Origin: a virus
Lineage: Duplodnaviria > Caudoviricetes
Direction: 5' to 3' (one strand)
Length of the DNA stretch: 64,000 bases
Virus record (IMG/VR): IMGVR_UViG_3300049324_000034
Coordinates: 57,539 to 121,538 of that record
This document shows positions 1 through 64,000 of this stretch, one piece after another. The notes under the pieces are model-generated. The model saw only the letters and a list, made by a program, of their open reading frames with translations. It ran no database searches and had not been told where the DNA came from. Position 1 is the stretch's first letter. Each line of letters begins with the position of its first letter. A program made the position numbers and the translations under genes.

Positions 1-2
1 TG

Positions 3-320
3 ATAATCCAGTCCGGCCGATGGTTGCGCACCCCCGCCTACGGCAACCTGTTGCGCATCATGCCCGCCGACACCTGGGGCGCCATCTACCTCATCGTGGC
101 GGCTTTACTGATCGGCGGCATCGTTTACCGGAAGTACCACGCTCTCGGCATCGCCGGACATACAGCTGGCTTTGTGCTACTGGCGGTGTGGGAAGTGGGA
201 TTCATAATTCGGTGGATAACAGATCATAATACGACGATCGCCAACGTGCTCTCCTGGGGAATCTTCCTGTCACTGCTCGTGTGGTCTGCGAAGACGGCCG
301 CTCGGCGGCCGAGTCCGTGA
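3..320 (+). CDS. membrane protein, 5'-truncated by window edge
   Basis: Frame is open from base 3; three hydrophobic segments; stop overlaps next GTG (GTGA). Confidence 0.75.
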   Translation: MIQSGRWLRTPAYGNLLRIMPADTWGAIYLIVAALLIGGIVYRKYHALGIAGHTAGFVLLAVWEVGFIIRWITDHNTTIANVLSWGIFLSLLVWSAKTAARRPSP

Positions 321-658
321 ATGCCACAGTCCTCACCACAATAATCGGACTGGCTATCACGGCCATCGGAACGATCCTGTTCCCGCTCTACCTCAATCGC
401 AGCAAGCACACCGAGACCGTCGCCGAACAGGACTCGGTAGACAGTCGCGAAGTAGCAAAGATGTTCAAGGAAGAACGCGACCGGCTCCAGCTCCGCCTCG
501 ACACCATGCAAGCGAACTACGAGCGCCAGATGGCCACCATGGAAGCCGGGTGGCGCTCGCAGCACGACAAGGATCAGGCACAGATCAATGACCTGCGGGC
601 TGAGCTGCAAGGCGTCTACCGCCAGCTCTACCAGCAGCCCCCGCGTCCCGCTCCGTGA
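317..658 (+). CDS. lysis-region membrane protein (N-terminal TM plus coiled coil)
   Basis: GTGA overlap start; VLTTIIGLAITAIGTILFPLYL followed by heptad-rich tail. Confidence 0.75.
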   Translation: MNATVLTTIIGLAITAIGTILFPLYLNRSKHTETVAEQDSVDSREVAKMFKEERDRLQLRLDTMQANYERQMATMEAGWRSQHDKDQAQINDLRAELQGVYRQLYQQPPRPAP

Positions 659-1461
659 ATGCGACGCTCCTGGGGGCACTGCTGCTGGCGGTGTCCCTGG
701 TGAGCGTGGTGATTTATATGAGTGCCCTGGGGCAATTACTGATCGGAACTCGACGGCCCGGACTGGTGCGTACCGCCGTCTGTCGCCTGTTCGCCGCATT
801 GCTCTATGTCGGGGTCGGACTGACCACTTTGCAAACCAGTCAGAACGGACCGCTCATCGGACTGGGAGTATTCACCGTTGTTCAGCTCATGTGGCAAGCC
901 AATTCCGTGGCCGACGTCAGGCTAGCCCGACAGGCGAGAGGTGATCGCATGCCAGACCCACATTTCGACCCACCGGGCGTCACCGATCCAGTGGCGAATT
1001 ACGCTGTGCCATTGCCTCCGGCCGTAGTCGCCGCCGAGATCGACCGGCTGTCGGAGAAGATGAACAAAATAACACGCCGCTTCGACAAGAAGCAGGAGGA
1101 CGAAGCGGGAGAACGTGCCACCCACCAACTTTGGCGCGGTATTGTAGTGTTCGCTGTCATCCTGGGAATATGTGGTCTCATCTTCAGTTTGGTTGTGTTC
1201 GGTCGCGCCGATCGAGCCGACGCACTCGCCCAGCAGAATGCGCAGCTCATCGCCCAGATGCGCTTGACTCAGGATCGCTTGAACCTGTCAGTGCACGAGA
1301 ATTGTGTGCTCTACGGGATACTCTTATCGACCTACAGCACCCGAGCTAAGGCCGCCAGCCCAGGGGGACCGGAAACTTACGACTCCGACTTCCGCAGGGC
1401 TCTCGCCAGCTCGGATCATCTCGGATGCAACTTGACCCCACCGCCGGGGCTGCCAAGCTGA
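655..1461 (+). CDS. multi-pass membrane protein; possible internal start at 949
   Basis: Four hydrophobic segments; GAGGTGAT RBS before in-frame ATG 949. Confidence 0.7.
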   Translation: MNATLLGALLLAVSLVSVVIYMSALGQLLIGTRRPGLVRTAVCRLFAALLYVGVGLTTLQTSQNGPLIGLGVFTVVQLMWQANSVADVRLARQARGDRMPDPHFDPPGVTDPVANYAVPLPPAVVAAEIDRLSEKMNKITRRFDKKQEDEAGERATHQLWRGIVVFAVILGICGLIFSLVVFGRADRADALAQQNAQLIAQMRLTQDRLNLSVHENCVLYGILLSTYSTRAKAASPGGPETYDSDFRRALASSDHLGCNLTPPPGLPS

Positions 1462-1518
1462 CCCACCCTTGCGTCGGGCTCTCGGCGCGTCGCCCCGATA
1501 ACCCGGTGCGCACGCTCG

Positions 1519-1941
1519 ATGATGGCGGGCGTGACCGAAGACCACGCGCAGCACGCTGGAGCCGTCGGGCACGAGCGGCACGGGCACCCGACCGACTCTG
1601 GCCGGTCGCTCATGCAGGAACTACGTCACATCCAGCGGCAGCACCGACACATTGGAGACCTCATGGCTGACGAGCAGACCCAGATCGACCGCCTCAACAC
1701 CGACGTGGGCAACTACGTCACCGCGATGCGTGGGCAGGTTCAGTCCCTGAAGGACCAGCTCGCCACCGTCTCGGGTCAGGTGTCGACCGCAGCGGCCGAC
1801 CAGATGTCCGCTGATGCGCAGGGCCTGTCCGACACCCTGGACAAGCTGGAGGCCGCGTTCGCGCAGGACAACCCCCCGGCCGCTCCGGCTGACCCTGGCA
1901 CCGGTACCGACCCAAACGCCCCGGCCGCCCGCCGTCGGTGA
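1519..1941 (+). CDS. coiled-coil hypothetical protein (start uncertain)
   Basis: High GC3 ORF; GGAG before ATG 1663 suggests an alternative start. Confidence 0.7.
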   Translation: MMAGVTEDHAQHAGAVGHERHGHPTDSGRSLMQELRHIQRQHRHIGDLMADEQTQIDRLNTDVGNYVTAMRGQVQSLKDQLATVSGQVSTAAADQMSADAQGLSDTLDKLEAAFAQDNPPAAPADPGTGTDPNAPAARRR

Positions 1942-2027
1942 TCAGCAAGATCCTGGAGTTCCTGGCGATCAAGAAGTTGATCAATTGGCTTCGCGGTAAG
2001 CCGAAGCCGCCAGCCGACTCCGCATGA
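1938..2027 (+). CDS. 29-aa cationic amphipathic peptide (MISKILEFLAIKKLINWLRGKPKPPADSA)
   Basis: GTGA translational coupling; fills the gap before the hairpin and endolysin. Confidence 0.6.
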   Translation: MISKILEFLAIKKLINWLRGKPKPPADSA

Positions 2028-2031
2028 ACGT

Positions 2032-2067
2032 CCGGTCCGGGGGGACTCCTCGCGCCCCCCGGACCGG
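2032..2067 (+). terminator. 13-bp perfect hairpin upstream of endolysin
   Basis: CCGGTCCGGGGGG-N10-CCCCCCGGACCGG; no U-tract. Confidence 0.55.
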
Positions 2068-2086
2068 CACTTAACGAGGAGGACCC

Positions 2087-3037
2087 ATGCGCCACCCCTA
2101 CCTGGGGAGCGTCCTGTGGTCCGACGTGTCGAAGTACCAGACCTGGGTAGACGACACCTACCCCTACCAGGTGCTCGCCATCCGCAGCAACGACGGCACC
2201 TACCGCGACGACAAGTTCCCCGCCAACCTCGCGTGGTCGAAGTACGCCCTGGACACGAGCCGGCTCCGGGCGCTGATCGACTACGTCGTGTACCGGCCCA
2301 ACTGGCAACAGACCCTCGACACGCTCAAGGCGATGGTCGGCACCCCGGATCCCCGCATGGCCGTCATGGTCGATGTGGAGTCCTGGAGTGGCCAGATCAA
2401 AGGTGACCAGTCGGTTGGGGTGAACAACCTGGTCAACGGGCTGGCCGCCTGGCTCGGCGACAACCGCAAGGTCATCGGCTACGGCAACACCGGAGACCTG
2501 AACAGCCTATGGCCCCGCAAGCCCACCGGAATGCGCCTGATCATCGCCGCCTACGGGTCGAACCCGGACTACCCCGGCAAGCTGGGCCACCAGTTCACCG
2601 ACGGCGTCACGAAAGATCACCTACTCGTGCCCCCGTTCGGCTACGCCGACGTCAACTCAGCCGACGGCTACGACATCGACTCATTCTGCACCGCGCTGGG
2701 GATCGGTAACCCGCCCACGTTAGGAGAAGACATGCCCGCCAACGAATGGGCCACCAGCACTACCCCACAGCAACACGCGGCGTGCTACCCGATCGGTGCG
2801 AAGGTCTCCAGTCTGACCGCCCAGGGCTGGCTGAGCATCTTCCCCAGCACCGACGCCGACATTCACGCCGACATCTACGGGGGTGGCCGGATCCTGGCCA
2901 CCTTCACGGAGAAGGCCGCCGGGGTCAACAGATGGTGGAAAGAGCTGCCAGACGGCACGGAGGGGGCGCTGGTGACGATCTCGACGAAGGTGCCCGGTGT
3001 AGCCGGCTGGTGTTTGGAACTGAAGCCGAAACCGTGA
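2087..3037 (+). CDS. endolysin (lysin A, GH25-like muramidase domain plus C-terminal domain)
   Basis: WSDVSKYQ...YPYQVLAIRSNDGTYRD...MVDVESW resembles actinophage LysA GH25-type domains; GAGGAGG RBS; adjacent to holin. Confidence 0.85.
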   Translation: MRHPYLGSVLWSDVSKYQTWVDDTYPYQVLAIRSNDGTYRDDKFPANLAWSKYALDTSRLRALIDYVVYRPNWQQTLDTLKAMVGTPDPRMAVMVDVESWSGQIKGDQSVGVNNLVNGLAAWLGDNRKVIGYGNTGDLNSLWPRKPTGMRLIIAAYGSNPDYPGKLGHQFTDGVTKDHLLVPPFGYADVNSADGYDIDSFCTALGIGNPPTLGEDMPANEWATSTTPQQHAACYPIGAKVSSLTAQGWLSIFPSTDADIHADIYGGGRILATFTEKAAGVNRWWKELPDGTEGALVTISTKVPGVAGWCLELKPKP

Positions 3038-3048
3038 GGGGAAAGTAG

Positions 3049-3414
3049 ATGCTGAAGATCTTCGGGCGCGAGCCCGCGCAGTGGGCGCACCTGCTGGGTG
3101 GCCTGCTGATGATGCTGGTGCCCATCCTGCACCTGACCCCCGACCTGACCGGTGCCGTCCTGGCCGTCATCGCCGCCGGATCCGGGATCCTCACCGCCGC
3201 CACGGCCGGTGCTGAGAAGGCCGCCCCGCTGGTCGCCGGCCTGATCAAAGCACTGCTCGCGGTTGCGATCGCCGTGCACTTCGACCTCTCGCCCGAGGTC
3301 CAAGCCGGGATCATGGTGTTCGTCGAGGCCACTGTCGGCTTCTACCTGCGCACCCAGATCGTCGCCCCGGTCGCTCCCGCTCCCGTACCTGTGGCGGCAC
3401 CGCAAGCGATATGA
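3049..3414 (+). CDS. holin
   Basis: KIFGREPA N-terminus typical of actinophage holins; four TM segments; directly after lysin. Confidence 0.8.
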   Translation: MLKIFGREPAQWAHLLGGLLMMLVPILHLTPDLTGAVLAVIAAGSGILTAATAGAEKAAPLVAGLIKALLAVAIAVHFDLSPEVQAGIMVFVEATVGFYLRTQIVAPVAPAPVPVAAPQAI

Positions 3415-3767
3415 GCCGGCCGAGCCTGAAGCAGGGGACATCGCGGACGGTCCGCGCTTTCAACATCGTTGATGGCGCGGATCAGCCGCTGACTGTCACC
3501 GGCTGGCTTGTCCACGGGGTCGCCCGCGCCGACAACGATGAGGGCCCGGTGCTCGCCGAATGGTCGGACACCCCCACAGGTTTCCAGGGCCGGGCGACCG
3601 CGTCGGGGCGCACGGTGAACCTGTTCATCACCCCGGCGATGTCACTGGCCTGGGTTTGTGATCGCGTCGTCATCCAGGCGAAGATCACCAATCCACTCGA
3701 CGCCACGCAGGTGGAACGGATCATCGACGTGGTCTACGACTTCGACCGGGAGGTCATCCCCGCATGA
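3411..3767 (+). CDS. hypothetical virion-associated protein
   Basis: ATGA overlap; beta-rich 118 aa. Confidence 0.7.
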   Translation: MSRPSLKQGTSRTVRAFNIVDGADQPLTVTGWLVHGVARADNDEGPVLAEWSDTPTGFQGRATASGRTVNLFITPAMSLAWVCDRVVIQAKITNPLDATQVERIIDVVYDFDREVIPA

Positions 3768-4066
3768 CACAGGGACTCGTGCTGCACCGTGACTGGGTGT
3801 GCGCCAAAGACTGCGGCAGCTCCGCACGCACCTACGACTCCGCCCTGCCCCACCACCCGTGCAAGGCCATGGCCGGACTCATGGTGCCCCTGATCCTCGC
3901 GGGCACGAAAGCCAAGGTCGAAGCACAGCCCAGGCAGGACTACGTCGGCAAAGAGATCGTGCAGCGCGACGCCGACGGCAAGGTTTGGATGTCCACGGTT
4001 GTCACCAGGGATGAGGGTCAGGACTGCTCTGTCTACGCCCCCACCGCACTAGGTAAGAGGGAGTAG
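3764..4066 (+). CDS. hypothetical protein (Cys/His, possible Zn-binding)
   Basis: ATGA overlap; CAKDC...HHPC. Confidence 0.7.
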   Translation: MTQGLVLHRDWVCAKDCGSSARTYDSALPHHPCKAMAGLMVPLILAGTKAKVEAQPRQDYVGKEIVQRDADGKVWMSTVVTRDEGQDCSVYAPTALGKRE

Positions 4067-4068
4067 CA

Positions 4069-4380
4069 GTGACCGAGCAAGAGATCGAGCAGCAGCGGCG
4101 TGAGGACGTCGCCGCTGTTGACCTGCATGTGCGGGAGGTCGCCGCCGCGCAGGAGCGGGTCAACGGGGCCGCCGACAAGGTCGAGAAGTTCACTGATCAC
4201 CTCAAGAATCTCAAAGAAGATCTGCGGGCAGCGAAGGCGAACCTCGCGGTCGAAGAGGAGATCCTGACGAAGGTCCGCAAGCGCGCCGCTGACGTTCTCG
4301 CCGAAGGCCCGGTCTCCATCAGTGGCGAAATGGTGTACGCGGTCGCCGAGACCGCCCACGGCCTGGGGAGCGTGAACTGA
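4069..4380 (+). CDS. coiled-coil hypothetical protein
   Basis: GAGGGAG RBS; TGATG overlap with next gene. Confidence 0.7.
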   Translation: MTEQEIEQQRREDVAAVDLHVREVAAAQERVNGAADKVEKFTDHLKNLKEDLRAAKANLAVEEEILTKVRKRAADVLAEGPVSISGEMVYAVAETAHGLGSVN

Positions 4381-4850
4381 TGGCGTTCACCGCCAGCCAC
4401 ATCAACCGTTCATACCTCGCGGATGTCCTCGACAACACCACCGCACTGGATCTCGGGTCGGACGCTTTCAAGGCCGCCCTGTTCGGCAACACGGGCACCC
4501 CGGATGAGAACGCCACCTCCGCCAACACCGCGTTCGGCGTCGGCCAGTGGGTCACCGGTAACGAGATCTCCCAAGCCGGCCAGTGGCCCACGGGTGGCGT
4601 CGCCCTGACCAGCCCATCACTGAACTCGGGCACGTCGGATGTGGTGTTCTTTACCGCCTCGAACACTGCTTCCGGTGCGGCGGCGACCCTGGCGAACATC
4701 TACGGCGTCATGGTCTACGACACCACCGTGGCAACGCCGGTCGCCAGCCAAGGGATCTGTTTCAACTACTACGGCGGCCCCAACTCCGTCACCAACGGCA
4801 CCTTCACCTCCGTATGGGCAGGTACCGGCATCGCGCGGTTCACTCTCTAG
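4380..4850 (+). CDS. minor tail / tail-fibre-associated protein
   Basis: DLGSDAFKAALF...GGVALT...VTNGTFT pattern common to small proteins preceding phage fibre genes. Confidence 0.7.
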   Translation: MAFTASHINRSYLADVLDNTTALDLGSDAFKAALFGNTGTPDENATSANTAFGVGQWVTGNEISQAGQWPTGGVALTSPSLNSGTSDVVFFTASNTASGAAATLANIYGVMVYDTTVATPVASQGICFNYYGGPNSVTNGTFTSVWAGTGIARFTL

Positions 4851-4884
4851 GCGTTTGCTTGGGCTAACGGGATAGGAGCTGTGG

Positions 4885-7800
4885 GTGGCGACACGGCTCT
4901 ATTTCAACAACACCACAGCCCCCTATACCCCGCCCACCATTCGGGGCACCTGGAGCACTACCGCTAGCGCAGTCACAAAGTTGCTGGGCGCGGTACACGA
5001 CACGGGTGCGCCAGCCACGGTCGCCATCGCTGAAGCGGTCACCACTAACCCCTACAACGTGCTGTGGGGAAGATGGGTCTCCGCACCAGCGGTAGCCGCA
5101 GGGAACCTCTCCGGCGTCGTCTCCTGGGCTGTCGGTGTCAAGGAATCGAGCCTTAGCGCCAACGATTTCCTGCGCATTCACATTTACGTCACTACCGGTA
5201 GCACCGACACCCCGCGCGGCACGCTGCTCACCAACCTCACCGACACGGTCGAGTTCACCACCACTGCCGCTGGCATCTCCGCCCTCGACAAAGCGATCAG
5301 CACCGTGGCCGTGCAGGTCGGTGACCGTGTCGTCGTAGAGATCGGCTACCAGGCGCAGAACACCGTCACCACGCCGTTCACCGGCACCATGAACTACGGC
5401 GGCAACCAGTTCTTTCGGGACCTGCTCGCCAACGGCGCCGGAGCACGCGGCACCGACCCCGCTACCCGCTTTGGCTGGGTGCAGTTCTCCGACCCGAACA
5501 ACGTGCTCGCCGCCGCCCCGGTCGCCGCCGCGAACCGCTGTTGGAATCCGTCAGCGAAGACCTTCCAGGACTTCTGGTCAACGGCGGCCGGGACCACGGT
5601 CACCTCACCCCCTCAGACCGGCTTCAGCCGCACCACCGGGCTGCACGTCGTCGTCGGAACCGCCGGGGACCCGAACGTCAACCTCCCCGTAGTCCCGGCA
5701 GGCGTCGGGGAGACGTGGTCGATCTCCGTCCAGGCCAAGGGGTCGATCACTGCCGGGAACACCACAACCTGTTGGCTGAACTTCACTGACGCAAACGGGA
5801 GCTTCCTCACCCCGAACCCTTCCCAGAACATCACGCTATCCAGCACTGCACAAACAATCACGTTCAACAATTACACCGCGCCCGCCAACACCGCCTATGT
5901 CGGAATGTCCATCGAGGGCACCGCTGCGGTCGGCGACACTTTCGACGTCACCTGCGCCTATTACGACATTGTCAGTGCCGTACCGGGCTATAACGATGGC
6001 GATTCCACGCTGTGGTCCTGGGACAATGGCCTCACTGACGGTGACTCGGCATCGCGCGCCCTGCCGGCGACCAACGCCAGCGCACCCACGGCCACCGCGA
6101 CAGCAGCGGCGAACAACCCGAGCACCACTGTCGCTCCCGCCGCCCCGAGCGCCACCAGCGCCGCCAGTGCGCCGGCCCCGGCCGCCAGCGTCCGAGCCAA
6201 CCCCACGACAGCGGCCAGCGCGGCCAGCGCCCCCGTCCCGTCGGTGTCAGTGGCCGCCAATGCGATCACTGCCACCGCTGTAGGCAGCGCCCCCGCCCCG
6301 TCAGTGGCGGTGCTGGGCAACGCGGTCACCTCGACCGCAGTGGGCACCGCCCCGGCCCCCAGCGTGTCGACCAGTGTCAGCGCCACAGCCGCCACCGCCA
6401 CGGCCACGGCGGCAGCCCTGGGCGCCACCGGCAAGGTCTCGCCCACACCGGGGGTCGCCACTACGGCGGGCAGCGCCCCAACCCCGTCGGTGGCGGTCAC
6501 CGCACCCGCCGGGCTCGCCACCGTCACGGGCAGCGCGCCGCCACCGGCCGCCAGCGTGGCCCCCAGTCCGTCCAGCGCCACGGTCCTGGGCACCGCCCCG
6601 GCACCGGGGGCCAGTGCGACCTCCGGCCCGGCCACGGCCACCGCAGTGGTCAGTGCGCCGGCACCGGGGGTCAGCGTCGCCCCCACGGCCCCGACCGCGA
6701 CCAGTGCGGGCAGCGCACCCGGCGTCACTGGCAAGACCAGCCCGAGCGCCAGCGTCGCCACCGCAGTGGGCAGCGCGCCGGCCCCGGCCGCCAGCGTGGC
6801 CCCCTGCCCCACTACCGCGACCAGTGCGGGCAGTGCACCGCCACCAGTGGCCAGCGTGGCGGTCACCCCCGGCACGGCGACCAGTGCGGGCAGTGCCCCC
6901 AACGCGGCCGGGGTGGTCGCCGTGGTTGGGCTCGCCGCCACCGCCACCGCAGCGGGCAGCGCGCCAGCGCCCACACCCCGGATCCAGCCGACCGCGCCGG
7001 CTGCGATCGCCAGCGGTAGCGCCCCGACGCCGGCCGCACAGATCGCCCCCACCGCCCCCACAGCGACAGCGGCGGGTACAGCGCCGGAACCCGGCGCCAG
7101 CTCGGCAGCGGGCCCCACAACGGCCACCGTGACCGCCACCGCGCCCACCCCATCCACCGACGTCACCACCGGGGCGCCCACCGCCACCGCAACGGGCACC
7201 GCCCCGGACGCTGTGGGGTCCAGTGCGTCGCACACCGACGCCACCCCGGCCACTGCCACCGCCACCGCCCTGGCGCCCGACGCGTCGGTCACGGTCGCCT
7301 CTACACCGGGCACGGCCCTCGCCGCCGGTAGCGCCTTGAATACCGCTACTGAAGTAGCGGTCAGCGCACCAACAGCGGCCAGCGCGGGCAGTGCGCCGGC
7401 ACCGACGGGCCGTGTCGAAGTCTTCGCTGGCGCGGCCACCGCCACCGCAGCGGGCAGCGCCCCGGCGCCCACCCCGGCCATAACCTCCAGCCCGGCCACC
7501 GCCACCGCAGCGGGCAGCGCCCCCGCGCCGTTCGGTGCGGTCGACGGCCAGAACGTCAACGCCACCGCCCAAACCGCCATCGCGGTGGGCAGTGCACCCA
7601 TGCCGGGCGTGTCCATCACGTCAGCGGTGTTCGCCGCCACTGCCACCGCTGCGGGCAGCGCGCCGGCACCCACGAGCCGGGTGACGGCTAGTGCGGGCAC
7701 CGCCACCGCCACCGCCACGGCGCTCTCGCCGACGGTGCGGGTCGCCCCGCAGGCCAGTCCAGCGGTCAGCGTGGGCACCGCGCCAGGGGTCATCGGATCC

Positions 7801-8184
7801 ACCGCCGCCCTGACTTTCGCCCAAACCGCGACCGCCACCGGCAGTGCCCCGACACCGTCCCCGTCAGTGGCGGCCAACGCGGGGCTCGCCGCTGTGACCG
7901 GGGTGGCGGCCCGGCCGTCGGGCCGGGTGGTGGTCGGCGCTCCAACAGCTGTCGCGGTGGGCAGTGCCCCGGCACCGTTCCCGTCGGTGACCTTCGTCTG
8001 GCCGCCCAGCGCGGGCGCCCTGGGGGTCACTGAGCTGGCCGCCGGGGTGCTCGTGCTGGCGACGATTGCCGCCGCTACCGTGGAAGTCGCGGTCACCGCA
8101 GACAGTGAAGATGATCTAGTTGGGGTGGCCAGTGCGAATACCGCAGTCATTGGGGTGGCTACCGGCACGCCGGGAACCGAGTAG
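4885..8184 (+). CDS. large tail-fibre / minor tail protein with Ala-Thr-Pro repeats
   Basis: 1099 aa; beta-rich N-terminal domains, then about 30 units resembling TATAAGSAPAP. Confidence 0.75.
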   Translation: MATRLYFNNTTAPYTPPTIRGTWSTTASAVTKLLGAVHDTGAPATVAIAEAVTTNPYNVLWGRWVSAPAVAAGNLSGVVSWAVGVKESSLSANDFLRIHIYVTTGSTDTPRGTLLTNLTDTVEFTTTAAGISALDKAISTVAVQVGDRVVVEIGYQAQNTVTTPFTGTMNYGGNQFFRDLLANGAGARGTDPATRFGWVQFSDPNNVLAAAPVAAANRCWNPSAKTFQDFWSTAAGTTVTSPPQTGFSRTTGLHVVVGTAGDPNVNLPVVPAGVGETWSISVQAKGSITAGNTTTCWLNFTDANGSFLTPNPSQNITLSSTAQTITFNNYTAPANTAYVGMSIEGTAAVGDTFDVTCAYYDIVSAVPGYNDGDSTLWSWDNGLTDGDSASRALPATNASAPTATATAAANNPSTTVAPAAPSATSAASAPAPAASVRANPTTAASAASAPVPSVSVAANAITATAVGSAPAPSVAVLGNAVTSTAVGTAPAPSVSTSVSATAATATATAAALGATGKVSPTPGVATTAGSAPTPSVAVTAPAGLATVTGSAPPPAASVAPSPSSATVLGTAPAPGASATSGPATATAVVSAPAPGVSVAPTAPTATSAGSAPGVTGKTSPSASVATAVGSAPAPAASVAPCPTTATSAGSAPPPVASVAVTPGTATSAGSAPNAAGVVAVVGLAATATAAGSAPAPTPRIQPTAPAAIASGSAPTPAAQIAPTAPTATAAGTAPEPGASSAAGPTTATVTATAPTPSTDVTTGAPTATATGTAPDAVGSSASHTDATPATATATALAPDASVTVASTPGTALAAGSALNTATEVAVSAPTAASAGSAPAPTGRVEVFAGAATATAAGSAPAPTPAITSSPATATAAGSAPAPFGAVDGQNVNATAQTAIAVGSAPMPGVSITSAVFAATATAAGSAPAPTSRVTASAGTATATATALSPTVRVAPQASPAVSVGTAPGVIGSTAALTFAQTATATGSAPTPSPSVAANAGLAAVTGVAARPSGRVVVGAPTAVAVGSAPAPFPSVTFVWPPSAGALGVTELAAGVLVLATIAAATVEVAVTADSEDDLVGVASANTAVIGVATGTPGTE
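6070..7990 (+). repeat. degenerate ~60-bp coding tandem repeat
   Basis: Recurrent GCCACCGCAGCGGGCAGCGCCCCGGC-like units. Confidence 0.8.
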
Positions 8185-8191
8185 GGGGGAC

Positions 8192-8545
8192 GTGGCCAAG
8201 CACAGTCTGTTAGAGCCCGAGCAGCCCCGTAAGCGGGACAGACTGGTGTGCATCTACCTGGGGGAACCGAGCAGTGCCGAGTCGGCCGTGCGGGAGTGCC
8301 GCGTGCAGAGCCCACCGTGCGGGGCGCAGGTGCAAGTACCGCTGCTGATGGTGCCGTTCATCGAGTCCGGGGAACTGGTCGCCTCCTGCCGGCGCTGCAA
8401 CGCCGGCCGGCCGCTGAAAATGCACCCGCACGAAATGGCCCATCTGGAGAAGCGGGGACTCCTGGGAGCCGCGCAGAATCGCCTCACGGAGATCAATGAG
8501 GAGTTGGGTTGCCCACCGGACCCTGACCCGCTTACGGCTCAGTGA
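8192..8545 (+). CDS. Zn-ribbon hypothetical protein
   Basis: GGGGGA RBS; C...PPCG and CRRC motifs. Confidence 0.6.
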   Translation: MAKHSLLEPEQPRKRDRLVCIYLGEPSSAESAVRECRVQSPPCGAQVQVPLLMVPFIESGELVASCRRCNAGRPLKMHPHEMAHLEKRGLLGAAQNRLTEINEELGCPPDPDPLTAQ

Positions 8546-9116
8546 CCGTGCGGGCTGCCAGCCTGATCTCCGGGGCGCGGGCAGTGAACCAGTCGGCGTG
8601 GTCGCGCATCATGTGTTCGCGCACCGCCGGCCACGAGTAGAGCAGCCGGGGCGTCGGCGAGTTGACCTCCATGATCGCCACAGGCGGGGGGAATCCCGCT
8701 TCGAGCTTCCAGCGGTGCAGCGTCGTCACGGGCACGGTGGACACCCGCGACATCCCGTGCAGCGACACGGCCTGGATCTTGATCGCACCGGCCCGGTCGA
8801 CCGTGGGCAGGTTCGCGAACTCCTCACGCACGTTGTGTCGCGCGGCGACCTGATTGTGGTAGTCGGCGACCTGATCGGGGTGCCACAGGGGCACGCCTTC
8901 GAGGTCCCAGCGGGGCCGGGCGATCTGGCGCATCCGGGAACGCTCACCCGTGTAGGCCGTGGACAGCATGGCGGTGAGGATGTGGGCGGTGGATACCCCG
9001 ATCTGGGCGGCCACCTCACCGATGGGTAGTGCGTCGAGAGGGTAGGTGCTCACCTGCTCGGCTTCGGCGCGCCAGCGTGGCCGCGTGGGCTTTGGGTTGG
9101 TCACGGCAACGGTCAC
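8532..9116 (-). CDS. DNA-binding protein (HTH, AlpA/excisionase-like repeats)
   Basis: IGEVAAQIGVSTAHI and VPVTTLHRWKLEAGFPPP motifs; GTGA overlap. Confidence 0.65.
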   Translation of the reverse strand: MTVAVTNPKPTRPRWRAEAEQVSTYPLDALPIGEVAAQIGVSTAHILTAMLSTAYTGERSRMRQIARPRWDLEGVPLWHPDQVADYHNQVAARHNVREEFANLPTVDRAGAIKIQAVSLHGMSRVSTVPVTTLHRWKLEAGFPPPVAIMEVNSPTPRLLYSWPAVREHMMRDHADWFTARAPEIRLAARTVTEP

Positions 9117-9511
9117 CTGTCCCCCTCGTTTCTCTGTCGCTCGGACTCCATGGAAGCGGAGCACCAGGCGAGCCCGGTGTGCCACGCACTGTCGGGGCCG
9201 ACCATGCCGGCGACGACGAGCTGGTCGGCGTGACCAACGACTACGACGGAGACAGCGCCAGGACGGGCGAACAGAGACATGCGGGCGCCCTTGCCACCTT
9301 CGGGGTCCTGCTCTAGTCGGTAGCGGGCGTCCTGGGCGAGTTGGGGATCGTAGGTGGGCACGATCAGTGCGTCGGGGTTGGCGGCGGCGAGTATGGCGTC
9401 TACCAGCTTCGCCAGGTCGACGATGGGCTGGTCGTCGTTGACTCCCTCGACGACGGGCGAGGATGCGAGCACTTCACGCGCCGCCCGAATGGCGGCAGGT
9501 CGATCTAGCAT
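9113..9511 (-). CDS. hypothetical protein
   Basis: AAGGGAG RBS; promoter motif upstream. Confidence 0.7.
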   Translation of the reverse strand: MLDRPAAIRAAREVLASSPVVEGVNDDQPIVDLAKLVDAILAAANPDALIVPTYDPQLAQDARYRLEQDPEGGKGARMSLFARPGAVSVVVVGHADQLVVAGMVGPDSAWHTGLAWCSASMESERQRNEGDR

Positions 9512-9530
9512 GCGGACTCCCTTCGGTAGA

Positions 9531-9553
9531 TCGGAACACCGTTAACTCTACCA
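9531..9553 (-). promoter_or_regulatory. extended -10 promoter plus GTTCCG start element
   Basis: TGG TAGAGT-N7-GTTCCGA. Confidence 0.75.
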
Positions 9554-9554
9554 G

Positions 9555-9707
9555 GTGGGAGCGGATGATCTGGAGTGAGTCCAGGCCCCCAGGGGTCCGT
9601 CCCCGCCGCGTGCGGCAGGTTCACCCCTGGAGGGCCGACCTGGGGAGCTACCCCGGCCGGCGGCAGCCGACTCGTACAGCCGGTGCCCCACTTCGCTCTG
9701 TTGGAAT
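9555..9707 (-). ncRNA. candidate structured non-coding RNA (~150 nt)
   Basis: Own TGGTAGGGT promoter; four hairpins enclosed by GAGCG/CGCTC; no RBS-linked ORF. Confidence 0.5.
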
Positions 9708-9723
9708 AAGTCCAACCCTACCA
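9701..9723 (-). promoter_or_regulatory. extended -10 promoter with variant start ATTCCAA
   Basis: TGG TAGGGT-N7-ATTCCAA. Confidence 0.65.
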
Positions 9724-9726
9724 CGG

Positions 9727-10437
9727 TCAGCCGGGGATGGCGCCACCGGATGCGAGAGCCATCCGCCGCGACGTCCGCGCCAGCTCCGTGCGCTTCATCC
9801 CCTTGCGCCACTCCGGGTAGGTCTCCCCGAACTTCTGCGTCACCTTGCCGTCGACCATCTGCACGATGTAGCCGCCCCGCGTCATCTGGAAAGGTTTCGT
9901 GCATCGCTTCATGTAGTCGAAGCCCCCGCGCGCCTGCGGGTCGAACCAGTTCTCCGTGACGAAGTTGCTCACCATCACCTGGGTGGTGTCCACCTGCACC
10001 GCATAGGAGTCCGACTCCACCGGGTCGCCCACCTCAAGGGCGATCGAATGCCGGCCATCAACATCAGCCCACCGGTTGCACGACGGGTCGACGAACGTCT
10101 CCAGCACCTCGTGACTGAGCACTGAGGCGATCGACAGCTTCGCAGTCAACGCGTTGCCGCCGTTGTCCAGCACCGGGCGTGCGAACACCCGCCCGTAGAT
10201 CACGCCCTTGTCTTCGGTGTGCCAGCCCAGCGCCCCGGCCTGATCAGAGTCGTCGAGGACACCGATGACCCACGAGCCGGGAGGGGCGTGCGCCTCATCG
10301 ACCGCGTACACCACGGTCATCGGCACCAGCCGCCACGCCGGGGAGGCGTGATCGCGCAGCTGCGTCCAGCACGCCCTGGTCATGAGCTGAACGTCGGCGT
10401 TACTCACCAGCGTCGACTTATTAACTACGGTGATCAA
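9727..10437 (-). CDS. putative zincin-like metallopeptidase (HExxE)
   Basis: ALGWH...SHEVLETFVDP...EVGDPVE; AGGAG RBS. Confidence 0.7.
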   Translation of the reverse strand: MITVVNKSTLVSNADVQLMTRACWTQLRDHASPAWRLVPMTVVYAVDEAHAPPGSWVIGVLDDSDQAGALGWHTEDKGVIYGRVFARPVLDNGGNALTAKLSIASVLSHEVLETFVDPSCNRWADVDGRHSIALEVGDPVESDSYAVQVDTTQVMVSNFVTENWFDPQARGGFDYMKRCTKPFQMTRGGYIVQMVDGKVTQKFGETYPEWRKGMKRTELARTSRRMALASGGAIPG

Positions 10438-10476
10438 TTATCACTCCTAGTAGGTTGCGGACGGATCGCGGCCACA

Positions 10477-12006
10477 CTATGCGATTACCCGCACTGGCGA
10501 GGGCCCCTTCATTGCCAGCGCCGGCATCAATCCCACGGCCGCCCATACCGCCGCGTCCAGCTCGTTCGGGGACTCCGGGTCACCGGGCACCCATGAGGTG
10601 AAACCGTCCTCGATACCGGGGATGCCCCCGACGATGTGGGCCCGGCACTGCTCGAATACCCCAGCGACCGGCTCCGCGCGGGTGCGTTTACCCAGGCTCG
10701 CGTGCACCTTCACGACGCGCGGCGTGCGAGTCTCCATCTCTTTCGCGACCATCCGCAGCATCGTGGTGCACAGGTCCCCGCCTTGGTTGGTCTCCACGAT
10801 CATCGCGTCGGCATCCCAATCTTCCGCGACCTGGAGGGCCTTCAGCGCCCACGAGCGCGGCGTGCCCCGCATCGTGTGATCCGCCAGGAAGTACAGGTGC
10901 AGCCCCTCCACTTCGGCCGGCCGGCCCACCCATCCGTTCATCGGCGGCCCACCGAGCCCGGCGACGACGATGCCGCACGCATCGGAGGTCTCCCCAGCGG
11001 TCACGGCCGGGTCGACACCGACGACGATGCGCCGCAGCAGGGGCACGTGATTGGCGTCCATGACCCGCGTGGCGTCGATCAGCGCCACGGTCACCAGGGC
11101 GCCCTCGACCTCGTCGAGGAGTTCCCCGTCGAGTTCCTGGCGCCCCAGGGTGGTGCCCGCGTAGCGCGCCCGGACGGTGTCGAGGAAAACCTGGGAGAGG
11201 TTCGCGGCGTTGTCCATCGTTGAGCCACGGAGCAGGGTGACGTTGGGGTCGCCGCGTTTGCCCCGCTCATTCAGCTCTTTGATGATCTTGTTACCGCGCT
11301 TGGGCGTCGTCGTGATCAGCCGCCGGGACGAACCGATACGGGTAGCGAACTCAATGCCCTCTTCCCACGTCTCTTTCAGATTGCGCCACGAGCCCAGCTC
11401 ATCAGCCCACACCCCGTTGAGGTTCTTACCGCGAAGCCGGGCCGGGGCATCATCACTGGCCAGATAGATCAGCGACCCGTTGCGCAGCCGGATCTCATAC
11501 TTGGACTTGTCGTAGCTGACCAGGTCATCGCCCAGCGCCACCAGCAGGCCCGACGGTCCTTCGACGCAAATCTGCCGGGCGTCGGAGAACGTCGGCGCGA
11601 CCACCGCCCAGTTACCCACCTCCGACAGCGCCCACTCAGCGAACGCGTTGGACGCCGCCCACGTCTTACCGGTGCCACGGCCGGCCAGGAACATGATGTA
11701 GGCCGTCGTCGACTCCGCCAGCTCCAGCTGCACCTTGCGCGCGGTGGCCCGCCACGGGCGCGGCGGGGGCGGCTCCAAGCACCGCAACGCGATCAGACTG
11801 GGGCTGACCTCATCAACCCACTCCGGGACCTCACTGCCCAGCGCATCCCAGTCGACACCGCGCCCGATCTGTGGCGGGGCCATCAGATCCGAGGTGGTGG
11901 GCTGCGCGGGAATGGACCGGATCAGCGCGGTGGCGGCAGCGAAAATGGCGGCATCGGGTTCGTCGGCGCCGACACGGGTGTAGGCGCCCCGTGGTGGGGC
12001 CGTCAC
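10477..12006 (-). CDS. terminase large subunit
   Basis: Walker A LAGRGTGKT, Walker B VWADE, TTTP motif III, nuclease VVGVDPAV, VETNQGG. Confidence 0.92.
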   Translation of the reverse strand: MTAPPRGAYTRVGADEPDAAIFAAATALIRSIPAQPTTSDLMAPPQIGRGVDWDALGSEVPEWVDEVSPSLIALRCLEPPPPRPWRATARKVQLELAESTTAYIMFLAGRGTGKTWAASNAFAEWALSEVGNWAVVAPTFSDARQICVEGPSGLLVALGDDLVSYDKSKYEIRLRNGSLIYLASDDAPARLRGKNLNGVWADELGSWRNLKETWEEGIEFATRIGSSRRLITTTPKRGNKIIKELNERGKRGDPNVTLLRGSTMDNAANLSQVFLDTVRARYAGTTLGRQELDGELLDEVEGALVTVALIDATRVMDANHVPLLRRIVVGVDPAVTAGETSDACGIVVAGLGGPPMNGWVGRPAEVEGLHLYFLADHTMRGTPRSWALKALQVAEDWDADAMIVETNQGGDLCTTMLRMVAKEMETRTPRVVKVHASLGKRTRAEPVAGVFEQCRAHIVGGIPGIEDGFTSWVPGDPESPNELDAAVWAAVGLMPALAMKGPSPVRVIA

Positions 12007-12015
12007 AAGCGGAGA

Positions 12016-12288
12016 CTAAGCGGAGCGACGCTCCACAAGGTCATGACACGCGTCGAGCAGCACCTGCACGGCACGCGCGACATCCTGATCAGTCCAGCGG
12101 GCTAGCGACTCCGGGCTGATGTCGAGATTGCTGGCCAGGATCGTCTCATAGAAGTCCACGGCGGCCCGGTGAATGGCGAGGCCAGCCCGCGATATAGGGA
12201 ACAGGGTCGGCATGGCTTTGATGACAGCCTCATCGACCTGAAGTGGCATGGTGACGAACGTTCCTACGGGTGCGTCACCATGGGTCAC
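12016..12288 (-). CDS. hypothetical protein
   Basis: Fills gap; GGAG upstream of GTG. Confidence 0.55.
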   Translation of the reverse strand: MTHGDAPVGTFVTMPLQVDEAVIKAMPTLFPISRAGLAIHRAAVDFYETILASNLDISPESLARWTDQDVARAVQVLLDACHDLVERRSA

Positions 12289-12706
12289 CTTTGGATCTCC
12301 CGTCACCTGGATACTCGAAATCGTTGCGCCAGCCCGGTTCTTGCAGGTGGGACAGGAGTTGCTCAAGTTCAGCGACGGTACGTACATACCCGGCGAGCGC
12401 TCCCGCATCTTGCCACCGCCGTAACTCTCCGAGTTGAGCAGGGGTCGGTTCGTAGCCGTCGGTCTTGCATTCGATGACCACCATGCGGCCCTGCACACAC
12501 GCCATCACGTCAGGGGTGCCCCGCTTGCCGGCGCCGGTCATGTGCTTGGCGATGCAGTAGCCCTTGATCAGCCGGATCTTGCGCATCACCGCGTCCTTGA
12601 CACTGGCCTCCGATGGTGGCCGGGCCTTGCGTGCCCGCGACTTCGTCACCGGGACGCGCTGGGCGTCCAGCTCGGCGACCACCGTGAAACCGCTGAAGTC
12701 AGCCAC
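12275..12706 (-). CDS. VRR-NUC domain nuclease / resolvase
   Basis: GTPDVMAC...VVIECKT...PTPAQ PD-(D/E)xK motif. Confidence 0.85.
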   Translation of the reverse strand: MADFSGFTVVAELDAQRVPVTKSRARKARPPSEASVKDAVMRKIRLIKGYCIAKHMTGAGKRGTPDVMACVQGRMVVIECKTDGYEPTPAQLGELRRWQDAGALAGYVRTVAELEQLLSHLQEPGWRNDFEYPGDGRSKGDPW

Positions 12707-13019
12707 CCGTCCACTCCCTCATGATCATGCCGCTGCGGCCATCCCGGCGGGTCAACGTCTGGTGCCCCGCTTCCGAGCAACCCTCCGCGATCCCTTCGAG
12801 CACCAGCAGGTCGGGCACGACCACCATGGAGCCCGCCGCGCCCCGCGCGCACCCACAGGTGCAGATGATCACCCGCTCCAGCTCGTCGGGCATCGTGCCC
12901 AACAGGATCACTGAGCTGTCCAGCTTCAGCGCCGCGTCCAACGCCATGTGCTGTGCCCGTGCCAGGCGCGGCGCCGGCAGATCAGCGGCGGGAATGTAGG
13001 AGAAGCCCTCAACGGTCAT
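12699..13019 (-). CDS. hypothetical protein
   Basis: ATGA overlap; GGAGG RBS. Confidence 0.65.
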   Translation of the reverse strand: MTVEGFSYIPAADLPAPRLARAQHMALDAALKLDSSVILLGTMPDELERVIICTCGCARGAAGSMVVVPDLLVLEGIAEGCSEAGHQTLTRRDGRSGMIMREWTGG

Positions 13020-14740
13020 CGGACCTCCATCTCGCGCGGGCACAGCACACCATCAGGAATGTGGCGCTCGGTAGATCCCAGCACGACGCAGGTTTCCTTC
13101 GCGCGGGTTAACCCGACATAGAACTGGCGCACAGTGTGATCGCGGGCGCGGCCACCGCGCACCCACTCACCCCAGCCGGCACCCGACACCGACGGGCACA
13201 GGTACACCACATCGGCCTGACCGCCCTTCACGGAGTGGATCGTGCCCACCGTGACCGGCGCGGGGTCCATCAACGCTGCCGGACCGTGCGCGCGGGCCAC
13301 CTCCGCCGGGTAGCCGACCTTGTCGGCGTACTTGTTCGCCACCGACTCCAGCAACCATCCCAGCTCAGGTTCGGTCGCCCGGATCAGCGCGTCCTCACTG
13401 GCGAACAGGGCCTCGACCTGGGCGATACTCAACTCGCCGGCCGGCAGCATCTTCATCGCCGTCTTCGCGCCCCGTGCCAGGCCGGCGTCGGAGCGGACCA
13501 GCTCAAGCCAGGCGCGCACGTCGTCACCGGTCCACAGCCGCGCCCGATCGCCCAGCGCGCGCTCGTCGAGGACGAGGTAGCGGAACAGCCGCTCGGCTGT
13601 GGTCATGCCCTTGGCGGCACGCAGCGGGTTCCACCTGCTCTCCAGGGGCCGGTAGCGGTTAGCGAAGGGCACCCCGAGCTTGCGCAGGTTCGACACCAGC
13701 ACGCGCAGCATGTACTCACACGCCGCGATCACCATCACCTGACGGCCGGCGTGCGCGTCGCGGGCGATCGCTTCAGCGGTGCGCATGGATTCGATGGGGT
13801 GCGACACCGAGTAGGTCTGCCCGTCGACGTCACGGGGACGGTAGGGCTTGTCCCGGCGGTGACTGCACAGTTCGATCCAGGTCTGCGCCACGGTGTGCAG
13901 CGATGCGGGGATGCGCCAGGACTGGTCGAGTACCCGGTCGGTGATGTCGACACCGAGCTGCGGGCCACCGTCGAGGCCGGTGCCCAGAGACAGGATCGGG
14001 TCGGCGTTGCCGCCGCGCCAGCCCATGATGGCCTGATCGTCGTCCAGGGCGAGCACGGTGCGGTCAGCGTGGGCGCCCCAGGCGAGCACGAGCGCGGTCT
14101 CCAGCGGGGTCATGTCCTGGGCCTCATCGGAGATGATCACCTTGGGGCTGCCGGGGGCGCGTTCACCGTCCATGGCGCGGGCCAGCGCGACCTGGATCAT
14201 GTCGGTGAAGTCGATCGCGCCCGTGTCGCGCTTCCAGCCCTCCCAGTGCTGCGCGAACTCGCGCACCGCCGCCGGCATGTCGGCGACCGGGATCAACTGG
14301 GAGCGGGCCATGTCGTAGGCGGCGATCAGCTCGTCACCACCATCACCACCGGGACCCATGTCACCGACGTTGTCGGGGCTGCCCCGGCGGCCGTCGGAAG
14401 TGATCCGCCAGTCGGCGCGCACGCGGGAGTTCCAATCCTTCAGAACCTTGGCGTCCAGTGCGACATCCGGGGTGCCGATCGCCCGGTAGGCCGCCGAGTG
14501 CAGCGTCCCCACCTGGCGCTCCGGCAGGGGCAGATCCATGCCGGCCAGGGACTTCGCGGCCGTGACGGTGAAGCTGGTGACCAGAACCGACTCTGTGCCG
14601 TGCTCGGCGACGGCGTCGCGGATCATGCCTTTCAGCGTGGTCGACTTCCCGGTGCCGGGCGGCCCGTAGATGCGCTCCACGCTGCCTTGGGCAAGTAGGT
14701 GAACGGTGGCTGTGGTCAAGTCGTCAAGCGGTGACGTCAT
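13016..14740 (-). CDS. UvrD/Rep-family SF1 DNA helicase
   Basis: GPPGTGKST, ISDEAQD, DDDQAI, TIHSVKGGQAD, FYVGLTRAKE. Confidence 0.9.
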   Translation of the reverse strand: MTSPLDDLTTATVHLLAQGSVERIYGPPGTGKSTTLKGMIRDAVAEHGTESVLVTSFTVTAAKSLAGMDLPLPERQVGTLHSAAYRAIGTPDVALDAKVLKDWNSRVRADWRITSDGRRGSPDNVGDMGPGGDGGDELIAAYDMARSQLIPVADMPAAVREFAQHWEGWKRDTGAIDFTDMIQVALARAMDGERAPGSPKVIISDEAQDMTPLETALVLAWGAHADRTVLALDDDQAIMGWRGGNADPILSLGTGLDGGPQLGVDITDRVLDQSWRIPASLHTVAQTWIELCSHRRDKPYRPRDVDGQTYSVSHPIESMRTAEAIARDAHAGRQVMVIAACEYMLRVLVSNLRKLGVPFANRYRPLESRWNPLRAAKGMTTAERLFRYLVLDERALGDRARLWTGDDVRAWLELVRSDAGLARGAKTAMKMLPAGELSIAQVEALFASEDALIRATEPELGWLLESVANKYADKVGYPAEVARAHGPAALMDPAPVTVGTIHSVKGGQADVVYLCPSVSGAGWGEWVRGGRARDHTVRQFYVGLTRAKETCVVLGSTERHIPDGVLCPREMEVR

Positions 14741-14760
14741 CGAGTACCCCCTAGTGCGGA

Positions 14761-14783
14761 CCGGAACACTACGGAGGGTATCA
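14761..14783 (-). promoter_or_regulatory. extended -10 promoter plus GTTCCGG
   Basis: TGA TACCCT-N7-GTTCCGG. Confidence 0.7.
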
Positions 14784-15332
14784 GATAGGGGGGTATTGGG
14801 GCGGCACGATCGACTCCCGGCCCGGCAATGTCGCCACCGGCCGCGCCGTCATCGTCATCACATCCGGCAGTAGCCCCAGCGTGGCCCACAGCAACGCGTC
14901 GACATCATCGAAACCGACCTCGATCCCCTGGTTGATCCGCATGCCGGGGATACGGTTGTGCAGCTCGGGCGCAGTAATTACCACCTTGCCCAACCCACCG
15001 GGCACCAGCGGGTGCACCTGATGGTTCCACTTGCCCATCATGGTCAACTGCCGGTTGGAGTCGGCCACCACGATCAACCGAGACCACCCAGGCCACCCGT
15101 CTGCGCGACGCCCGTTGACCAGCCACTGGATCAGCTCAGACGTCTTGCCCCGGTAGCGCGGCCGGGCGATCAGCAGCGGCCCGTCGGTCCGCCGGTCAGT
15201 TCGGGGTGTCTCTACTGGGGCACCGGCCTCCAGTAGGTCAAGCAGTTCCATGAGCACCGTGGGGCACCCGGTACCGGCGGCGAGACGTTCCGTGGCCAGT
15301 CGGGCCTCCTCAACCATCGCCCTGGGAATCAC
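14781..15332 (-). CDS. hypothetical protein with degenerate P-loop-like motif
   Basis: IARPRYRGKT...VGFDDVD; GGAGG RBS. Confidence 0.65.
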   Translation of the reverse strand: MIPRAMVEEARLATERLAAGTGCPTVLMELLDLLEAGAPVETPRTDRRTDGPLLIARPRYRGKTSELIQWLVNGRRADGWPGWSRLIVVADSNRQLTMMGKWNHQVHPLVPGGLGKVVITAPELHNRIPGMRINQGIEVGFDDVDALLWATLGLLPDVMTMTARPVATLPGRESIVPPQYPPI

Positions 15333-15490
15333 TGCGCCTCCTCCGGTGTCGCCTGCTGGCTGGTGTCACCGTCGAGAGCACCGGACAGGACCGCTTCGTT
15401 TTCCTGCTGGGTGGCATACCAGTCGCCCCAGTTCGCCAGCAGGTCATCGAAGATCAGCGTCGGCGCGTCGGGCGACTCAGGTTCATCCAC
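15329..15490 (-). CDS. small acidic protein (53 aa)
   Basis: Overlaps both neighbours; VDEPESPDAPTLIFDDLLANW. Confidence 0.55.
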   Translation of the reverse strand: MDEPESPDAPTLIFDDLLANWGDWYATQQENEAVLSGALDGDTSQQATPEEAQ

Positions 15491-15932
15491 GTCGCGCCGC
15501 CATCGCCAGCGCCGCGACGAACAGGCACCCGTGATGCAATGCCTGATCGGCCAGATACATGCCCTGCGGGAACTGGAACTTCACCGTCCCCCGCCGCGCG
15601 GAGACCGTCAGATCAGCGAACCCCGACGAGCCCGTGGCATCAAGCACGGCCGCGACCGGCCAGCGGCGGTCGATGAACGCGTGGCTCGCGGCGGAGATCA
15701 CCGTTCCGGCCAGTAGGCCCCAGCGACCGCACCGCAGTCCCGTGGCGGCCAGCACAGCGCCCACCGCGACCGCCTGGGCGCCCTGATAGGTGGCGATGTG
15801 CCCGGCCATCGCCGACCAGTCCTTCGCCTTGCGGTTCGCCTGGTGGTCGGTCTGCGCGACGTGGTCACCCACGTTGTGGGCGGCCCACAAGCTCGGCAGG
15901 AGCACCGCAAACGCGAGCGGGTCAACCTTCAT
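15483..15932 (-). CDS. DUF3307-family membrane protein
   Basis: HNVGDHVAQT, SHAFIDRRWP, DQALH motifs. Confidence 0.8.
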   Translation of the reverse strand: MKVDPLAFAVLLPSLWAAHNVGDHVAQTDHQANRKAKDWSAMAGHIATYQGAQAVAVGAVLAATGLRCGRWGLLAGTVISAASHAFIDRRWPVAAVLDATGSSGFADLTVSARRGTVKFQFPQGMYLADQALHHGCLFVAALAMAARRG

Positions 15933-16170
15933 CTGGTGCCTCCAATTTCGGCATGAAAACAAGATCACATATCGCGGCGCTGTCGCGGCGAACCAGCACG
16001 CCCTCCCCGTCGGCGTTGACCTCCAGCACCATCCACCCGGAATTGCCCAGCAGGTAGGGCACCTTCGCGCGACACGCCTCCCTGTCGACATCACCCTGAA
16101 ACGTCACCGTCAGATGGAAATCCCCGGAGTAACCGATGGCGGCGAACGCGGCCGGGACCTCCACGCTCAC
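15922..16170 (-). CDS. hypothetical protein
   Basis: GTGA overlap. Confidence 0.55.
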   Translation of the reverse strand: MSVEVPAAFAAIGYSGDFHLTVTFQGDVDREACRAKVPYLLGNSGWMVLEVNADGEGVLVRRDSAAICDLVFMPKLEAPDEG

Positions 16171-16439
16171 TCCCAGCACCTCTTGTCCCGCCCGTGCAGC
16201 CCCATGATTCGGGCCACCGCTTGCGCAGGGGACTCCGTGGCGGGGTCGGTGAACACCCGCATCGCCGTCGACCCGTGGATCGCACACCACGACATTCCGT
16301 GCACGATCAGCATCGCGGGCCTCTCGGAGATCTCCAGCGGTGCCGACTCGTGATAGGCGCAACCCACACACACCCAGCCGTGTCCACTGGCCGACCACAC
16401 CGCACCATTGACCGGGACCTCCGGCGCCGGGCCGGTCAC
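16167..16439 (-). CDS. hypothetical Cys/His protein
   Basis: GTGA overlap; CVGC...CAIH. Confidence 0.55.
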   Translation of the reverse strand: MTGPAPEVPVNGAVWSASGHGWVCVGCAYHESAPLEISERPAMLIVHGMSWCAIHGSTAMRVFTDPATESPAQAVARIMGLHGRDKRCWE

Positions 16440-16930
16440 GCCGCCCACCGCTTATTGCCGGCCAGGTTCAGGTCGCACCGGACCTGCCACACTTCCCGGC
16501 CAACTCGCTCCTGCTCATGGATCGGTGCCATCACCAGCCGCGCCGCCAGCTCCGCATCGCGCGGCACCGGCATCAGCCCGTCGCCTTTGCGGGTCTTCCA
16601 GGCCCGCCCGATACCGCAGATCGCCGAATGCAGAGCGTTGGAGCGAAACGTGAGGTCTTCGCCCCAGTGCTCCTCCAGCTCCTCCCGGACACCGCCGTAG
16701 AGGTAGCCGCCGCACACCACGACCAACCACTGCGCTGCCGTATCGCAATGCGCGCACACATGGAAGACGTCCCAGCGGTCCGCGTCCGGCCCCAAGCCGG
16801 TCGCGTAGTGATACCGCTCGCCCTTAACGATGGTCCGGTCGCACTCGAAGCACTTGTGGTCTTTGCGGGCGGTGCACTTAGTTTCCCGATAGACCTTCCA
16901 CGGGTCGCAATCCTGGATGCGGCACATCAC
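16436..16930 (-). CDS. Zn-binding phage protein
   Basis: ARKDHKCFECDRTI...CAHC. Confidence 0.7.
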   Translation of the reverse strand: MMCRIQDCDPWKVYRETKCTARKDHKCFECDRTIVKGERYHYATGLGPDADRWDVFHVCAHCDTAAQWLVVVCGGYLYGGVREELEEHWGEDLTFRSNALHSAICGIGRAWKTRKGDGLMPVPRDAELAARLVMAPIHEQERVGREVWQVRCDLNLAGNKRWAA

Positions 16931-17592
16931 GCGCCCTCCAGCCGAACCAGGGTCATGCAGTGGTTGCGGACGTCCTCGCTCTTGACGTTGCGCTGGCAGT
17001 CCCCAGTGCCGTGCAGGTGGACCTCCAGGCGGTGATGCCACCACACATCCCCGGTGATCGGGTTACCGCAGCCACCACAGCGATACTCCCGCCAACCCCG
17101 CGTAAAGATCTTGTCGGCCTTGTCGATGACCGCCCGGTCGAGGTTGATGCCGGCCTGCTCGGCGTGAGAGCGGATGGCGAGCACCACTCGGACCATGGCG
17201 ATGCCCACCGCGCTCCACTCGCCGGACCGCCGGGCGTGCCCCAGTGCCCGGCGCAACGGCTGGGCGAGTTGGGTGACGTAGTAACTGGGCGCCTTGTCGG
17301 CGAACACCATCTCCGGCGTCGCGCCATCAGTCCACGCCGCCAGCTCCGCATCGAGGTCGACCTGCGGAAGGTAGTGGTTCAACAGATAGATGGTGATCAG
17401 TACATCGGCGAACTCCTCGCGCAGCTCCCGCGCCGTTCCGTCCAGGAGGGCCCGATCCAGCTCGTCGCCCTCCTCGACCATCGACATGAACTGGATTGCC
17501 GGCATGTACTGCGGTGGAGCCGGAAACTCCCGGCCCACCTCGCGAGCAATCCGCTCTGCCAACTTCGCCATGTTCACAGTGGTAGTAGCCAT
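16927..17592 (-). CDS. MazG-like nucleotide pyrophosphohydrolase with C-terminal Zn finger
   Basis: VEEGDEL...REEFADVL; TGATG overlap. Confidence 0.75.
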   Translation of the reverse strand: MATTTVNMAKLAERIAREVGREFPAPPQYMPAIQFMSMVEEGDELDRALLDGTARELREEFADVLITIYLLNHYLPQVDLDAELAAWTDGATPEMVFADKAPSYYVTQLAQPLRRALGHARRSGEWSAVGIAMVRVVLAIRSHAEQAGINLDRAVIDKADKIFTRGWREYRCGGCGNPITGDVWWHHRLEVHLHGTGDCQRNVKSEDVRNHCMTLVRLEGA

Positions 17593-18122
17593 CAGGGCCT
17601 CGATCCGAAGGTCACAAGCTCGGTCGCATACCCCAGGGTCAGGGGATGCTTGGGTTCGCCCGACTTCACAGTGCCCAGGCACATCGGCGGCCGGGGACTG
17701 TGGCGCCAGATCCGCGCGGTCACCTCCGGTGCGCGGGTCGCCGCGTACGGGGTCGCACCCCAGCCGCACACCACGAGGGCGGCACCGCGCACCGCTGTGC
17801 TGATGTAGTGGTCGTTCTCCGGTCCCACGGCGTCAATACCGGGGACGAGTAGGGCTTTCGGGTCGCGGGAGCGCCAGGCGAACAGGTTGACGACGGTGAT
17901 ACCGCCGCACTTCCACGACATCGCGAAACCCATGCACTTCCTGATCGTGGCGTCGTCGGAGCGCGCGTCAGCGGTGCTCGGGTTCAGCATGACCCACACG
18001 CAGTAGGGCAGTCGGGGATTCCACACCCGAGTGAGCTGGTAGCGGTACTCGGAGTGCTCACCCCGGATCACCGCGTCTTTGCACACCAGATGCGGTGGCG
18101 GTTGCATCGTCGCTGTAGTCAT
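17592..18122 (-). CDS. DUF1643 domain protein
   Basis: YRYQLTRVW...MLNPSTAD...DDATIRKC...VNLFAWR...KHPL. Confidence 0.85.
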   Translation of the reverse strand: MTTATMQPPPHLVCKDAVIRGEHSEYRYQLTRVWNPRLPYCVWVMLNPSTADARSDDATIRKCMGFAMSWKCGGITVVNLFAWRSRDPKALLVPGIDAVGPENDHYISTAVRGAALVVCGWGATPYAATRAPEVTARIWRHSPRPPMCLGTVKSGEPKHPLTLGYATELVTFGSRP

Positions 18123-18277
18123 CGTTTCCATCCCGCCCGTTTCCGGGCTGTCCTTTTGTTCCGTCCGGTTACCTGCTGGGCGTGAGGCGGCACCTTGCCG
18201 CACTTATTGGTGACCAGATGGTCACGGGCGTACCCAGCGTTGTGGAACGCCTGCTGGCAATACGGGCAAGCCTTCAC
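18119..18277 (-). CDS. small zinc-finger protein
   Basis: CPYCQQAF...H...C; basic tail. Confidence 0.6.
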   Translation of the reverse strand: MKACPYCQQAFHNAGYARDHLVTNKCGKVPPHAQQVTGRNKRTARKRAGWKR

Positions 18278-19089
18278 AGAACCGACGCCCTCGTCGCCCG
18301 CTGACCATCCGGGCCGGGCGTCGGCAGGGCACTGCCCGTCGGGGCGAACGCGGGGCAGTAGGCCCGCACCTTGCACTCCGCACACACCGCGCCCGGCGTC
18401 GGTGTGAACTTCGTATCGGTCTCCGCTTGCCGCGCCGTGGCGGCCACCGCCGAGCCCGCCGCGCGGGCAGCGGTGACCTCAATCGGTGCGGACACCGCGA
18501 CCGCCGCGTTGATCGACGCGATCTCGATCTTGACCCGCTTCGGGGCGTAGGTGCGGCCCGCGCACAACGCGCCCAGCGCAAGCTGGCGATTGCGCTGCAA
18601 GTCTCGAGAGCGGGGTAGCTCAACGGTGGACTTCCAGTCCCGCACCACCAGCGCGCTGTCTCGCTCGTAGAGCACATCGGCCCGGTAGACGATCGGCACC
18701 CCGTCGACGGCGATCTCCATGTTGACCTCAGTGCCGATCACGAAGTCGCCAGGCTGGGGTCCCAGGTGATGCAGCGCGCGCATCACCGTGTCGTAGGCCT
18801 CGTCGAGATCAAGGGTGTCCTCGACGTTCGCGCGGATCGCCGCTTCGATGATGGCGGAGTCGACAACATCACCGACCCGGCGATAGGTCACCGCCGGGGC
18901 CAGGTCCCGCCGCCGGCAGTCATCCCATTGGGCGTAGCCGACGGCGAGCCCGGCGTGCAGCACAATTCCCCGCGCGCTCTCTGCGGTGTCCTCTGGTTCG
19001 ACGTTGGCGACGTTGCGCAGCCACCACGCGCGCGGGCACTCGCTGTAGAGCCGGTGCGCGGACACACTCCAGGGTCGACGTAGCGTCAT
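18274..19089 (-). CDS. Cas4/RecB-like PD-(D/E)xK exonuclease
   Basis: WSVS...ECPRAW, RAD...RDWKS, CAECKVRAYCP Fe-S cysteines. Confidence 0.85.
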   Translation of the reverse strand: MTLRRPWSVSAHRLYSECPRAWWLRNVANVEPEDTAESARGIVLHAGLAVGYAQWDDCRRRDLAPAVTYRRVGDVVDSAIIEAAIRANVEDTLDLDEAYDTVMRALHHLGPQPGDFVIGTEVNMEIAVDGVPIVYRADVLYERDSALVVRDWKSTVELPRSRDLQRNRQLALGALCAGRTYAPKRVKIEIASINAAVAVSAPIEVTAARAAGSAVAATARQAETDTKFTPTPGAVCAECKVRAYCPAFAPTGSALPTPGPDGQRATRASVL

Positions 19090-19523
19090 CGCAGGATGCA
19101 CCCCCGGTGCGGGCTGCTGTGATAGCCCCGCTTCGGGTCGCAGCGGTCACCGACGGCACCGAACTCGGCCTGCTCAACTAGGCGTGCCTGCGCCCACCGC
19201 AGCGCGGCGGCGTAGTCGGCACCAGCATCGGGCGAACTGAGATCACTCAACGTCGTCCCGGTCGCCCGATGGTCGAGCCACCAGGTGCGGTCGACCACAG
19301 TGACGTCGACTGAACCGAACGTGGCGCACAGCGCTCCGGTGGCCGTGATCCGCACATCGGTGGGCTGAGTCAAGGCCAGCACCGTGAATCTCGCGTCCTC
19401 CAGGGTGTCCAGGACGAAAGCGGTCATCTCCTCTGAGGTGGTGGGGACCTCCTCGCCGCGCATGAACCTGCGGAGGCGAATCGAAAACGCGTTCGCCAAG
19501 ACTTCTGCTGGGGTCGGACTCAC
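19086..19523 (-). CDS. hypothetical protein
   Basis: Overlapping start and stop codons. Confidence 0.6.
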   Translation of the reverse strand: MSPTPAEVLANAFSIRLRRFMRGEEVPTTSEEMTAFVLDTLEDARFTVLALTQPTDVRITATGALCATFGSVDVTVVDRTWWLDHRATGTTLSDLSSPDAGADYAAALRWAQARLVEQAEFGAVGDRCDPKRGYHSSPHRGCILR

Positions 19524-19882
19524 ACTGCCACCGCCGTTTCCGGGTCCGCGTCGGACCACTCTTTGATCTGGCCGGTCTCTCGGTCGATGCGAATGCCGCG
19601 ATGCGGCAAGCGGTGACCGTCGGCGAGCAGGCAGCGGTAGTGGTGCTCGGCCAGCTCGGCATAGTTGGGCGCGTCTTTCACCAGCGGGTAGTCCACCCAG
19701 GGATGGCGCTCGGCGGTGCACTGCGCGGCGTCGTCGATCCGGTAGCCGTGGTCGCCGCCGCTTGACCAAGTTAGTTCGCAGTGATCACAGTCGTACCCGT
19801 CGCCTGTAGCGGTCGTCTCGGTGAGGCACAGAGGGCAGTCGGGGGCGTTGAACTCCAGGTCAGGTACTGCTGGGGCCGACAT
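19520..19882 (-). CDS. Zn-ribbon protein
   Basis: CPLC...CDHC; GAGG RBS. Confidence 0.65.
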   Translation of the reverse strand: MSAPAVPDLEFNAPDCPLCLTETTATGDGYDCDHCELTWSSGGDHGYRIDDAAQCTAERHPWVDYPLVKDAPNYAELAEHHYRCLLADGHRLPHRGIRIDRETGQIKEWSDADPETAVAV

Positions 19883-20120
19883 CGGGGCCCTCCTCAGCGT
19901 TGAAAGTGATCGCGAACAGGCCCATGCCGGGTAGCTGTTGCTGACCGGGCAGGGGTGTCACCACGGGCATGCCGCCGCGACGGCGCAGCTCCACGATCAG
20001 GTTCTCGATCACGATCACCTCATCGAGGTCACTCATGCACTGCGCCCGCTCCAGGTACTCCACGAGGTCGCGCATCACATGCCCGCGCGCCTTGCGTATC
20101 CGCTCGCGTTTGCTCGCCAT
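19860..20120 (-). CDS. hypothetical protein
   Basis: TGATG overlap. Confidence 0.6.
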   Translation of the reverse strand: MASKRERIRKARGHVMRDLVEYLERAQCMSDLDEVIVIENLIVELRRRGGMPVVTPLPGQQQLPGMGLFAITFNAEEGPDVGPSST

Positions 20121-20626
20121 CAGAGGGCACCCAGGGCCTTCAGTAGTGGTTCGGTCGCCGCCTGCACCGACGAGGGGACACCCTTGAACAGGGGCACGAT
20201 GTAGTCGGCGTGGAGCTCGAACCGTTCCCGACGGACCGGGTTGGTGGGGTACTGGAAAGACCACGTGCGAGCGCCCACGTTGACCAGCAGGATCCGGTCG
20301 GTGTCGGCCATACCGCCGCAGATGGGCAGCACCCGCACTCGGTAGGCGGCACCATTGCCGGGGCACCAATCGCGCCACTCCGACCGCGCCCGATCCAGGG
20401 TGAACTCTGGGCTGCGGGAGATCAGGTCCGCGATGTGCGCCTGATGTTGACGCTGCGCTCTGGCCGCCCCGCCCCGCGACGGGGGCAGCAGTACCTCAGT
20501 GCCCTTCCAGCCGCACTGGCACGCTGGGGTCGTCGCAAACGCGTGACTGCCGGTCTTGCCGGTCCTGCCCAGGTCGCGGCGGTCGGGGCGTTCAGTGTGT
20601 CCGGGTAGGACGTCGCGGCGCTTCAT
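20120..20626 (-). CDS. hypothetical protein
   Basis: ATGA overlap; CQCGW motif. Confidence 0.65.
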   Translation of the reverse strand: MKRRDVLPGHTERPDRRDLGRTGKTGSHAFATTPACQCGWKGTEVLLPPSRGGAARAQRQHQAHIADLISRSPEFTLDRARSEWRDWCPGNGAAYRVRVLPICGGMADTDRILLVNVGARTWSFQYPTNPVRRERFELHADYIVPLFKGVPSSVQAATEPLLKALGAL

Positions 20627-21015
20627 CGGAGCACCACGGGCTTACCGAGATCGCGGTGACCCACCACAGCTAGTCGCTGAGTCGAGGTCAGCCGGTAGGC
20701 GAGGTGATCGGCGAGAACTACGGAGCGATGCCGCCCCCCGGCACAGCCGATGGCGACCCTCAACGCCACTCCGCGCTCCAGTGCGATCGGATAGAGGGCG
20801 TCGATCGCGGTGAGTAGGCCGTTGATCAAACCGAGAGCACCGGGAGTGTCCAGTACCCGCTGAATGACCCGCACGTCCTGACCGTCGAGTTCCCGGAAGG
20901 CCGGGTCGACGTGGGGGTCTCGCAGGTGGCGCCGCACGTCGACGGTGAGGTCGTAGTCTCCGTGCAGCTCACCGTGTAGGTAGCCGAACGATCTGATAAT
21001 GACGGGGTTGGACAA
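20623..21015 (-). CDS. stand-alone RapZ C-terminal (RNA-binding) domain protein
   Basis: SFGYLHG, DVRRHLRDPH, LDGQD, VAIGCAGGRHRSV; AGGAGG RBS. Confidence 0.85.
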   Translation of the reverse strand: MSNPVIIRSFGYLHGELHGDYDLTVDVRRHLRDPHVDPAFRELDGQDVRVIQRVLDTPGALGLINGLLTAIDALYPIALERGVALRVAIGCAGGRHRSVVLADHLAYRLTSTQRLAVVGHRDLGKPVVLR

Positions 21016-21035
21016 GGGAACCTCCTGGACGTCGA

Positions 21036-21058
21036 CCGGAACGAGGTTCAGCCTACCA
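21036..21058 (-). promoter_or_regulatory. extended -10 promoter plus GTTCCGG
   Basis: TGG TAGGCT-N7-GTTCCGG. Confidence 0.8.
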
Positions 21059-21064
21059 TACCGG

Positions 21065-21343
21065 CTAGACCTTGCCGCGACGGGAATACGCCCCCCGCGA
21101 CCGCGTCGGCGACTGATTCGGGATCACCGGCTCCGCGCCCCCATCATCGAGCGCGGCCATCGCCGCCGGAATACAACGCGGATGCACCCCACCGTGCGCC
21201 GGATGACGCCACACCGTCGAATGCCCACACACGATGCAGCGGTGCAGCGGCCCGTCATCAACCAGCACCGCCAGCCACAACAGCGTCTCAATCGGCCCGA
21301 CAACATCGACCACCCCCGTGTCGGAACCGACCCACTCACTCAC
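21065..21343 (-). CDS. hypothetical Zn-binding protein
   Basis: CIVCGH...HPRC. Confidence 0.55.
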   Translation of the reverse strand: MSEWVGSDTGVVDVVGPIETLLWLAVLVDDGPLHRCIVCGHSTVWRHPAHGGVHPRCIPAAMAALDDGGAEPVIPNQSPTRSRGAYSRRGKV

Positions 21344-23666
21344 CGCCGATCACCCGGATGTCATTGCGCTTGTCGTCGCTGTCACGCTGCGCCGCCCGCA
21401 TCCCCACCTGCGCCCACAACTCCGCGTCCACCAGATCCTCCGGCACCCGAACCCACTGCTCCGCGTCATGCACCACCCGATTGCCCTCCTCAATACCCAT
21501 CCCCGCACGCACCTTGCAGCGCAACTCCCCCAGCGTGTCGCCCATGTGCGCCGCATCCGGCGGGGTGTGCCCCAGGCGCTGCATCGCGCCCCGGATGTTC
21601 ACCAGCGGAATCCACACCCCGTCGTCATCAGTCACCCACGGGTCGCGCGTCGTGCACGCCGTAGCGAACAACCCCGTGCCCGTCGAATGCCGCAACAGCC
21701 CCACCACCGCTAGGCGCATCGCCTCAGCCGGGGTACCGGCCGGCATGTCCCGGCACAGCTCGTACATCAGCTTCAGACCCTGCTCATCGGAACGCCACTC
21801 CCGCACCACATCGACGAACAGGTTCAGGTCGTGCTGCAAGATCCCCGACACCCGCGCGCGGGCATCCCAGTCGCCCTTGGCGTGCCAGCGCGTCGCCCCC
21901 ACCGAGCCCGGCCGCCACGTGCCCCCCTTGACCACGGAGTCGACACTGCGCCGCAGCCACACCCGGACCTCGTTGTTGCCGGTGAGCTTGCGTTCCCCCA
22001 CCGCCCACACCGTCACCCCCGGCGGCAACCCCAGGGCCGTGGACAGCTGTGCGCACTGCAACTCCTCCGTGGAGTTGCGCGGCCCGCGCGGCAGCGAGTC
22101 GTCAATGCCCTGACGGGGCGCGACCGCCGCGTCGGCGTGCTCGGCCAGTAGGTCGGGCTCCACCGGGGGCACCGCCCGCAGCAAGGGCGGTTCCGGGACG
22201 TCGCCCTCATCGCCCGATCCGGATCCAACGCTGACGTCGTTTTCGTTGGAATCCGACGTCGAAGCTCCAACCTCAGTTGGTGCCGGCGCCTGAACCTCCA
22301 ACGTAACGGCGTTTTCGTTATAGGCCGGTCCGTCATCTACAACTTCTGATGTAGGTGCGTCTACAGCATCTGAGGTAGCTCCCAGATTGGGTTCAGTTTG
22401 GAGCTGGTTTGGAGCTGGGTTGTCGTCGTCACCCTGGGCGGTCACCTCCGCCGTGACCGCCTGGATCGCCGCCAGGTGTCCCTCCGTCGTCGACTCCCGC
22501 GCCCGCATCGACGCCAGCACCCGGCCGATGGTGCGACCGATGTAGTAGGCGCCCCGCCGGGCCGGATCAACCTTCTCCACCCGGTGATCCACCCGCAGCC
22601 GCCGGCACATCAACGCCTCGGCGACGCAGTCCAGGCCGATGTTCTCCCGCAGCAGTGCCGTCACCAGCGCCGCGTCAATGCTGGAATGATCGTTGTCGTA
22701 CTGGGCGTCGGCCGCCCCGGACCAGATCGCCGCCAACTCCGGTGCCCACCCCGAGTCGAGGATCGCTTCCAGCCAGTCCGGCACGTAAGCCGGTGCGAGC
22801 AGGCGCACGCCCGCCCACAGGCCCGGCAGGTCCACTCCCGCGATGGTCTGCCCACCGTTGCCGGCGTCCCCACCGCGCAGGGGTCCGAGCAGCTTCTCCG
22901 GCGCGAGCACCGCCCGGATGTCGTCGAGGTCGTAACGGCGTGACGCGTCGACATCGAGCAGCACCACCGGGCGGTGGTCGCCCTCGACCTTGTGGTTCCA
23001 ACTACCGGGGCAGCGCACCAGACGGTTCGTGTCCGTCGTCGGGTCCACATGCCAGCCACCCAGGCGTTTCGCCCGGATCTGGAGGCTCTTGACGAACGAC
23101 CACGCCAGCTCCTCCCCGGCCGCCCGGTCAGCGGCGATACGGGAAGGGTCGATGATCGGCACGCCGTCATCGTCGAAGTCCACGCAGCCATAGATCAGCG
23201 GCTCGGCCAGGCGCCAGTGCGCCTGCACCCCGTGGCCGGTGTTGACCAGCGCGGTAGGCGCCAGGCCGGTGCAGCGGGCGACCGCGACAGCGGTCTCCAG
23301 ATCGGGAACCAGGGGCATGCGGGAACCGTGCGCCACCCCAGCGATGTCGATGTCGGACCACAACCAGGCCAGGCCGTCCACATCAGCCATGGCCAGGCGC
23401 TTGAAAGCCTTGCCGGTCTGCGGGTCGATCGCGCGGGCGCCACGCGTGAGGCCCACCCCGACGTAGACCCCCACCGTGGTACTGGCTGCGGCGTGGGTGG
23501 TGATCGCAGACGCAAGGCTGTCCGCCGTAGCAGGCAGCCAATGCGTCTGCGGTCCCAGCGCCCCGGATGAGAACGTTGAGAGCGTCAACCTCAACCCGTC
23601 CAGCATCCCGCCGTGATCGCCGAGCAGCGCGCCTGCGAAGGTTCGCGCCTGCTCGGCGTCGCTCAC
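21336..23666 (-). CDS. RepB-type (AEP superfamily) DNA primase
   Basis: LWSDID, VNTGHGVQAHW, DTNRLVRCPGSWNHK; acidic linker; unassigned C-terminus. Confidence 0.8.
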   Translation of the reverse strand: MSDAEQARTFAGALLGDHGGMLDGLRLTLSTFSSGALGPQTHWLPATADSLASAITTHAAASTTVGVYVGVGLTRGARAIDPQTGKAFKRLAMADVDGLAWLWSDIDIAGVAHGSRMPLVPDLETAVAVARCTGLAPTALVNTGHGVQAHWRLAEPLIYGCVDFDDDGVPIIDPSRIAADRAAGEELAWSFVKSLQIRAKRLGGWHVDPTTDTNRLVRCPGSWNHKVEGDHRPVVLLDVDASRRYDLDDIRAVLAPEKLLGPLRGGDAGNGGQTIAGVDLPGLWAGVRLLAPAYVPDWLEAILDSGWAPELAAIWSGAADAQYDNDHSSIDAALVTALLRENIGLDCVAEALMCRRLRVDHRVEKVDPARRGAYYIGRTIGRVLASMRARESTTEGHLAAIQAVTAEVTAQGDDDNPAPNQLQTEPNLGATSDAVDAPTSEVVDDGPAYNENAVTLEVQAPAPTEVGASTSDSNENDVSVGSGSGDEGDVPEPPLLRAVPPVEPDLLAEHADAAVAPRQGIDDSLPRGPRNSTEELQCAQLSTALGLPPGVTVWAVGERKLTGNNEVRVWLRRSVDSVVKGGTWRPGSVGATRWHAKGDWDARARVSGILQHDLNLFVDVVREWRSDEQGLKLMYELCRDMPAGTPAEAMRLAVVGLLRHSTGTGLFATACTTRDPWVTDDDGVWIPLVNIRGAMQRLGHTPPDAAHMGDTLGELRCKVRAGMGIEEGNRVVHDAEQWVRVPEDLVDAELWAQVGMRAAQRDSDDKRNDIRVIGGE

Positions 23667-24583
23667 GTCCCTGCGCCCTCGCCGTGGTCAGCGAAGTCGC
23701 CGCCCAGACCGGTGTCGCCCGACGGTGCCGGAGCGTCACCCGCTGCGGCAGCGGCCAACACCTCCGGGGTGAGCAGCGCACCGAACGCATCGGAGTAGGC
23801 CTTCGCGGCGTGCGCCGGAGAACCCTCCTCCGGTCCGCCCGCCTTCGTCGCCCGAACACCGGGCAGCGCACCAGCGAGCTTGACCACGATCTCGCCGTAC
23901 TTGTTACCGTTCTTAACCCGCTCCACCAGGGAGAACGCCAGCTTGAAACCGGAGTAGTGCGCGCGGGTCTTCACCGTCAGTTCGATCATCGCCTTGCGCA
24001 CCGCCGCCAGCGACGTCGGCGGAACCTGGATCAGCATCGGCAGCATCGACTGCGCCTCCAGCACGAACAGCAGCTTCTGCTGCTTACACGCCTTGCCCTT
24101 CGCGCCTTCCTTCGGTGAGCTACCCCACTGATCCATCGGACAGCCGGCGCACAACCGCTTGGGGTTCGCCCCCAGCACCACCACCGGAAGGTTCTCGTGA
24201 GACAGATCCCCCAGGTCCCCGTAGAGGCCCATCGGGTCCGGCGTCTTGCCGTCGGTCGACCAGCACGACGGGGGTTCGCTGGACAGCTCCACGCCGGGCC
24301 AGTACACCCGTGAGTCCGCCCAGTGAATCGGGATCGCCTCGATCACCGGCACCCGAGTGGCGGCCCCCAGCGCACTGGGGATCTTCCATTCGGTGTCGCC
24401 GCCCGTGGGCACTCCCACTCGCACGAGGTCGGACAGATCCAGCTTGCCGCCCACGTTGGCGCCGAAGGCTTCCAGCATCCCGTCGATGCCTTCGATCAAC
24501 GCCGGGTAATCCTCGACGTCAATCTGCTCAAGCGTCGCCAGCAACCCCGTGGGCTGCCGCTTCGCAACCGTTCCACCTGCCAT
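23663..24583 (-). CDS. phage replication protein, putative ssDNA-binding
   Basis: PPSCWSTDG...CAGCPMDQWGS...GKACK...VPPTSL family found in phage replication modules; acidic tail. Confidence 0.7.
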   Translation of the reverse strand: MAGGTVAKRQPTGLLATLEQIDVEDYPALIEGIDGMLEAFGANVGGKLDLSDLVRVGVPTGGDTEWKIPSALGAATRVPVIEAIPIHWADSRVYWPGVELSSEPPSCWSTDGKTPDPMGLYGDLGDLSHENLPVVVLGANPKRLCAGCPMDQWGSSPKEGAKGKACKQQKLLFVLEAQSMLPMLIQVPPTSLAAVRKAMIELTVKTRAHYSGFKLAFSLVERVKNGNKYGEIVVKLAGALPGVRATKAGGPEEGSPAHAAKAYSDAFGALLTPEVLAAAAAGDAPAPSGDTGLGGDFADHGEGAGT

Positions 24584-24697
24584 GTTCCACCACTCCTCCT
24601 GCTAGAAGACCCCAGCGAACCCACTGCCCACCGGGGGGTAACACCACCCTCCAAACCGGGCACGGGGAGCGTTCAGCTTGCCCCGCACCCGGAGGTT

Positions 24698-25270
24698 TCA
24701 GCGGCCCGACGCGCCGTCAGGGGCACCGTCGAGCACAGAACTCGAAGCCCCAGCCATCCGGGCCCGCGCCCGGCTCGGGCGCGAGTTGGTGAAGCCGACC
24801 TTCCACACCTCTGAAGGTTCGATCAGCGCCGCCACGTGTGGCGGGATCGGCTTGCCCTCGTCCTCCAGGTCACGCAGCCACGCCGACAGCGTGTTCGAGT
24901 TGTAACCCTCTGGAGTGATCATGTGGGCCAGTCCGTCAGCGCGCAGGGCGGCGGCCACCTCGGTGGCTGTGGTCTCCTCAGCGCGCTTACGCGCCCAGAT
25001 CGTCGAACGCAGCGTGCCCTTGATGCCGTCGAGCCGAATCTCATCGGTGCCGGCGGCGACGTACTGCTCCGTGAGCTGCGCCTGCCCTTCGTCGATCAGT
25101 ACGGCGAGTTCCTTGATGCGGCGGGAGTGTTCCTTACGCTCGTCCTCCCAGGCCTTGACCTGGCGCAACAACTGAGGGTCGACACTGATGCCGACCGGGG
25201 CTGGCGGGGTGGGATCGGAGTCGCCGACGGCCAGGGCCGGGGCCTCACTTTGGGTAGCGGAAGTAGACAT
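24698..25270 (-). CDS. phage replication-module coiled-coil protein
   Basis: NSNTLSAWLRD motif; GAGGAG RBS. Confidence 0.7.
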   Translation of the reverse strand: MSTSATQSEAPALAVGDSDPTPPAPVGISVDPQLLRQVKAWEDERKEHSRRIKELAVLIDEGQAQLTEQYVAAGTDEIRLDGIKGTLRSTIWARKRAEETTATEVAAALRADGLAHMITPEGYNSNTLSAWLRDLEDEGKPIPPHVAALIEPSEVWKVGFTNSRPSRARARMAGASSSVLDGAPDGASGR

Positions 25271-25292
25271 CTGGATCTCCTCACTCAGTGGA

Positions 25293-25315
25293 CCGGAACA
25301 AATGAAACCTTACCA
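25293..25315 (-). promoter_or_regulatory. extended -10 promoter plus GTTCCGG
   Basis: TGG TAAGGT-N7-GTTCCGG. Confidence 0.8.
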
Positions 25316-25321
25316 CACTGA

Positions 25322-25882
25322 TCAGCTGTTGTGACGCAGGGTGCATCCGTGTTTGCGAAGCAGGGCCGTCGAGTTCAGCACCCCCCGGACATCACTGGGG
25401 GTGGACGGAATGTAGACCTTCGCCCCGTCAGGGGCGTGGACACGCAGGTGGCGAGACGTCTGCTCGTAATGGACACCCTCATCGCGCAGCATCCGCAGCA
25501 AGCCGTCATGGTCCTGCGGGCCGGTCTGCTGCGCCGGGCGACGCTTACGCCGCGTGGGGCCCTGGGTGCGCCCGTTGTACTGCGCCGGCACCGCACCCTG
25601 CTCATAACGCCACGTGGCCAGAATCGAGCCGTCCGCGCTGACCAGCACCACCTGACCCGCCGCCCAGCGGCGCTCCCGGTCAAGGTGATCGGAGTCCGGG
25701 GTGACCATCTCCGGGTCGTAGTAGGCCCGTGTGATCGCCGCGACGCGCACCTTGCGGCTAGCGGCGACGCGGATCCGGTCGGTGCAGGGGGGCAGGCAGA
25801 TCTCGCCCCAGTCGATGTCTTCGGCTTCGCCCCGAGCCCAGGCGTGCAGTCCGGCTAGGTCGTCGTCGGTAATAGGGTCCAT
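25322..25882 (-). CDS. protein with C-terminal HicA-like domain
   Basis: RHLRVHAPDG...IPSTPSDVRG...LRKHG. Confidence 0.65.
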   Translation of the reverse strand: MDPITDDDLAGLHAWARGEAEDIDWGEICLPPCTDRIRVAASRKVRVAAITRAYYDPEMVTPDSDHLDRERRWAAGQVVLVSADGSILATWRYEQGAVPAQYNGRTQGPTRRKRRPAQQTGPQDHDGLLRMLRDEGVHYEQTSRHLRVHAPDGAKVYIPSTPSDVRGVLNSTALLRKHGCTLRHNS

Positions 25883-25910
25883 CGCGGTCTCTCCCTCGGT
25901 ACGTTGGGTG

Positions 25911-25933
25911 CCGGAACAGGACCCAACTTACCA
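25911..25933 (-). promoter_or_regulatory. extended -10 promoter plus GTTCCGG
   Basis: TGG TAAGTT-N7-GTTCCGG. Confidence 0.8.
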
Positions 25934-25935
25934 CA

Positions 25936-26796
25936 CTATGTAGTCGCGGGCACCCTCGGTAACAACGGCCAGCACCCCACGGCTTGCGCCGCCACCCGAT
26001 CCGCCGCCTGCGGCAGCTGCTCAATCCACGCCTTGCACTCCACCTCGGTCATCTCCCCGCGCGCGACCTTCTCCCACGCCTTCTCCACTGCCTTCGGAGT
26101 GCGCCAGTACTCGGCCAGACTGAGCTGGCCCTCCTCATGCCAACGGACCTGCGCCTCATGCAGCGCGGCGGCATCCCCGCCAGCGATCAACGCCCGAGCC
26201 GCCTTCGTCGCCTTGTTCGGCGGCCACTTCCCGCGCGGCCACGTGTTGTTACAACACCGTGCGGTGATCTTGTGAGCCAGCCGTCCAGCCGCCAGGCAGT
26301 CCGCCATCGCATCGTGGGCGTCATCGCCCAACGGGATGCCGTAATGCCGGCACTGACTCGACAGCGTCCGCTCCCCAGTGCGGTACATATCGCACGCCTT
26401 GTCCAACAACAGTGTGTCAATCACCGGGCCCCGCACCCGCAGCTCCACACCCATCGCGCGACCCAACTCGCGATCGGTCAGCGTGAGGTCATAGCCGATG
26501 TTGTGCCCGATGATCGGCACATTGGGCGACCACACGGTCAGGACGTGCAGCAGTTTGTGCATCACATGCTCAATGGGCTCGCCCTCGCGCTGCGCCCGCT
26601 CTGTGGTGATCTTGTGCACTGCCACCGCCTCGGCCGGGATCTCCCGGCGCGGCTGAACCAACCACTTCAGCGCCCGTGGGTCGCGACCAGGCGTTAGGTG
26701 CACCACCGCCGCTTGGATCATGAACGCCTCATCGGGATCCGGGGAATCCGACTCAATGTCGAACAGCAACCGCTGCTCAGCGTTCCAATGCGTCAC
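25936..26796 (-). CDS. DnaQ-like (DEDDh) 3'-5' exonuclease
   Basis: FDIES, GHNIGYD, VIDT, AHDAMAD. Confidence 0.88.
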   Translation of the reverse strand: MTHWNAEQRLLFDIESDSPDPDEAFMIQAAVVHLTPGRDPRALKWLVQPRREIPAEAVAVHKITTERAQREGEPIEHVMHKLLHVLTVWSPNVPIIGHNIGYDLTLTDRELGRAMGVELRVRGPVIDTLLLDKACDMYRTGERTLSSQCRHYGIPLGDDAHDAMADCLAAGRLAHKITARCCNNTWPRGKWPPNKATKAARALIAGGDAAALHEAQVRWHEEGQLSLAEYWRTPKAVEKAWEKVARGEMTEVECKAWIEQLPQAADRVAAQAVGCWPLLPRVPATT

Positions 26797-27059
26797 CGCC
26801 GCCGCCCCCCGTTGCTCGCCACCGACTTGCACGACGCCAAGTGAGCCCGGTAGAGCCCGCCCCGCGTCCTGCGCACGGTCTCACGCTCAACGCGGGGCAC
26901 CGTGCGCACCCGCAACACCTGGGAACGCCACGCCACTTCGAGCATCCCGTCAGGATGCGGCTCGGGCTCCACCGCCATCGGCACGCCGTTGTCGGTCGTG
27001 GCCACCATCACCAGCGCCCGACACGCACCGCACGGGGTAACCCTGCCCAACGCTTCCAC
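26793..27059 (-). CDS. Zn-binding hypothetical protein
   Basis: CGAC...HLASC; GGAGG RBS. Confidence 0.7.
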   Translation of the reverse strand: MEALGRVTPCGACRALVMVATTDNGVPMAVEPEPHPDGMLEVAWRSQVLRVRTVPRVERETVRRTRGGLYRAHLASCKSVASNGGRRR

Positions 27060-27081
27060 GAACGAACCTCCACATTGCGAG

Positions 27082-27104
27082 CCGGAACGAACCTCAGTCT
27101 ACCG
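27082..27104 (-). promoter_or_regulatory. -10 promoter plus GTTCCGG
   Basis: CGG TAGACT-N7-GTTCCGG. Confidence 0.7.
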
Positions 27105-27120
27105 GGAGGGTCCGACCGAC

Positions 27121-29115
27121 CTAGAACCCTTCGAGTCCACCCAGGGCCAGCGCATACTGCTCCGCTTCACGCTCGGCATCCGGGACCGGACGCGGCGCGT
27201 CGACATCGGCGCCCTTACGCAACCACGCCGGCAGGTTCGGCAACTCACCACGCACCGAGCCCGGCGGGACCTCCATCTTCGGAAGCTCACTACTCGCCCG
27301 CTCCGCCACGTGATTAAGGTAAGCGCGCTCCACCGACTCGATGACGTTCTCTTTGCGAGCCAGCGCCGTATAAACATCCGCGTCAACCGTGTTCTCAGCG
27401 ATCAGGTAGAAGTTCGCCACCGACCGGGTCTGCCCCGGTCGATCGAGTCGCTTCTGGGCCTGCTGAAACAGCCACAGCTCCCCGCCCACCGAATACCACA
27501 CGCAAATCCGCGACCGCGTTAAGTCGATACCCACCCCGCCCGCCGCGATCTGCACCCCCAGTAGGTCACACTCCGGGTGCATCTTCGCGTCAGCATCCAG
27601 GCCGTCCTTACGCGGCCCCGAGATCTCCCGATACCGCAACCCCAGCTTCTTAGCCAGCCGCTCCACAGCAGCCAGGTGCGGGGAGTACTTACAGAACACC
27701 ACCACCGGCTCCGGCCGCGAACGGCCATCATGGCCACCCTTGCGACACCCCACCTCATCGAGCAGCACACCCAACGCGTCGGCCTTCGCCGTGGACACCA
27801 CCGTGACCCGGCCATCGTCATCAGTGACCGCACCGCCCGTGATCTGCGCCCACCGCAACCGCTCCACACCAGCGTTAGCCGGCGTCACCGTGCGCACATC
27901 ACCGTCCGGGGTGGCCTCCTCGCCGGCCGCCACCGCCGCAGCGGTGATCTCCGCGACCCCCGTGTCGCGGATCGCGTCGTAAACCAGCCGGGCCTTGGGC
28001 TCCAGCTCGAAGGCCCGAATGGTGTGCGTCACCGGGGGCAGCTCCAGATCAACCTCAGGCACGTAGGCGATCGAATGGAACCGCCGGGAAAACTCCAGGC
28101 GCTTGGTCTTGCGCACGTCCACCGGGAACTCCCGCAGCCCATCAGCGGTCTTGCGGGTGACGATGAACTCGGTAGCGAACTCGGTGTAGTTCGTCCCGAA
28201 AATCGACGGATCCAACGCCCGGTAGGTGCCATAGATGTCCGCTGGGGTCTGGGGCATCAACGTCCCCGACAGTCCCCACCGCCGTTCAATCTGGTTCACC
28301 CACGACGCGGCCGTGCGCGACATCGCCCCACCCGCCGACTTCAGCCGGTGCGCCTCGTCATAAACCACCAGCTGCACACCCATCGACGCCAGGTCCGCGC
28401 TCGCCAGCGGATCGGCCACCAGGGCCTCGTAGCCCACGATGCACGCGTGCGGGCGCCCACAGGTGCACGCGTACAGCGCCCGCATGGCGTCGAAACGCTC
28501 CTCCAGGGTCAGCTTCTTAATCGTCCTACGGCGCGTGTAGCGCGTCCCGTTGTCGACATGCCACTCCCGATTGGAGTGCAGTCGCAACTCACGCGGGAAC
28601 ACTCCGAACGTCGCTGTCGGTACCACCATCAGCGTCTTTTTGATGTTGAGCAGGTTCATTCCGCCCACCACCATCAGCGACTTGCCCGTGCCCATCCCCG
28701 CGCCGATCGCCGCGCACGTGCAGTCACCCAGGTAGTTGATCCCCCGCTTCTGATGCGACCACGGATCGGTCGCCAAGATCTCATGCCAGGCCAGCTCCGG
28801 CAGCGGTGCCGACTCGTCAGCGGCCAGCGAACGCCGCGCTTCCCGCGAGTGCGCCTCGGTCGCCAACGCCATCACGCGCGGCGACACCATCGCACCCGAC
28901 TCCGACAAGATCGTCAGAAGCGCGGCGGCCGTCCCCGGCGACACCGGCATCGCCCACCCCGGCGGCCTACCCCCAGCCCAGTACGCGCCCGGCAGGTCGC
29001 TGATCGCCTCATGCCACGGGAACACGTTCGCCGCCACCAGCCGGCCCCGGCCGTCGATACCCACCTGCGGCTTGACGGTCACGCGCGGAACCACCGTTGC
29101 AGACGCACCGACCAC
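27121..29115 (-). CDS. SNF2-like SF2 DNA helicase
   Basis: MGTGKS, VYDEAH, LSGT, GGVGIDL, QAQKRLDRPGQ. Confidence 0.9.
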   Translation of the reverse strand: MVGASATVVPRVTVKPQVGIDGRGRLVAANVFPWHEAISDLPGAYWAGGRPPGWAMPVSPGTAAALLTILSESGAMVSPRVMALATEAHSREARRSLAADESAPLPELAWHEILATDPWSHQKRGINYLGDCTCAAIGAGMGTGKSLMVVGGMNLLNIKKTLMVVPTATFGVFPRELRLHSNREWHVDNGTRYTRRRTIKKLTLEERFDAMRALYACTCGRPHACIVGYEALVADPLASADLASMGVQLVVYDEAHRLKSAGGAMSRTAASWVNQIERRWGLSGTLMPQTPADIYGTYRALDPSIFGTNYTEFATEFIVTRKTADGLREFPVDVRKTKRLEFSRRFHSIAYVPEVDLELPPVTHTIRAFELEPKARLVYDAIRDTGVAEITAAAVAAGEEATPDGDVRTVTPANAGVERLRWAQITGGAVTDDDGRVTVVSTAKADALGVLLDEVGCRKGGHDGRSRPEPVVVFCKYSPHLAAVERLAKKLGLRYREISGPRKDGLDADAKMHPECDLLGVQIAAGGVGIDLTRSRICVWYSVGGELWLFQQAQKRLDRPGQTRSVANFYLIAENTVDADVYTALARKENVIESVERAYLNHVAERASSELPKMEVPPGSVRGELPNLPAWLRKGADVDAPRPVPDAEREAEQYALALGGLEGF

Positions 29116-29402
29116 ACCAGCTCACCGTTCGCGGCAGCCTTCGCCAAACGGTTCAGATCCTCCGTCATCCCCTGCGCCCCCTCCGTGAACCACCCGTACT
29201 CCCGGCACTCCAACACCCCAGGCCACAGCCCAGTCCACGTCGTCGGCGGGTGCGCGCCCGCCGGCAGCGCGCACTGCACCTCCTGGCGGCCCGTCACCGA
29301 ACACCGCGCCACATCACAAAGCCCCCGGTGCTCCTCACCGGGTCGCGCACTGCAATCCGGGCAGCACAAGACCTTCGGCTCCGGGACGGTCACCGCGAGC
29401 AC
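29079..29402 (-). CDS. Cys-rich hypothetical protein
   Basis: CPDC...H...CDVARC...WTGLWPG...EDLNRL. Confidence 0.7.
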   Translation of the reverse strand: MLAVTVPEPKVLCCPDCSARPGEEHRGLCDVARCSVTGRQEVQCALPAGAHPPTTWTGLWPGVLECREYGWFTEGAQGMTEDLNRLAKAAANGELVWSVRLQRWFRA

Positions 29403-29656
29403 CCCAGGTTCAGTGACTCGGCCAGCGCGAGACCATCCTCACGACAGATGACCGCCGCGCACGGCCACGCCGTCGTGCAGCCATCACTCCAGCACGCCTC
29501 ACAGATCCACGCGGGAGGCACACCCAGGCTGTCGAAGTGCGGACGGTGATACTGCCCCGGCAGACCGGTCCGTTCATCGTCGGACAGCTCCGCCATCCAC
29601 ATCCGGGCATAGACGCTGCCCGGCGGAGGCACTGGGGACGGCAACGGCGTGCTCAC
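29390..29656 (-). CDS. hypothetical protein
   Basis: CEAC...WPC; GTGA overlap. Confidence 0.65.
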   Translation of the reverse strand: MSTPLPSPVPPPGSVYARMWMAELSDDERTGLPGQYHRPHFDSLGVPPAWICEACWSDGCTTAWPCAAVICREDGLALAESLNLGCSR

Positions 29657-31008
29657 GTCAGCCTCAGCGAACCCTTGGACATGATGCTCACCTGATCCTG
29701 CGCGCGGGTCACCGCCGTGTAGAGCCACGACCGGGCCACCGCGTAGGACGCCTCCAGGGCCTCCCGCGCGCTCGCCCCCTCCCGCATCGCGTCCTTATAC
29801 CGGCCCGACCCGAACACATCAGCCTCATCGACCACCAACACGCGTGGCCACTCCGAGCCTTGGGACTTATGGCACGTGATCGCCTGGGCGAACGTCGCCG
29901 CCGCGATCGGCCCCCGGCCGTTCTTCACCGCTACCTGCTCGCCCTCAAGGTTCGTAAACCCGCCCTGATGCGCGATCAGCTCCCGCTCGAAGTCACCATC
30001 GAGCACCCGCATCACGTACTTGCGACCCTCCGCCCGGCAATCCAGCACCGTGAATTGCTGGCCGTTGAAAACGTTGGCCTCGCGCGAGTTGGCCAGCGTG
30101 ATGATTCGATCCCCCGCCACTGGTGCCGGGCCCCGCTTTAAGTGCATGCGGATCGCCCGAATGAGCTGCCAACGGATCCGGTTGGTGCCCACCACCACCT
30201 GGTCGTAGTCGGCCATCGCCGCGACACTCAGCGGCCCGCAGCGGCCCGAGTAGTCACCCACCATCCCGCGCACACCCAACAGTCGATCCCCCACCGGGGC
30301 GTTACGCACCGCCGTGGCGATCTTCGTCGTCGGTTGCTCCGCCGCCGTACGGTGCACCTCAGTGAGCAGGTAGTCAGGTTCCCCCGACGTGAAATATCCG
30401 GCCCCCGACACAGGCGGCAACTGCGCCGGGTCACCCAACACGATGATCCGGGCACCGAAGCTCAACAGGTCACTCGCCATCTCCGCGTTGACCATCGACG
30501 CCTCATCCAGGACCAACAGCTGCGACCCCGCAAGGTCCGACTCCTGATTCAGTACCCACCCCGGCTTGCCCAGGTTGATCTCCTCATCGCGGATCTCGCG
30601 CACCAACCGCGCCCGCTCACTGGGGTCGGTCTCATCGGCCAGCTCCGCGCGGAGGCGCTGCAACTCCTCCAGGGCCTTGTCGTACGGCTTGTAGATCAGT
30701 GAATGGATCGTTGTCGCCGGGCACCCCTTCTGGCGCAGTACGTGCGCGGCCTTACCGGTGAACGCGGCGAACGCCGCGTAATCCACACCCAGGTCCGCCA
30801 CGATGGCCTTCGCCGAGCTGGTCTTGCCGGTGCCCGCGAAACCGAACAGCTTGAAAACCTGTGACTGCATGTCGTCATAGACATCGCCCTCGCACCACCA
30901 CCGCTGCACCGCCTCCAGCGCCTCGCGCTGTTGCGGGCCGTACTCGAACCCCGACACCGTCGGCGCCTCGGTCGTCACCTCGGTCGTCACCTCGAAAGCC
31001 ACCATCAC
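29653..31008 (-). CDS. RecD/Dda-like SF1B helicase
   Basis: GFAGTGKT, LDEASMV, GDPAQLPPV, ITCHKSQGSEW, YTAVTRA. Confidence 0.9.
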   Translation of the reverse strand: MMVAFEVTTEVTTEAPTVSGFEYGPQQREALEAVQRWWCEGDVYDDMQSQVFKLFGFAGTGKTSSAKAIVADLGVDYAAFAAFTGKAAHVLRQKGCPATTIHSLIYKPYDKALEELQRLRAELADETDPSERARLVREIRDEEINLGKPGWVLNQESDLAGSQLLVLDEASMVNAEMASDLLSFGARIIVLGDPAQLPPVSGAGYFTSGEPDYLLTEVHRTAAEQPTTKIATAVRNAPVGDRLLGVRGMVGDYSGRCGPLSVAAMADYDQVVVGTNRIRWQLIRAIRMHLKRGPAPVAGDRIITLANSREANVFNGQQFTVLDCRAEGRKYVMRVLDGDFERELIAHQGGFTNLEGEQVAVKNGRGPIAAATFAQAITCHKSQGSEWPRVLVVDEADVFGSGRYKDAMREGASAREALEASYAVARSWLYTAVTRAQDQVSIMSKGSLRLT

Positions 31009-31421
31009 CCCACCACCTCTCTCACTGACGCCCGCAGCTCCCGCAGACGTGCCACCACCTCCGGAGTCCAACCGAACCGTTGCGCGACTTCCGTCATCGC
31101 CACCGCGTGATCATGCTTCGGATTCCCTGGATTCGAGCACTCACCGTCCTCGCAATCCCACCCGCACAGCACCGCATAAAGCCGGGCATCAACATCGGAC
31201 TGACTCCAGTCCCGCGACGAGAACGCCAACAGCTGGTCAAGCATCTTCAGCGCCTCCCGCGCGCCCCGCGCGCGAGCGTCGACCTCCGCCAGTACCGCCC
31301 GCCGCGCCACCGTGGCCAGCACCACCGCGTGGCCCTCCAGTGCCGCCATCGGCACCCCGAACGCCACCCCGGCCCGATACTCCGGGGTGGAACGGATCGC
31401 CTGCTCCACCCCGTCACTCAC
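31005..31421 (-). CDS. hypothetical protein
   Basis: Overlapping codons; high GC3. Confidence 0.65.
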   Translation of the reverse strand: MSDGVEQAIRSTPEYRAGVAFGVPMAALEGHAVVLATVARRAVLAEVDARARGAREALKMLDQLLAFSSRDWSQSDVDARLYAVLCGWDCEDGECSNPGNPKHDHAVAMTEVAQRFGWTPEVVARLRELRASVREVVG

Positions 31422-31492
31422 CACAGCACCGCCCGCATGATCAGCACTGTCACCGCGAACACCACTACGATCTGCCACCAACCCTCACTCAC
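31418..31492 (-). CDS. 24-aa single-TM peptide
   Basis: GTGA overlaps at both ends; MSEGWWQIVVVFAVTVLIMRAVLW. Confidence 0.5.
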   Translation of the reverse strand: MSEGWWQIVVVFAVTVLIMRAVLW

Positions 31493-31851
31493 TCCTCGTC
31501 GTCATCGTCAGCGGTCCACTGCACGTAGATAGCCGCGTCGACCGGCCATGAGGTGATCTTGTGATTGTGGGAAGTGATCACACACGGCACCTCGCGCGGC
31601 TCAAACGGAACACCATCGAACTGACCCGGTGTCCCCTCCGTGACCTTCACTCCAAAGTTCAGAGAGCCACACCCACCGATCCAGTACCGCGACCGCAACT
31701 CGCGCACCACCATCGGTGCCGGCTCCGAATCGGGCTCGAACGGCTGCGCGGCATCCAACGCCGTCAACGCCCCCTCAAGGTCGTCAGGCAGCGACGCCGG
31801 GTCCACTTCCACCACGTCGAGGCGCGGGCGTCCGTTGGTCTCATCAGTCAT
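31489..31851 (-). CDS. hypothetical protein
   Basis: ATGA overlap. Confidence 0.65.
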   Translation of the reverse strand: MTDETNGRPRLDVVEVDPASLPDDLEGALTALDAAQPFEPDSEPAPMVVRELRSRYWIGGCGSLNFGVKVTEGTPGQFDGVPFEPREVPCVITSHNHKITSWPVDAAIYVQWTADDDDEE

Positions 31852-32417
31852 TGTGATGCCCACTCCAATTCGTGCAACCGAAACATGGCCAGCGTCAACT
31901 CGCGGAAATCGTAATACATATCCAACGACAGCACTTCCTCCCGAGTGAACCAACGGAAAGGGTGCTCACCGGAATGCGCGACGATCGGCAACTCCACCGT
32001 CAACAAATAGTGGTGATCAATGTGGAAATGCGGATGCTTCAGGTGATTATCCGGCCCCACCTGCTCCTCGACCACCCACCACGGGCGCGCCACCACCAAC
32101 GGCCGGTGCGGCTCCATCGGCAACGGCGGTATCACCGGGCCGCGCGGACACACCATCCGCAACCCCTTCAGGCCCGTCTCCTCCCGAACCTCCCGGTACA
32201 CCGCCCGCTCCGGTGTCTCGTCACCCTCCACATGCCCGCCAGGCGGATGCCAGTGGGCGAAACGCGGATGCCAGATTAACCCCACCATCAGCACGCCCTC
32301 AGTCATACGGAACACATGCCCGCTGACCGTGGCGTGCTTCACCACCGGGGCCAGCCCCAGATTCTCCGCACTGATCAGTCCACCGCCAGCCATATACCGC
32401 TCATTGCGTTCAGTCAT
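31848..32417 (-). CDS. Nudix hydrolase
   Basis: Nudix box GGHVEGDETPERAVYREVREETG. Confidence 0.9.
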   Translation of the reverse strand: MTERNERYMAGGGLISAENLGLAPVVKHATVSGHVFRMTEGVLMVGLIWHPRFAHWHPPGGHVEGDETPERAVYREVREETGLKGLRMVCPRGPVIPPLPMEPHRPLVVARPWWVVEEQVGPDNHLKHPHFHIDHHYLLTVELPIVAHSGEHPFRWFTREEVLSLDMYYDFRELTLAMFRLHELEWASQ

Positions 32418-32622
32418 CGTGTGCCACCTCTCCCGGACGCATCGCCCACTCCAGGCACATCGGAATGTGATGCGCCTTGCTGTGCCACCAGTTCGTATTC
32501 CCCACATCACCATCACCGGGAGGCAGGCTGCACGACCAGTACCGCTGACCGGGCAAGATCGGATCCGTACACCGGTCACACCTGTGGCGCTTGCGTGCAA
32601 CCCGCTCCCGATGAATCGTCAT
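32410..32622 (-). CDS. small Zn-binding protein
   Basis: ARKRHRCDRCTDPILPGQRY, similar to the 16436 gene. Confidence 0.65.
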   Translation of the reverse strand: MTIHRERVARKRHRCDRCTDPILPGQRYWSCSLPPGDGDVGNTNWWHSKAHHIPMCLEWAMRPGEVAHDD

Positions 32623-32774
32623 CCCGGCAGATTCGCCAACAGCGACTCGTTACTGACATCCGGGAACATCACCCAGCGAAGGGCCTCCTGCACCCCAATG
32701 GCCCGATCATCGTCATCGACAGTGATAGCCGAGAACCGACCCATCATCTCTTCAACCTCAATCTGTGCCCGCAC
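32619..32774 (-). CDS. small hypothetical protein (51 aa)
   Basis: Fills gap; ATGA overlap; GVQEALRWV. Confidence 0.6.
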   Translation of the reverse strand: MRAQIEVEEMMGRFSAITVDDDDRAIGVQEALRWVMFPDVSNESLLANLPG

Positions 32775-32789
32775 ACCCACCACCCCTTC

Positions 32790-34292
32790 CTACTTCGGAA
32801 TATCCCCGCCCTGGCATTCCTTCTCCACCAGGTCAGCGAGCTGCTTTAAGTTCATCACCTTGGCCTCGTAAAGGTTCGAGATGTTCCACAAGAACTCAAG
32901 GCCATAGCGATCGAACAGGGCCTCAGCGTCACGGTGACGCCACCGGGGCACCGCCCACGTCCCGCCGTTGTACCAACCGTTGGGGTCCGACTCATCCCAC
33001 AGGAACCCCACCGCGCAGAAGCGGCACCGACCCCCATCCCTGGACATGAACGTGTTGAACACCTGATCATCAATCGTGGCCGTGCGCATCCGCCGGATCC
33101 AGCGGTTCGTCAACGTGTCCACCAGCCACTCGATCGGCACGTCACTGCCCGCCACGCGGCGGCCACCGACCACCGGGGCGGAACGGAAACTACGCCGCCG
33201 CAGCTTGCCCACAATGCCCAGATCGGCACCGGGGTTAGCGAAATACGCTGACGGTGCACTCGACCCGAACAGCGCCGACGCCGTCCGGCCAAACCCCCGG
33301 CCCGACTCCAGGCGCGGCATGTTCGACGCTGCCATGGCTGGAGTCATCACCGTCGCCGGAGCACCCATCAACCGAGCCCGCCACGTCGAGCGGACCTCCG
33401 TCATCGGTGCCGCGACCGGCGCCACCGAGCCCCGGAACACCCGAGACAGCAGTGACTGAGGCTTGCCCGCGCCAGGCGAATAGCCCGCGCCCGGTGCGTA
33501 GGCATACCCCGCCGTGCTCATCGACTGCTCCGAGAGCACGCGCGGTGCCCGCCCGAACATCCGACCCAACGGGGACGACACCGTCGTGCCCGTGAACTCA
33601 GCCGGCACCGACTGGTCATCAACCGACTGGCCACCGAAGCTCGGCAGCGCGCTACGCGTCACCGACCGCACCGGGGCGACCGCACCCGCTACGCCGCGAC
33701 GGCGAGCCCGACGCCCGGCCGAACCCGGAACACCCGGCATCGACGCGGCGGCACGCACCAAACCCACACCGACCAGCACCGGGGCACGCACCACCGTGGC
33801 CACGCCGCTAGAGGCTCCCGCAGTAGCAGCACCTCCGCGCCCGCGCCCCCCGAAGAAGAAAAAAGCCACACCCGCGATCAGCAGCAGGGGCAGCACACCC
33901 GCCGCGCCCACCGCCGCAGTCGACAACGCACCGAAGATCGCAGCGAAGATCGAATAGCCCACGTAGCCGACCAACCCGACCACACCCAGGCCCAACACGA
34001 TCGCCACACCCGTCAGTGCCATCCCCGCGTAGTCACTGCCCGTGCGCCAGCCGCCCATATCGACATGCGACGGCTTGTCGGCCAGACCGGGCTCAGTCAC
34101 CGGGGTAGGTTCAGCCGCCGGCCCCGACGGCGGCACCGGGGCCGGCTCCACCACCGGAGTGGGGGCGACAAACGGCGGTGCCGCCGCTGCCACATCAGCC
34201 GCGAAATCCGCACCCAAATCGGCCGGATAATCGGGGATGACCACAATCTCCGGAGGCTCAGACACCTTCCGGTCAAACGGGTCAGAATCCAC
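32790..34292 (-). CDS. large membrane-anchored protein
   Basis: Pro-rich N-terminus, two TM segments, C-terminal CRFCAVG; TAGTG overlap. Confidence 0.7.
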   Translation of the reverse strand: MDSDPFDRKVSEPPEIVVIPDYPADLGADFAADVAAAAPPFVAPTPVVEPAPVPPSGPAAEPTPVTEPGLADKPSHVDMGGWRTGSDYAGMALTGVAIVLGLGVVGLVGYVGYSIFAAIFGALSTAAVGAAGVLPLLLIAGVAFFFFGGRGRGGAATAGASSGVATVVRAPVLVGVGLVRAAASMPGVPGSAGRRARRRGVAGAVAPVRSVTRSALPSFGGQSVDDQSVPAEFTGTTVSSPLGRMFGRAPRVLSEQSMSTAGYAYAPGAGYSPGAGKPQSLLSRVFRGSVAPVAAPMTEVRSTWRARLMGAPATVMTPAMAASNMPRLESGRGFGRTASALFGSSAPSAYFANPGADLGIVGKLRRRSFRSAPVVGGRRVAGSDVPIEWLVDTLTNRWIRRMRTATIDDQVFNTFMSRDGGRCRFCAVGFLWDESDPNGWYNGGTWAVPRWRHRDAEALFDRYGLEFLWNISNLYEAKVMNLKQLADLVEKECQGGDIPK

Positions 34293-34600
34293 TACGAACC
34301 ACCTTCCGTTGGTTGGGGAAGCCAGTTCGGCAACCCCGCTTCGTACATGGTCGCTTCCACCAATACTCCCCAGTGATCGTCCGAGCCCAACAATGGGCGA
34401 TTCCACAGGGGCTGATCAGGGCAGGTGACGTGAGTGCGAACGTGGCGCACTGGTGAGGTCACTTCCCGATCCAGGTATGCCGTGTCGACGAAAATCGGTT
34501 GACAACAGCGCGGGCAGGTGCGTGTGTTGCGCGCCCACCGAACTACGGCAGAGCGAAGCTGCGGCGCGTTCGTTGGGTACCGCCGCGCAGCACGGGTCAT
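34292..34600 (-). CDS. hypothetical Zn-binding protein
   Basis: CPRC...HVTC; ATGA overlap. Confidence 0.6.
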   Translation of the reverse strand: MTRAARRYPTNAPQLRSAVVRWARNTRTCPRCCQPIFVDTAYLDREVTSPVRHVRTHVTCPDQPLWNRPLLGSDDHWGVLVEATMYEAGLPNWLPQPTEGGS

Positions 34601-35847
34601 GCGGGCACCCCTTCGGTAGTCGCCGGAACAGGTACCAGGGTATCAGAACGCCACGGCCAGGTAGACGCATCCTTCAGCGCCGGGAAGATCGTTTCCGGCC
34701 ATGCGGTGCGCTTCTCCGCCTGCCGGCCCCGCTGCATCAACGACCACAGTGACGCGGCACCGGCCTCCCACTGTGGCGACTTCTCCGCCACGTGCGCCGG
34801 CCAGTCGAACCGAGTGATCGACGCGGTGCCCGAGCGCGGAGCCGTGCTCGCCACCGCCAGCCGCACCGCCACGCTGCACAACGCCCACACCAGCACGTCC
34901 GCCTCCGCACCAGACAGCCGCCAAGCCGTCGGGATCGCCACCGCGTCGCGCCGCGCCGAGCTGCCCCACGACGAGAACACCGGCCACCACGAGTGGACGT
35001 CTAGAGCCATGTCCGTCAACGGCTCACCGCAGCGCACCCGCACCGGCAGCGCACCCTTCAGCGCGAGCTTGCGGTGCGTGTCGGTGAAATCGGCAATGCT
35101 GATCGACTCACCGATCGCGACCAACAACGCCAACGGCTCGAAGATCGCCGAAACGTCGAAGCCACCCACGTTCGCACTGATCGCGGCGTTGACCTTGGAG
35201 AAGATCACAGCCGCTGCGCTGCGCCCCAGCCTGTTCGGGTACAGCGCAGCGGCGGCCGTCGGTGCCACCTCTGGCAGCTCACCAGTAACCAGCGGGATCT
35301 GCCACACCCGCGCCGCCGTGGCCAGCGTCCGGCCATCCATCGCACGGCCGCCACGAGCCAAACCCATCTGCGCCTGGCGCCACCCTGCGATGATCTCCGC
35401 AGTGCGCACCCGCAGCTGATCCACCAATTCCGTGCGCGCCCCCAGATCGTCACGGCGTAGGGGTGCTACCGCACCCGGATCGTCGCTGAGCGGTCCCCAC
35501 TCCAGCGCTAGAGCAGACACGTCGGCATTGCCACCGCTGACCTGAAACAGGCAGCGGTGCAGCGCGTCGACCATGTCGGGGCTACGCAGTGCCGCCACGA
35601 TCCGGGTAGGGGGGCGACCCTGCCTCGCACGCAGGGCAGCGGGCACCTCGTACACGGTGCCGACACCCAGTTCGGCGAGCACATCGGACGCCCCGTCGGC
35701 GAGCACATCAGCCAGGAACGGCGCGTCTGCCATCAGAGCGTCATGCACGAGGCCCAACAGGCCGTGCCGTGCTGCCGTCACCGGACTGGAGGCGAGCAGC
35801 GCCCCCAGATGCTCATCAAGGTGACTCAGGGTTAGGTTGATCTTCAC
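34597..35847 (-). CDS. hypothetical protein, first gene of the leftward block
   Basis: 416 aa; GAGGAG RBS. Confidence 0.75.
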   Translation of the reverse strand: MKINLTLSHLDEHLGALLASSPVTAARHGLLGLVHDALMADAPFLADVLADGASDVLAELGVGTVYEVPAALRARQGRPPTRIVAALRSPDMVDALHRCLFQVSGGNADVSALALEWGPLSDDPGAVAPLRRDDLGARTELVDQLRVRTAEIIAGWRQAQMGLARGGRAMDGRTLATAARVWQIPLVTGELPEVAPTAAAALYPNRLGRSAAAVIFSKVNAAISANVGGFDVSAIFEPLALLVAIGESISIADFTDTHRKLALKGALPVRVRCGEPLTDMALDVHSWWPVFSSWGSSARRDAVAIPTAWRLSGAEADVLVWALCSVAVRLAVASTAPRSGTASITRFDWPAHVAEKSPQWEAGAASLWSLMQRGRQAEKRTAWPETIFPALKDASTWPWRSDTLVPVPATTEGVPA

Positions 35848-35936
35848 TCGATACTCCTCGGTAACTTAACAACTGTCCGTATATGAACAAACAGCAGCCA
35901 GAACGGCTCAAGTGGGTAGGTAGCTGGCGGGTGTAT

Positions 35937-35959
35937 CCGGAACTTAGGCGACCATACCA
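35937..35959 (-). promoter_or_regulatory. extended -10 promoter plus GTTCCGG
   Basis: TGG TATGGT-N7-GTTCCGG. Confidence 0.75.
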
Positions 35960-36110
35960 CAGCACGCACGGCACACCCTTACCTCCAAGATCACCGGCAC
36001 CGGGTGAAGGGTGCCGCGCTAGCTGACCCCCCTTCGACTCGTAGGTGCAACTAACCGCCCGTGAAACAAGAAGCCATAGTGACACCCGTCCGAGCGGCAC
36101 CGGGTCGCAC

Positions 36111-36329
36111 TTTTCGTGATCTTGGATCGTCGCAGGTCAGGGCTATATCGGCATAAGCCTATGCAGCTAGTTGCCCAAAGAAGCTATACGTCTGCGGCAC
36201 GGGGGAGGTTAGATTTGCAGCTAGATTTAGGGTCTATCCGGTCCGGTAACGAATACCTTCTTTGACCAACTAGCTGCATAGGCTTATCTCGGACCCCCTC
36301 TGACCTGCGACGATCCAAGATCACGAAAA
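36111..36329. repeat. long inverted repeat (81-bp arms, 57-bp spacer)
   Basis: 36111-36140 is the perfect reverse complement of 36300-36329; 36153-36173 is the perfect reverse complement of 36267-36287. Confidence 0.95.
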
Positions 36330-36438
36330 AAGTCGCGCGCGCGTGCGCGAGGACCGTGTCGCAGAAAAAGGCTCGCGCTATAGAGAGCCGAATCCCAGAT
36401 CTGGCAACTAGCTGCGAGACCGTCGCTACGCTGCCCCC

Positions 36439-36999
36439 GTGCCCACCGACCTCGTGGCCATCGCCGCCACTTTCGCTGACCGCCGTGAGCGGGCCACGGC
36501 GTTGATCGAACAGGCTCAGGCGTGGACGAGTCAGACCATCGACGAGTTGGGCACTTTCGACGCCTCCCCGCAAATGGATGGCGACGAGTTGGGCAACGTC
36601 TACGCCCGGCTGGTGTCGCTGTCGATCCAGCGGCTGCGGGTGGTGTCCGACCAGCTGTCCAAGGCGTTCGCCGAGCACGGCGTGGACGCGCTGGTGAAGG
36701 ACCGGCTTGCGTACAACCCCGGCACGGAGGAACTGGAGGTCATCGGGGAGCAGGTTTCGGCGCTGGCGGAGCTGGAGGCCCGTGAGCGCAAAGAGCTGCG
36801 TGAGCTTCTGACGGCCGCTGTGCGGCTTCGCCTGGAGACTCGGTCGGCGGAGGCGATCGCGGCCCAGGGGCAGCGAATGGCGGCTCTCGCGCAGGCCTTG
36901 TGCGAGGAGGCGGGCCTGGATTGGAACACCGAGGCAGCGCGCCGGCTGGCGCAGCGGGCGGTGATCCGGGCGGAGGCTGCCATGGTCCGCCCGACGTAG
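36439..36999 (+). CDS. putative terminase small subunit
   Basis: GEQVSALAELEARERKEL...QGQRMA resembles the helical C-terminal part of actinophage TerS-like proteins (recalled similarity). Confidence 0.55.
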   Translation: MPTDLVAIAATFADRRERATALIEQAQAWTSQTIDELGTFDASPQMDGDELGNVYARLVSLSIQRLRVVSDQLSKAFAEHGVDALVKDRLAYNPGTEELEVIGEQVSALAELEARERKELRELLTAAVRLRLETRSAEAIAAQGQRMAALAQALCEEAGLDWNTEAARRLAQRAVIRAEAAMVRPT

Positions 37000-37019
37000 T
37001 AGACTGGGCAGTGTTCCGT
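36997..37019 (+). promoter_or_regulatory. -10 promoter plus GTTCCG
   Basis: TAGACT-N7-GTTCCGT. Confidence 0.65.
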
Positions 37020-37041
37020 ACTCGCTGCCCGTGGAGGTCCC

Positions 37042-37731
37042 ATGATCGGTATTCCGGAGCGCGTACAGCGTTTCGCTGACCACGTCGTCGAAGTGGTGGG
37101 CATCGAGCCCGCTATCGAGTCCGTCGCCGGCTACTGGCTGATCACGTTGACGGCACCGCGCGTGGTGGCCACCGCGCGGTTCAAGCGATCCAGTGGTCGC
37201 GGGGGCCGGTGGTTCTGGCATGACGGGACGTTGCTCGTCGACGGCGAACCACGCCCGGTGACGAACTCCATGGAAGAGCTTGCGAGGCTGGTTGCTGACC
37301 CTGACGGCCGCGCTGTGGCCCCAGCACCGCTTCCCGCTAGTGAGCCGCCCGGTAAGGCCCCTGCGGCCGTACAGCGCGATTTCTGGGCGATCGCCCGCAA
37401 GCTCGGCACCGACGCGGTGACCGTGGGGCGCGACGGCAAGCGCTGGGTGGTCGCCCTGGAGATGGCCAAACCCAGCGGGGCCACGGCGTCACTGCGGATC
37501 AACTACGCCAACCACGCGCACCGCTGGAACCCTGACCCCTACCACCCGTTCACGCTGATCCTCAACGGTCGCGAGTGCACCTCACAGATCAACAACCTGG
37601 CAGAGGCCATGGCGTTGATGGCCGACCAGTCCGAGCCCGGTGAGCCCGGTACGGGCCCCGCCACCGGGCCGGCGCAGGGCGCGGGGTTCGATTCGGTGGA
37701 TGTCCGGCGGCATTCGGTGATCCGGAACTGA
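37042..37731 (+). CDS. hypothetical protein
   Basis: GGAGG RBS. Confidence 0.75.
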   Translation: MIGIPERVQRFADHVVEVVGIEPAIESVAGYWLITLTAPRVVATARFKRSSGRGGRWFWHDGTLLVDGEPRPVTNSMEELARLVADPDGRAVAPAPLPASEPPGKAPAAVQRDFWAIARKLGTDAVTVGRDGKRWVVALEMAKPSGATASLRINYANHAHRWNPDPYHPFTLILNGRECTSQINNLAEAMALMADQSEPGEPGTGPATGPAQGAGFDSVDVRRHSVIRN

Positions 37732-38009
37732 TGAGTGCCGAGCGGGACGCGCTGGTCAGGCTGGTCGGCCTGACCCACGACGCAACTAGGCACGTCTCCC
37801 ACCGCACCAACGTGGTGCAGCTCTACCGCGACGCCAGCGACGTAGCCGAGCGGCGGTTGCCGGGACCTCTCGGGGTTGCCGTGGCCGCCGTGCTAGCTAC
37901 CGCTGCCGAGCGCCGTCGGCTGTCCGGGATCGGCGGGTCGCTCGGCGCGGATCAGCCGATGATGGCGCTGGCCGTCGCCGTGTTGGAGATCATCCCTGAT
38001 GACCTGTAA
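37731..38009 (+). CDS. hypothetical protein
   Basis: TGATG overlap. Confidence 0.65.
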   Translation: MSAERDALVRLVGLTHDATRHVSHRTNVVQLYRDASDVAERRLPGPLGVAVAAVLATAAERRRLSGIGGSLGADQPMMALAVAVLEIIPDDL

Positions 38010-38033
38010 CGAACCCGGTAGGGTGGGCGATAT
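38006..38033 (+). promoter_or_regulatory. SigD-like ECF promoter, overlapping a TAGGGT -10
   Basis: GTAAC-N17-CGATAT-N7-ATG. Confidence 0.65.
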
Positions 38034-38040
38034 ACCGAGT

Positions 38041-38148
38041 ATGAAGCGCAACGCACTGATCGCAGAGATCACCGCAGCACAGACCGTCTTCGCCTACTCC
38101 CTGATCATTCTGGCAGTGGTTTTGATCGCCGCCGCTGCGCTCGTCTGA
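38041..38148 (+). CDS. 35-aa single-TM peptide, probably leaderless
   Basis: MKRNALIAEITAAQTVFAYSLIILAVVLIAAAALV; no RBS. Confidence 0.6.
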   Translation: MKRNALIAEITAAQTVFAYSLIILAVVLIAAAALV

Positions 38149-38154
38149 ATCGCA

Positions 38155-38177
38155 TGGTAGGCTGACCATCGTTCCGG
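38155..38177 (+). promoter_or_regulatory. extended -10 promoter plus GTTCCGG
   Basis: TGG TAGGCT-N7-GTTCCGG. Confidence 0.8.
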
Positions 38178-38202
38178 TATCCCTGAGTGAGATTGGACCC
38201 CC

Positions 38203-38418
38203 ATGACCGCACCCGAAGTGACCGCCGCACTGGGCACCCGCAAGGCCGTGCGCATCACCTTCAGTCGCAAAACCCTCCTGCACCGCGTGGACCTCGTGGT
38301 CGGCGACGACGTCACCGACACCATCGTTATCACCTCCAACGAAGACCTCGCTGAGGGCTACGCGAAAGGCGCCGCCCGCATCCTCGGCCTCGACATCACC
38401 CGACAGGACGTGCCCTGA
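38203..38418 (+). CDS. hypothetical protein (paralog of next gene)
   Basis: VRITF...ED.A..YA...LGL shared with next gene. Confidence 0.7.
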   Translation: MTAPEVTAALGTRKAVRITFSRKTLLHRVDLVVGDDVTDTIVITSNEDLAEGYAKGAARILGLDITRQDVP

Positions 38419-38795
38419 TGGCCCCCGACAACCAGCGCCCCGCACGCATCCACCGTGCGGGGCGCCCCGGCGTGCCCACGTTCATCGTGACCATGGACGC
38501 GGGCATGACCGCCGACGACATCGCCCGCCGCAAAGAACGCCTCATAGCTCAGATCATGGGCGGCGTGCCCACCTTGATGGGCGCCCCCGCGAGCTTCACT
38601 GCGATCAAAGAGATCGCCCGTGGCCGGCGCACGGTGCGGATCACCTTCGACCACGACATCGCCCGCGCCGATGAGTGCATCGGTGAGCATCCCGTGAATC
38701 GAGTGTGCTCCTGGACAGCCCGCGACTTCGTCGAGGACTTCGCCGGCCTCTACGCGGCAGCTCTGGGCTTGCCGCTGTCAAGGGTGGACGCATGA
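38418..38795 (+). CDS. hypothetical protein
   Basis: TGATG overlap. Confidence 0.7.
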   Translation: MAPDNQRPARIHRAGRPGVPTFIVTMDAGMTADDIARRKERLIAQIMGGVPTLMGAPASFTAIKEIARGRRTVRITFDHDIARADECIGEHPVNRVCSWTARDFVEDFAGLYAAALGLPLSRVDA

Positions 38796-39352
38796 ACGCC
38801 GACGGATCCATGAACGCACCCGACGGACCGCACGTCCGGGTGTCCTGGGCACCGGGCACCCTGGAATGGCGCGCGCACCTCATGACCCCGAACGTTGACC
38901 CGCCGGACGTGTGGCTGTGCTCGTCACCGCGCAAAGCCGATGTGCTGGCCAACGCGGCGGGCACCGCCGAACTGCGGGGCATCCCCGTCTACGAGGCGCC
39001 CATCCCGTCACCCCCAGCCGACAATGCGGAGCTGTCCGAGCATGACGTCGCTGTGGTCGTGTTCGCCAGAGTGCGGGCGGTCGACTACGGCGACGCCGCT
39101 GGTATCGCGCAGCGCGCGGTGGCCGCCGCGATCCGGGACGGCATGAAAACCGTCTACGGGAACTATCACGAGCCGTTCGGGGAACTGACCTACCGCAGTC
39201 TGCGACCCAACGCCCGGATCCCCGTGGTCGTCGCTGAAGTCCGGGACCTCGATGTGTGCCTCGGTGACTCCAGTGTGCGCATCGTGCCCACGTCGAAGCC
39301 CTACCGGCGCCTTGAGGAGTCCCGCGCCCGCTGGGCGGAGGACCAGTCATGA
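38792..39352 (+). CDS. hypothetical protein
   Basis: ATGA overlap. Confidence 0.7.
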   Translation: MNADGSMNAPDGPHVRVSWAPGTLEWRAHLMTPNVDPPDVWLCSSPRKADVLANAAGTAELRGIPVYEAPIPSPPADNAELSEHDVAVVVFARVRAVDYGDAAGIAQRAVAAAIRDGMKTVYGNYHEPFGELTYRSLRPNARIPVVVAEVRDLDVCLGDSSVRIVPTSKPYRRLEESRARWAEDQS

Positions 39353-39600
39353 ACTGGTGGGCTCTCGCAGCGTTCTACCTCGGTGTCGGGCTCGCGGTCG
39401 CCTGTAAGGACTGGGCGGAGTGGGCGCCGCGTGAGCCGAGCTTCTATGCGTGGCCCCGCGCCCGCGTGATCCTGTTCGCGGTCATGTTTTTCGCCATGAC
39501 GGTGCTCGGTTGGCCGGTGGACGTCGCTGACTGGGTTCTCGGTGTGTGGCGTCGCCGGTACCCCAAGCCTGTGACGGGGCGACGGGGGCCGGGCTCGTGA
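39349..39600 (+). CDS. membrane protein
   Basis: Two TM segments; GGAGG RBS. Confidence 0.7.
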   Translation: MNWWALAAFYLGVGLAVACKDWAEWAPREPSFYAWPRARVILFAVMFFAMTVLGWPVDVADWVLGVWRRRYPKPVTGRRGPGS

Positions 39601-39803
39601 GCCGGGACCGGTCGGCTTGGGTGCTGCTTGCCGCGATCGCCGTGGTGTACGCGACGGTCATCGGTTTGGCGGTCGTCTTGCCGGTGTGGCCGTGGCCGTG
39701 GCTGGTCGTTCGCCTGGTGCTGATCTACGGCGGCTACGAGTTCTCCAAGCGCGCGGCCCGCTGGTACCTCCACGCTGGCCGGCTACCCCGGTGGTGGTCG
39801 TGA
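39597..39803 (+). CDS. membrane protein
   Basis: Two TM segments; GTGA overlap. Confidence 0.65.
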   Translation: MSRDRSAWVLLAAIAVVYATVIGLAVVLPVWPWPWLVVRLVLIYGGYEFSKRAARWYLHAGRLPRWWS

Positions 39804-40129
39804 CCAGCTCGTGCGCGTGCCAGCGCCAGTGCTGCCACTGCGGTCAGGCAGTTACGGTCGTGCCCCGGCGGGCAACCTGGGAGCGGTACGTGGCCCTGTG
39901 GGTGTCCGCCACGTTCATCGGCGTCAACGTCGCGGTCGCCTACACGCTGCCCGAGTCGTGGGGCGCATGGCGCTGGTTGCCCACCCTGTTCGCCTGGGGG
40001 GCGGTGACGCTCGGCCCCGTTTGGGCCTACCGCTATCGGGTGCGTCGTCGGGCGTCGAAGTCAGCGGCAGCGATCGCCGCCTACCGGAACATCAGGCCAT
40101 CGGATCCGAGTGAGGTGCGTCGTGGGTGA
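39800..40129 (+). CDS. membrane protein with N-terminal Cys cluster
   Basis: CACQRQCCHCG followed by two TM segments. Confidence 0.65.
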   Translation: MTSSCACQRQCCHCGQAVTVVPRRATWERYVALWVSATFIGVNVAVAYTLPESWGAWRWLPTLFAWGAVTLGPVWAYRYRVRRRASKSAAAIAAYRNIRPSDPSEVRRG

Positions 40130-40451
40130 CATTCCGAGCGTGCCCGAGCTGGAGGCCCGCCGCGAGGCTGCCAACGCGGCAGCTATGGACGCCGCCGTTT
40201 TCGATACGCGCTGGTACGCCGCGATGCGCGACTACCACCGGGCGGAGCAGGAGATCGACTCCGCCCGGTGGCGCCTGGCGTGTGCGTCGTGGCAGTGGAT
40301 CCAGGGTCTTGAAATGCTGATGGGTGCTCGCGATGACGCTTACCGGTGGATGGTTGTTACGGGTGTCGCTCGGTTGCGGTGGATCCGGCGCAGCAGTGAG
40401 CTAATGGACTACCTACCGCCCAGTAAAGAGCTGGCGGTGCGCCGTGACTGA
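40122..40451 (+). CDS. hypothetical protein (paralog of next gene)
   Basis: RWYAAMRDYHRAEQEIDSARW. Confidence 0.7.
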   Translation: MGDIPSVPELEARREAANAAAMDAAVFDTRWYAAMRDYHRAEQEIDSARWRLACASWQWIQGLEMLMGARDDAYRWMVVTGVARLRWIRRSSELMDYLPPSKELAVRRD

Positions 40452-40752
40452 TTTCAGTGGTCCTTCGGAGCTGCGGTCACGCCACGACGCGACCATTGTG
40501 GCGTTCCTGGATGCTTTCGCGCTCGGTTCACGCTGGTATTCGGCGATGCGCGACTACCAGCGCGCGGAGGAAGCCCTGGACAGTGCCCGCTGGTATTCGG
40601 CGTGCGAGTCCTACCAGTGGTGCCGGCGCGACCTGGTGGTGGAGTGGTCGATCCTCGTGCAGTGGCGGGCCCTGCGGTTCGCCTACGGGTGCTCGTACCA
40701 CTCACCGGGGCGCGAGCTGGTGCTACGGCGCGAGAACGGGGCGAGCCGGTGA
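40444..40752 (+). CDS. hypothetical protein
   Basis: RWYSAMRDYQRAEEALDSARW. Confidence 0.7.
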   Translation: MTDFSGPSELRSRHDATIVAFLDAFALGSRWYSAMRDYQRAEEALDSARWYSACESYQWCRRDLVVEWSILVQWRALRFAYGCSYHSPGRELVLRRENGASR

Positions 40753-40841
40753 CGTGGTATCGCATCACGAACGCGATCTACTGGGTGTTGCTGATCGGTG
40801 CACCTGTGTTCTTGGGCCTGTTGATGACGGGGGTTATTTGA
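40749..40841 (+). CDS. 30-aa TM peptide
   Basis: GTGA and TGATG overlaps. Confidence 0.55.
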   Translation: MTWYRITNAIYWVLLIGAPVFLGLLMTGVI

Positions 40842-41290
40842 TGACTGGACCTTTGGCTACGAGCAGCGCGGCGGACCGGGCCGCGCTGTGGACAGTGTTC
40901 ATGGCGGTCGCCACGGCCACGGCGATGGTGCTGGAGTGGGTGTGGGGCGCTGGGTGGCGCTGGGAGTTGTCCAGCCTGATCCTGGGCTTGGCGGCCACTG
41001 CACTGCCGATGGTGGCCGCTTCGCTGTGGAAGTCTTACGAGACGTCGCGATCGTCGGTGGACTGGCTGGATATGCCACCGTTCGCGCCGGCAGTGGTGCG
41101 ACCTGGCGCGGTCGATGAGGTACCCGAGCCGAGCGTGGGGCCGTCGTCGGCGGGCTCGGCTGCGCCACCGCAGCCTCCGGTGAACTTCGGCAGCATGGCC
41201 CCGCCGGCCGCGTATTTCGATCCGATGGCAGCGAATCCGGATCTGGTGGATCCGACGGTGCGGTTCCCGAGCACGCGGGGGGGTTCGTGA
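40841..41290 (+). CDS. membrane protein with Pro-rich tail
   Basis: Two TM segments. Confidence 0.65.
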   Translation: MTGPLATSSAADRAALWTVFMAVATATAMVLEWVWGAGWRWELSSLILGLAATALPMVAASLWKSYETSRSSVDWLDMPPFAPAVVRPGAVDEVPEPSVGPSSAGSAAPPQPPVNFGSMAPPAAYFDPMAANPDLVDPTVRFPSTRGGS

Positions 41291-41625
41291 TTCATCAGGC
41301 CCTGCTGGCGCGGGCTAAGCGGGTGCTGGACTCACCGTCGACTGATGACGAGGTGTCTCCGGAGAGGTTGATGGTTCGGGAGCTGGTGGCGGCGATCGAA
41401 GCGGAGACCGCCGGCCCGAATGATGTGATGGTGCGTTTGGGGCCGGCGTCGCTGCCGGCGGTGCTGTACGCGTCGACCCATGGTGGCGTCGTCAACGTGT
41501 CGCATGAGGATGCGGCGGGTTCGGAGTGGCTGGGGCAGCATCTGAATCGTTTGCAGGCGCGGATCGCGGTGGTGGTGTTGGAGTACACGGTCGAAGTGTT
41601 GCGCGCCGTGCACAACATCGACTAG
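41287..41625 (+). CDS. hypothetical protein
   Basis: GTGA overlap. Confidence 0.65.
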   Translation: MIHQALLARAKRVLDSPSTDDEVSPERLMVRELVAAIEAETAGPNDVMVRLGPASLPAVLYASTHGGVVNVSHEDAAGSEWLGQHLNRLQARIAVVVLEYTVEVLRAVHNID

Positions 41626-41630
41626 TGGTG

Positions 41631-41653
41631 TGGTAGGCTCGGTCACGTTCCGA
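41631..41653 (+). promoter_or_regulatory. extended -10 promoter plus GTTCCG
   Basis: TGG TAGGCT-N7-GTTCCGA. Confidence 0.75.
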
Positions 41654-41674
41654 CCGACCGCTAGGGAGACACCA

Positions 41675-41992
41675 ATGCTCGAACCACGCATGGCCGCCAT
41701 CCTGGGCCAGCTCGAAGACCTCGCCCAATACCTCGACCGCACCGACGACGACGGCGCTCCCCGCTTGCGGGCCATCATCGCCGACCGCTTCGACTGCGGT
41801 GTCGAAGTCTCTTGGACCGACACCACCCACGGCCACGTACGCACCGGCATGTACCTCGACGCCATCGTCGACGATGACGACATCCTCGCCCGCGTTGTCC
41901 CCACTGAGCGGCTCGCCGGAGACGGCACCCTGGGCGCTCTGCTCATTCCTCGCGAAGACCTGCGCTACTCCCAGGCGGTGGCTCATGGCTGA
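41675..41992 (+). CDS. hypothetical protein
   Basis: AGGGAG RBS. Confidence 0.7.
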   Translation: MLEPRMAAILGQLEDLAQYLDRTDDDGAPRLRAIIADRFDCGVEVSWTDTTHGHVRTGMYLDAIVDDDDILARVVPTERLAGDGTLGALLIPREDLRYSQAVAHG

Positions 41993-42428
41993 GACGCCCG
42001 ACCTGACCGGCATGACTTTCCAGGGTTACCTGTTCGCCTACTACCGAGCGCTGGTCGCCGCCTTCGGCGAGCCGGCGGTCACTGACGGCAAAACCGAAGC
42101 CCGCTGGGCTATCAACACTCCTCACGGGCCGGTCATCATCTACAACCGCAGCGACCTGCCCGCCACGGAAGCGATCTCCTGGGCCCTCGACGCACGCAAC
42201 CTCAGCCCCGGCATCTGGGCCAACAACCAGCTCCCCGACGCCTACGGCCCCGATGGGCCCTATGGGTCGAAAGAGGACAAGCTGCGCGAGGCACTGCTGG
42301 AGCTGGCCGGGGCGTTTGAGCGCGACGCCCGCAATGCCCGCTGTGGCGTCGGCTACTCCGATGGGATCGCCGATGCTTACACCGCTGCCGCGTCCCGGCT
42401 GCGTACCACCCTGGGGGCCATCTCGTGA
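41985..42428 (+). CDS. hypothetical protein
   Basis: Overlapping ORF chain. Confidence 0.7.
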   Translation: MAETPDLTGMTFQGYLFAYYRALVAAFGEPAVTDGKTEARWAINTPHGPVIIYNRSDLPATEAISWALDARNLSPGIWANNQLPDAYGPDGPYGSKEDKLREALLELAGAFERDARNARCGVGYSDGIADAYTAAASRLRTTLGAIS

Positions 42429-42715
42429 CCGGCCTGCCCACCACAGAGCAGTGGCAGAAGATGCTCACCGATCATGTTGACGACATGACCGAAGTGATCA
42501 ACATGGTGGAGTCGCAGCGCGCCCTGATCAAGGACTATCAGCGCCAGGTCACTCGCGCGGAAAGCCTCCTAGCCGAGTCCCACGCTCGCGAACGCAGTCT
42601 CGGCATGAAGCTGCGCATGCTCGCCTCCCGCTGGTCACGTCAGCCCGAAGGCTCCACCATCACCCACGAAGTCGCCGGGGCAGCACTGTCAGCGGTCCTC
42701 GACGGTGAGTCGTGA
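42425..42715 (+). CDS. coiled-coil hypothetical protein
   Basis: GTGA overlap. Confidence 0.7.
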   Translation: MTGLPTTEQWQKMLTDHVDDMTEVINMVESQRALIKDYQRQVTRAESLLAESHARERSLGMKLRMLASRWSRQPEGSTITHEVAGAALSAVLDGES

Positions 42716-42930
42716 TCGGCCTCTCGGAGTCGCGGCGCCGCGAACGCGAGCAAGAGCTTCGCCGGGCGCACCGCTACGTGGTGGCCGCGTCACTACTGGG
42801 CGCCCTGACCGTGATCACCCCCATCGCGCTGTCCCCGGTGTGGGCGGCGATCGCCGACGGGTTCATCACGGTGGTCGTGCTGTTCTGCGCCTTCCAGGCC
42901 GGCGTCATCATCGGGGAGGTTTTCAAGTGA
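42712..42930 (+). CDS. membrane protein
   Basis: Two TM segments. Confidence 0.65.
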   Translation: MIGLSESRRREREQELRRAHRYVVAASLLGALTVITPIALSPVWAAIADGFITVVVLFCAFQAGVIIGEVFK

Positions 42931-43286
42931 GCCGCTACATGGATGCCGGCGGTCGCGACCTCGTCCTGTGCGCCCGCGATGGGGGCGGCTACTGGGTGCG
43001 CCGCGCCGATAACCGCCGCACCCTGGGCGTGGTCGTGAAGGTGAAGTCCCAGTGGAACTGGGAGACCACCTCCAACGCGTTCCGGGGCGATGGGCGCCCA
43101 GGCCGTGAGCGTGACGGCGCTGCCGTTGACCGCGTCCCTGAGGCACTGACCGGCCGTGGCCGGGCGCGCATTCAGGCCGATGCGTGCGCGTGCCTCGTCG
43201 AATACCTCGACGCCCGCCGGGCGCCGGTCCTGGGATACGCGCCGCACCCTGATGTTTCGGTGGCGCAGGAAGTGGGTTGCTCGTGA
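42927..43286 (+). CDS. hypothetical protein
   Basis: GGAGG RBS; GTGA overlap. Confidence 0.65.
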   Translation: MSRYMDAGGRDLVLCARDGGGYWVRRADNRRTLGVVVKVKSQWNWETTSNAFRGDGRPGRERDGAAVDRVPEALTGRGRARIQADACACLVEYLDARRAPVLGYAPHPDVSVAQEVGCS

Positions 43287-43657
43287 AGGACACTCGCGGT
43301 GGTGCCTGGGGCATCTTCGCTGTTGTGGTCGTGCTCGGCACGCTCGGTTCGATCTATTCCAAGACCGGTGGGGTGGGCAGCTTCATGCTCGGTGACGCGC
43401 CCTCATGGTTGCTCTACTGGGCCGGCGGGGCTGTCGCCGTCGTTTACGCCGCCTGGGCGGTCGTGGCCGTGATCGGGCACATCCAGAATCCGCGCAATCG
43501 GATGGTGTGGGCGCCCGGTCCTGACGAGCCCACGAAAGAGGACGTCGCCCGTACCAACGCCTACTGGGAGGCCACCCGGCCCATGGAGCGCGTCGATGTG
43601 CCCGTGGCGCCGCCCATCCCGTTCGCCCGCCCCGCCCGTAAGGATGATGCGGCGTGA
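43283..43657 (+). CDS. membrane protein
   Basis: Two TM segments. Confidence 0.65.
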   Translation: MKDTRGGAWGIFAVVVVLGTLGSIYSKTGGVGSFMLGDAPSWLLYWAGGAVAVVYAAWAVVAVIGHIQNPRNRMVWAPGPDEPTKEDVARTNAYWEATRPMERVDVPVAPPIPFARPARKDDAA

Positions 43658-43932
43658 TCGCTTTCCTGATGCTGATCGTGCTCGGTGGGCTGTTCGTCTA
43701 TTGGGCGCACCAGTTCTACAAGCTGGCCCGCTTCGGTGCGGTCGCTCCGGAGTTGATGCGCCGTGATCGTGGCGATGACCTGTTCGCCGCTGCCGGCATG
43801 GTCGTGCTCGGTTTTGTGGCCGGCTTCTACTACCGGTGGTGGCTGGGTGTGGTGTTCGCCTTCGTGTGCCTGTTGCAGGTCACGTGCGCGGCACTGCGCA
43901 CCTACTACTTGCATCGGACGGTGCCGTTGTGA
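43654..43932 (+). CDS. membrane protein
   Basis: Three TM segments. Confidence 0.65.
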   Translation: MIAFLMLIVLGGLFVYWAHQFYKLARFGAVAPELMRRDRGDDLFAAAGMVVLGFVAGFYYRWWLGVVFAFVCLLQVTCAALRTYYLHRTVPL

Positions 43933-44210
43933 CCTCCGACCTGATCAAGGTGGTGATCATGACGGCTTGTGCCGGGTTCAATGTCAGGGGCTCCTACAAG
44001 CTGTGGCGCGACGGGCTGCACTGTGCCAACTGTGCCCGCATAGGCCGGCCGATTTACGCGGTCCTTCTGGCGGCTGGTTCCGCGATAGCTGCCGCCTCTT
44101 TTGTTAACGGCGACTGGATCGAGGGGACGGCGGCCGGCGTGATCGTTGCCTCGTTCGTCTTCGACCTTGCTTACGTCAACCGTTTCCTAGACAGGCAGGA
44201 GAAGCTGTGA
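43929..44210 (+). CDS. membrane protein
   Basis: GTGA overlap; hydrophobic. Confidence 0.6.
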   Translation: MTSDLIKVVIMTACAGFNVRGSYKLWRDGLHCANCARIGRPIYAVLLAAGSAIAAASFVNGDWIEGTAAGVIVASFVFDLAYVNRFLDRQEKL

Positions 44211-44428
44211 GCAGTCCGCAGCGGTGGACCGATCCGGTCACGATCAGTGAGAACGGTGATCGGATGGTGGTGGAGACCACGTATGACAACGGCGACCGCT
44301 GCCAGATGATCTTCGTGCGCTTCGGTACCACCTGGCTGATCACTCTGTGCCATCCGGGCATGCCGGCCATCGTGCTGCCGGCCGAGCACGCCACCGCGCT
44401 GGCCTACGGACTGCGTCGGGGGGCCTGA
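44207..44428 (+). CDS. hypothetical protein
   Basis: AGGAG RBS. Confidence 0.65.
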   Translation: MSSPQRWTDPVTISENGDRMVVETTYDNGDRCQMIFVRFGTTWLITLCHPGMPAIVLPAEHATALAYGLRRGA

Positions 44429-45175
44429 ATGACCGCCTGCCTATTCGTCGATTTTGAGTGCACCAGCCTCGACTCCTACGCCACCTACCTAGAGGTCGCC
44501 TGGGCGATGTGCGACATCAACGGCACCCAACGCACCCCGTTGCGGTCGCGGTACTGCGCGTTCGCCGCACCCGGTGTCACCCTGATGCTGCCCCAGGCGC
44601 GTTCGGCCACCACAGCGCCCGTGTGGACGGCCAGCGCAGTCAACGACACCGATCAGGTGGCCCTGGACATGGCCGTCGAGTCGGGCCTGTTCGACGACTG
44701 GCTGGCGTGTCCCCGCGAGCTGGTTCTCACCGATGGCACGGAGCTTCAGCGGCTCCTGCTCGACGACGTGATCTCACACAGCCTGCCCGACGAGTACGTG
44801 CACATCGCCGGGGCCGGCGCGGCGCGCTTCGACTACCGCGTCTTGGAGGTGCACTGCCCTGGGGTGCTGCCAGTGAAAGGCGCGCGGCAGCCGACGCACT
44901 ACCGGCCGGTGGACACTTCGATCGCCCAGACTGCGCTGTTGGGCAACAACAGCGAAGACAAAATGATCAAGTGGGCGATCGCGACCTACGCCGACGGTAT
45001 TGACACCATCGAAACCGGCCGCCCCCCGGCGTGCATGTACCTCGGTGACGTCACCGACTGGTCCGTCTTCCGCCACCGCGCTGCCCCCGACGTGGCCCGC
45101 TCCATTGTCATCCAGCGGGCCCTGTGGCGTTACGCCGAACCGTTGCGCCTCGAACTGGGCCTGGGGGTCTCGTGA
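44429..45175 (+). CDS. oligoribonuclease-like DEDDh 3'-5' exonuclease
   Basis: FVDFECTSLD, IAGAGAARFD, HYRPVDTS, HRAAPDV. Confidence 0.75.
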   Translation: MTACLFVDFECTSLDSYATYLEVAWAMCDINGTQRTPLRSRYCAFAAPGVTLMLPQARSATTAPVWTASAVNDTDQVALDMAVESGLFDDWLACPRELVLTDGTELQRLLLDDVISHSLPDEYVHIAGAGAARFDYRVLEVHCPGVLPVKGARQPTHYRPVDTSIAQTALLGNNSEDKMIKWAIATYADGIDTIETGRPPACMYLGDVTDWSVFRHRAAPDVARSIVIQRALWRYAEPLRLELGLGVS

Positions 45176-45342
45176 CTATCACTCTGTTGGCTGGAATCGG
45201 CGCCCTGCTCGCCCTCGTGCTACTGGCGGTGCTGGCCATCATCAGTCAGGTCAGCACGAACGAGACGCCCGAGTTCGTCTACCTCGTGGGCCTCGCCCTG
45301 GCAGTGGCGGCCTGGATCATGCTCAGCAAAGCGGGCTTTTGA
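45172..45342 (+). CDS. small membrane protein
   Basis: Two TM segments. Confidence 0.6.
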   Translation: MTITLLAGIGALLALVLLAVLAIISQVSTNETPEFVYLVGLALAVAAWIMLSKAGF

Positions 45343-45615
45343 TTGGCGGACTCGTCGAAGCCACCCGCGAGCGACAAGGAACGCGCGGAGCGCCTGGCCC
45401 TGAACACGCGCCACGGCGGCCTGGTGGTGCTGCGCGGCGGTTACTGGGATGCCAACACGCTGTGGCAGGACCAGTACGACGTGCTGCCGCAGGGGAGCAC
45501 GAAACGCACCGGCTACCCGTCGGGTACCGGCATTTACGCGCGCACTGAGACCTTCGAGGACACCCGCCTGGGCTATGGCCGGGCGCGGGTCTACCAGTGG
45601 ACCCCGAACACCTGA
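45343..45615 (+). CDS. hypothetical protein
   Basis: ORF chain; high GC3. Confidence 0.6.
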   Translation: MADSSKPPASDKERAERLALNTRHGGLVVLRGGYWDANTLWQDQYDVLPQGSTKRTGYPSGTGIYARTETFEDTRLGYGRARVYQWTPNT

Positions 45616-45635
45616 TAGGGTCGGTTGTGTTCCGT
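45613..45635 (+). promoter_or_regulatory. extended -10 promoter plus GTTCCG
   Basis: TGA TAGGGT-N7-GTTCCGT. Confidence 0.7.
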
Positions 45636-45654
45636 CCTCTCGAGAGAAGGCACC

Positions 45655-45981
45655 ATGGCCGACCTGCCCGTTAACGTCGAGGTCACCCAGTACCTCGTAT
45701 CCTGCCTGCCGGAGCATTACGGCGTCCGCCGGCACTTCATGCTCACTGTCGAATACCGGGGCCCGGACTCGTGGGCGGTGTGCTCATTCGGTGGCGTCTA
45801 CAGCGTCGACGGCCAGTGGACTTCTGAGCCGAGTTCGTCAGAGCGCAGCGACAACTGGAAAGTCCGCTACCGCATGCCCCTAGCTCAGGCCCTTGCCCTC
45901 GCCCAGCGGCTGGCGCCGGCCCTGACGTGCAACGGGGTCACCGTGGCCGCTGCCCTGGAGCGCGGGCCGGAGTGGCGGTGA
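45655..45981 (+). CDS. actinophage-type hypothetical protein
   Basis: VEYRGPDSWAV...GQWTSEPSSSER. Confidence 0.7.
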   Translation: MADLPVNVEVTQYLVSCLPEHYGVRRHFMLTVEYRGPDSWAVCSFGGVYSVDGQWTSEPSSSERSDNWKVRYRMPLAQALALAQRLAPALTCNGVTVAAALERGPEWR

Positions 45982-46127
45982 ACCCCAACGCCGGTCAACC
46001 CCTGTTGAATCTTATTGACTGGATCGACGGCACCGTGGCACAGCTGTTGGCCGCCACGCACCTCAACGTCTTGGCCGTGGTCACCCTGCTGGGGTTGATC
46101 TGGCTGGTATCGGCGTGCGTGGGGTGA
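45978..46127 (+). CDS. small membrane protein
   Basis: GTGA overlap. Confidence 0.55.
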   Translation: MNPNAGQPLLNLIDWIDGTVAQLLAATHLNVLAVVTLLGLIWLVSACVG

Positions 46128-46137
46128 GCGTTTACCG

Positions 46138-46380
46138 TTGCCCGTTATGTGCCGAGACGTGCGACTTCAGGTGCTGCCTTGCCCAGGGTGCGGCAAGGTT
46201 GGGACTCTCGCCGCGTGCCCGAAGATGATCACTTCGCTGGCTGACCCACCCCTGCTGGTGGATGGGCGGCAGGTGTTAGCACGGGAGGTTGACGCGCTGG
46301 TGTGCACGGCGGCACCGTGTCGCTACTACTGGTTGTCGGGCGTGGTCAGCGAGATCCCCGTGACGTCGCGGCGCGCCTGA
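46138..46380 (+). CDS. Zn-ribbon protein
   Basis: CPGCG...CTAAPC. Confidence 0.55.
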   Translation: MPVMCRDVRLQVLPCPGCGKVGTLAACPKMITSLADPPLLVDGRQVLAREVDALVCTAAPCRYYWLSGVVSEIPVTSRRA

Positions 46381-46402
46381 TTGACGCGGTAGCCGGTTTG
46401 GG

Positions 46403-46426
46403 TGGTAGGGTAGGGATCTGTTCCGG
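46403..46426 (+). promoter_or_regulatory. extended -10 promoter plus GTTCCGG
   Basis: TGG TAGGGT-N8-GTTCCGG; TTGACG at 46381. Confidence 0.75.
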
Positions 46427-46454
46427 TCCTGTTCCCGAGTGAAACGAGCACCCC

Positions 46455-46880
46455 ATGACCCGCATCCAGGTAGGCGACGTCCTCCAAGAGTCCAACGGCG
46501 ACGAACTGCACGTCTACGTCCACCAGTACGCCGACGAAGAGCACGACGAGGTCGAGATCAAGGGCGAAGCTGCCATGATCAGCTTCGATCCCAGCACCCC
46601 CCAGGGGCGCACCCAGGTCAACGCCCTCATCGCGCGCCTACAGGAAGCCCTCGCCCTCCACGGGCAGTCTTGCGAAAAACTCTACGGTCAGCTCAAGGTT
46701 GGTGACTGGTGCGTCGGCATCCGCCTACCCGTCGGAAACGACGAACGCTGCACCAGCGAACTACCCCACCCCGAACACGGCTCCGTCCAGTGCTCACGCA
46801 CCGCCCACGACGACCCCCACCACGTCACCGTCGACGAGCACTACGACGTCATCGCCGCCGTGCACCCCGCTGATGCCTAG
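46455..46880 (+). CDS. hypothetical protein
   Basis: His/Cys-rich C-terminus. Confidence 0.7.
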   Translation: MTRIQVGDVLQESNGDELHVYVHQYADEEHDEVEIKGEAAMISFDPSTPQGRTQVNALIARLQEALALHGQSCEKLYGQLKVGDWCVGIRLPVGNDERCTSELPHPEHGSVQCSRTAHDDPHHVTVDEHYDVIAAVHPADA

Positions 46881-47202
46881 AGGGGGACCGGGCAGCGCCG
46901 CACCCCGCAAGCTGCCCAGCGGGTGGCCTCGCACCGACCCGTTCCTCGTCTGGTCCTATATCGAAGGCGCGTGGTGGCGCGTCGACTGCGCGCTCAGCCT
47001 CGACGCTGCCCGTGACGCCGCCGACACGCGCCAGATCAACGTCACGGCCGGAACCAACGGCAACGCACACAACGGCACCCGCCCGATTAAGCCCCGCGCG
47101 GGTGCCCAGTTCGTCGCCACCGCCCGCGACGGTGACCCACAATCTCAGTGGGAAGCCACCCACTGGTATCTGGCGCTGGTCGCGGCGGAGGTCCGACTGT
47201 GA
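46873..47202 (+). CDS. hypothetical protein
   Basis: ORF chain. Confidence 0.6.
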   Translation: MPRGGPGSAAPRKLPSGWPRTDPFLVWSYIEGAWWRVDCALSLDAARDAADTRQINVTAGTNGNAHNGTRPIKPRAGAQFVATARDGDPQSQWEATHWYLALVAAEVRL

Positions 47203-47303
47203 CCCCCGCCGATCCGGACTTCTGGATCCTGCTGGGTGCGATCTGCGCCCCCTGGGCATTGATTGCCCTGTTTTTCGCCATCGCTGGACTGTTCCGCCGC
47301 TGA
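47199..47303 (+). CDS. 34-aa TM peptide
   Basis: GGAGG RBS; GTGA overlap. Confidence 0.6.
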   Translation: MTPADPDFWILLGAICAPWALIALFFAIAGLFRR

Positions 47304-47337
47304 CCCGTTCCGGTCCGCTCAACTGAGGGAGAACGCT

Positions 47338-47760
47338 ATGACCGCTGCACGCGTAGTAGACGAAGATCGAGAGAAGAATCCCGACTGGGTGATTTGCGCC
47401 CGGATCATGTGGGGGCAGGACCCACTGTGCGAACCGAGCGAAGCCGAGATCCGCGCTGCGGTGTGGATCCTGCTCGACAGGGGACGCAACATCGTTCAGA
47501 TCAAGCGCGACACGGTGCTGACCGACCAGCAGGTTGATCGCACCGTGGAGCTGCGTCGCCTGGCCCGCCAGCCCGACACCGGCCCCCGCCCGTGCGGGGG
47601 AATGACCCCCAAGCTGGCCCGCAAGCTCGCCCCCAGTCCCCAGTTGCGCTGGGTGCTGACCGGGGTCGGCAAGGTCGGCGGTAGCAGCCTGGCCCCCTAC
47701 CTGGCCGAGCCGGCGGCCGTGATGCTGCTGGCCGGGGCACTGCTGGCACCGGTCGGCTGA
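47338..47760 (+). CDS. hypothetical protein
   Basis: GAGGGAG RBS; GTTCCGG at 47307. Confidence 0.7.
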   Translation: MTAARVVDEDREKNPDWVICARIMWGQDPLCEPSEAEIRAAVWILLDRGRNIVQIKRDTVLTDQQVDRTVELRRLARQPDTGPRPCGGMTPKLARKLAPSPQLRWVLTGVGKVGGSSLAPYLAEPAAVMLLAGALLAPVG

Positions 47761-47763
47761 GCT

Positions 47764-48252
47764 GTGACGACGTTGACGCGGTCGCGGCTCGTCCTGGCGG
47801 CAGCGGTGGGCGTGGTGTCCGTGGTGGCGTCCTGCGCCGGGTGGGAGATCCAGGTCGCCGCGACCGCGTTGGCCGTGACCGCCGCGACGGTGATCACGTG
47901 GCGTTGGGACACCTCGTGGGTACCGGACCGGGCCTATCAGCAGTGGAAGCGCGACACCCAGGCGGCCATTGATGCCCTGGACGAGGCGCAGCAGGACTAC
48001 CTACGGTTGCCCGTGTGTGAACGGCAGCGCCCGGAGAACCGCGAGCTGTGGCTGCGCACGCAGGATCTGAAGACGGTGCTGAACGCGCGGTTTGAGCACC
48101 GCACTCTGGACATGCCGATCCTGGAGCCGATCAAGATGTGCTCAGCGTGCGGCTACTTCGGGGCCCTGTTCGCCGAGCTGGCACCGGGGGGATTGCGGTG
48201 GGTGCGGACGTGCCCAGGGTGCGGCACGCGATGGATGGAGCCCAACGGATGA
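47764..48252 (+). CDS. membrane protein with C-terminal Zn ribbon
   Basis: Two TM segments; CSACG...CPGCG. Confidence 0.7.
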   Translation: MTTLTRSRLVLAAAVGVVSVVASCAGWEIQVAATALAVTAATVITWRWDTSWVPDRAYQQWKRDTQAAIDALDEAQQDYLRLPVCERQRPENRELWLRTQDLKTVLNARFEHRTLDMPILEPIKMCSACGYFGALFAELAPGGLRWVRTCPGCGTRWMEPNG

Positions 48253-48494
48253 CAGGTCCCGAGCTGGCCCGGCTGTTGCGGCTCGTCGCTGACGGCCGCG
48301 AGGAGTACGCCACGTCGATTCCCGAAGAGGTGGCGAACTCGTCGCTGCGTGAGCAGCGCGACACCCTGTTGACAGAGGCTGCCGCGTTCCGGTCGGCCGC
48401 ATTGTTGGCTGAAGGAGATATGTCGGGGGTGTGGCGGTTGCTGCCCACCTGGCGGATGACCACTGAGGTGCGCGCTCTGATGGAGCGCGCGTGA
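48249..48494 (+). CDS. hypothetical protein
   Basis: ATGA overlap. Confidence 0.65.
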   Translation: MTGPELARLLRLVADGREEYATSIPEEVANSSLREQRDTLLTEAAAFRSAALLAEGDMSGVWRLLPTWRMTTEVRALMERA

Positions 48495-48748
48495 GCGCCC
48501 CGTGGCGGGCGGTGACGCTGTCGTCTGGCCCGTATTCGGGCCGGGGTGGCATGTTGGGGCCGGAGACCGCGCGGCGGTCGCGGCGCTGGACTCTGGTGCT
48601 GGAGTGCGGGCATGAGGTGAACCGCACGGTGCGCTACGGGCCGCATTCCGACGGCGATGAGCGGTCGAGGGGTGGTACTCAGTTCCGTTCGGGGGCTGAT
48701 GTGTTGCCGGCGCCGCGTCGAGTTCGATGCGAGCATTGCGACTTGTAA
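48491..48748 (+). CDS. Zn-binding hypothetical protein
   Basis: LECGH...CEHC. Confidence 0.65.
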   Translation: MSAPWRAVTLSSGPYSGRGGMLGPETARRSRRWTLVLECGHEVNRTVRYGPHSDGDERSRGGTQFRSGADVLPAPRRVRCEHCDL

Positions 48749-48777
48749 CAAACCTGGTAGGCTGGGCGATGTTCCGG
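48745..48777 (+). promoter_or_regulatory. overlapping SigD-like and extended -10 promoters plus GTTCCGG
   Basis: GTAAC-N17-CGATGT overlapping TGG TAGGCT-N7-GTTCCGG. Confidence 0.75.
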
Positions 48778-48810
48778 TTACAACGTCCGCACAACGCCAG
48801 GGAGCACCCC

Positions 48811-49323
48811 GTGACCACCGCAACCGCCGCCCGCAACAGCGCCAGCAAGCCCCAGGTCGCCGACATCCAGCGACTCCTGGGCCAGCTCGACGCGCGCAGC
48901 GTGGACACCACCGGCTACCGCACCGGGTACAACCAGCTCTGGACCGACGGACAGTTCACCGAACAGTTCGCTTCGATCGTGCTCCGCGACCTACTGCGCC
49001 AGCTCGAAGCCATCGACGCCCGCAAGTCCGAAGTCCCCACCGGCCGCTACGCGGTCGCGACCGACGCCGGGCACTACGCCTTCTACCGCGTGTGGAAAGG
49101 CGACCGCGCGACCCTGGTGTTCCTCCAGCTCTCCGACGACGAACAGCGCCTGAACCGTTCGGCCGCCGCCGCCATCCTGGCCAAGATCGCAGCTGCGGGT
49201 GTCCTGGAGGCCAGCAAGACCTACGGCCGCGAGATCGGGGTGTGCGGGGTGTGCAACCGCACCCTGACCAACCCGGAGTCGATCGCAAACGGAATCGGCC
49301 CGATCTGCGCGGCTCGCCTCTAA
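48811..49323 (+). CDS. DUF6011 domain protein
   Basis: YGREIGVCGVCNRTLTNPESIANGIGPIC. Confidence 0.8.
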   Translation: MTTATAARNSASKPQVADIQRLLGQLDARSVDTTGYRTGYNQLWTDGQFTEQFASIVLRDLLRQLEAIDARKSEVPTGRYAVATDAGHYAFYRVWKGDRATLVFLQLSDDEQRLNRSAAAAILAKIAAAGVLEASKTYGREIGVCGVCNRTLTNPESIANGIGPICAARL

Positions 49324-49553
49324 CCCGAGAGGGGGTGAGCAGTGAGCAACCCCGAAGGCTGGGATTCCGTCAAGGGCGGCGTGGACTGGCCGCCCAACTA
49401 GAGCCCTGTCCGATGCGACCCGGTGCCCGGAAGGGACGCCGCGTAGCCCGCCTAAGAAGCGGGCAGAAGGGAGGCAACCAGGACACACGCCGTCAGAGTC
49501 CCCCGCCGGGGTGAGAGCCGGCGGGGGCACCCTACCCGCAACCAGGAGGACCA

Positions 49554-49736
49554 ATGTTTGGACGCAATTCCCAGCCCGAGCTGACCGAGCGGCATCTCGC
49601 CGCTGTCGCCACCGACCGGCGCGCCAGTGCTCTGGCGAAAGACCCCAGCGACATCCCCGGCATGACCCAAGCCGAACTCAACGACGTCATCAACACCGGC
49701 ACGATCCCCGCCGCGCTACTGCGCGAAATCCTGTAG
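49554..49736 (+). CDS. hypothetical protein
   Basis: AGGAGG RBS. Confidence 0.7.
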   Translation: MFGRNSQPELTERHLAAVATDRRASALAKDPSDIPGMTQAELNDVINTGTIPAALLREIL

Positions 49737-49778
49737 CACCTTGCCGACGTTCCGGCCCCGCCCGAAAGAGAGACCGAT

Positions 49779-49919
49779 ATGCCATCACACGCACAGTGGG
49801 GCGCCGCGTGGCGCGCCTCCGCCGCCAATGAGCGCGCCGACGGAAACGAGGAGGGCGCCGACTACGGCGATTACCTCGCCGACCAGAACGACAATGCCGA
49901 CGCTGCCGGGCGCCCGTAG
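49779..49919 (+). CDS. small acidic protein (46 aa)
   Basis: GAAAGAGAG RBS; GTTCCGG at 49749. Confidence 0.6.
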   Translation: MPSHAQWGAAWRASAANERADGNEEGADYGDYLADQNDNADAAGRP

Positions 49920-50004
49920 TACCTCCCAGATTGACCCCCTGTCGGTTACGCCCGGCAGGGGCACCCACAACCACCGTTCCGGCCCGACCGAAAGAGACAA
50001 GACC

Positions 50005-50697
50005 ATGGCAACTGCCCAGCCCAAAGCCAACCGCCGCTACGTCGACCGCACCGTGATCGAACTGAAAACTGGTGACGTGTTCACCCTCGACGGAGGCGCC
50101 ACCTACCACGAGTGCGCCGTCAACCTGTGCGCCACCGGCACCATCGCTGTCGCCCACGACTCCGGCCAAACCGTCCGCATCGACGTCGAAGGTACCGACC
50201 AGCCCTGCACCGTCCAGGTCGACTACGTCCGGGTGCGTATCGTGCTGCCCCTCGACGTCGACGTGGCCGCATGGAATGAGATTTACGGCAGTGAGGGCGC
50301 CACTGTGGCCGAGGTGCGGGCGGACGTCAAGAACTACTTCGACCCCGCCAGCCTCATCCCGAACCACCTGGCTGACATCGTCAAAGTGGCCGCCGCCGAT
50401 CCCTTCGGTCCCCCCGAGACTCGGATCGAGTACTTCCGCGTCGCCTCTGAGGACTGGTGGGAGTGCCCGTGTGGCAATTCTCCTGACGGCACCGGTTTGG
50501 TGATCGCCATGCCCGACGGCACGCCATCGGACTCCGACCCCACCTACGCCTCACATCAGACCCTGGTGTGCCTGGAGTGCGGTCGCTACGCCATCCCCGT
50601 CTACCACACGGTCGACGGCGTGCGCGTGACCACCGTCAGGGGCCGCCGTGATGTGGGTGAGGTGCAGGCAGCGGCCCGCCGGGAGGGTCTGGTCTGA
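50005..50697 (+). CDS. hypothetical protein with C-terminal Zn ribbon
   Basis: CPCGN...CLECGR; GTTCCGG at 49976. Confidence 0.7.
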   Translation: MATAQPKANRRYVDRTVIELKTGDVFTLDGGATYHECAVNLCATGTIAVAHDSGQTVRIDVEGTDQPCTVQVDYVRVRIVLPLDVDVAAWNEIYGSEGATVAEVRADVKNYFDPASLIPNHLADIVKVAAADPFGPPETRIEYFRVASEDWWECPCGNSPDGTGLVIAMPDGTPSDSDPTYASHQTLVCLECGRYAIPVYHTVDGVRVTTVRGRRDVGEVQAAARREGLV

Positions 50698-50710
50698 CAC
50701 CGAAGCAATG

Positions 50711-50733
50711 TGGTAACGTCTGGGGTGTTCCGG
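50711..50733 (+). promoter_or_regulatory. extended -10 promoter plus GTTCCGG
   Basis: TGG TAACGT-N7-GTTCCGG. Confidence 0.75.
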
Positions 50734-50782
50734 TCGATAGACCGAGTGTCAAGCTCACCGCCCCGAAGGGAAACCGCCCGAA

Positions 50783-51061
50783 ATGATCACCCGCGTTCGC
50801 AACCTGACCCGCATGAACACCATCGCCCTCGACAACGTCATGATCTGCACCCAGGTCGGCACCACGTTCGCCGAGTTCGAGGGCTCCCCCGTCCAAGCAC
50901 TCGCCAAGGTCACCACCGCCATGTCCAAGCGCGGCGCGGACTCCACCTACCACTCCCTGCTCGCTGTGCGCCGCAAGCTCGTTGACGCCGCAAACAACTG
51001 GGACGGCAACCTCGACGGCCAGACACTCGCCATGACACGGCACGTCACGGTCACTCGATGA
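50783..51061 (+). CDS. hypothetical protein
   Basis: GAAGGGA RBS. Confidence 0.7.
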   Translation: MITRVRNLTRMNTIALDNVMICTQVGTTFAEFEGSPVQALAKVTTAMSKRGADSTYHSLLAVRRKLVDAANNWDGNLDGQTLAMTRHVTVTR

Positions 51062-51288
51062 ACGCCCCGATCCGGGCTCGCTCGCTGGTCTTTGGCCCCC
51101 GTCGGCCCAACGGTGAACACGGCACCTTCGGCCACCGCGTCACCGCGTTCTCCGCACCTACCGTTCAGTTCCTGATCTCGATGTACGGCTCAGAGACGGC
51201 AACCGCACCCAATTGCAAGCTCCGCGCCCAGAACATCTGCCTCGCCGCCTACTGGCGGGCCGTGGCAGACGAACAAAGCCGCACCTGA
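51058..51288 (+). CDS. hypothetical protein
   Basis: ATGA overlap. Confidence 0.6.
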   Translation: MNAPIRARSLVFGPRRPNGEHGTFGHRVTAFSAPTVQFLISMYGSETATAPNCKLRAQNICLAAYWRAVADEQSRT

Positions 51289-51294
51289 CCCACC

Positions 51295-51338
51295 GCGCGC
51301 CCCAGGTTTGACCAATCCCGGCCAACCCTGGGGCGCGC
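51295..51338 (+). terminator. GC-rich hairpin
   Basis: GCGCGCCCCAGG...CCTGGGGCGCGC directly after stop. Confidence 0.6.
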
Positions 51339-51342
51339 TGCT

Positions 51343-51384
51343 GTAACAAACCAACCCCGCGCAGCGACATATGAAGTGTTCCGG
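51343..51384 (+). promoter_or_regulatory. SigD-like ECF promoter plus GTTCCGG
   Basis: GTAAC-N17-CGACAT-N7-GTTCCGG. Confidence 0.7.
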
Positions 51385-51420
51385 CATTAACCCCGCACCA
51401 TTCCCCGAAGGAATCCCCCG

Positions 51421-52086
51421 ATGACCGCCGCGCTCGCCACCCCTGACGACACCGAATCCGTCTCTACCCTGCTCGTGGGATTCGCCATCAACGCCGTCAT
51501 CGCGGGCGCGAAACTCACCCTCGGTGTCCTCACCGGGTCCGCGTCGATGCTCGCCGAAGCCGCCCACTCCGCCGTCGACATGCTGTCGGAGGTCTTCCTG
51601 CTCACCGGGGCGCGGCACTCCCGCACCTGGTCCAAGGGCTCCTACTTCTGGGGCCTGCTCGCGTGCGTGAACCTGTTCCTGTCCGGCGCCGTCTGGGCCG
51701 CTTATGAGGGCATCCGGTCACTGGTCGGCACCGAGGTCGCCGACTCCCTGGGCTGGGTCAGCCTCGCCGTGCTCGCCGGGTCGGCCGCCATGGAGTCAGT
51801 GTCGTGGCGCACCGCGTACCGCACCCTGAACGCCCAACGGGGCGACACCCCGTGGCGGATCTACCTGCGGACCTGCCCGAACGTCGCGGTCCTGACCCTG
51901 TTCTTTGAGGACACTGCCGACATCATCGGCTGCTTCCTGGCCGGGACCGGTGTCGCCCTGGGCCTGCTAGTCACCGGGACGGCACTGTGGGACGGCGTCG
52001 CATCCCTGCTGATCTCCGCACTGCTCACCGGCATGGCCTACGTGCTCGGCAGCCGCAACGCCAAACTGCTCACCGCCACAGCCTGA
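51421..52086 (+). CDS. cation diffusion facilitator (CDF) transporter lacking the C-terminal domain
   Basis: TGSASMLAEAAHSAVD, FFEDTAD, WDGVASLLI; six TM segments. Confidence 0.85.
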   Translation: MTAALATPDDTESVSTLLVGFAINAVIAGAKLTLGVLTGSASMLAEAAHSAVDMLSEVFLLTGARHSRTWSKGSYFWGLLACVNLFLSGAVWAAYEGIRSLVGTEVADSLGWVSLAVLAGSAAMESVSWRTAYRTLNAQRGDTPWRIYLRTCPNVAVLTLFFEDTADIIGCFLAGTGVALGLLVTGTALWDGVASLLISALLTGMAYVLGSRNAKLLTATA

Positions 52087-52114
52087 ACGTTGCCTGGGAG
52101 TCGGCTGTCAGGAG

Positions 52115-52142
52115 GTAACGAATCCCCCTCTCGTGTCGATGT
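52115..52142 (+). promoter_or_regulatory. SigD-like ECF promoter
   Basis: GTAAC-N17-CGATGT. Confidence 0.65.
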
Positions 52143-52181
52143 AACTAGTGCACACTCATCAATCGACGCGAGGGAGTCGCG

Positions 52182-52340
52182 ATGCAGATTTCGAGCATCT
52201 TTACGTCAGGCATGGGCCTGACCGACCGCGATGGCGATGACCAGCGCAACCGTGAGCGGCGTGGCGAAGAGGAGCGGCGCCGTCGGGGCGGACGCTGGGA
52301 TCTCGACCGCAACCGTCACTGGTACTGGCACCGCTGGTAG
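52182..52340 (+). CDS. 52-aa Arg/Trp-rich peptide
   Basis: AGGGAG RBS; MQISSIFTSGMG...RRRRGGRWDLDRNRHWYWHRW. Confidence 0.65.
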   Translation: MQISSIFTSGMGLTDRDGDDQRNRERRGEEERRRRGGRWDLDRNRHWYWHRW

Positions 52341-52361
52341 GCCATCAACCTACCGCGCCTC

Positions 52362-52400
52362 ACCGACCCCATCCGAGATCGTTTCGGGTGGGGTCGGTTT
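52362..52400 (+). terminator. intrinsic terminator
   Basis: ACCGACCCCATCCGAGA-tcgt-TTCGGGTGGGGTCGGT followed by TT. Confidence 0.7.
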
Positions 52401-52460
52401 CGTCTGCGGGCACGCTAGCGGGCGGTTTGGGGCGTCGGCTTGTGCACCGCACGGCACACC

Positions 52461-52483
52461 TGGTAGGGTCGGTCTTGTTCCGG
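52461..52483 (+). promoter_or_regulatory. extended -10 promoter plus GTTCCGG
   Basis: TGG TAGGGT-N7-GTTCCGG. Confidence 0.8.
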
Positions 52484-52515
52484 TAACCCGATCCGATTCT
52501 AGGAGTACATCCGCC

Positions 52516-52695
52516 ATGTCCGCGCCAGTCCGCACCGTCTTCGCCCAGTCCCTGCCCACCCGCCTGCACAAGCGCTACGTCGAACCCGACGCCCGCCGTC
52601 GCGCCAGCGACCACAGTGCCCACGGCCAGATCCGAGGCCGGGGCGCTTGCAAGAACGCCGCCGTCGTCGCCTCGCTCGCCGAGTGGGGGTTCTGA
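52516..52695 (+). CDS. small hypothetical protein
   Basis: AGGAG RBS. Confidence 0.65.
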   Translation: MSAPVRTVFAQSLPTRLHKRYVEPDARRRASDHSAHGQIRGRGACKNAAVVASLAEWGF

Positions 52696-52698
52696 GCC

Positions 52699-52920
52699 AT
52701 GAGCAAGTCACTGCGCGAGCGGTGGAACACTCCCCTTCCTCCGCTCGGCAGCATCGCGCTCACCGCGATCGTTGTCGCGGAGTCGGCGATCCTCGTGGTG
52801 CTCTCCGTCGCCACCCATCACATCTTCATCGCGATGGTGGTGTCGGTCGCGTTCCTCATCTCACTGAACGGTCTCCGCAGGGCCGTCCGCCGCTACCGCA
52901 GTGGACGGGGGCGGTCGTGA
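52699..52920 (+). CDS. membrane protein
   Basis: Two TM segments. Confidence 0.65.
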   Translation: MSKSLRERWNTPLPPLGSIALTAIVVAESAILVVLSVATHHIFIAMVVSVAFLISLNGLRRAVRRYRSGRGRS

Positions 52921-53081
52921 TGTTCGGCAGCCGCCAGTCACCCGACGCCGCATCCGCCGACACCCTGCGCGGTCACGCGGCGGAAGTCGCCCAAGACCCG
53001 CGCATGTCCGAAGACCTCCGGCGCATCGTGAACAACGTCGGCCAACAGGCCGACTATGAGGCCGGGGAGTACCGGTCATGA
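52917..53081 (+). CDS. small hypothetical protein
   Basis: Overlap chain. Confidence 0.6.
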   Translation: MMFGSRQSPDAASADTLRGHAAEVAQDPRMSEDLRRIVNNVGQQADYEAGEYRS

Positions 53082-53236
53082 GCAACCAGCCCGAAATGGC
53101 CCCCGAGACCGAAGTGCGCGCACTGAGCACCCTCTGGAAAGTCCAGGTCAACGCGGGCAACGACGAGCGCGCGCAGGCGACCCTCGACCGAGTCCACCGC
53201 CTCCAGTGGGAGATCGGTCGGGCGGAGCGGACATGA
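53078..53236 (+). CDS. small hypothetical protein
   Basis: ATGA overlaps at both ends. Confidence 0.6.
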   Translation: MSNQPEMAPETEVRALSTLWKVQVNAGNDERAQATLDRVHRLQWEIGRAERT

Positions 53237-53517
53237 GCACCACCCTGCGCACCGACGACGCCCTATGGCTGGTGCAACCCGGCCAGATGTACTTCGACAG
53301 TCACGCCGCTGACGGGATCCTGCGCCTCTACGTCGACGGCTACCGGGGCCGCGTACTGGTCTCTCGCGACACCTTCGCCTGGCTGATCCGCACCGAAGAC
53401 GGGGACGGCCAGGTCGGCTACACCACCCTGGCCGGTCGCTTCGACGTCATCGTCTCGGTTGCCGAAACGATGCTCGCCGGGCTCGCCCGCAAAGCCGGCG
53501 TCGAGGCCATCCGGTGA
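53233..53517 (+). CDS. hypothetical protein
   Basis: ATGA overlap. Confidence 0.65.
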   Translation: MSTTLRTDDALWLVQPGQMYFDSHAADGILRLYVDGYRGRVLVSRDTFAWLIRTEDGDGQVGYTTLAGRFDVIVSVAETMLAGLARKAGVEAIR

Positions 53518-53654
53518 ACTGGCTCGTCGTGGCCCTGCTCGCGCTGGCCATGACCGTCGTCTTCCTCGCCCTCCTGTGGGGGGCGTGGGTGGTGACCCTG
53601 CTGATCGCTGTCATCGCATGCCGACTACTCGCAAGAATGGAACAGATCCAATGA
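53514..53654 (+). CDS. small membrane protein
   Basis: GTGA and ATGA overlaps; hydrophobic. Confidence 0.55.
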   Translation: MNWLVVALLALAMTVVFLALLWGAWVVTLLIAVIACRLLARMEQIQ

Positions 53655-54184
53655 GCCGCCTGAAGGTCTACACCTACCGCAACTCCAGTGACACATTCCT
53701 GCCGGCGGACGTCATCGCCGCCCTGGACGAACACAGCCACATCCGCCAGGGCCGCATGTTCATCTGGGCGGCCAGCGCAGTGGAGGCAGTCGGAAGACTG
53801 GCCGCCTTGAGCCTTAGCTACCGCTCGGCACGGGTGCTGCAACTCGCCGCCGGCCCCACCGTTGATGGTCTCGCCGCTGCCTGTGACTGGCCGGCAGGCA
53901 CCGTGCTCGCCATGCGCCTGTCCGGGCGCAGTCCCGTCATCGAGATCACCGATCCGTCTTCCGACGACGTCCTCGCTCTGAGTCGCCGGGCGCTGCGTCG
54001 CGTCGGGGTTTTCTCCTACGACGGACACCTCATGCCCTTGCCCGAGCACGGTGAAGGCGAAATCGAAGTCACCGATTCCATGGTCAACGCTGCGCTGAAC
54101 TCCTACCCGTCGCTCATTCCCGACTTCGAGCAGATGCGCGACGCCATCACCGCCGCGCTGCGTGCCAGGAAGGCCACGTCATGA
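53651..54184 (+). CDS. hypothetical protein
   Basis: ATGA overlap. Confidence 0.7.
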   Translation: MSRLKVYTYRNSSDTFLPADVIAALDEHSHIRQGRMFIWAASAVEAVGRLAALSLSYRSARVLQLAAGPTVDGLAAACDWPAGTVLAMRLSGRSPVIEITDPSSDDVLALSRRALRRVGVFSYDGHLMPLPEHGEGEIEVTDSMVNAALNSYPSLIPDFEQMRDAITAALRARKATS

Positions 54185-55107
54185 AAAACGATCCCCGTGA
54201 TGAACTGCGCCTGGGTATGGGCCTGGAGATCCGCGACCAGCTCATGGATCACCCCGAGATCACCGGGGAGAAGATCCGCGACATCGTGGACGCCATTATC
54301 AAAGGCTGGTCAGTGACCCGCAAGGATTACCCCAACATTGATCAGCACCCCCTGGAGGACGACAGCCACGGCCACCGGCTCGTTCTTACTGGCCCGTTCG
54401 TACCCGAAACCGATGAGGAGCGCATCGAGCGGGAACTGTGGTACGAGGCGTATTCCTGGAGTGCCGACGACGGTCCCCCGCCTGTGCGGGTCGGTGTTCG
54501 GCAGCTTCTACGGCAGGACACCTGGTGGCGCATGAACGCCACTCCCGAGCGCCAGGAGGGTGACAACCGCACGGTGGCCATCCGTGTTGAGGACATGACC
54601 CACGATCACCGGCTGGCCCTGCTCGCCTGGTTGCGCAGCAAAGCCCGCAACCTGCACGCCAGCGTCTTCACTGAGCTAAGGGGGGCGCCTGACGACGTGT
54701 GGTCCTCTCACGAGCGGCAGAGTCCGCGTGAGTGGCTGGAGGAGCAGGAGCTAATCCAGGCTCTCGTGCACTGGACGACGCCGGTAGCGGAGTCCCCGCT
54801 GACGTGGCGGCCGATGAACGAGGCACCGTCCGGTGCGCAAGCGGTGATCGTGGTCCGCTACCAGGGTCCCGACGGGGAGCTGACCGCCCAGGTGACCCCG
54901 TCACTGCCCTACGGGTGGGTGACCTTCCCCGACTACGACCCACTGATGGTCTCCGACGGTCTCGGTGGATTCGACTACGCCGATCCCACTGGGTGGCGTG
55001 AGCTGCGCGACGACGAACTACCCAAGCCGGTCGAACCCTTCGACACGAACTGTGATCACGGGTACGCCGACGACGAGCACTGCCCGCAGTGCTGCGGGGA
55101 CTGCTGA
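54181..55107 (+). CDS. hypothetical protein
   Basis: 308 aa; high GC3. Confidence 0.75.
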   Translation: MKNDPRDELRLGMGLEIRDQLMDHPEITGEKIRDIVDAIIKGWSVTRKDYPNIDQHPLEDDSHGHRLVLTGPFVPETDEERIERELWYEAYSWSADDGPPPVRVGVRQLLRQDTWWRMNATPERQEGDNRTVAIRVEDMTHDHRLALLAWLRSKARNLHASVFTELRGAPDDVWSSHERQSPREWLEEQELIQALVHWTTPVAESPLTWRPMNEAPSGAQAVIVVRYQGPDGELTAQVTPSLPYGWVTFPDYDPLMVSDGLGGFDYADPTGWRELRDDELPKPVEPFDTNCDHGYADDEHCPQCCGDC

Positions 55108-55110
55108 ACC

Positions 55111-55479
55111 GTGCGCAGCGAATCGCAGATCCTGGCTATGCGTGACCGAGTCCACCGTAATTTACTGATCAACGGTGGGGAGATGACCGAAGTTGTCCTG
55201 ACCATCTTCGACTGGATCGTTTACCCGCACACGCCCGACGGGGACGTGATCGACCTCGCCGACGGACTCGACCTCGACGAGGAGTACGAACCGCGCCTGG
55301 AAGACCTCGCCGTCGCCCTGATCGACGCAGTGGCCCCCTCCACCCTGCCCGCCACGGAGGAGTCCCTGAGTCGCATGGCCCCGGCACAGCTCACCGAACT
55401 GGCCGCCGCCGCCCGTAAAGTCGATCGGCTGTGCAAGGCCGAGGCGACAGTCCGTAAAGCGAAGGAAGCCAAAAAATGA
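55111..55479 (+). CDS. hypothetical protein
   Basis: ORF chain. Confidence 0.7.
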   Translation: MRSESQILAMRDRVHRNLLINGGEMTEVVLTIFDWIVYPHTPDGDVIDLADGLDLDEEYEPRLEDLAVALIDAVAPSTLPATEESLSRMAPAQLTELAAAARKVDRLCKAEATVRKAKEAKK

Positions 55480-55751
55480 TCAGGCATTGGCGCACCCGTC
55501 GGGCCGTCGCCATCGTCCGAGCGGTGCGCCGGATCAAAGACAAGCCCACAGGCATCAGCGCCCAACGCAAGACGATGCTGCTCGCCCACCTACGCGACAA
55601 CCCCGAACCGATCACCCATCACGACGTTGCCGCCCTGTTCGGGATCCATTTGCGGAGTGCGTCGAGGCTGCTTGCTGAACTGGTCGACGAGGGCCTGATC
55701 TGCCGAGTTGACACCGCCCGCTACCACCTCACGAGGGATGACCACGAATGA
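55476..55751 (+). CDS. winged-helix DNA-binding protein
   Basis: ITHHDVAALFGIHLRSASRLLAELVDEGLI. Confidence 0.75.
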   Translation: MIRHWRTRRAVAIVRAVRRIKDKPTGISAQRKTMLLAHLRDNPEPITHHDVAALFGIHLRSASRLLAELVDEGLICRVDTARYHLTRDDHE

Positions 55752-57106
55752 ATGGGCCTCTGATCGACAAGGCGTGGATCGACGAGGTCGCCACGGCGCC
55801 GTCGCGCCGCGACTTCCACGCCACCTACCTCACCGACCCCACCGCGATGGCCGCCGCGCAACGCATGGCCGCCACCACCGGGGAAGACGGGTGGGCGGCG
55901 GCCTGGACCTTGGCCCAAACGCTGCCCCCGGCGTTCTCCTCGCACGACGCGGCCGGCGCGCGCGAAATCCTCGCCCCCTCGACTCGACTGTCCGTACCGG
56001 AGGAAGCGGGCCTGAGGCGGGCATCGTCACGCGGCTACTACCGGAACCCCAACATCGCGCTCGGCAACAGCGACATGGCCCCCAGCATGGTCCGCCAGGC
56101 ACGCCCCGGTGAGACGGTCCGGCCCGACCTGCGCTGCCCCCCGTGCTGCGGTAGGGCCGGCGAGCCCGAGGAGTCGGGGATGCCGGGGCAGGTGTACCGG
56201 TGCACCGACTGTGGCCACTCGTGGGAGTACCAGCCCCCGCAGTCCCGTGGGCAGGTCGATGACGTGTTCGGCATTGCGCGCGGCCAATTCGGGGTGTACC
56301 TGCGGGCCATGGCAATGGTGGGCCGGGAACGGGCGGGCCTGTTCGACGGGGAGATCGGGTACGTCCCAGGCGGGGTCACCTACGCGCGCCCAGCCGGCGG
56401 CACCTGCTCGAACGAGAACCCGTGCCCGGATTGCCGGCAGGCGATCGCCAGTGAGCAGGCCGCCGCTGATCCGGAGAACACGGCGGCCGAGCTGGCACGT
56501 CGTCGCCAACAGACGGCCGAACTGCTCGCCGAAGCCTTCGAGGTGCCCGTGGAGTTCGTCACCGCCCCCACGCTCACCCAGGAAGCTTTGGACTGGGCCG
56601 CCGTGCAGGATTCGCGCCACGACGCTGACCCGATGTTCATTGGGGTAAGCCCTGACCGGACCGCGTGGGCAGCGTCGCGGGGGGCGTTCTCGGAACGGTG
56701 GGAGCCCCAGGGGTTCATGTGGGCGTCTGACCCGCCCGCGCCTGGGCCGATCGTGTCGGTCGCTGAGCAGCAGGCGATCGACGCGGGCGCGATCACCGCT
56801 GAGCAGGCCCGTGCGGCGTTCCGGGAGTTCTATGACCGGCCGTGGGGGCCGCGCCCGGCGGACCCGGCAACTGAGCGAAGCGAACGCTTCGAGCTGCGCA
56901 ACACCCTGGAGATGGCGTCGCGTAACCCGCCTACGGAGCTGGCGCTGGGGATGCCGTTGATGCGCGAGGCGATCCGCAGGGGCCTGGTTCGTGAGGATCA
57001 GCCGTCGTGGCGGGCGTTCGTTCGGGGCATGCCGATGCGGGTGGGGTTGACGCCGCTTGGACAGGTGGAGTTATTGAGGGTGTGTCGCGAGTTGCGCAGC
57101 CGGTGA
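55748..57106 (+). CDS. mosaic hypothetical protein with Zn-ribbon motifs
   Basis: CPPC...CTDCGHSW. Confidence 0.7.
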   Translation: MNGPLIDKAWIDEVATAPSRRDFHATYLTDPTAMAAAQRMAATTGEDGWAAAWTLAQTLPPAFSSHDAAGAREILAPSTRLSVPEEAGLRRASSRGYYRNPNIALGNSDMAPSMVRQARPGETVRPDLRCPPCCGRAGEPEESGMPGQVYRCTDCGHSWEYQPPQSRGQVDDVFGIARGQFGVYLRAMAMVGRERAGLFDGEIGYVPGGVTYARPAGGTCSNENPCPDCRQAIASEQAAADPENTAAELARRRQQTAELLAEAFEVPVEFVTAPTLTQEALDWAAVQDSRHDADPMFIGVSPDRTAWAASRGAFSERWEPQGFMWASDPPAPGPIVSVAEQQAIDAGAITAEQARAAFREFYDRPWGPRPADPATERSERFELRNTLEMASRNPPTELALGMPLMREAIRRGLVREDQPSWRAFVRGMPMRVGLTPLGQVELLRVCRELRSR

Positions 57107-57110
57107 AAAC

Positions 57111-57133
57111 TGGTAGGGTCGGTATTGTTCCGG
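57111..57133 (+). promoter_or_regulatory. extended -10 promoter plus GTTCCGG
   Basis: TGG TAGGGT-N7-GTTCCGG. Confidence 0.8.
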
Positions 57134-57156
57134 TACCGCTCTACTGAGGAGACACC

Positions 57157-57369
57157 ATGGCGAACACCGCCATCCCGCACAACATCGCCGTCATCGGCCG
57201 TCGACTGAACGATCTTTACGTCCTGGACACCGACGAAGGTGACAGCTGGAACCGCCTCTACACCGCCGCGCTGGCCCAAGGTCGCCTCGACGACGACATG
57301 GCCCTGCGGTTCATCGGCGGCATGATCGAAACACTGATCGTCATCGAAGACCGCGCACCAGCCCACTGA
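57157..57369 (+). CDS. hypothetical protein
   Basis: GAGGAG RBS. Confidence 0.75.
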   Translation: MANTAIPHNIAVIGRRLNDLYVLDTDEGDSWNRLYTAALAQGRLDDDMALRFIGGMIETLIVIEDRAPAH

Positions 57370-57373
57370 CTCA

Positions 57374-57412
57374 CTGCCCGGCCCGACTCCCGTGCGGGCC
57401 GGGCAGGCTTCT
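57374..57412 (+). terminator. hairpin terminator
   Basis: CTGCCCGGCCCG-N9-CGGGCCGGGCAG followed by GCTTCT. Confidence 0.65.
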
Positions 57413-57434
57413 ATCTATCGGAAGGATCCCGCAG

Positions 57435-57719
57435 ATGAGAACCATCGAAGTCCGCGTCCACCACGCCGACCCCGCCATGCCCATCGCTCGCATCGACTGG
57501 CCCTGGAACAACGCCAGCGACCTCGTCGGCATCGTGCCCGCGCTGGAACGTCACGGTCTGCGCGTGACCACCGACGTCCCCGCCCACGATGTTCGCTACA
57601 GCGGTTTCACTGGCCGGCTCACTGCCAGCTCGTCAGGCTTCTACTTCGACGTCGAGGCCAGCAACTGCGCCGTCCGGCCCGCCCCCTCGTACGCTGCCCA
57701 AGCCAAGCCCCAGTCATGA
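57435..57719 (+). CDS. hypothetical protein
   Basis: GAAGGA RBS. Confidence 0.7.
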   Translation: MRTIEVRVHHADPAMPIARIDWPWNNASDLVGIVPALERHGLRVTTDVPAHDVRYSGFTGRLTASSSGFYFDVEASNCAVRPAPSYAAQAKPQS

Positions 57720-58132
57720 CCGCCGGCAAGTCGACCGTCGCCGACCTCGTCCCCGCCCTGCGGGAGATCACGCCCGAGCTGGCCGCCCAGATCGACGACG
57801 GCTTGGTCCTGATCTGGTTCCTCGGTGACCCCACCGCGTGCCCGGTCGGTATCGAACGCGTCAACTGGCACGCCGTCACCACTGAAGCGCCCACCATGCT
57901 GAAGCACACCATCGACGCCATCCGGTGGCGGGAGAAGCACCTGCGCGACGCGAACGTCGCTGAGTGGGTCGCGTCGCGCCGGGCACCGCGCCTGCTCCTG
58001 TGGATCACCGACGAGGTGGCTTACGACAACGTGCTTGATGTCATGGCCATCGCTTTGACTGGTCGCATCACGGGGATCGACGTGGTGTGTGCGACGGAGC
58101 TGCAACGCGGGCGCTTCCACGTCCACCCGTAG
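57716..58132 (+). CDS. hypothetical protein resembling a degenerate FtsK-like ATPase fragment
   Basis: AGKST at N-terminus, LLLWITDE, TGRITGIDVVCAT. Confidence 0.6.
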   Translation: MTAGKSTVADLVPALREITPELAAQIDDGLVLIWFLGDPTACPVGIERVNWHAVTTEAPTMLKHTIDAIRWREKHLRDANVAEWVASRRAPRLLLWITDEVAYDNVLDVMAIALTGRITGIDVVCATELQRGRFHVHP

Positions 58133-58134
58133 CA

Positions 58135-58157
58135 TGGTACGGTCGGCATTGTTCCGG
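58135..58157 (+). promoter_or_regulatory. extended -10 promoter plus GTTCCGG
   Basis: TGG TACGGT-N7-GTTCCGG. Confidence 0.8.
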
Positions 58158-58179
58158 TCCCGAGTGAGAGAAGACCCCG

Positions 58180-58530
58180 ATGGCCAAGGTCGCGAAACTC
58201 AAGCACAACCACGAACTACTCCCCTTCGGTGCCTACGTCGCTGAAGGCGAGTGCCCGCGCTGCGACCAGCTCCGTATCGAGAAGCTGGCCATGGGTGAGA
58301 CCCCGCACAACCACGCGCCCACCCCGTGGGCTCGTCGCGTCGAGGGTTGCCCCCGGTGCGTCGAGCTGGCCAACGGTGCACCCAAACGGCTGTCCCAAGC
58401 CGACCGGCAGGCCGAGTGGGACCGGAAGCGCTCCGAGGCGATCGCGGCGCACACGAACGAGAACTGCCACTACATGACCCGCACCTCGGCCGGACACTGG
58501 ACCGGCGTGTGCGTCTGCTTCGACTGGTGA
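58180..58530 (+). CDS. duplicated Zn-binding motif protein
   Basis: HNH...CPRC twice; terminal VCVCFDW. Confidence 0.7.
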   Translation: MAKVAKLKHNHELLPFGAYVAEGECPRCDQLRIEKLAMGETPHNHAPTPWARRVEGCPRCVELANGAPKRLSQADRQAEWDRKRSEAIAAHTNENCHYMTRTSAGHWTGVCVCFDW

Positions 58531-58534
58531 CCCG

Positions 58535-58720
58535 GTGGACACCGTAGAACGTGTGTGGCGCAAGAACTTCAGCGACGCCGCCGACGCAATTCCTACATCA
58601 TGGCTATACACCGACAAAGACGGCCTGATGTGGATCTATCCCGATTACGCCGACATGGCCGTGGCGCAGCTCTACCGCAACCTGGCCATCGTTGGCTTTG
58701 CGAAAGGCTGGATGCCATGA
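58535..58720 (+). CDS. small hypothetical protein
   Basis: ATGA overlap with next gene. Confidence 0.6.
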   Translation: MDTVERVWRKNFSDAADAIPTSWLYTDKDGLMWIYPDYADMAVAQLYRNLAIVGFAKGWMP

Positions 58721-59547
58721 AAACCGTCCCCCGATGGGTCCGAGCACTCCTGCTGGCGCTAATCGCCTGCCTGCTCGCCATCCCCGTCCTGTCCGCGTGC
58801 GGCAGCGACAATCCCGTGAACAACGCCGCCGACGAGTCCACCATCCGACCCGACCCCATCCGCACCGCCAGCGGTGCCCTGTGCACCCCGTGGATCAACC
58901 AGCCCGGTGAAGCCGACGGGTCCGGCTACCCCGCGTGCGACGAGCCCATTCCCCACGAACGCCCCGTACGCGACCCCGGCATGTCCGCCGCTGACTGGTT
59001 CCTGGCTGGTGTGCTGTGGGACAACGCCATGGGCCACTCCAACTTCTACTACGGCCCCAACTACTACGACCGGTACATCGGTCCCGCGTGGAACCGCCAC
59101 CCCGGCTACTCCGGCTACGGGTGGGGACATCAGCCGATCACCCGCGTCGATGCCCGCACCTACAACACGACCATCGTGCACGTGAACAAGACCTACGCGG
59201 CCGATGAGAAAAAAGCCGCCGCCAACCCCGCGACCAGCGGCTACCACTCCGCTGCCGGTAAGCCCTACAACGGCAAGACCGTCCCGAAGACCGTATTCAA
59301 GGGCTCCAATGTGCCTGTGACTGGTCCCGCCGGCAGTGCCCGCAGCTCGAACACCCCGAGCACGGGAAGCACCAAGACCGCCCCTGCTCCCAGTAAGGGC
59401 AGCAACACCAGTCCCGGCACTGGCTACAGCAAGGGCAGCAACTCCAGCAGTTCCAGCGGTCGCAGTAGCTCCAGTTCGTCCAGCTCCAGTAGCTCAAGTC
59501 GTTCCAGCAGTGGCAGTAGCTCCAGCAGTAGCCGCAGCGGGAAGTGA
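58717..59547 (+). CDS. putative lipoprotein with Ser-rich tail
   Basis: Signal peptide with LSAC lipobox; poly-Ser C-terminus. Confidence 0.75.
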   Translation: MKTVPRWVRALLLALIACLLAIPVLSACGSDNPVNNAADESTIRPDPIRTASGALCTPWINQPGEADGSGYPACDEPIPHERPVRDPGMSAADWFLAGVLWDNAMGHSNFYYGPNYYDRYIGPAWNRHPGYSGYGWGHQPITRVDARTYNTTIVHVNKTYAADEKKAAANPATSGYHSAAGKPYNGKTVPKTVFKGSNVPVTGPAGSARSSNTPSTGSTKTAPAPSKGSNTSPGTGYSKGSNSSSSSGRSSSSSSSSSSSSRSSSGSSSSSSRSGK

Positions 59548-59551
59548 CGTC

Positions 59552-60094
59552 GTGGCCCTCGAAATCAGCATCTGCGCTCTACTCGCCTGCCCCCGCGTGG
59601 AGCCCTCCGCCTGGCAAACCCGGTTCTCCCAGACCGAACTGGTCGACCCGGACCCGAAGGTGGCCAAAGAGTTCTTAGAGTTGGAGATCGACACTGAGGG
59701 CCTGGAGTACGGGGAGACCGACACGGACGTGCTGGTCTCCACCATCCACCCCGGCCACATCGAGAACAGTCTTCTGATCACTCACGCCGACATGGAGGTT
59801 TACGACGGACAGGAGGATGTGTGGGAACTGGGCACCTGGACGGTGTGCGGCATCTTCGAGGACAACGGGCAGTGCTATTCCGATGTCTGGGCCGCCCACG
59901 GACCCCTGGCCGCCTACGGCACCGCGTGGAACCACTGGAACAAGCGGGGCCGCAACCTGTGGATCGCCGGGGCGCACCCCGGTGATGAGGCCCGCACCCT
60001 GTGGTCCCCGACGTTCGCCGACCCCACCTGCACGACAGAGGACGCCATGGCGCAGCGTCTGGCCGAACTGATCCCTGGGAGGCAGACCCAATGA
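59552..60094 (+). CDS. hypothetical acidic protein
   Basis: High GC3 ORF. Confidence 0.65.
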   Translation: MALEISICALLACPRVEPSAWQTRFSQTELVDPDPKVAKEFLELEIDTEGLEYGETDTDVLVSTIHPGHIENSLLITHADMEVYDGQEDVWELGTWTVCGIFEDNGQCYSDVWAAHGPLAAYGTAWNHWNKRGRNLWIAGAHPGDEARTLWSPTFADPTCTTEDAMAQRLAELIPGRQTQ

Positions 60095-60483
60095 TCACGA
60101 TCACTCAACCGCCCCCGCTGGCCGAAGCCGACCGCTATCTACTGGCGATTTTGCAGCAGGTTCGGTACGCGCTGCGCCGGTCGCCGACATTCCAACCGCA
60201 CGACGCGGGGTACTGCGATGTTGTGCGCGCGTGGCGCGCACTGACCAACCAGCTGTTCGGCCGTGACATCGCCCACGCCTACCGGGTCGAAGCGGAGAGA
60301 TCCGGCGACGTCGACGCGGTGCTCGCCACCGCGTTCGAGTTGACCGCCCACGAGGTGGCGAAAGACGACGAACGCTGGCCCGACGTGGTGCTGCGCAACG
60401 CTCGCCCCACCACGGATCGGTTCGAGCTGTTGGCGGCTCGCGCGCTGGAGATCCGGCAGGAGGGTGCACCCGTACGGCCGTAG
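60091..60483 (+). CDS. hypothetical protein
   Basis: GGAGG RBS; ATGA overlap. Confidence 0.7.
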   Translation: MITITQPPPLAEADRYLLAILQQVRYALRRSPTFQPHDAGYCDVVRAWRALTNQLFGRDIAHAYRVEAERSGDVDAVLATAFELTAHEVAKDDERWPDVVLRNARPTTDRFELLAARALEIRQEGAPVRP

Positions 60484-60502
60484 CACCCACCACCTAGCTA
60501 CC

Positions 60503-60525
60503 TGGTATGGTAGGACCTGTTCCGG
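60503..60525 (+). promoter_or_regulatory. extended -10 promoter plus GTTCCGG
   Basis: TGG TATGGT-N7-GTTCCGG. Confidence 0.8.
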
Positions 60526-60551
60526 TCCCCCTGAGTGAGAGAAGTCCTGTC

Positions 60552-61061
60552 ATGGCGCAGACCGCCATCCCCACCGACTACTGCCCCGACTGCCGCCTCA
60601 TCAACGGCCTACCCCCCACCACCGACCCCGTCGGCACCTACCAGTCCTGCCCTAGCTGCAACCCCGACACACCCATCCTGTGCTGCCCCGAGCACCGCTC
60701 CGCCGCCCTGGCCAACCTCGACCTGCCCGCCAACACCTACTACCACTGCCCCCTCTGCGACGACGAATGGGTCAACGGCCCCGACAACCCTCCGTGGCGC
60801 GCCTACGACTACGGCATGGCCCTGCTCGCCCTGACCTGGCTGACCTTCCAGTGCGGCGTGTACTTCGTCTTCCTGCTCGGTTTCGTCCTCGTCCTGCACC
60901 AGAACTACGGCCACACCCCCGACGACGCGGTCATGCCGAGCGCCTTCTACGCGTTCCTGGTATTCATTCTGTGGATCACCGTGCTGTTCCCCGCCCTGTG
61001 GTGGGCTGTCGACGAGACCTGCCGCCGCGTGTGGCGCGGCATCTGGGGACAGGCACTGTGA
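60552..61061 (+). CDS. Zn-finger membrane protein
   Basis: Four CxxC-like motifs followed by two TM segments. Confidence 0.7.
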   Translation: MAQTAIPTDYCPDCRLINGLPPTTDPVGTYQSCPSCNPDTPILCCPEHRSAALANLDLPANTYYHCPLCDDEWVNGPDNPPWRAYDYGMALLALTWLTFQCGVYFVFLLGFVLVLHQNYGHTPDDAVMPSAFYAFLVFILWITVLFPALWWAVDETCRRVWRGIWGQAL

Positions 61062-61303
61062 GCCGCCGACCCGGCAGCGTGCCCCTTACCGGCATCCTGC
61101 GCGCCTGGCTCACCATCTACGTCCTGATCTGGCCCGCCCTACTCGTCGTCGCCTTCGACTGGGCCTTCGGCCCCCAATCCACGGCCACCTCCGTGGCGTT
61201 CCTCATCGCCGTCGGATGGGCACTGTGGCGGTGGCGGCAGGTCGCCAAACGCATCCACACCGTTCGCGTCAAAACACCCCGACGCAGAAGGGCACACCGA
61301 TGA
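61058..61303 (+). CDS. membrane protein
   Basis: Two TM segments; GTGA overlap. Confidence 0.65.
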   Translation: MSRRPGSVPLTGILRAWLTIYVLIWPALLVVAFDWAFGPQSTATSVAFLIAVGWALWRWRQVAKRIHTVRVKTPRRRRAHR

Positions 61304-61509
61304 GCCGCCCCACCACACCCCCCGACATGCTGCGTCGGCTCGCCGACATCGGTGCCATCGACGACTACCAGCTCGACGACGGGCACCACCGAGTCACCGT
61401 CAAAGGTGACCCGTCCTGGCTGACCGCCGACGAGGTCAACGTGTTCCTACTCGGCTTCGGCGCCGCCATCGACCACTCCAACCGCCGGATTGGAGACCTG
61501 CTTACATGA
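61300..61509 (+). CDS. hypothetical protein
   Basis: ATGA overlap. Confidence 0.65.
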   Translation: MSRPTTPPDMLRRLADIGAIDDYQLDDGHHRVTVKGDPSWLTADEVNVFLLGFGAAIDHSNRRIGDLLT

Positions 61510-61694
61510 ACGGCCTCGACGGACTCCTCGCCTACATGCTCGCCCAAGCAGTGGGAGTGATCCTGCTGGCGCTGGCCATCATCGGCGGGGTCGCGCTGTT
61601 CCACCACCACATCGCCTACTGGGCCGCCTTCCTGATCGCCTTCGCCGTCGTCTACGGCGGCATCTTCATCTTCGAGGGGGACTGGATCGAATGA
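61506..61694 (+). CDS. membrane protein
   Basis: Two TM segments. Confidence 0.65.
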   Translation: MNGLDGLLAYMLAQAVGVILLALAIIGGVALFHHHIAYWAAFLIAFAVVYGGIFIFEGDWIE

Positions 61695-62113
61695 GCAGGC
61701 GTCTACTTCTAGGCGCCTGCCTGGCGCTCGCCCTGGCCGGTGCCGCCTGCGAGGTCCCAGCGAGCACGACCGGCCCGCACTGCACAGCGACCCTCGAAAA
61801 CGACCGCACTCGCACCGTGTGCACCACCGTGGAAGGCGAGCCCGACCCGCGCACCGTCGAGGACTGCAGGCTCAACATCACTGGCGAGCACACGGTCTGC
61901 GTCGTGACCCGCCCCGGACAGGTGCCGGTCACGACGTACCACTGCGGGATCAACGACGTGTTCATGCGCCACGTCTACGGCCTGGAGCCACAAGCGCACA
62001 ACGCCGACGCCGCTGACGCCTACTGCACACACCAGGTGCAGGCCCACATCGCGGAGCAGGAGCAGCAGACCGGCGGCCCGTGCCCGCTGATCTGCATGCG
62101 GCCCGACCAGTAA
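61691..62113 (+). CDS. putative Cys-rich lipoprotein
   Basis: MSRRLLLGACLALALAGAAC signal/lipobox. Confidence 0.7.
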   Translation: MSRRLLLGACLALALAGAACEVPASTTGPHCTATLENDRTRTVCTTVEGEPDPRTVEDCRLNITGEHTVCVVTRPGQVPVTTYHCGINDVFMRHVYGLEPQAHNADAADAYCTHQVQAHIAEQEQQTGGPCPLICMRPDQ

Positions 62114-62137
62114 CACCGGACACCCGGTCAGCGACAT
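62110..62137 (+). promoter_or_regulatory. SigD-like ECF promoter
   Basis: GTAAC-N17-CGACAT-N7-GTCCCG; GTTCCGG at 62158. Confidence 0.7.
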
Positions 62138-62182
62138 ACCGGGTGTCCCGCTTCACCGTTCCGGCCCCCAGGAGTACCCGAA

Positions 62183-62347
62183 ATGATCATCTACGCGATG
62201 CTGCGGCTGTTCGTCGCCCTAGCTGGCATCGTCGCCACCGTGTGCGTCTTCAGCGCCGTCGCCTTCGCCTACCTACTCGCCCTGCCCATCGCTGGCATCG
62301 TCTACTACGCCACCGGCCGCTGGATCCTGAAACGGAGCACCCGATGA
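62183..62347 (+). CDS. 54-aa membrane protein
   Basis: AGGAG RBS; two TM segments; ATGA coupling to next gene. Confidence 0.7.
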   Translation: MIIYAMLRLFVALAGIVATVCVFSAVAFAYLLALPIAGIVYYATGRWILKRSTR

Positions 62348-63306
62348 GACGCCACCGCAAGCCGAACCCACTGTTCGACCCCGACCACGAGCCCAGCGAT
62401 ATGGCCGCGATCCGGGCCGACGACGCCCTACTCGACAGCCTCCACGCCGCCCAGCCGCCCACAGGTGCGGTCGACCCGTTCCGCGAGGAACTTGCCAAGC
62501 TGCGGGACTCCGCACGCGGTGACGAACCCGAACTGGTCACCGTCGACACCGCCCAGCACGCCATCCGGTGCGGCCGGCGAGCACGGAGGCGCCGCCGCTG
62601 GTTCCCGTGGGTGTTCGTCATCGGTTGTGTGGTGGCCGGCGTCCTTCTCCTGGCGCTCACCGGGTGCGGGGTGGGCGCTATCGACTCCCTGGCGGTCCCC
62701 GCCCCGACAACCGCACAGCCTGACCCCGGTGGGCTTCCGTCACTGCCGCCGGAGGAGGCGCGGGCCCTGATGGCACCCATCGGCGACGGCGGCCCGAAGG
62801 TCATCATCGCGCCGACCGCGCACGTCACCGGCACCTACCCGACCCGCTGCGTGCGGGGCGCGGCCGATGACCCGCGACTGCCAGTGATGGCGTGCACGCC
62901 GGGCTCGGTGCGCAGCGACATCACCGACGACACGAAAGCCGCCACGATCTGCAATCCGCACTGGTCGACGAGCACGATCCGGGCCCCGAAGTCTGAGACG
63001 GACCGGCTGAAAACGATCGCGATGCAGGCTTACGGGGTGCCCGCGTCGGCGCGGGCCACGACGGAGCTGGATCACGACGAGCCGCTGGAGCTGGGTGGCA
63101 GCAACGACGTGAGCAACTTCTGGGCGGAGCGATCCGATCTGTCGGGGCAGGGGTTCCGCAACTCGAAAGACGACGTTGAGAATCGCCTGCATGCGGCGGT
63201 GTGTGGCCGCATCCCCGGTATGCGCCCGGTGTCGTTGCGCGACGCTCAGATCGCGATCGCGCGGGATTGGGTGACGGCTGAAGCGGTGCTGCACGTCGCC
63301 GCCTAG
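62344..63306 (+). CDS. RsdA-like anti-sigma-D N-terminal domain plus TM plus extracytoplasmic HNH-like domain
   Basis: DMAAIRADDALLDSL...EELAKLRD...PELVTVDTAQHAI...RRARRRRR, TM, then ELDHDEPLELGGSNDVSNFW...KDDVENRLHAAVC. Confidence 0.7.
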   Translation: MRRHRKPNPLFDPDHEPSDMAAIRADDALLDSLHAAQPPTGAVDPFREELAKLRDSARGDEPELVTVDTAQHAIRCGRRARRRRRWFPWVFVIGCVVAGVLLLALTGCGVGAIDSLAVPAPTTAQPDPGGLPSLPPEEARALMAPIGDGGPKVIIAPTAHVTGTYPTRCVRGAADDPRLPVMACTPGSVRSDITDDTKAATICNPHWSTSTIRAPKSETDRLKTIAMQAYGVPASARATTELDHDEPLELGGSNDVSNFWAERSDLSGQGFRNSKDDVENRLHAAVCGRIPGMRPVSLRDAQIAIARDWVTAEAVLHVAA

Positions 63307-63325
63307 TTGCGCATCCCCGCAACTC

Positions 63326-63348
63326 TGGTAGGGTGGGTGTTGTTCCGG
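63326..63348 (+). promoter_or_regulatory. extended -10 promoter plus GTTCCGG
   Basis: TGG TAGGGT-N7-GTTCCGG. Confidence 0.8.
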
Positions 63349-63367
63349 TCCCGACCTGGAGGTCACC

Positions 63368-63640
63368 ATGACCGCGCCGCACATCACCACCCGCTCCCGC
63401 CACTACTCCCCCACACTGCGGGCCGAACTCAACGCCTACAGTGCTCAAGACGCAGCCGAGAACGCCCGCCTATGGCGCGAGATCGCCGCCGACGCCATCG
63501 GCGTCCCCCGCGACTGGGCCATCGCCGCCTACTGGCAGTCCATCGCCGACCGCAAATCTCGCTGCATCTGTGGATCTGTTCGCCCCTGGATGCCCACGAT
63601 CACCAATCCCGACTGCCCGCAGCATCACTCCAACATCTGA
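63368..63640 (+). CDS. hypothetical protein
   Basis: GGAGG RBS; CICG...CPQH. Confidence 0.7.
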   Translation: MTAPHITTRSRHYSPTLRAELNAYSAQDAAENARLWREIAADAIGVPRDWAIAAYWQSIADRKSRCICGSVRPWMPTITNPDCPQHHSNI

Positions 63641-63672
63641 CCGCCCGTTCCGGCACCCAGGAGACCCGCGCC

Positions 63673-63900
63673 ATGCACATCTACCACCTCGCCCGCAACG
63701 AAATCATCCACCGCGAAGAGAACGCCGCACTCGTCGTCATCGCCATCGACGAGTACGCCGCCCGTGAGCGCGCCGCCGACCTCTGCGGTCCCGAAGGCGT
63801 CGCCCCATGGCTGGAGCGCGCCGACTGCGTCCAGATCGGTGTTGCCTTGCCCGAGTTCGACGCTCACGGCTTCGCCTGCGTCGACTGCCTCGAAGCCTGA
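63673..63900 (+). CDS. hypothetical protein
   Basis: AGGAG RBS; GTTCCGG at 63647. Confidence 0.7.
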   Translation: MHIYHLARNEIIHREENAALVVIAIDEYAARERAADLCGPEGVAPWLERADCVQIGVALPEFDAHGFACVDCLEA

Positions 63901-63941
63901 CCCCCGACCACCCGTTCCGGCACCCCAGGAGAGACACCGTC

Positions 63942-64000
63942 ATGATCCCCATCAGCCACGAAGACTTCACGGCCCTCAAGGCCCTCGACGACGCCCGCCG
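63942..64000 (+). CDS. hypothetical protein, 3'-truncated
   Basis: AGGAG RBS; GTTCCGG at 63914. Confidence 0.6.
   Translation, partial: MIPISHEDFTALKALDDAR

Follow-up and report, generated by a model that had tools for sequence, protein, structure and literature searches.

A putative RsdA-family membrane anti-sigma factor fused to an exported His-Me-like domain, encoded by a soil actinophage behind an ECF-type promoter

What use would a phage have for a membrane-anchored anti-sigma factor, and whose sigma factor would such a protein hold? Membrane-bound ECF anti-sigma factors are signal transducers of bacteria, and the phage anti-sigma factors known to us are small soluble proteins directed against housekeeping sigma factors. 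T4 AsiA, which is small and soluble, redirects transcription by binding region 4 of the host housekeeping sigma factor. The 320-residue phage protein considered here would resemble it in this mode of action, although in our case the binding is putative; it differs in being predicted to sit in the membrane, in belonging to a bacterial family of ECF anti-sigma factors and in carrying an exported domain. No phage-encoded RsdA-like or ECF anti-sigma factor was found in the literature searched, outside of which lay most subscription journals. In our view the protein is likely to be a membrane anti-sigma factor of the RsdA family, fused to an exported His-Me-like domain and encoded behind an ECF-type promoter. 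As for its partner, we give a probability of roughly 0.45 to the sigma factor that the phage itself encodes, the two forming a phage-internal feedback module.

A two-gene operon in an actinophage genome

The locus lies in a 64-kb stretch of DNA, here called the window, in whose coordinates all positions are given unless another source is named. An initial annotation, made from the sequence of the window, had assigned the DNA to a phage, and rightly so: the source is a soil actinophage with a complete 121.5-kb virus record (completeness estimate 100%) and a terminal repeat of 127 bp, and matches to a terminase, helicases and a polymerase give the record the context of a phage. No integrase was found in the 121.5-kb genome, and the phage is apparently lytic. 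Neither megablast of positions 60000-64000 nor tblastn of the 320-residue protein returned a match among 50,697 GenBank phage records, and PHROGs held none for either cistron of the operon; positions 61500-63500 were carried by soil-metagenome DNA contigs only, with no RNA dataset listed.

The operon is bicistronic and runs on the + strand. It starts, as first annotated, at an ECF-type promoter-like motif, GTAAC-N17-CGACAT, which we located at 62110-62137 (GTAAC 62110-62114, CGACAT 62132-62137) and whose GTAAC overlaps the stop codon of the upstream ORF (TAA, 62111-62113); the genes upstream are small membrane or secreted ORFs. A putative leader element, GTTCCGG (62158-62164), lies 25 nt 5' of the first start codon, and 3' of it stands the ribosome-binding site AGGAG (62170-62174). 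The first cistron (P0002, 62183-62347) encodes 54 residues with two hydrophobic segments, in a two-TM arrangement; it has no family match and is conserved in the phage relative G001. Its stop overlaps, via ATGA, the start of the second cistron (P0001, 62344-63306, stop codon included), which encodes the 320-residue fusion protein. We place the end of the operon at 63306 because a housekeeping-type promoter-like site read from the sequence, TGGTAGGGT-N7-GTTCCGG at 63327-63349 (+), appears to begin the next unit.

The translation of ORF 62344-63306 agrees exactly with the protein layout described at the outset, with DMAAIRADDALLDSL...EELAKLRD...PELVTVDTAQHAI in the N-terminal part and ELDHDEPLELGGSNDVSNFW...KDDVENRLH in the C-terminal part. 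An RsdA-like anti-sigma domain occupies residues ~18-76 (62395-62571), with predicted helices at 18-35, 45-60 and from 67 onwards. It is followed at 62572-62667 by an Arg cluster of RRARRRRRW type (77-85), a hydrophobic TM helix (86-107, within a predicted helix 67-106) and a lipobox, L105-T-G-C108; an extracytoplasmic HNH/His-Me-like domain, supported by conserved columns and a confident fold model, takes up residues ~151-320 (62794-63303). The lipobox LTGC (105-108), which closes the TM helix, was absent from the initial annotation.

An RsdA-type domain before a nuclease-like, lipoprotein-type domain

The proposal of an RsdA-like N-terminus is borne out by profile and pairwise comparison. 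A profile of 14 long-form relatives, which share the fused architecture, finds RsdA (Rv3413c) in the PDB as chain 3vep_X, with an E of 4.4e-4 and residues 9-79 of the chain aligned, and the phage protein is 39% identical over 79 residues (E 1e-5) to an RsdA of Amycolatopsis, whose gene sits directly behind an ECF sigma gene (sigD-adjacent). Identity to four Pseudonocardiaceae RsdA N-termini is 37-41%, and the first helix of the domain is nearly identical to theirs. The Pfam check of this region does find the RsdA domain, yet below the gathering cut-off: PF16751 matches residues 19-53 at E 0.056, with 14.2 bits against the required 26.7. Among the 14 long forms the same model reaches E<=1 in nine and E<=0.01 in four, the best value being 6.2e-5. 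Residues 1-110, searched against 5.8 billion proteins, brought up nothing beyond the query's own entry and three closely related proteins, and a scan of IMG/VR with RsdA-type N-terminal patterns yielded G001 only.

How closely, then, does the protein follow its bacterial counterparts? As in RsdA (Rv3413c, 3VEP, PF16751), a DD.LLD.L helix and an ELV.VDTA helix are followed by a basic stretch and one TM segment, a layout common to bacterial RsdAs, and the gene stands behind a GTAAC-type ECF promoter, like rsdA in C. glutamicum. Unlike RsdA, it comes from a lytic-type phage with no sigma gene adjacent, and is thus not directly downstream of an ECF40 sigD; the only sigma factor of the phage is BldN-like, not ECF40. 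The phage TM helix ends in a lipobox, and the outside domain is His-Me/HNH-like, whereas the tail of the one Amycolatopsis RsdA read is rich in Pro, Thr and Ala. A further difference concerns the conserved Trp50 in the sigma-contact helix of RsdA, whose replacement (W50A) lowers affinity 10-fold (PMC3597663). The equivalent position in the phage protein holds Leu in a HMMER alignment or Ala in a MAFFT alignment; a Trp stands there in each of the four aligned bacterial RsdAs and in six of the 14 long forms.

The loss of Trp50, like the Pfam score under the cut-off, would suit a degenerate remnant, in which the N-terminal domain is a mere tail and anchor for a phage surface nuclease serving, for example, phage exclusion or the degradation of extracellular DNA. 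The ectodomain family also functions with no such domain in the majority of the phages and bacteria that have it (122 viral relatives; 3156 representatives). However, 14 proteins, with identities as low as 43%, have kept the domain in frame, and D27, L50, A70 and R78 are invariant in these long forms; it accompanies a phage sigma factor and stands behind an ECF-type promoter. We judge a remnant to be very unlikely.

The C-terminal part had been called HNH-like, a label that holds at the level of motif and of a weak fold resemblance, but not at that of Pfam, where the 320-residue protein has no HNH match at E<=10. A predicted beta-beta-alpha core (240-286) carries E241, D243, H244, N258, N273, K275, D276 and E279; of 130 sequences none departs from D243, N258, K275 or E279, and at least 90% keep H244, N273 and D276; the phage protein has them all. 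The ectodomain also has four conserved Cys (C169, C184, C203 and C287). The C-terminal domain was folded by itself, because matches to the long helix 59-110 crowded the list in a fold search with the full-length protein; the resulting model has a pLDDT of 96. Of the PDB chains with Z>=2, 23/24 are His-Me nucleases, although the best Z is only 3.5 (rmsd 3.9, 79 residues aligned); the top rows from Foldseek are weak and are HNH DNases, none at E<=0.001. HNH_5 matches 7/130 relatives (best 8.7e-4) and PF01844 two of the 14 long forms (best 0.14), whilst an atlas search with the domain gave only unnamed Actinomycetota clusters, the nearest named cluster being GmrSD_C at 0.78, which serves as a lead only. 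The ectodomain thus resembles secreted or lipoprotein HNH/His-Me finger nucleases (HNH_5, GmrSD_C, colicin-type DNase cores) in placing ELDH...GGSND..N...KD..E on a predicted beta-beta-alpha core, and differs from them in having neither a significant structural match nor a Pfam HNH match, its family being unnamed. From the conserved catalytic-type residues, the Cys and the lipobox, it would be exported and would probably act as a surface nuclease or a DNA binder. It defines a family that is large, still unnamed and well represented in phages, its members being probable surface nucleases.

Most members of this family are short lipoproteins, widespread in viral contigs; a loose lipobox is found in 84/116 short forms, its Cys at a median position of 20.5. 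A metagenome scan for long forms gave, among the matches listed, almost only short forms. The initial annotation spoke of a swapped outside domain, and we find the reverse description better: an RsdA-type domain added before the lipoprotein signal peptide of a widespread nuclease-like family. A second long-form lineage, considered at L022/L024, was discarded for L024, whose ORF is an ordinary short lipoprotein.

Could the lipobox itself govern the anti-sigma activity? Cleavage at Cys108 by Lgt and LspA might free a nuclease-like lipoprotein and leave an anti-sigma stub to be cleared by membrane proteases, so that sigma inhibition would be transient and coupled to secretion, a scheme that could be combined with either candidate partner. 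The box, [LV][AT]GC at the end of the TM helix, is present in all 14 long forms (13 L[AT]GC, one VTGC) and persists down to 43% identity within an otherwise variable segment; C108 is invariant in 24/24 aligned sequences and G107 in the 14 long forms. The short forms resemble ordinary lipoproteins, and proteolysis is known to remove RsdA. Yet 85 residues precede the hydrophobic segment, an n-region far from the short one of a normal lipoprotein signal peptide, and the Cys may be conserved through common descent, not through selection. We regard such self-cleavage as improbable. Its fullest form, an anti-sigma factor built on a giant lipoprotein signal peptide, in which secretion would clock the release of sigma and signal peptidase II would act as the site-1 protease inside the phage's own circuit, is equally speculative. 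Through the lipobox, a connection between the processing of lipoproteins and the release of sigma could be put to the test.

ECF-type promoters and the sigma factor of the phage

The motif at 62110 belongs to a set. The window, where 0.05 matches to GTAAC-N17-CGAYRT would be expected, has five, each of them on the + strand, and none of 100 dinucleotide shuffles held five or more. Across the whole phage genome there are eight good ECF-type sites, all intergenic, of which the 62110 site is one; GTAAC-N16/17-CGAT was found eight times against 0.72 expected. All eight phage sites have a purine after GTAAC and then CGAT or CGAC, the 62110 site carrying CGAC instead of the consensus CGAT. The published consensus for SigD (ECF40) is GTAAC(A/G)-N17-18-CGAT, so the earlier description of a SigD-type promoter motif, non-random by these counts, stands. 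The motif at 62110 is also kept in G001.

The phage encodes one sigma factor, the only one in its genome: an ECF sigma outside the window, ~10 kb from the anti-sigma gene, with its gene at G000:C1:9772-10488 and Sigma70_r2 and r4_2 above cut-off at G000:C1:9904-10458. It matches the BldN chain 6dxo_A at 8.8e-40, whilst the BldN equivalog model TIGR02952 scores 139.9 bits, under its cut-off of 206.45. Region 4 alone, searched against the PDB, retrieves at E<=0.01 only BldN, SigD and one further ECF sigma; the -10 recognition loop is almost identical to that of bacterial BldN-like sigma factors, and the phage clade has a ~30-residue insertion in the linker. We take it, from these sequence comparisons, to be a probable BldN-family derivative with a GTAAC-type region 4, whose gene apparently stands behind a housekeeping-type promoter. 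Coupled to this gene are other small ORFs that could regulate the sigma factor.

To BldN-RsbN of Streptomyces (6DXO; ECF121) the phage system is alike in that its sigma factor is closest to BldN, in the shared -35 GTAAC, and in that BldN-RsbN feedback runs through a membrane anti-sigma factor made from a same-class promoter. It is unlike it in three respects. RsbN partners have DUF5667, which the 320-residue protein does not, and show no similarity to the phage N-terminus; in eight of eight bacterial loci the gene behind a BldN-like sigma gene is RsbN-type (DUF5667) with no PF16751 match, and around 80 BldN-like sigma genes, out to 4 kb, an HMM of the phage N-terminus has no match at E<=10. 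The bacterial promoters have CGTT where those of the phage have CGAT or CGAC: by a consensus derived in this analysis from 68 loci, the bldN-rsbN intergenic promoter is GTAAC(C/T/G)-N16/17-CGTT in 61 of them and has CGAT in none, and the phage genome contains no CGTT-type site. The third is the linker insertion. Remote homology between RsbN and RsdA, under which the pairing would become canonical, was considered and rejected at the sensitivity of hhalign, which aligned the TM segment only (probability 10%).

The candidate partners

The reading we prefer, that the phage sigma is the partner, would run as follows. An RsdA-type domain would have been added before the signal peptide of a His-Me (HNH-like) lipoprotein-type protein that many phages carry in short form. 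The phage sigma would switch on the eight promoters, most of which would drive small membrane or secreted proteins; the anti-sigma product would then sequester the phage sigma at the membrane. The outcome would be a negative feedback, or a timed pulse, of the kind that rsdA and rsbN provide for their sigma factors in bacteria. Precedents for the feedback exist, since rsdA belongs to the SigD regulon of C. glutamicum and rsbN has a BldN-dependent promoter. Because the phage encodes its own sigma factor, a transcription switch owned by the phage is probable, beyond a brake on the host.

Relatives point the same way. In G001 the sigma (96% identity) and the long form (87%) are both present, along with eight motif matches, whilst G002 and G003 have a match to the C-terminal domain only, no Sigma70_r2 and no motif matches; fusion, sigma and promoter class thus co-occur, in a comparison of two phages that are close relatives with two that may be unrelated. 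Three GTAAC-N16/17-CGAT sites lie within 17.5 kb on a contig whose sigma is 58% identical. Prediction of the complex between the phage sigma and residues 1-85, using alignments built in this analysis, gave a score of 0.40 against 0.00 for the best of three controls, graded as weak support. The mark for this score was reached by 58/80 solved complexes and 2/110 mismatched pairs, and values past the mark and up to 0.60 came from seven of the 80 solved complexes and from both passing mismatches. At least 73% of the contacts are shared between the runs and the partner pLDDT is at least 70; as similar complexes (3VEP, 6DXO) are solved, the pass may reflect likeness only. The replacement of Trp50 fits an altered partner.

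Against the phage sigma as partner counts its region 4: of the five positions that touch RsdA Trp50 in SigD, by a mapping made here, three carry R, H and D. So do the non-canonical pairing, BldN-like sigma factors going with RsbN-type genes; the promoters, which are of SigD/ECF40 and not of bacterial BldN type; the BldN-like -10 recognition loop; the distance of ~10 kb between the genes, with the sigma-coupled ORFs as possible regulators; and the small number of phages behind the co-occurrence, together with the weak complex score.

Would the host, then, supply the partner? Host SigD could be both target and driver, with the phage anti-sigma damping or hijacking an envelope-stress regulon and the phage sigma employed elsewhere. 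We think this somewhat unlikely and treat it as a serious rival, because promoter consensus and anti-sigma family are of SigD (ECF40) type whilst bacterial BldN pairs with RsbN and CGTT. The near-identity of the first helix to that of Pseudonocardiaceae RsdAs speaks for it, as does the fit of all eight phage promoters to the published ECF40 consensus and of none to the BldN-type CGTT; candidate relatives of the host have a sigD-rsdA pair, PF16751 being present in four of the five genomes searched and adjoining a sigma gene in the one locus read, and ECF-sigma responses (SigX, BldN) are reported to limit phage spread. Were host SigD the target, the protein would be a phage countermeasure against the envelope-stress response. 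However, the Trp50 contact, kept in the bacterial RsdAs, is lost; in complete genomes the long form is seen only alongside the phage sigma; and a phage would not usually carry a sigma gene yet lack promoters to match it.

If the phage-internal module is true, an ECF sigma, an RsdA-family anti-sigma and eight envelope-protein promoters would make up a portable transcription module, and one that could model the origin of new sigma/anti-sigma pairings, here a BldN-type sigma with an RsdA-type partner.

The promoter region of the operon holds one further feature, a perfect 11-bp hairpin predicted at 62118-62148 on the + strand (arms 62118-62128 and 62138-62148), inside the spacer and -10 of the promoter, in whose loop the CGACAT of the 62110 site lies. 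This placement, the overlap of GTAAC with a stop codon and the CGAC in place of CGAT are caveats on the promoter. The hairpin may be a terminator of the upstream unit that lacks a U-tract; terminator and sigma-70 scans of 61400-63700 found nothing, the terminator scan being blank at the hairpin because there is no T run. The 81-nt stretch containing it has a folding z-score of only -1.3. In G001 the hairpin has a single arm difference, which retains a G-U pair.

Fusion of an RsdA-like domain to a predicted exported nuclease-like domain

The 320-aa fusion protein P0001 is an ORF translation of the plus strand (62344-63306), preceded on the same strand by a 54-aa ORF with two TM segments (62183-62347) that ends in an ATGA shared with the P0001 start codon. 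Upstream of both ORFs lies a GTAAC-N17-CGACAT site (62110-62137, plus strand), with its GTAAC overlapping the stop codon of the ORF before it, and an 11-bp hairpin upstream of the operon holds CGACAT in its loop. On the 3' side of the P0001 stop codon, TGGTAGGGT-N7-GTTCCGG (63327-63349, plus strand) is the predicted start of a new unit, so we read the operon as one of two genes. The GTTCCGG element also occurs in the P0001 operon leader, at 62158-62164.

Pfam RsdA_SigD_bd matches P0001 itself at residues 19-53 with an E of 0.056 (14.2 bits, below the 26.7-bit threshold). Among the 14 long forms from metagenomes, i.e. ectodomains carrying the N-terminal extension (43-88% identity), nine match PF16751 at E<=1, the best at 6.2e-5, and a profile of all 14 against the PDB returned a sole real family: M. 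tuberculosis Rv3413c, RsdA (3VEP chain X, E 4.4e-4), spanning residues 9-79 of the 80-residue chain. PF16751 proteins are present in four of five bacterial genomes searched (Amycolatopsis, Saccharothrix, Kutzneria and Pseudonocardia) and absent from the fifth, a Streptomyces; in the one locus examined (Amycolatopsis), the gene lies directly behind an ECF sigma gene. P0001 shares 39% identity with the Amycolatopsis protein over 79 residues (E 1e-5) and 37-41% with all four bacterial N-termini, the first helix being almost identical. The RsdA-like character of the N-terminus, proposed in the initial annotation, is thus borne out by both the profile match to 3VEP and the likeness to bacterial RsdAs. 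One defining detail differs: Trp50 of RsdA, a conserved contact without which affinity is reported to fall 10-fold (PMC3597663), is not kept in P0001; six of the 14 long forms have Trp there. That the domain is a non-functional remnant seems to us very improbable. When IMG/VR was scanned with RsdA-type patterns, no lineage beyond this phage's own was found.

An Arg cluster (residues 77-85) directly precedes a hydrophobic helix (residues 86-107; helix 67-106 in the AlphaFold model) that terminates in a lipobox, LTGC. All 14 long forms have a lipobox here, and its Cys is invariant in 24/24 aligned proteins. Cleavage by Lgt/LspA at Cys108 could free a nuclease-like lipoprotein and leave the anti-sigma domain on a short-lived stub, a mechanism that would suit either a phage sigma or host SigD as partner, and one that we consider improbable.

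The ectodomain is one of a large family, with 3156 representatives at E<=0.001 in a search of 1.84 billion proteins; most members are about 200 aa long. In IMG/VR contigs we confirmed 122 relatives (L003-L082), commonly as a short lipoprotein form; a loosely defined lipobox was found in 84 of 116 short forms examined, and its Cys has a median position of 20.5, as is usual for lipoproteins. Within this family, the RsdA-like extension is restricted to P0001 and 13 relatives. Folded alone (130 sequences), the ectodomain reached a pLDDT of 96. Foldseek gave no rows at E<=0.001, its top weak rows being HNH DNases, and VIA-align against 48,161 chains gave 24 at Z>=2, 23 of them His-Me/HNH nucleases, with a best match of only Z 3.5 (rmsd 3.9, 79 aligned). 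HNH_5 matches seven of 130 relatives (best 8.7e-4) and does not match P0001 itself. Invariant residues are D243, N258, K275 and E279; H244, N273 and D276 are nearly so, and four Cys are conserved. We read this domain as exported, His-Me nuclease-like and probably active, from a family that has no name. Single relatives bear Excalibur, DUF3761, YdjM or Endonuclea_NS_2 domains.

Promoter-like sites and their class

GTAAC-N17-CGAYRT occurs five times in the window, always on the plus strand, against 0.05 expected, and none of 100 shuffles of the window reached this count. Genome-wide, GTAAC-N17-CGA(T/C)(A/G)T gives eight intergenic sites facing genes: those for a 35-aa TM peptide, a DUF6011 protein, a 92-aa protein, a cation-efflux (CDF) membrane protein (51421-52086; PF01545, E 2.8e-21; directly behind a GTAAC-N17-CGAC site), a small ORF, the P0001 operon, an 85-aa membrane protein and a 59-aa secreted peptide. 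The close relative G001 also has eight matches, and none to a reversed-pattern control. Three GTAAC-N16/17-CGAT sites fall within 17.5 kb of a contig that encodes a 58%-identical sigma. Neither a sigma nor the motif turned up in two phages, complete or nearly so, that carry the C-terminal domain alone. At 38006 and 48745, the spacers of the GTAAC sites include a GGTAGG.T stretch, and two promoter classes may overlap there.

For C. glutamicum, the SigD (ECF40) consensus is given as GTAAC(A/G) and GAT (PMC6338062), and another paper gives GTAAC-N17-18-CGAT (PMC12019637). BldN is grouped apart from SigD, in ECF121 (bioRxiv 10.1101/2019.12.11.873521), and rsbN is reported to have a BldN-dependent promoter (PMC4255298). 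We derived a BldN-type site from bldN-rsbN intergenic regions (L085-L164, bases about 4350-5000 of each locus): GTAAC-N16/17-CGTT lies between the bldN-like and rsbN-like genes in 61 of 68 actinobacterial loci, a cross-genus consensus in which the base after GTAAC is C in 50, T in eight and G in three. The -35 of the phage sites fits both groups; however, the two discriminating positions are SigD-type, since the base after GTAAC is A or G, the -10 is CGAT (six) or CGAC (two), and CGTT-type sites are absent from the phage genome. The bacterial BldN-like sigma genes have an RsbN-type protein with DUF5667 behind them (8/8 loci examined), our N-terminal HMM found no match near 80 such genes, and RsbN-like and RsdA-like N-termini share no profile similarity beyond the TM.

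A phage sigma factor and the possible partner of the anti-sigma domain

The source is a 121,538-bp IMG/VR virus record of 100% estimated completeness (CheckV), of which the window covers bases 57539-121538. The DNA has about 67% G+C, and the sequencing runs containing the operon stretch are soil metagenomes. The direct terminal repeat reported for the record (G000:C1:1-127 and 121412-121538) amounts to 127 bp of exact overlap, which more probably marks a circular contig in the assembly than a repeat physically present at the ends; we therefore take the genome to be circular or circularly permuted. Among the PHROGs matches in the window are a large terminase, several helicases and polymerase parts. 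The absence of matches to tyrosine integrase and large serine recombinase models across the whole genome suggests a lytic phage. A 1099-aa ORF (4885-8184) within a 77% G+C stretch has no PHROG match.

An ECF sigma gene of the phage lies beyond the window (G000:C1:9772-10488). Its product is nearest to BldN (6dxo_A, E 8.8e-40) and scores 139.9 bits with TIGR02952, whose equivalog threshold is 206. Its identity to 19 aligned bacterial-type sigmas (the named ones from Pseudonocardiaceae plus one Modestobacter) is about 50-60%, and it shares a linker insertion of ~30 residues with a small phage clade of BldN-like sigmas. When sigma-4 alone is searched against the PDB, the only matches are BldN, SigD (3vep_D) and a third ECF sigma. 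The sigma operon lies behind a housekeeping-type site, TAGACT-N7-GTTCCGG. The G001 genome (120,179 bp) carries its sigma and its long form on one strand, about 10 kb from each other, and no terminus separates the two.

Which sigma, then, would P0001 bind? We favour a phage-internal sigma/anti-sigma module, at a probability of roughly 0.45, because sigma, fusion and promoters co-occur, because the phage sigma requires promoters in its own genome, and because the SigD-contact Trp is missing from P0001. A complex prediction of the phage sigma with the P0001 N-terminus scored 0.40 against 0.00 for the best control, which gives weak support that may reflect only likeness to solved complexes of this kind. 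The initial annotation had instead proposed an anti-SigD under host SigD control. Host SigD as the target is, in our view, less likely but a serious rival: the fine structure of the promoters and the family of the anti-sigma domain are both of ECF40 type, and sigD-rsdA is present in likely host relatives. The remaining probability lies with both partners, or with something else.

The initial annotation knew of no such circuit in phages, and our literature search likewise found no description of such a combination. The individual parts are of known kinds (RsdA-type anti-sigma domain, ECF sigma, lipoprotein signal and His-Me domain); what is new is the combination of these four, and its occurrence in a lytic-type phage.

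Around the phage sigma gene (G000:C1:9482-11119; L001:1079-2716), a translationally coupled 97-aa ORF with four Cys (zinc-ribbon-like) precedes it, with a 66%-identical counterpart adjoining the 58%-identical sigma in contig L166, and two small helical ORFs without family lie 3'; each of these is a possible additional regulator of the sigma. Sigma-4 differs from bacterial BldN-like sigmas in two regions (P0181 residues about 190-200 and 210-216, alignment A5): P0181-P0189, which we read as the phage clade, have Asp in 9/9 where the bacterial proteins have Met or Leu (RFD versus RFM/RFL), and P0181-P0184 also have two inserted residues in the turn that leads into the recognition helix, changes that may alter anti-sigma or promoter contacts.
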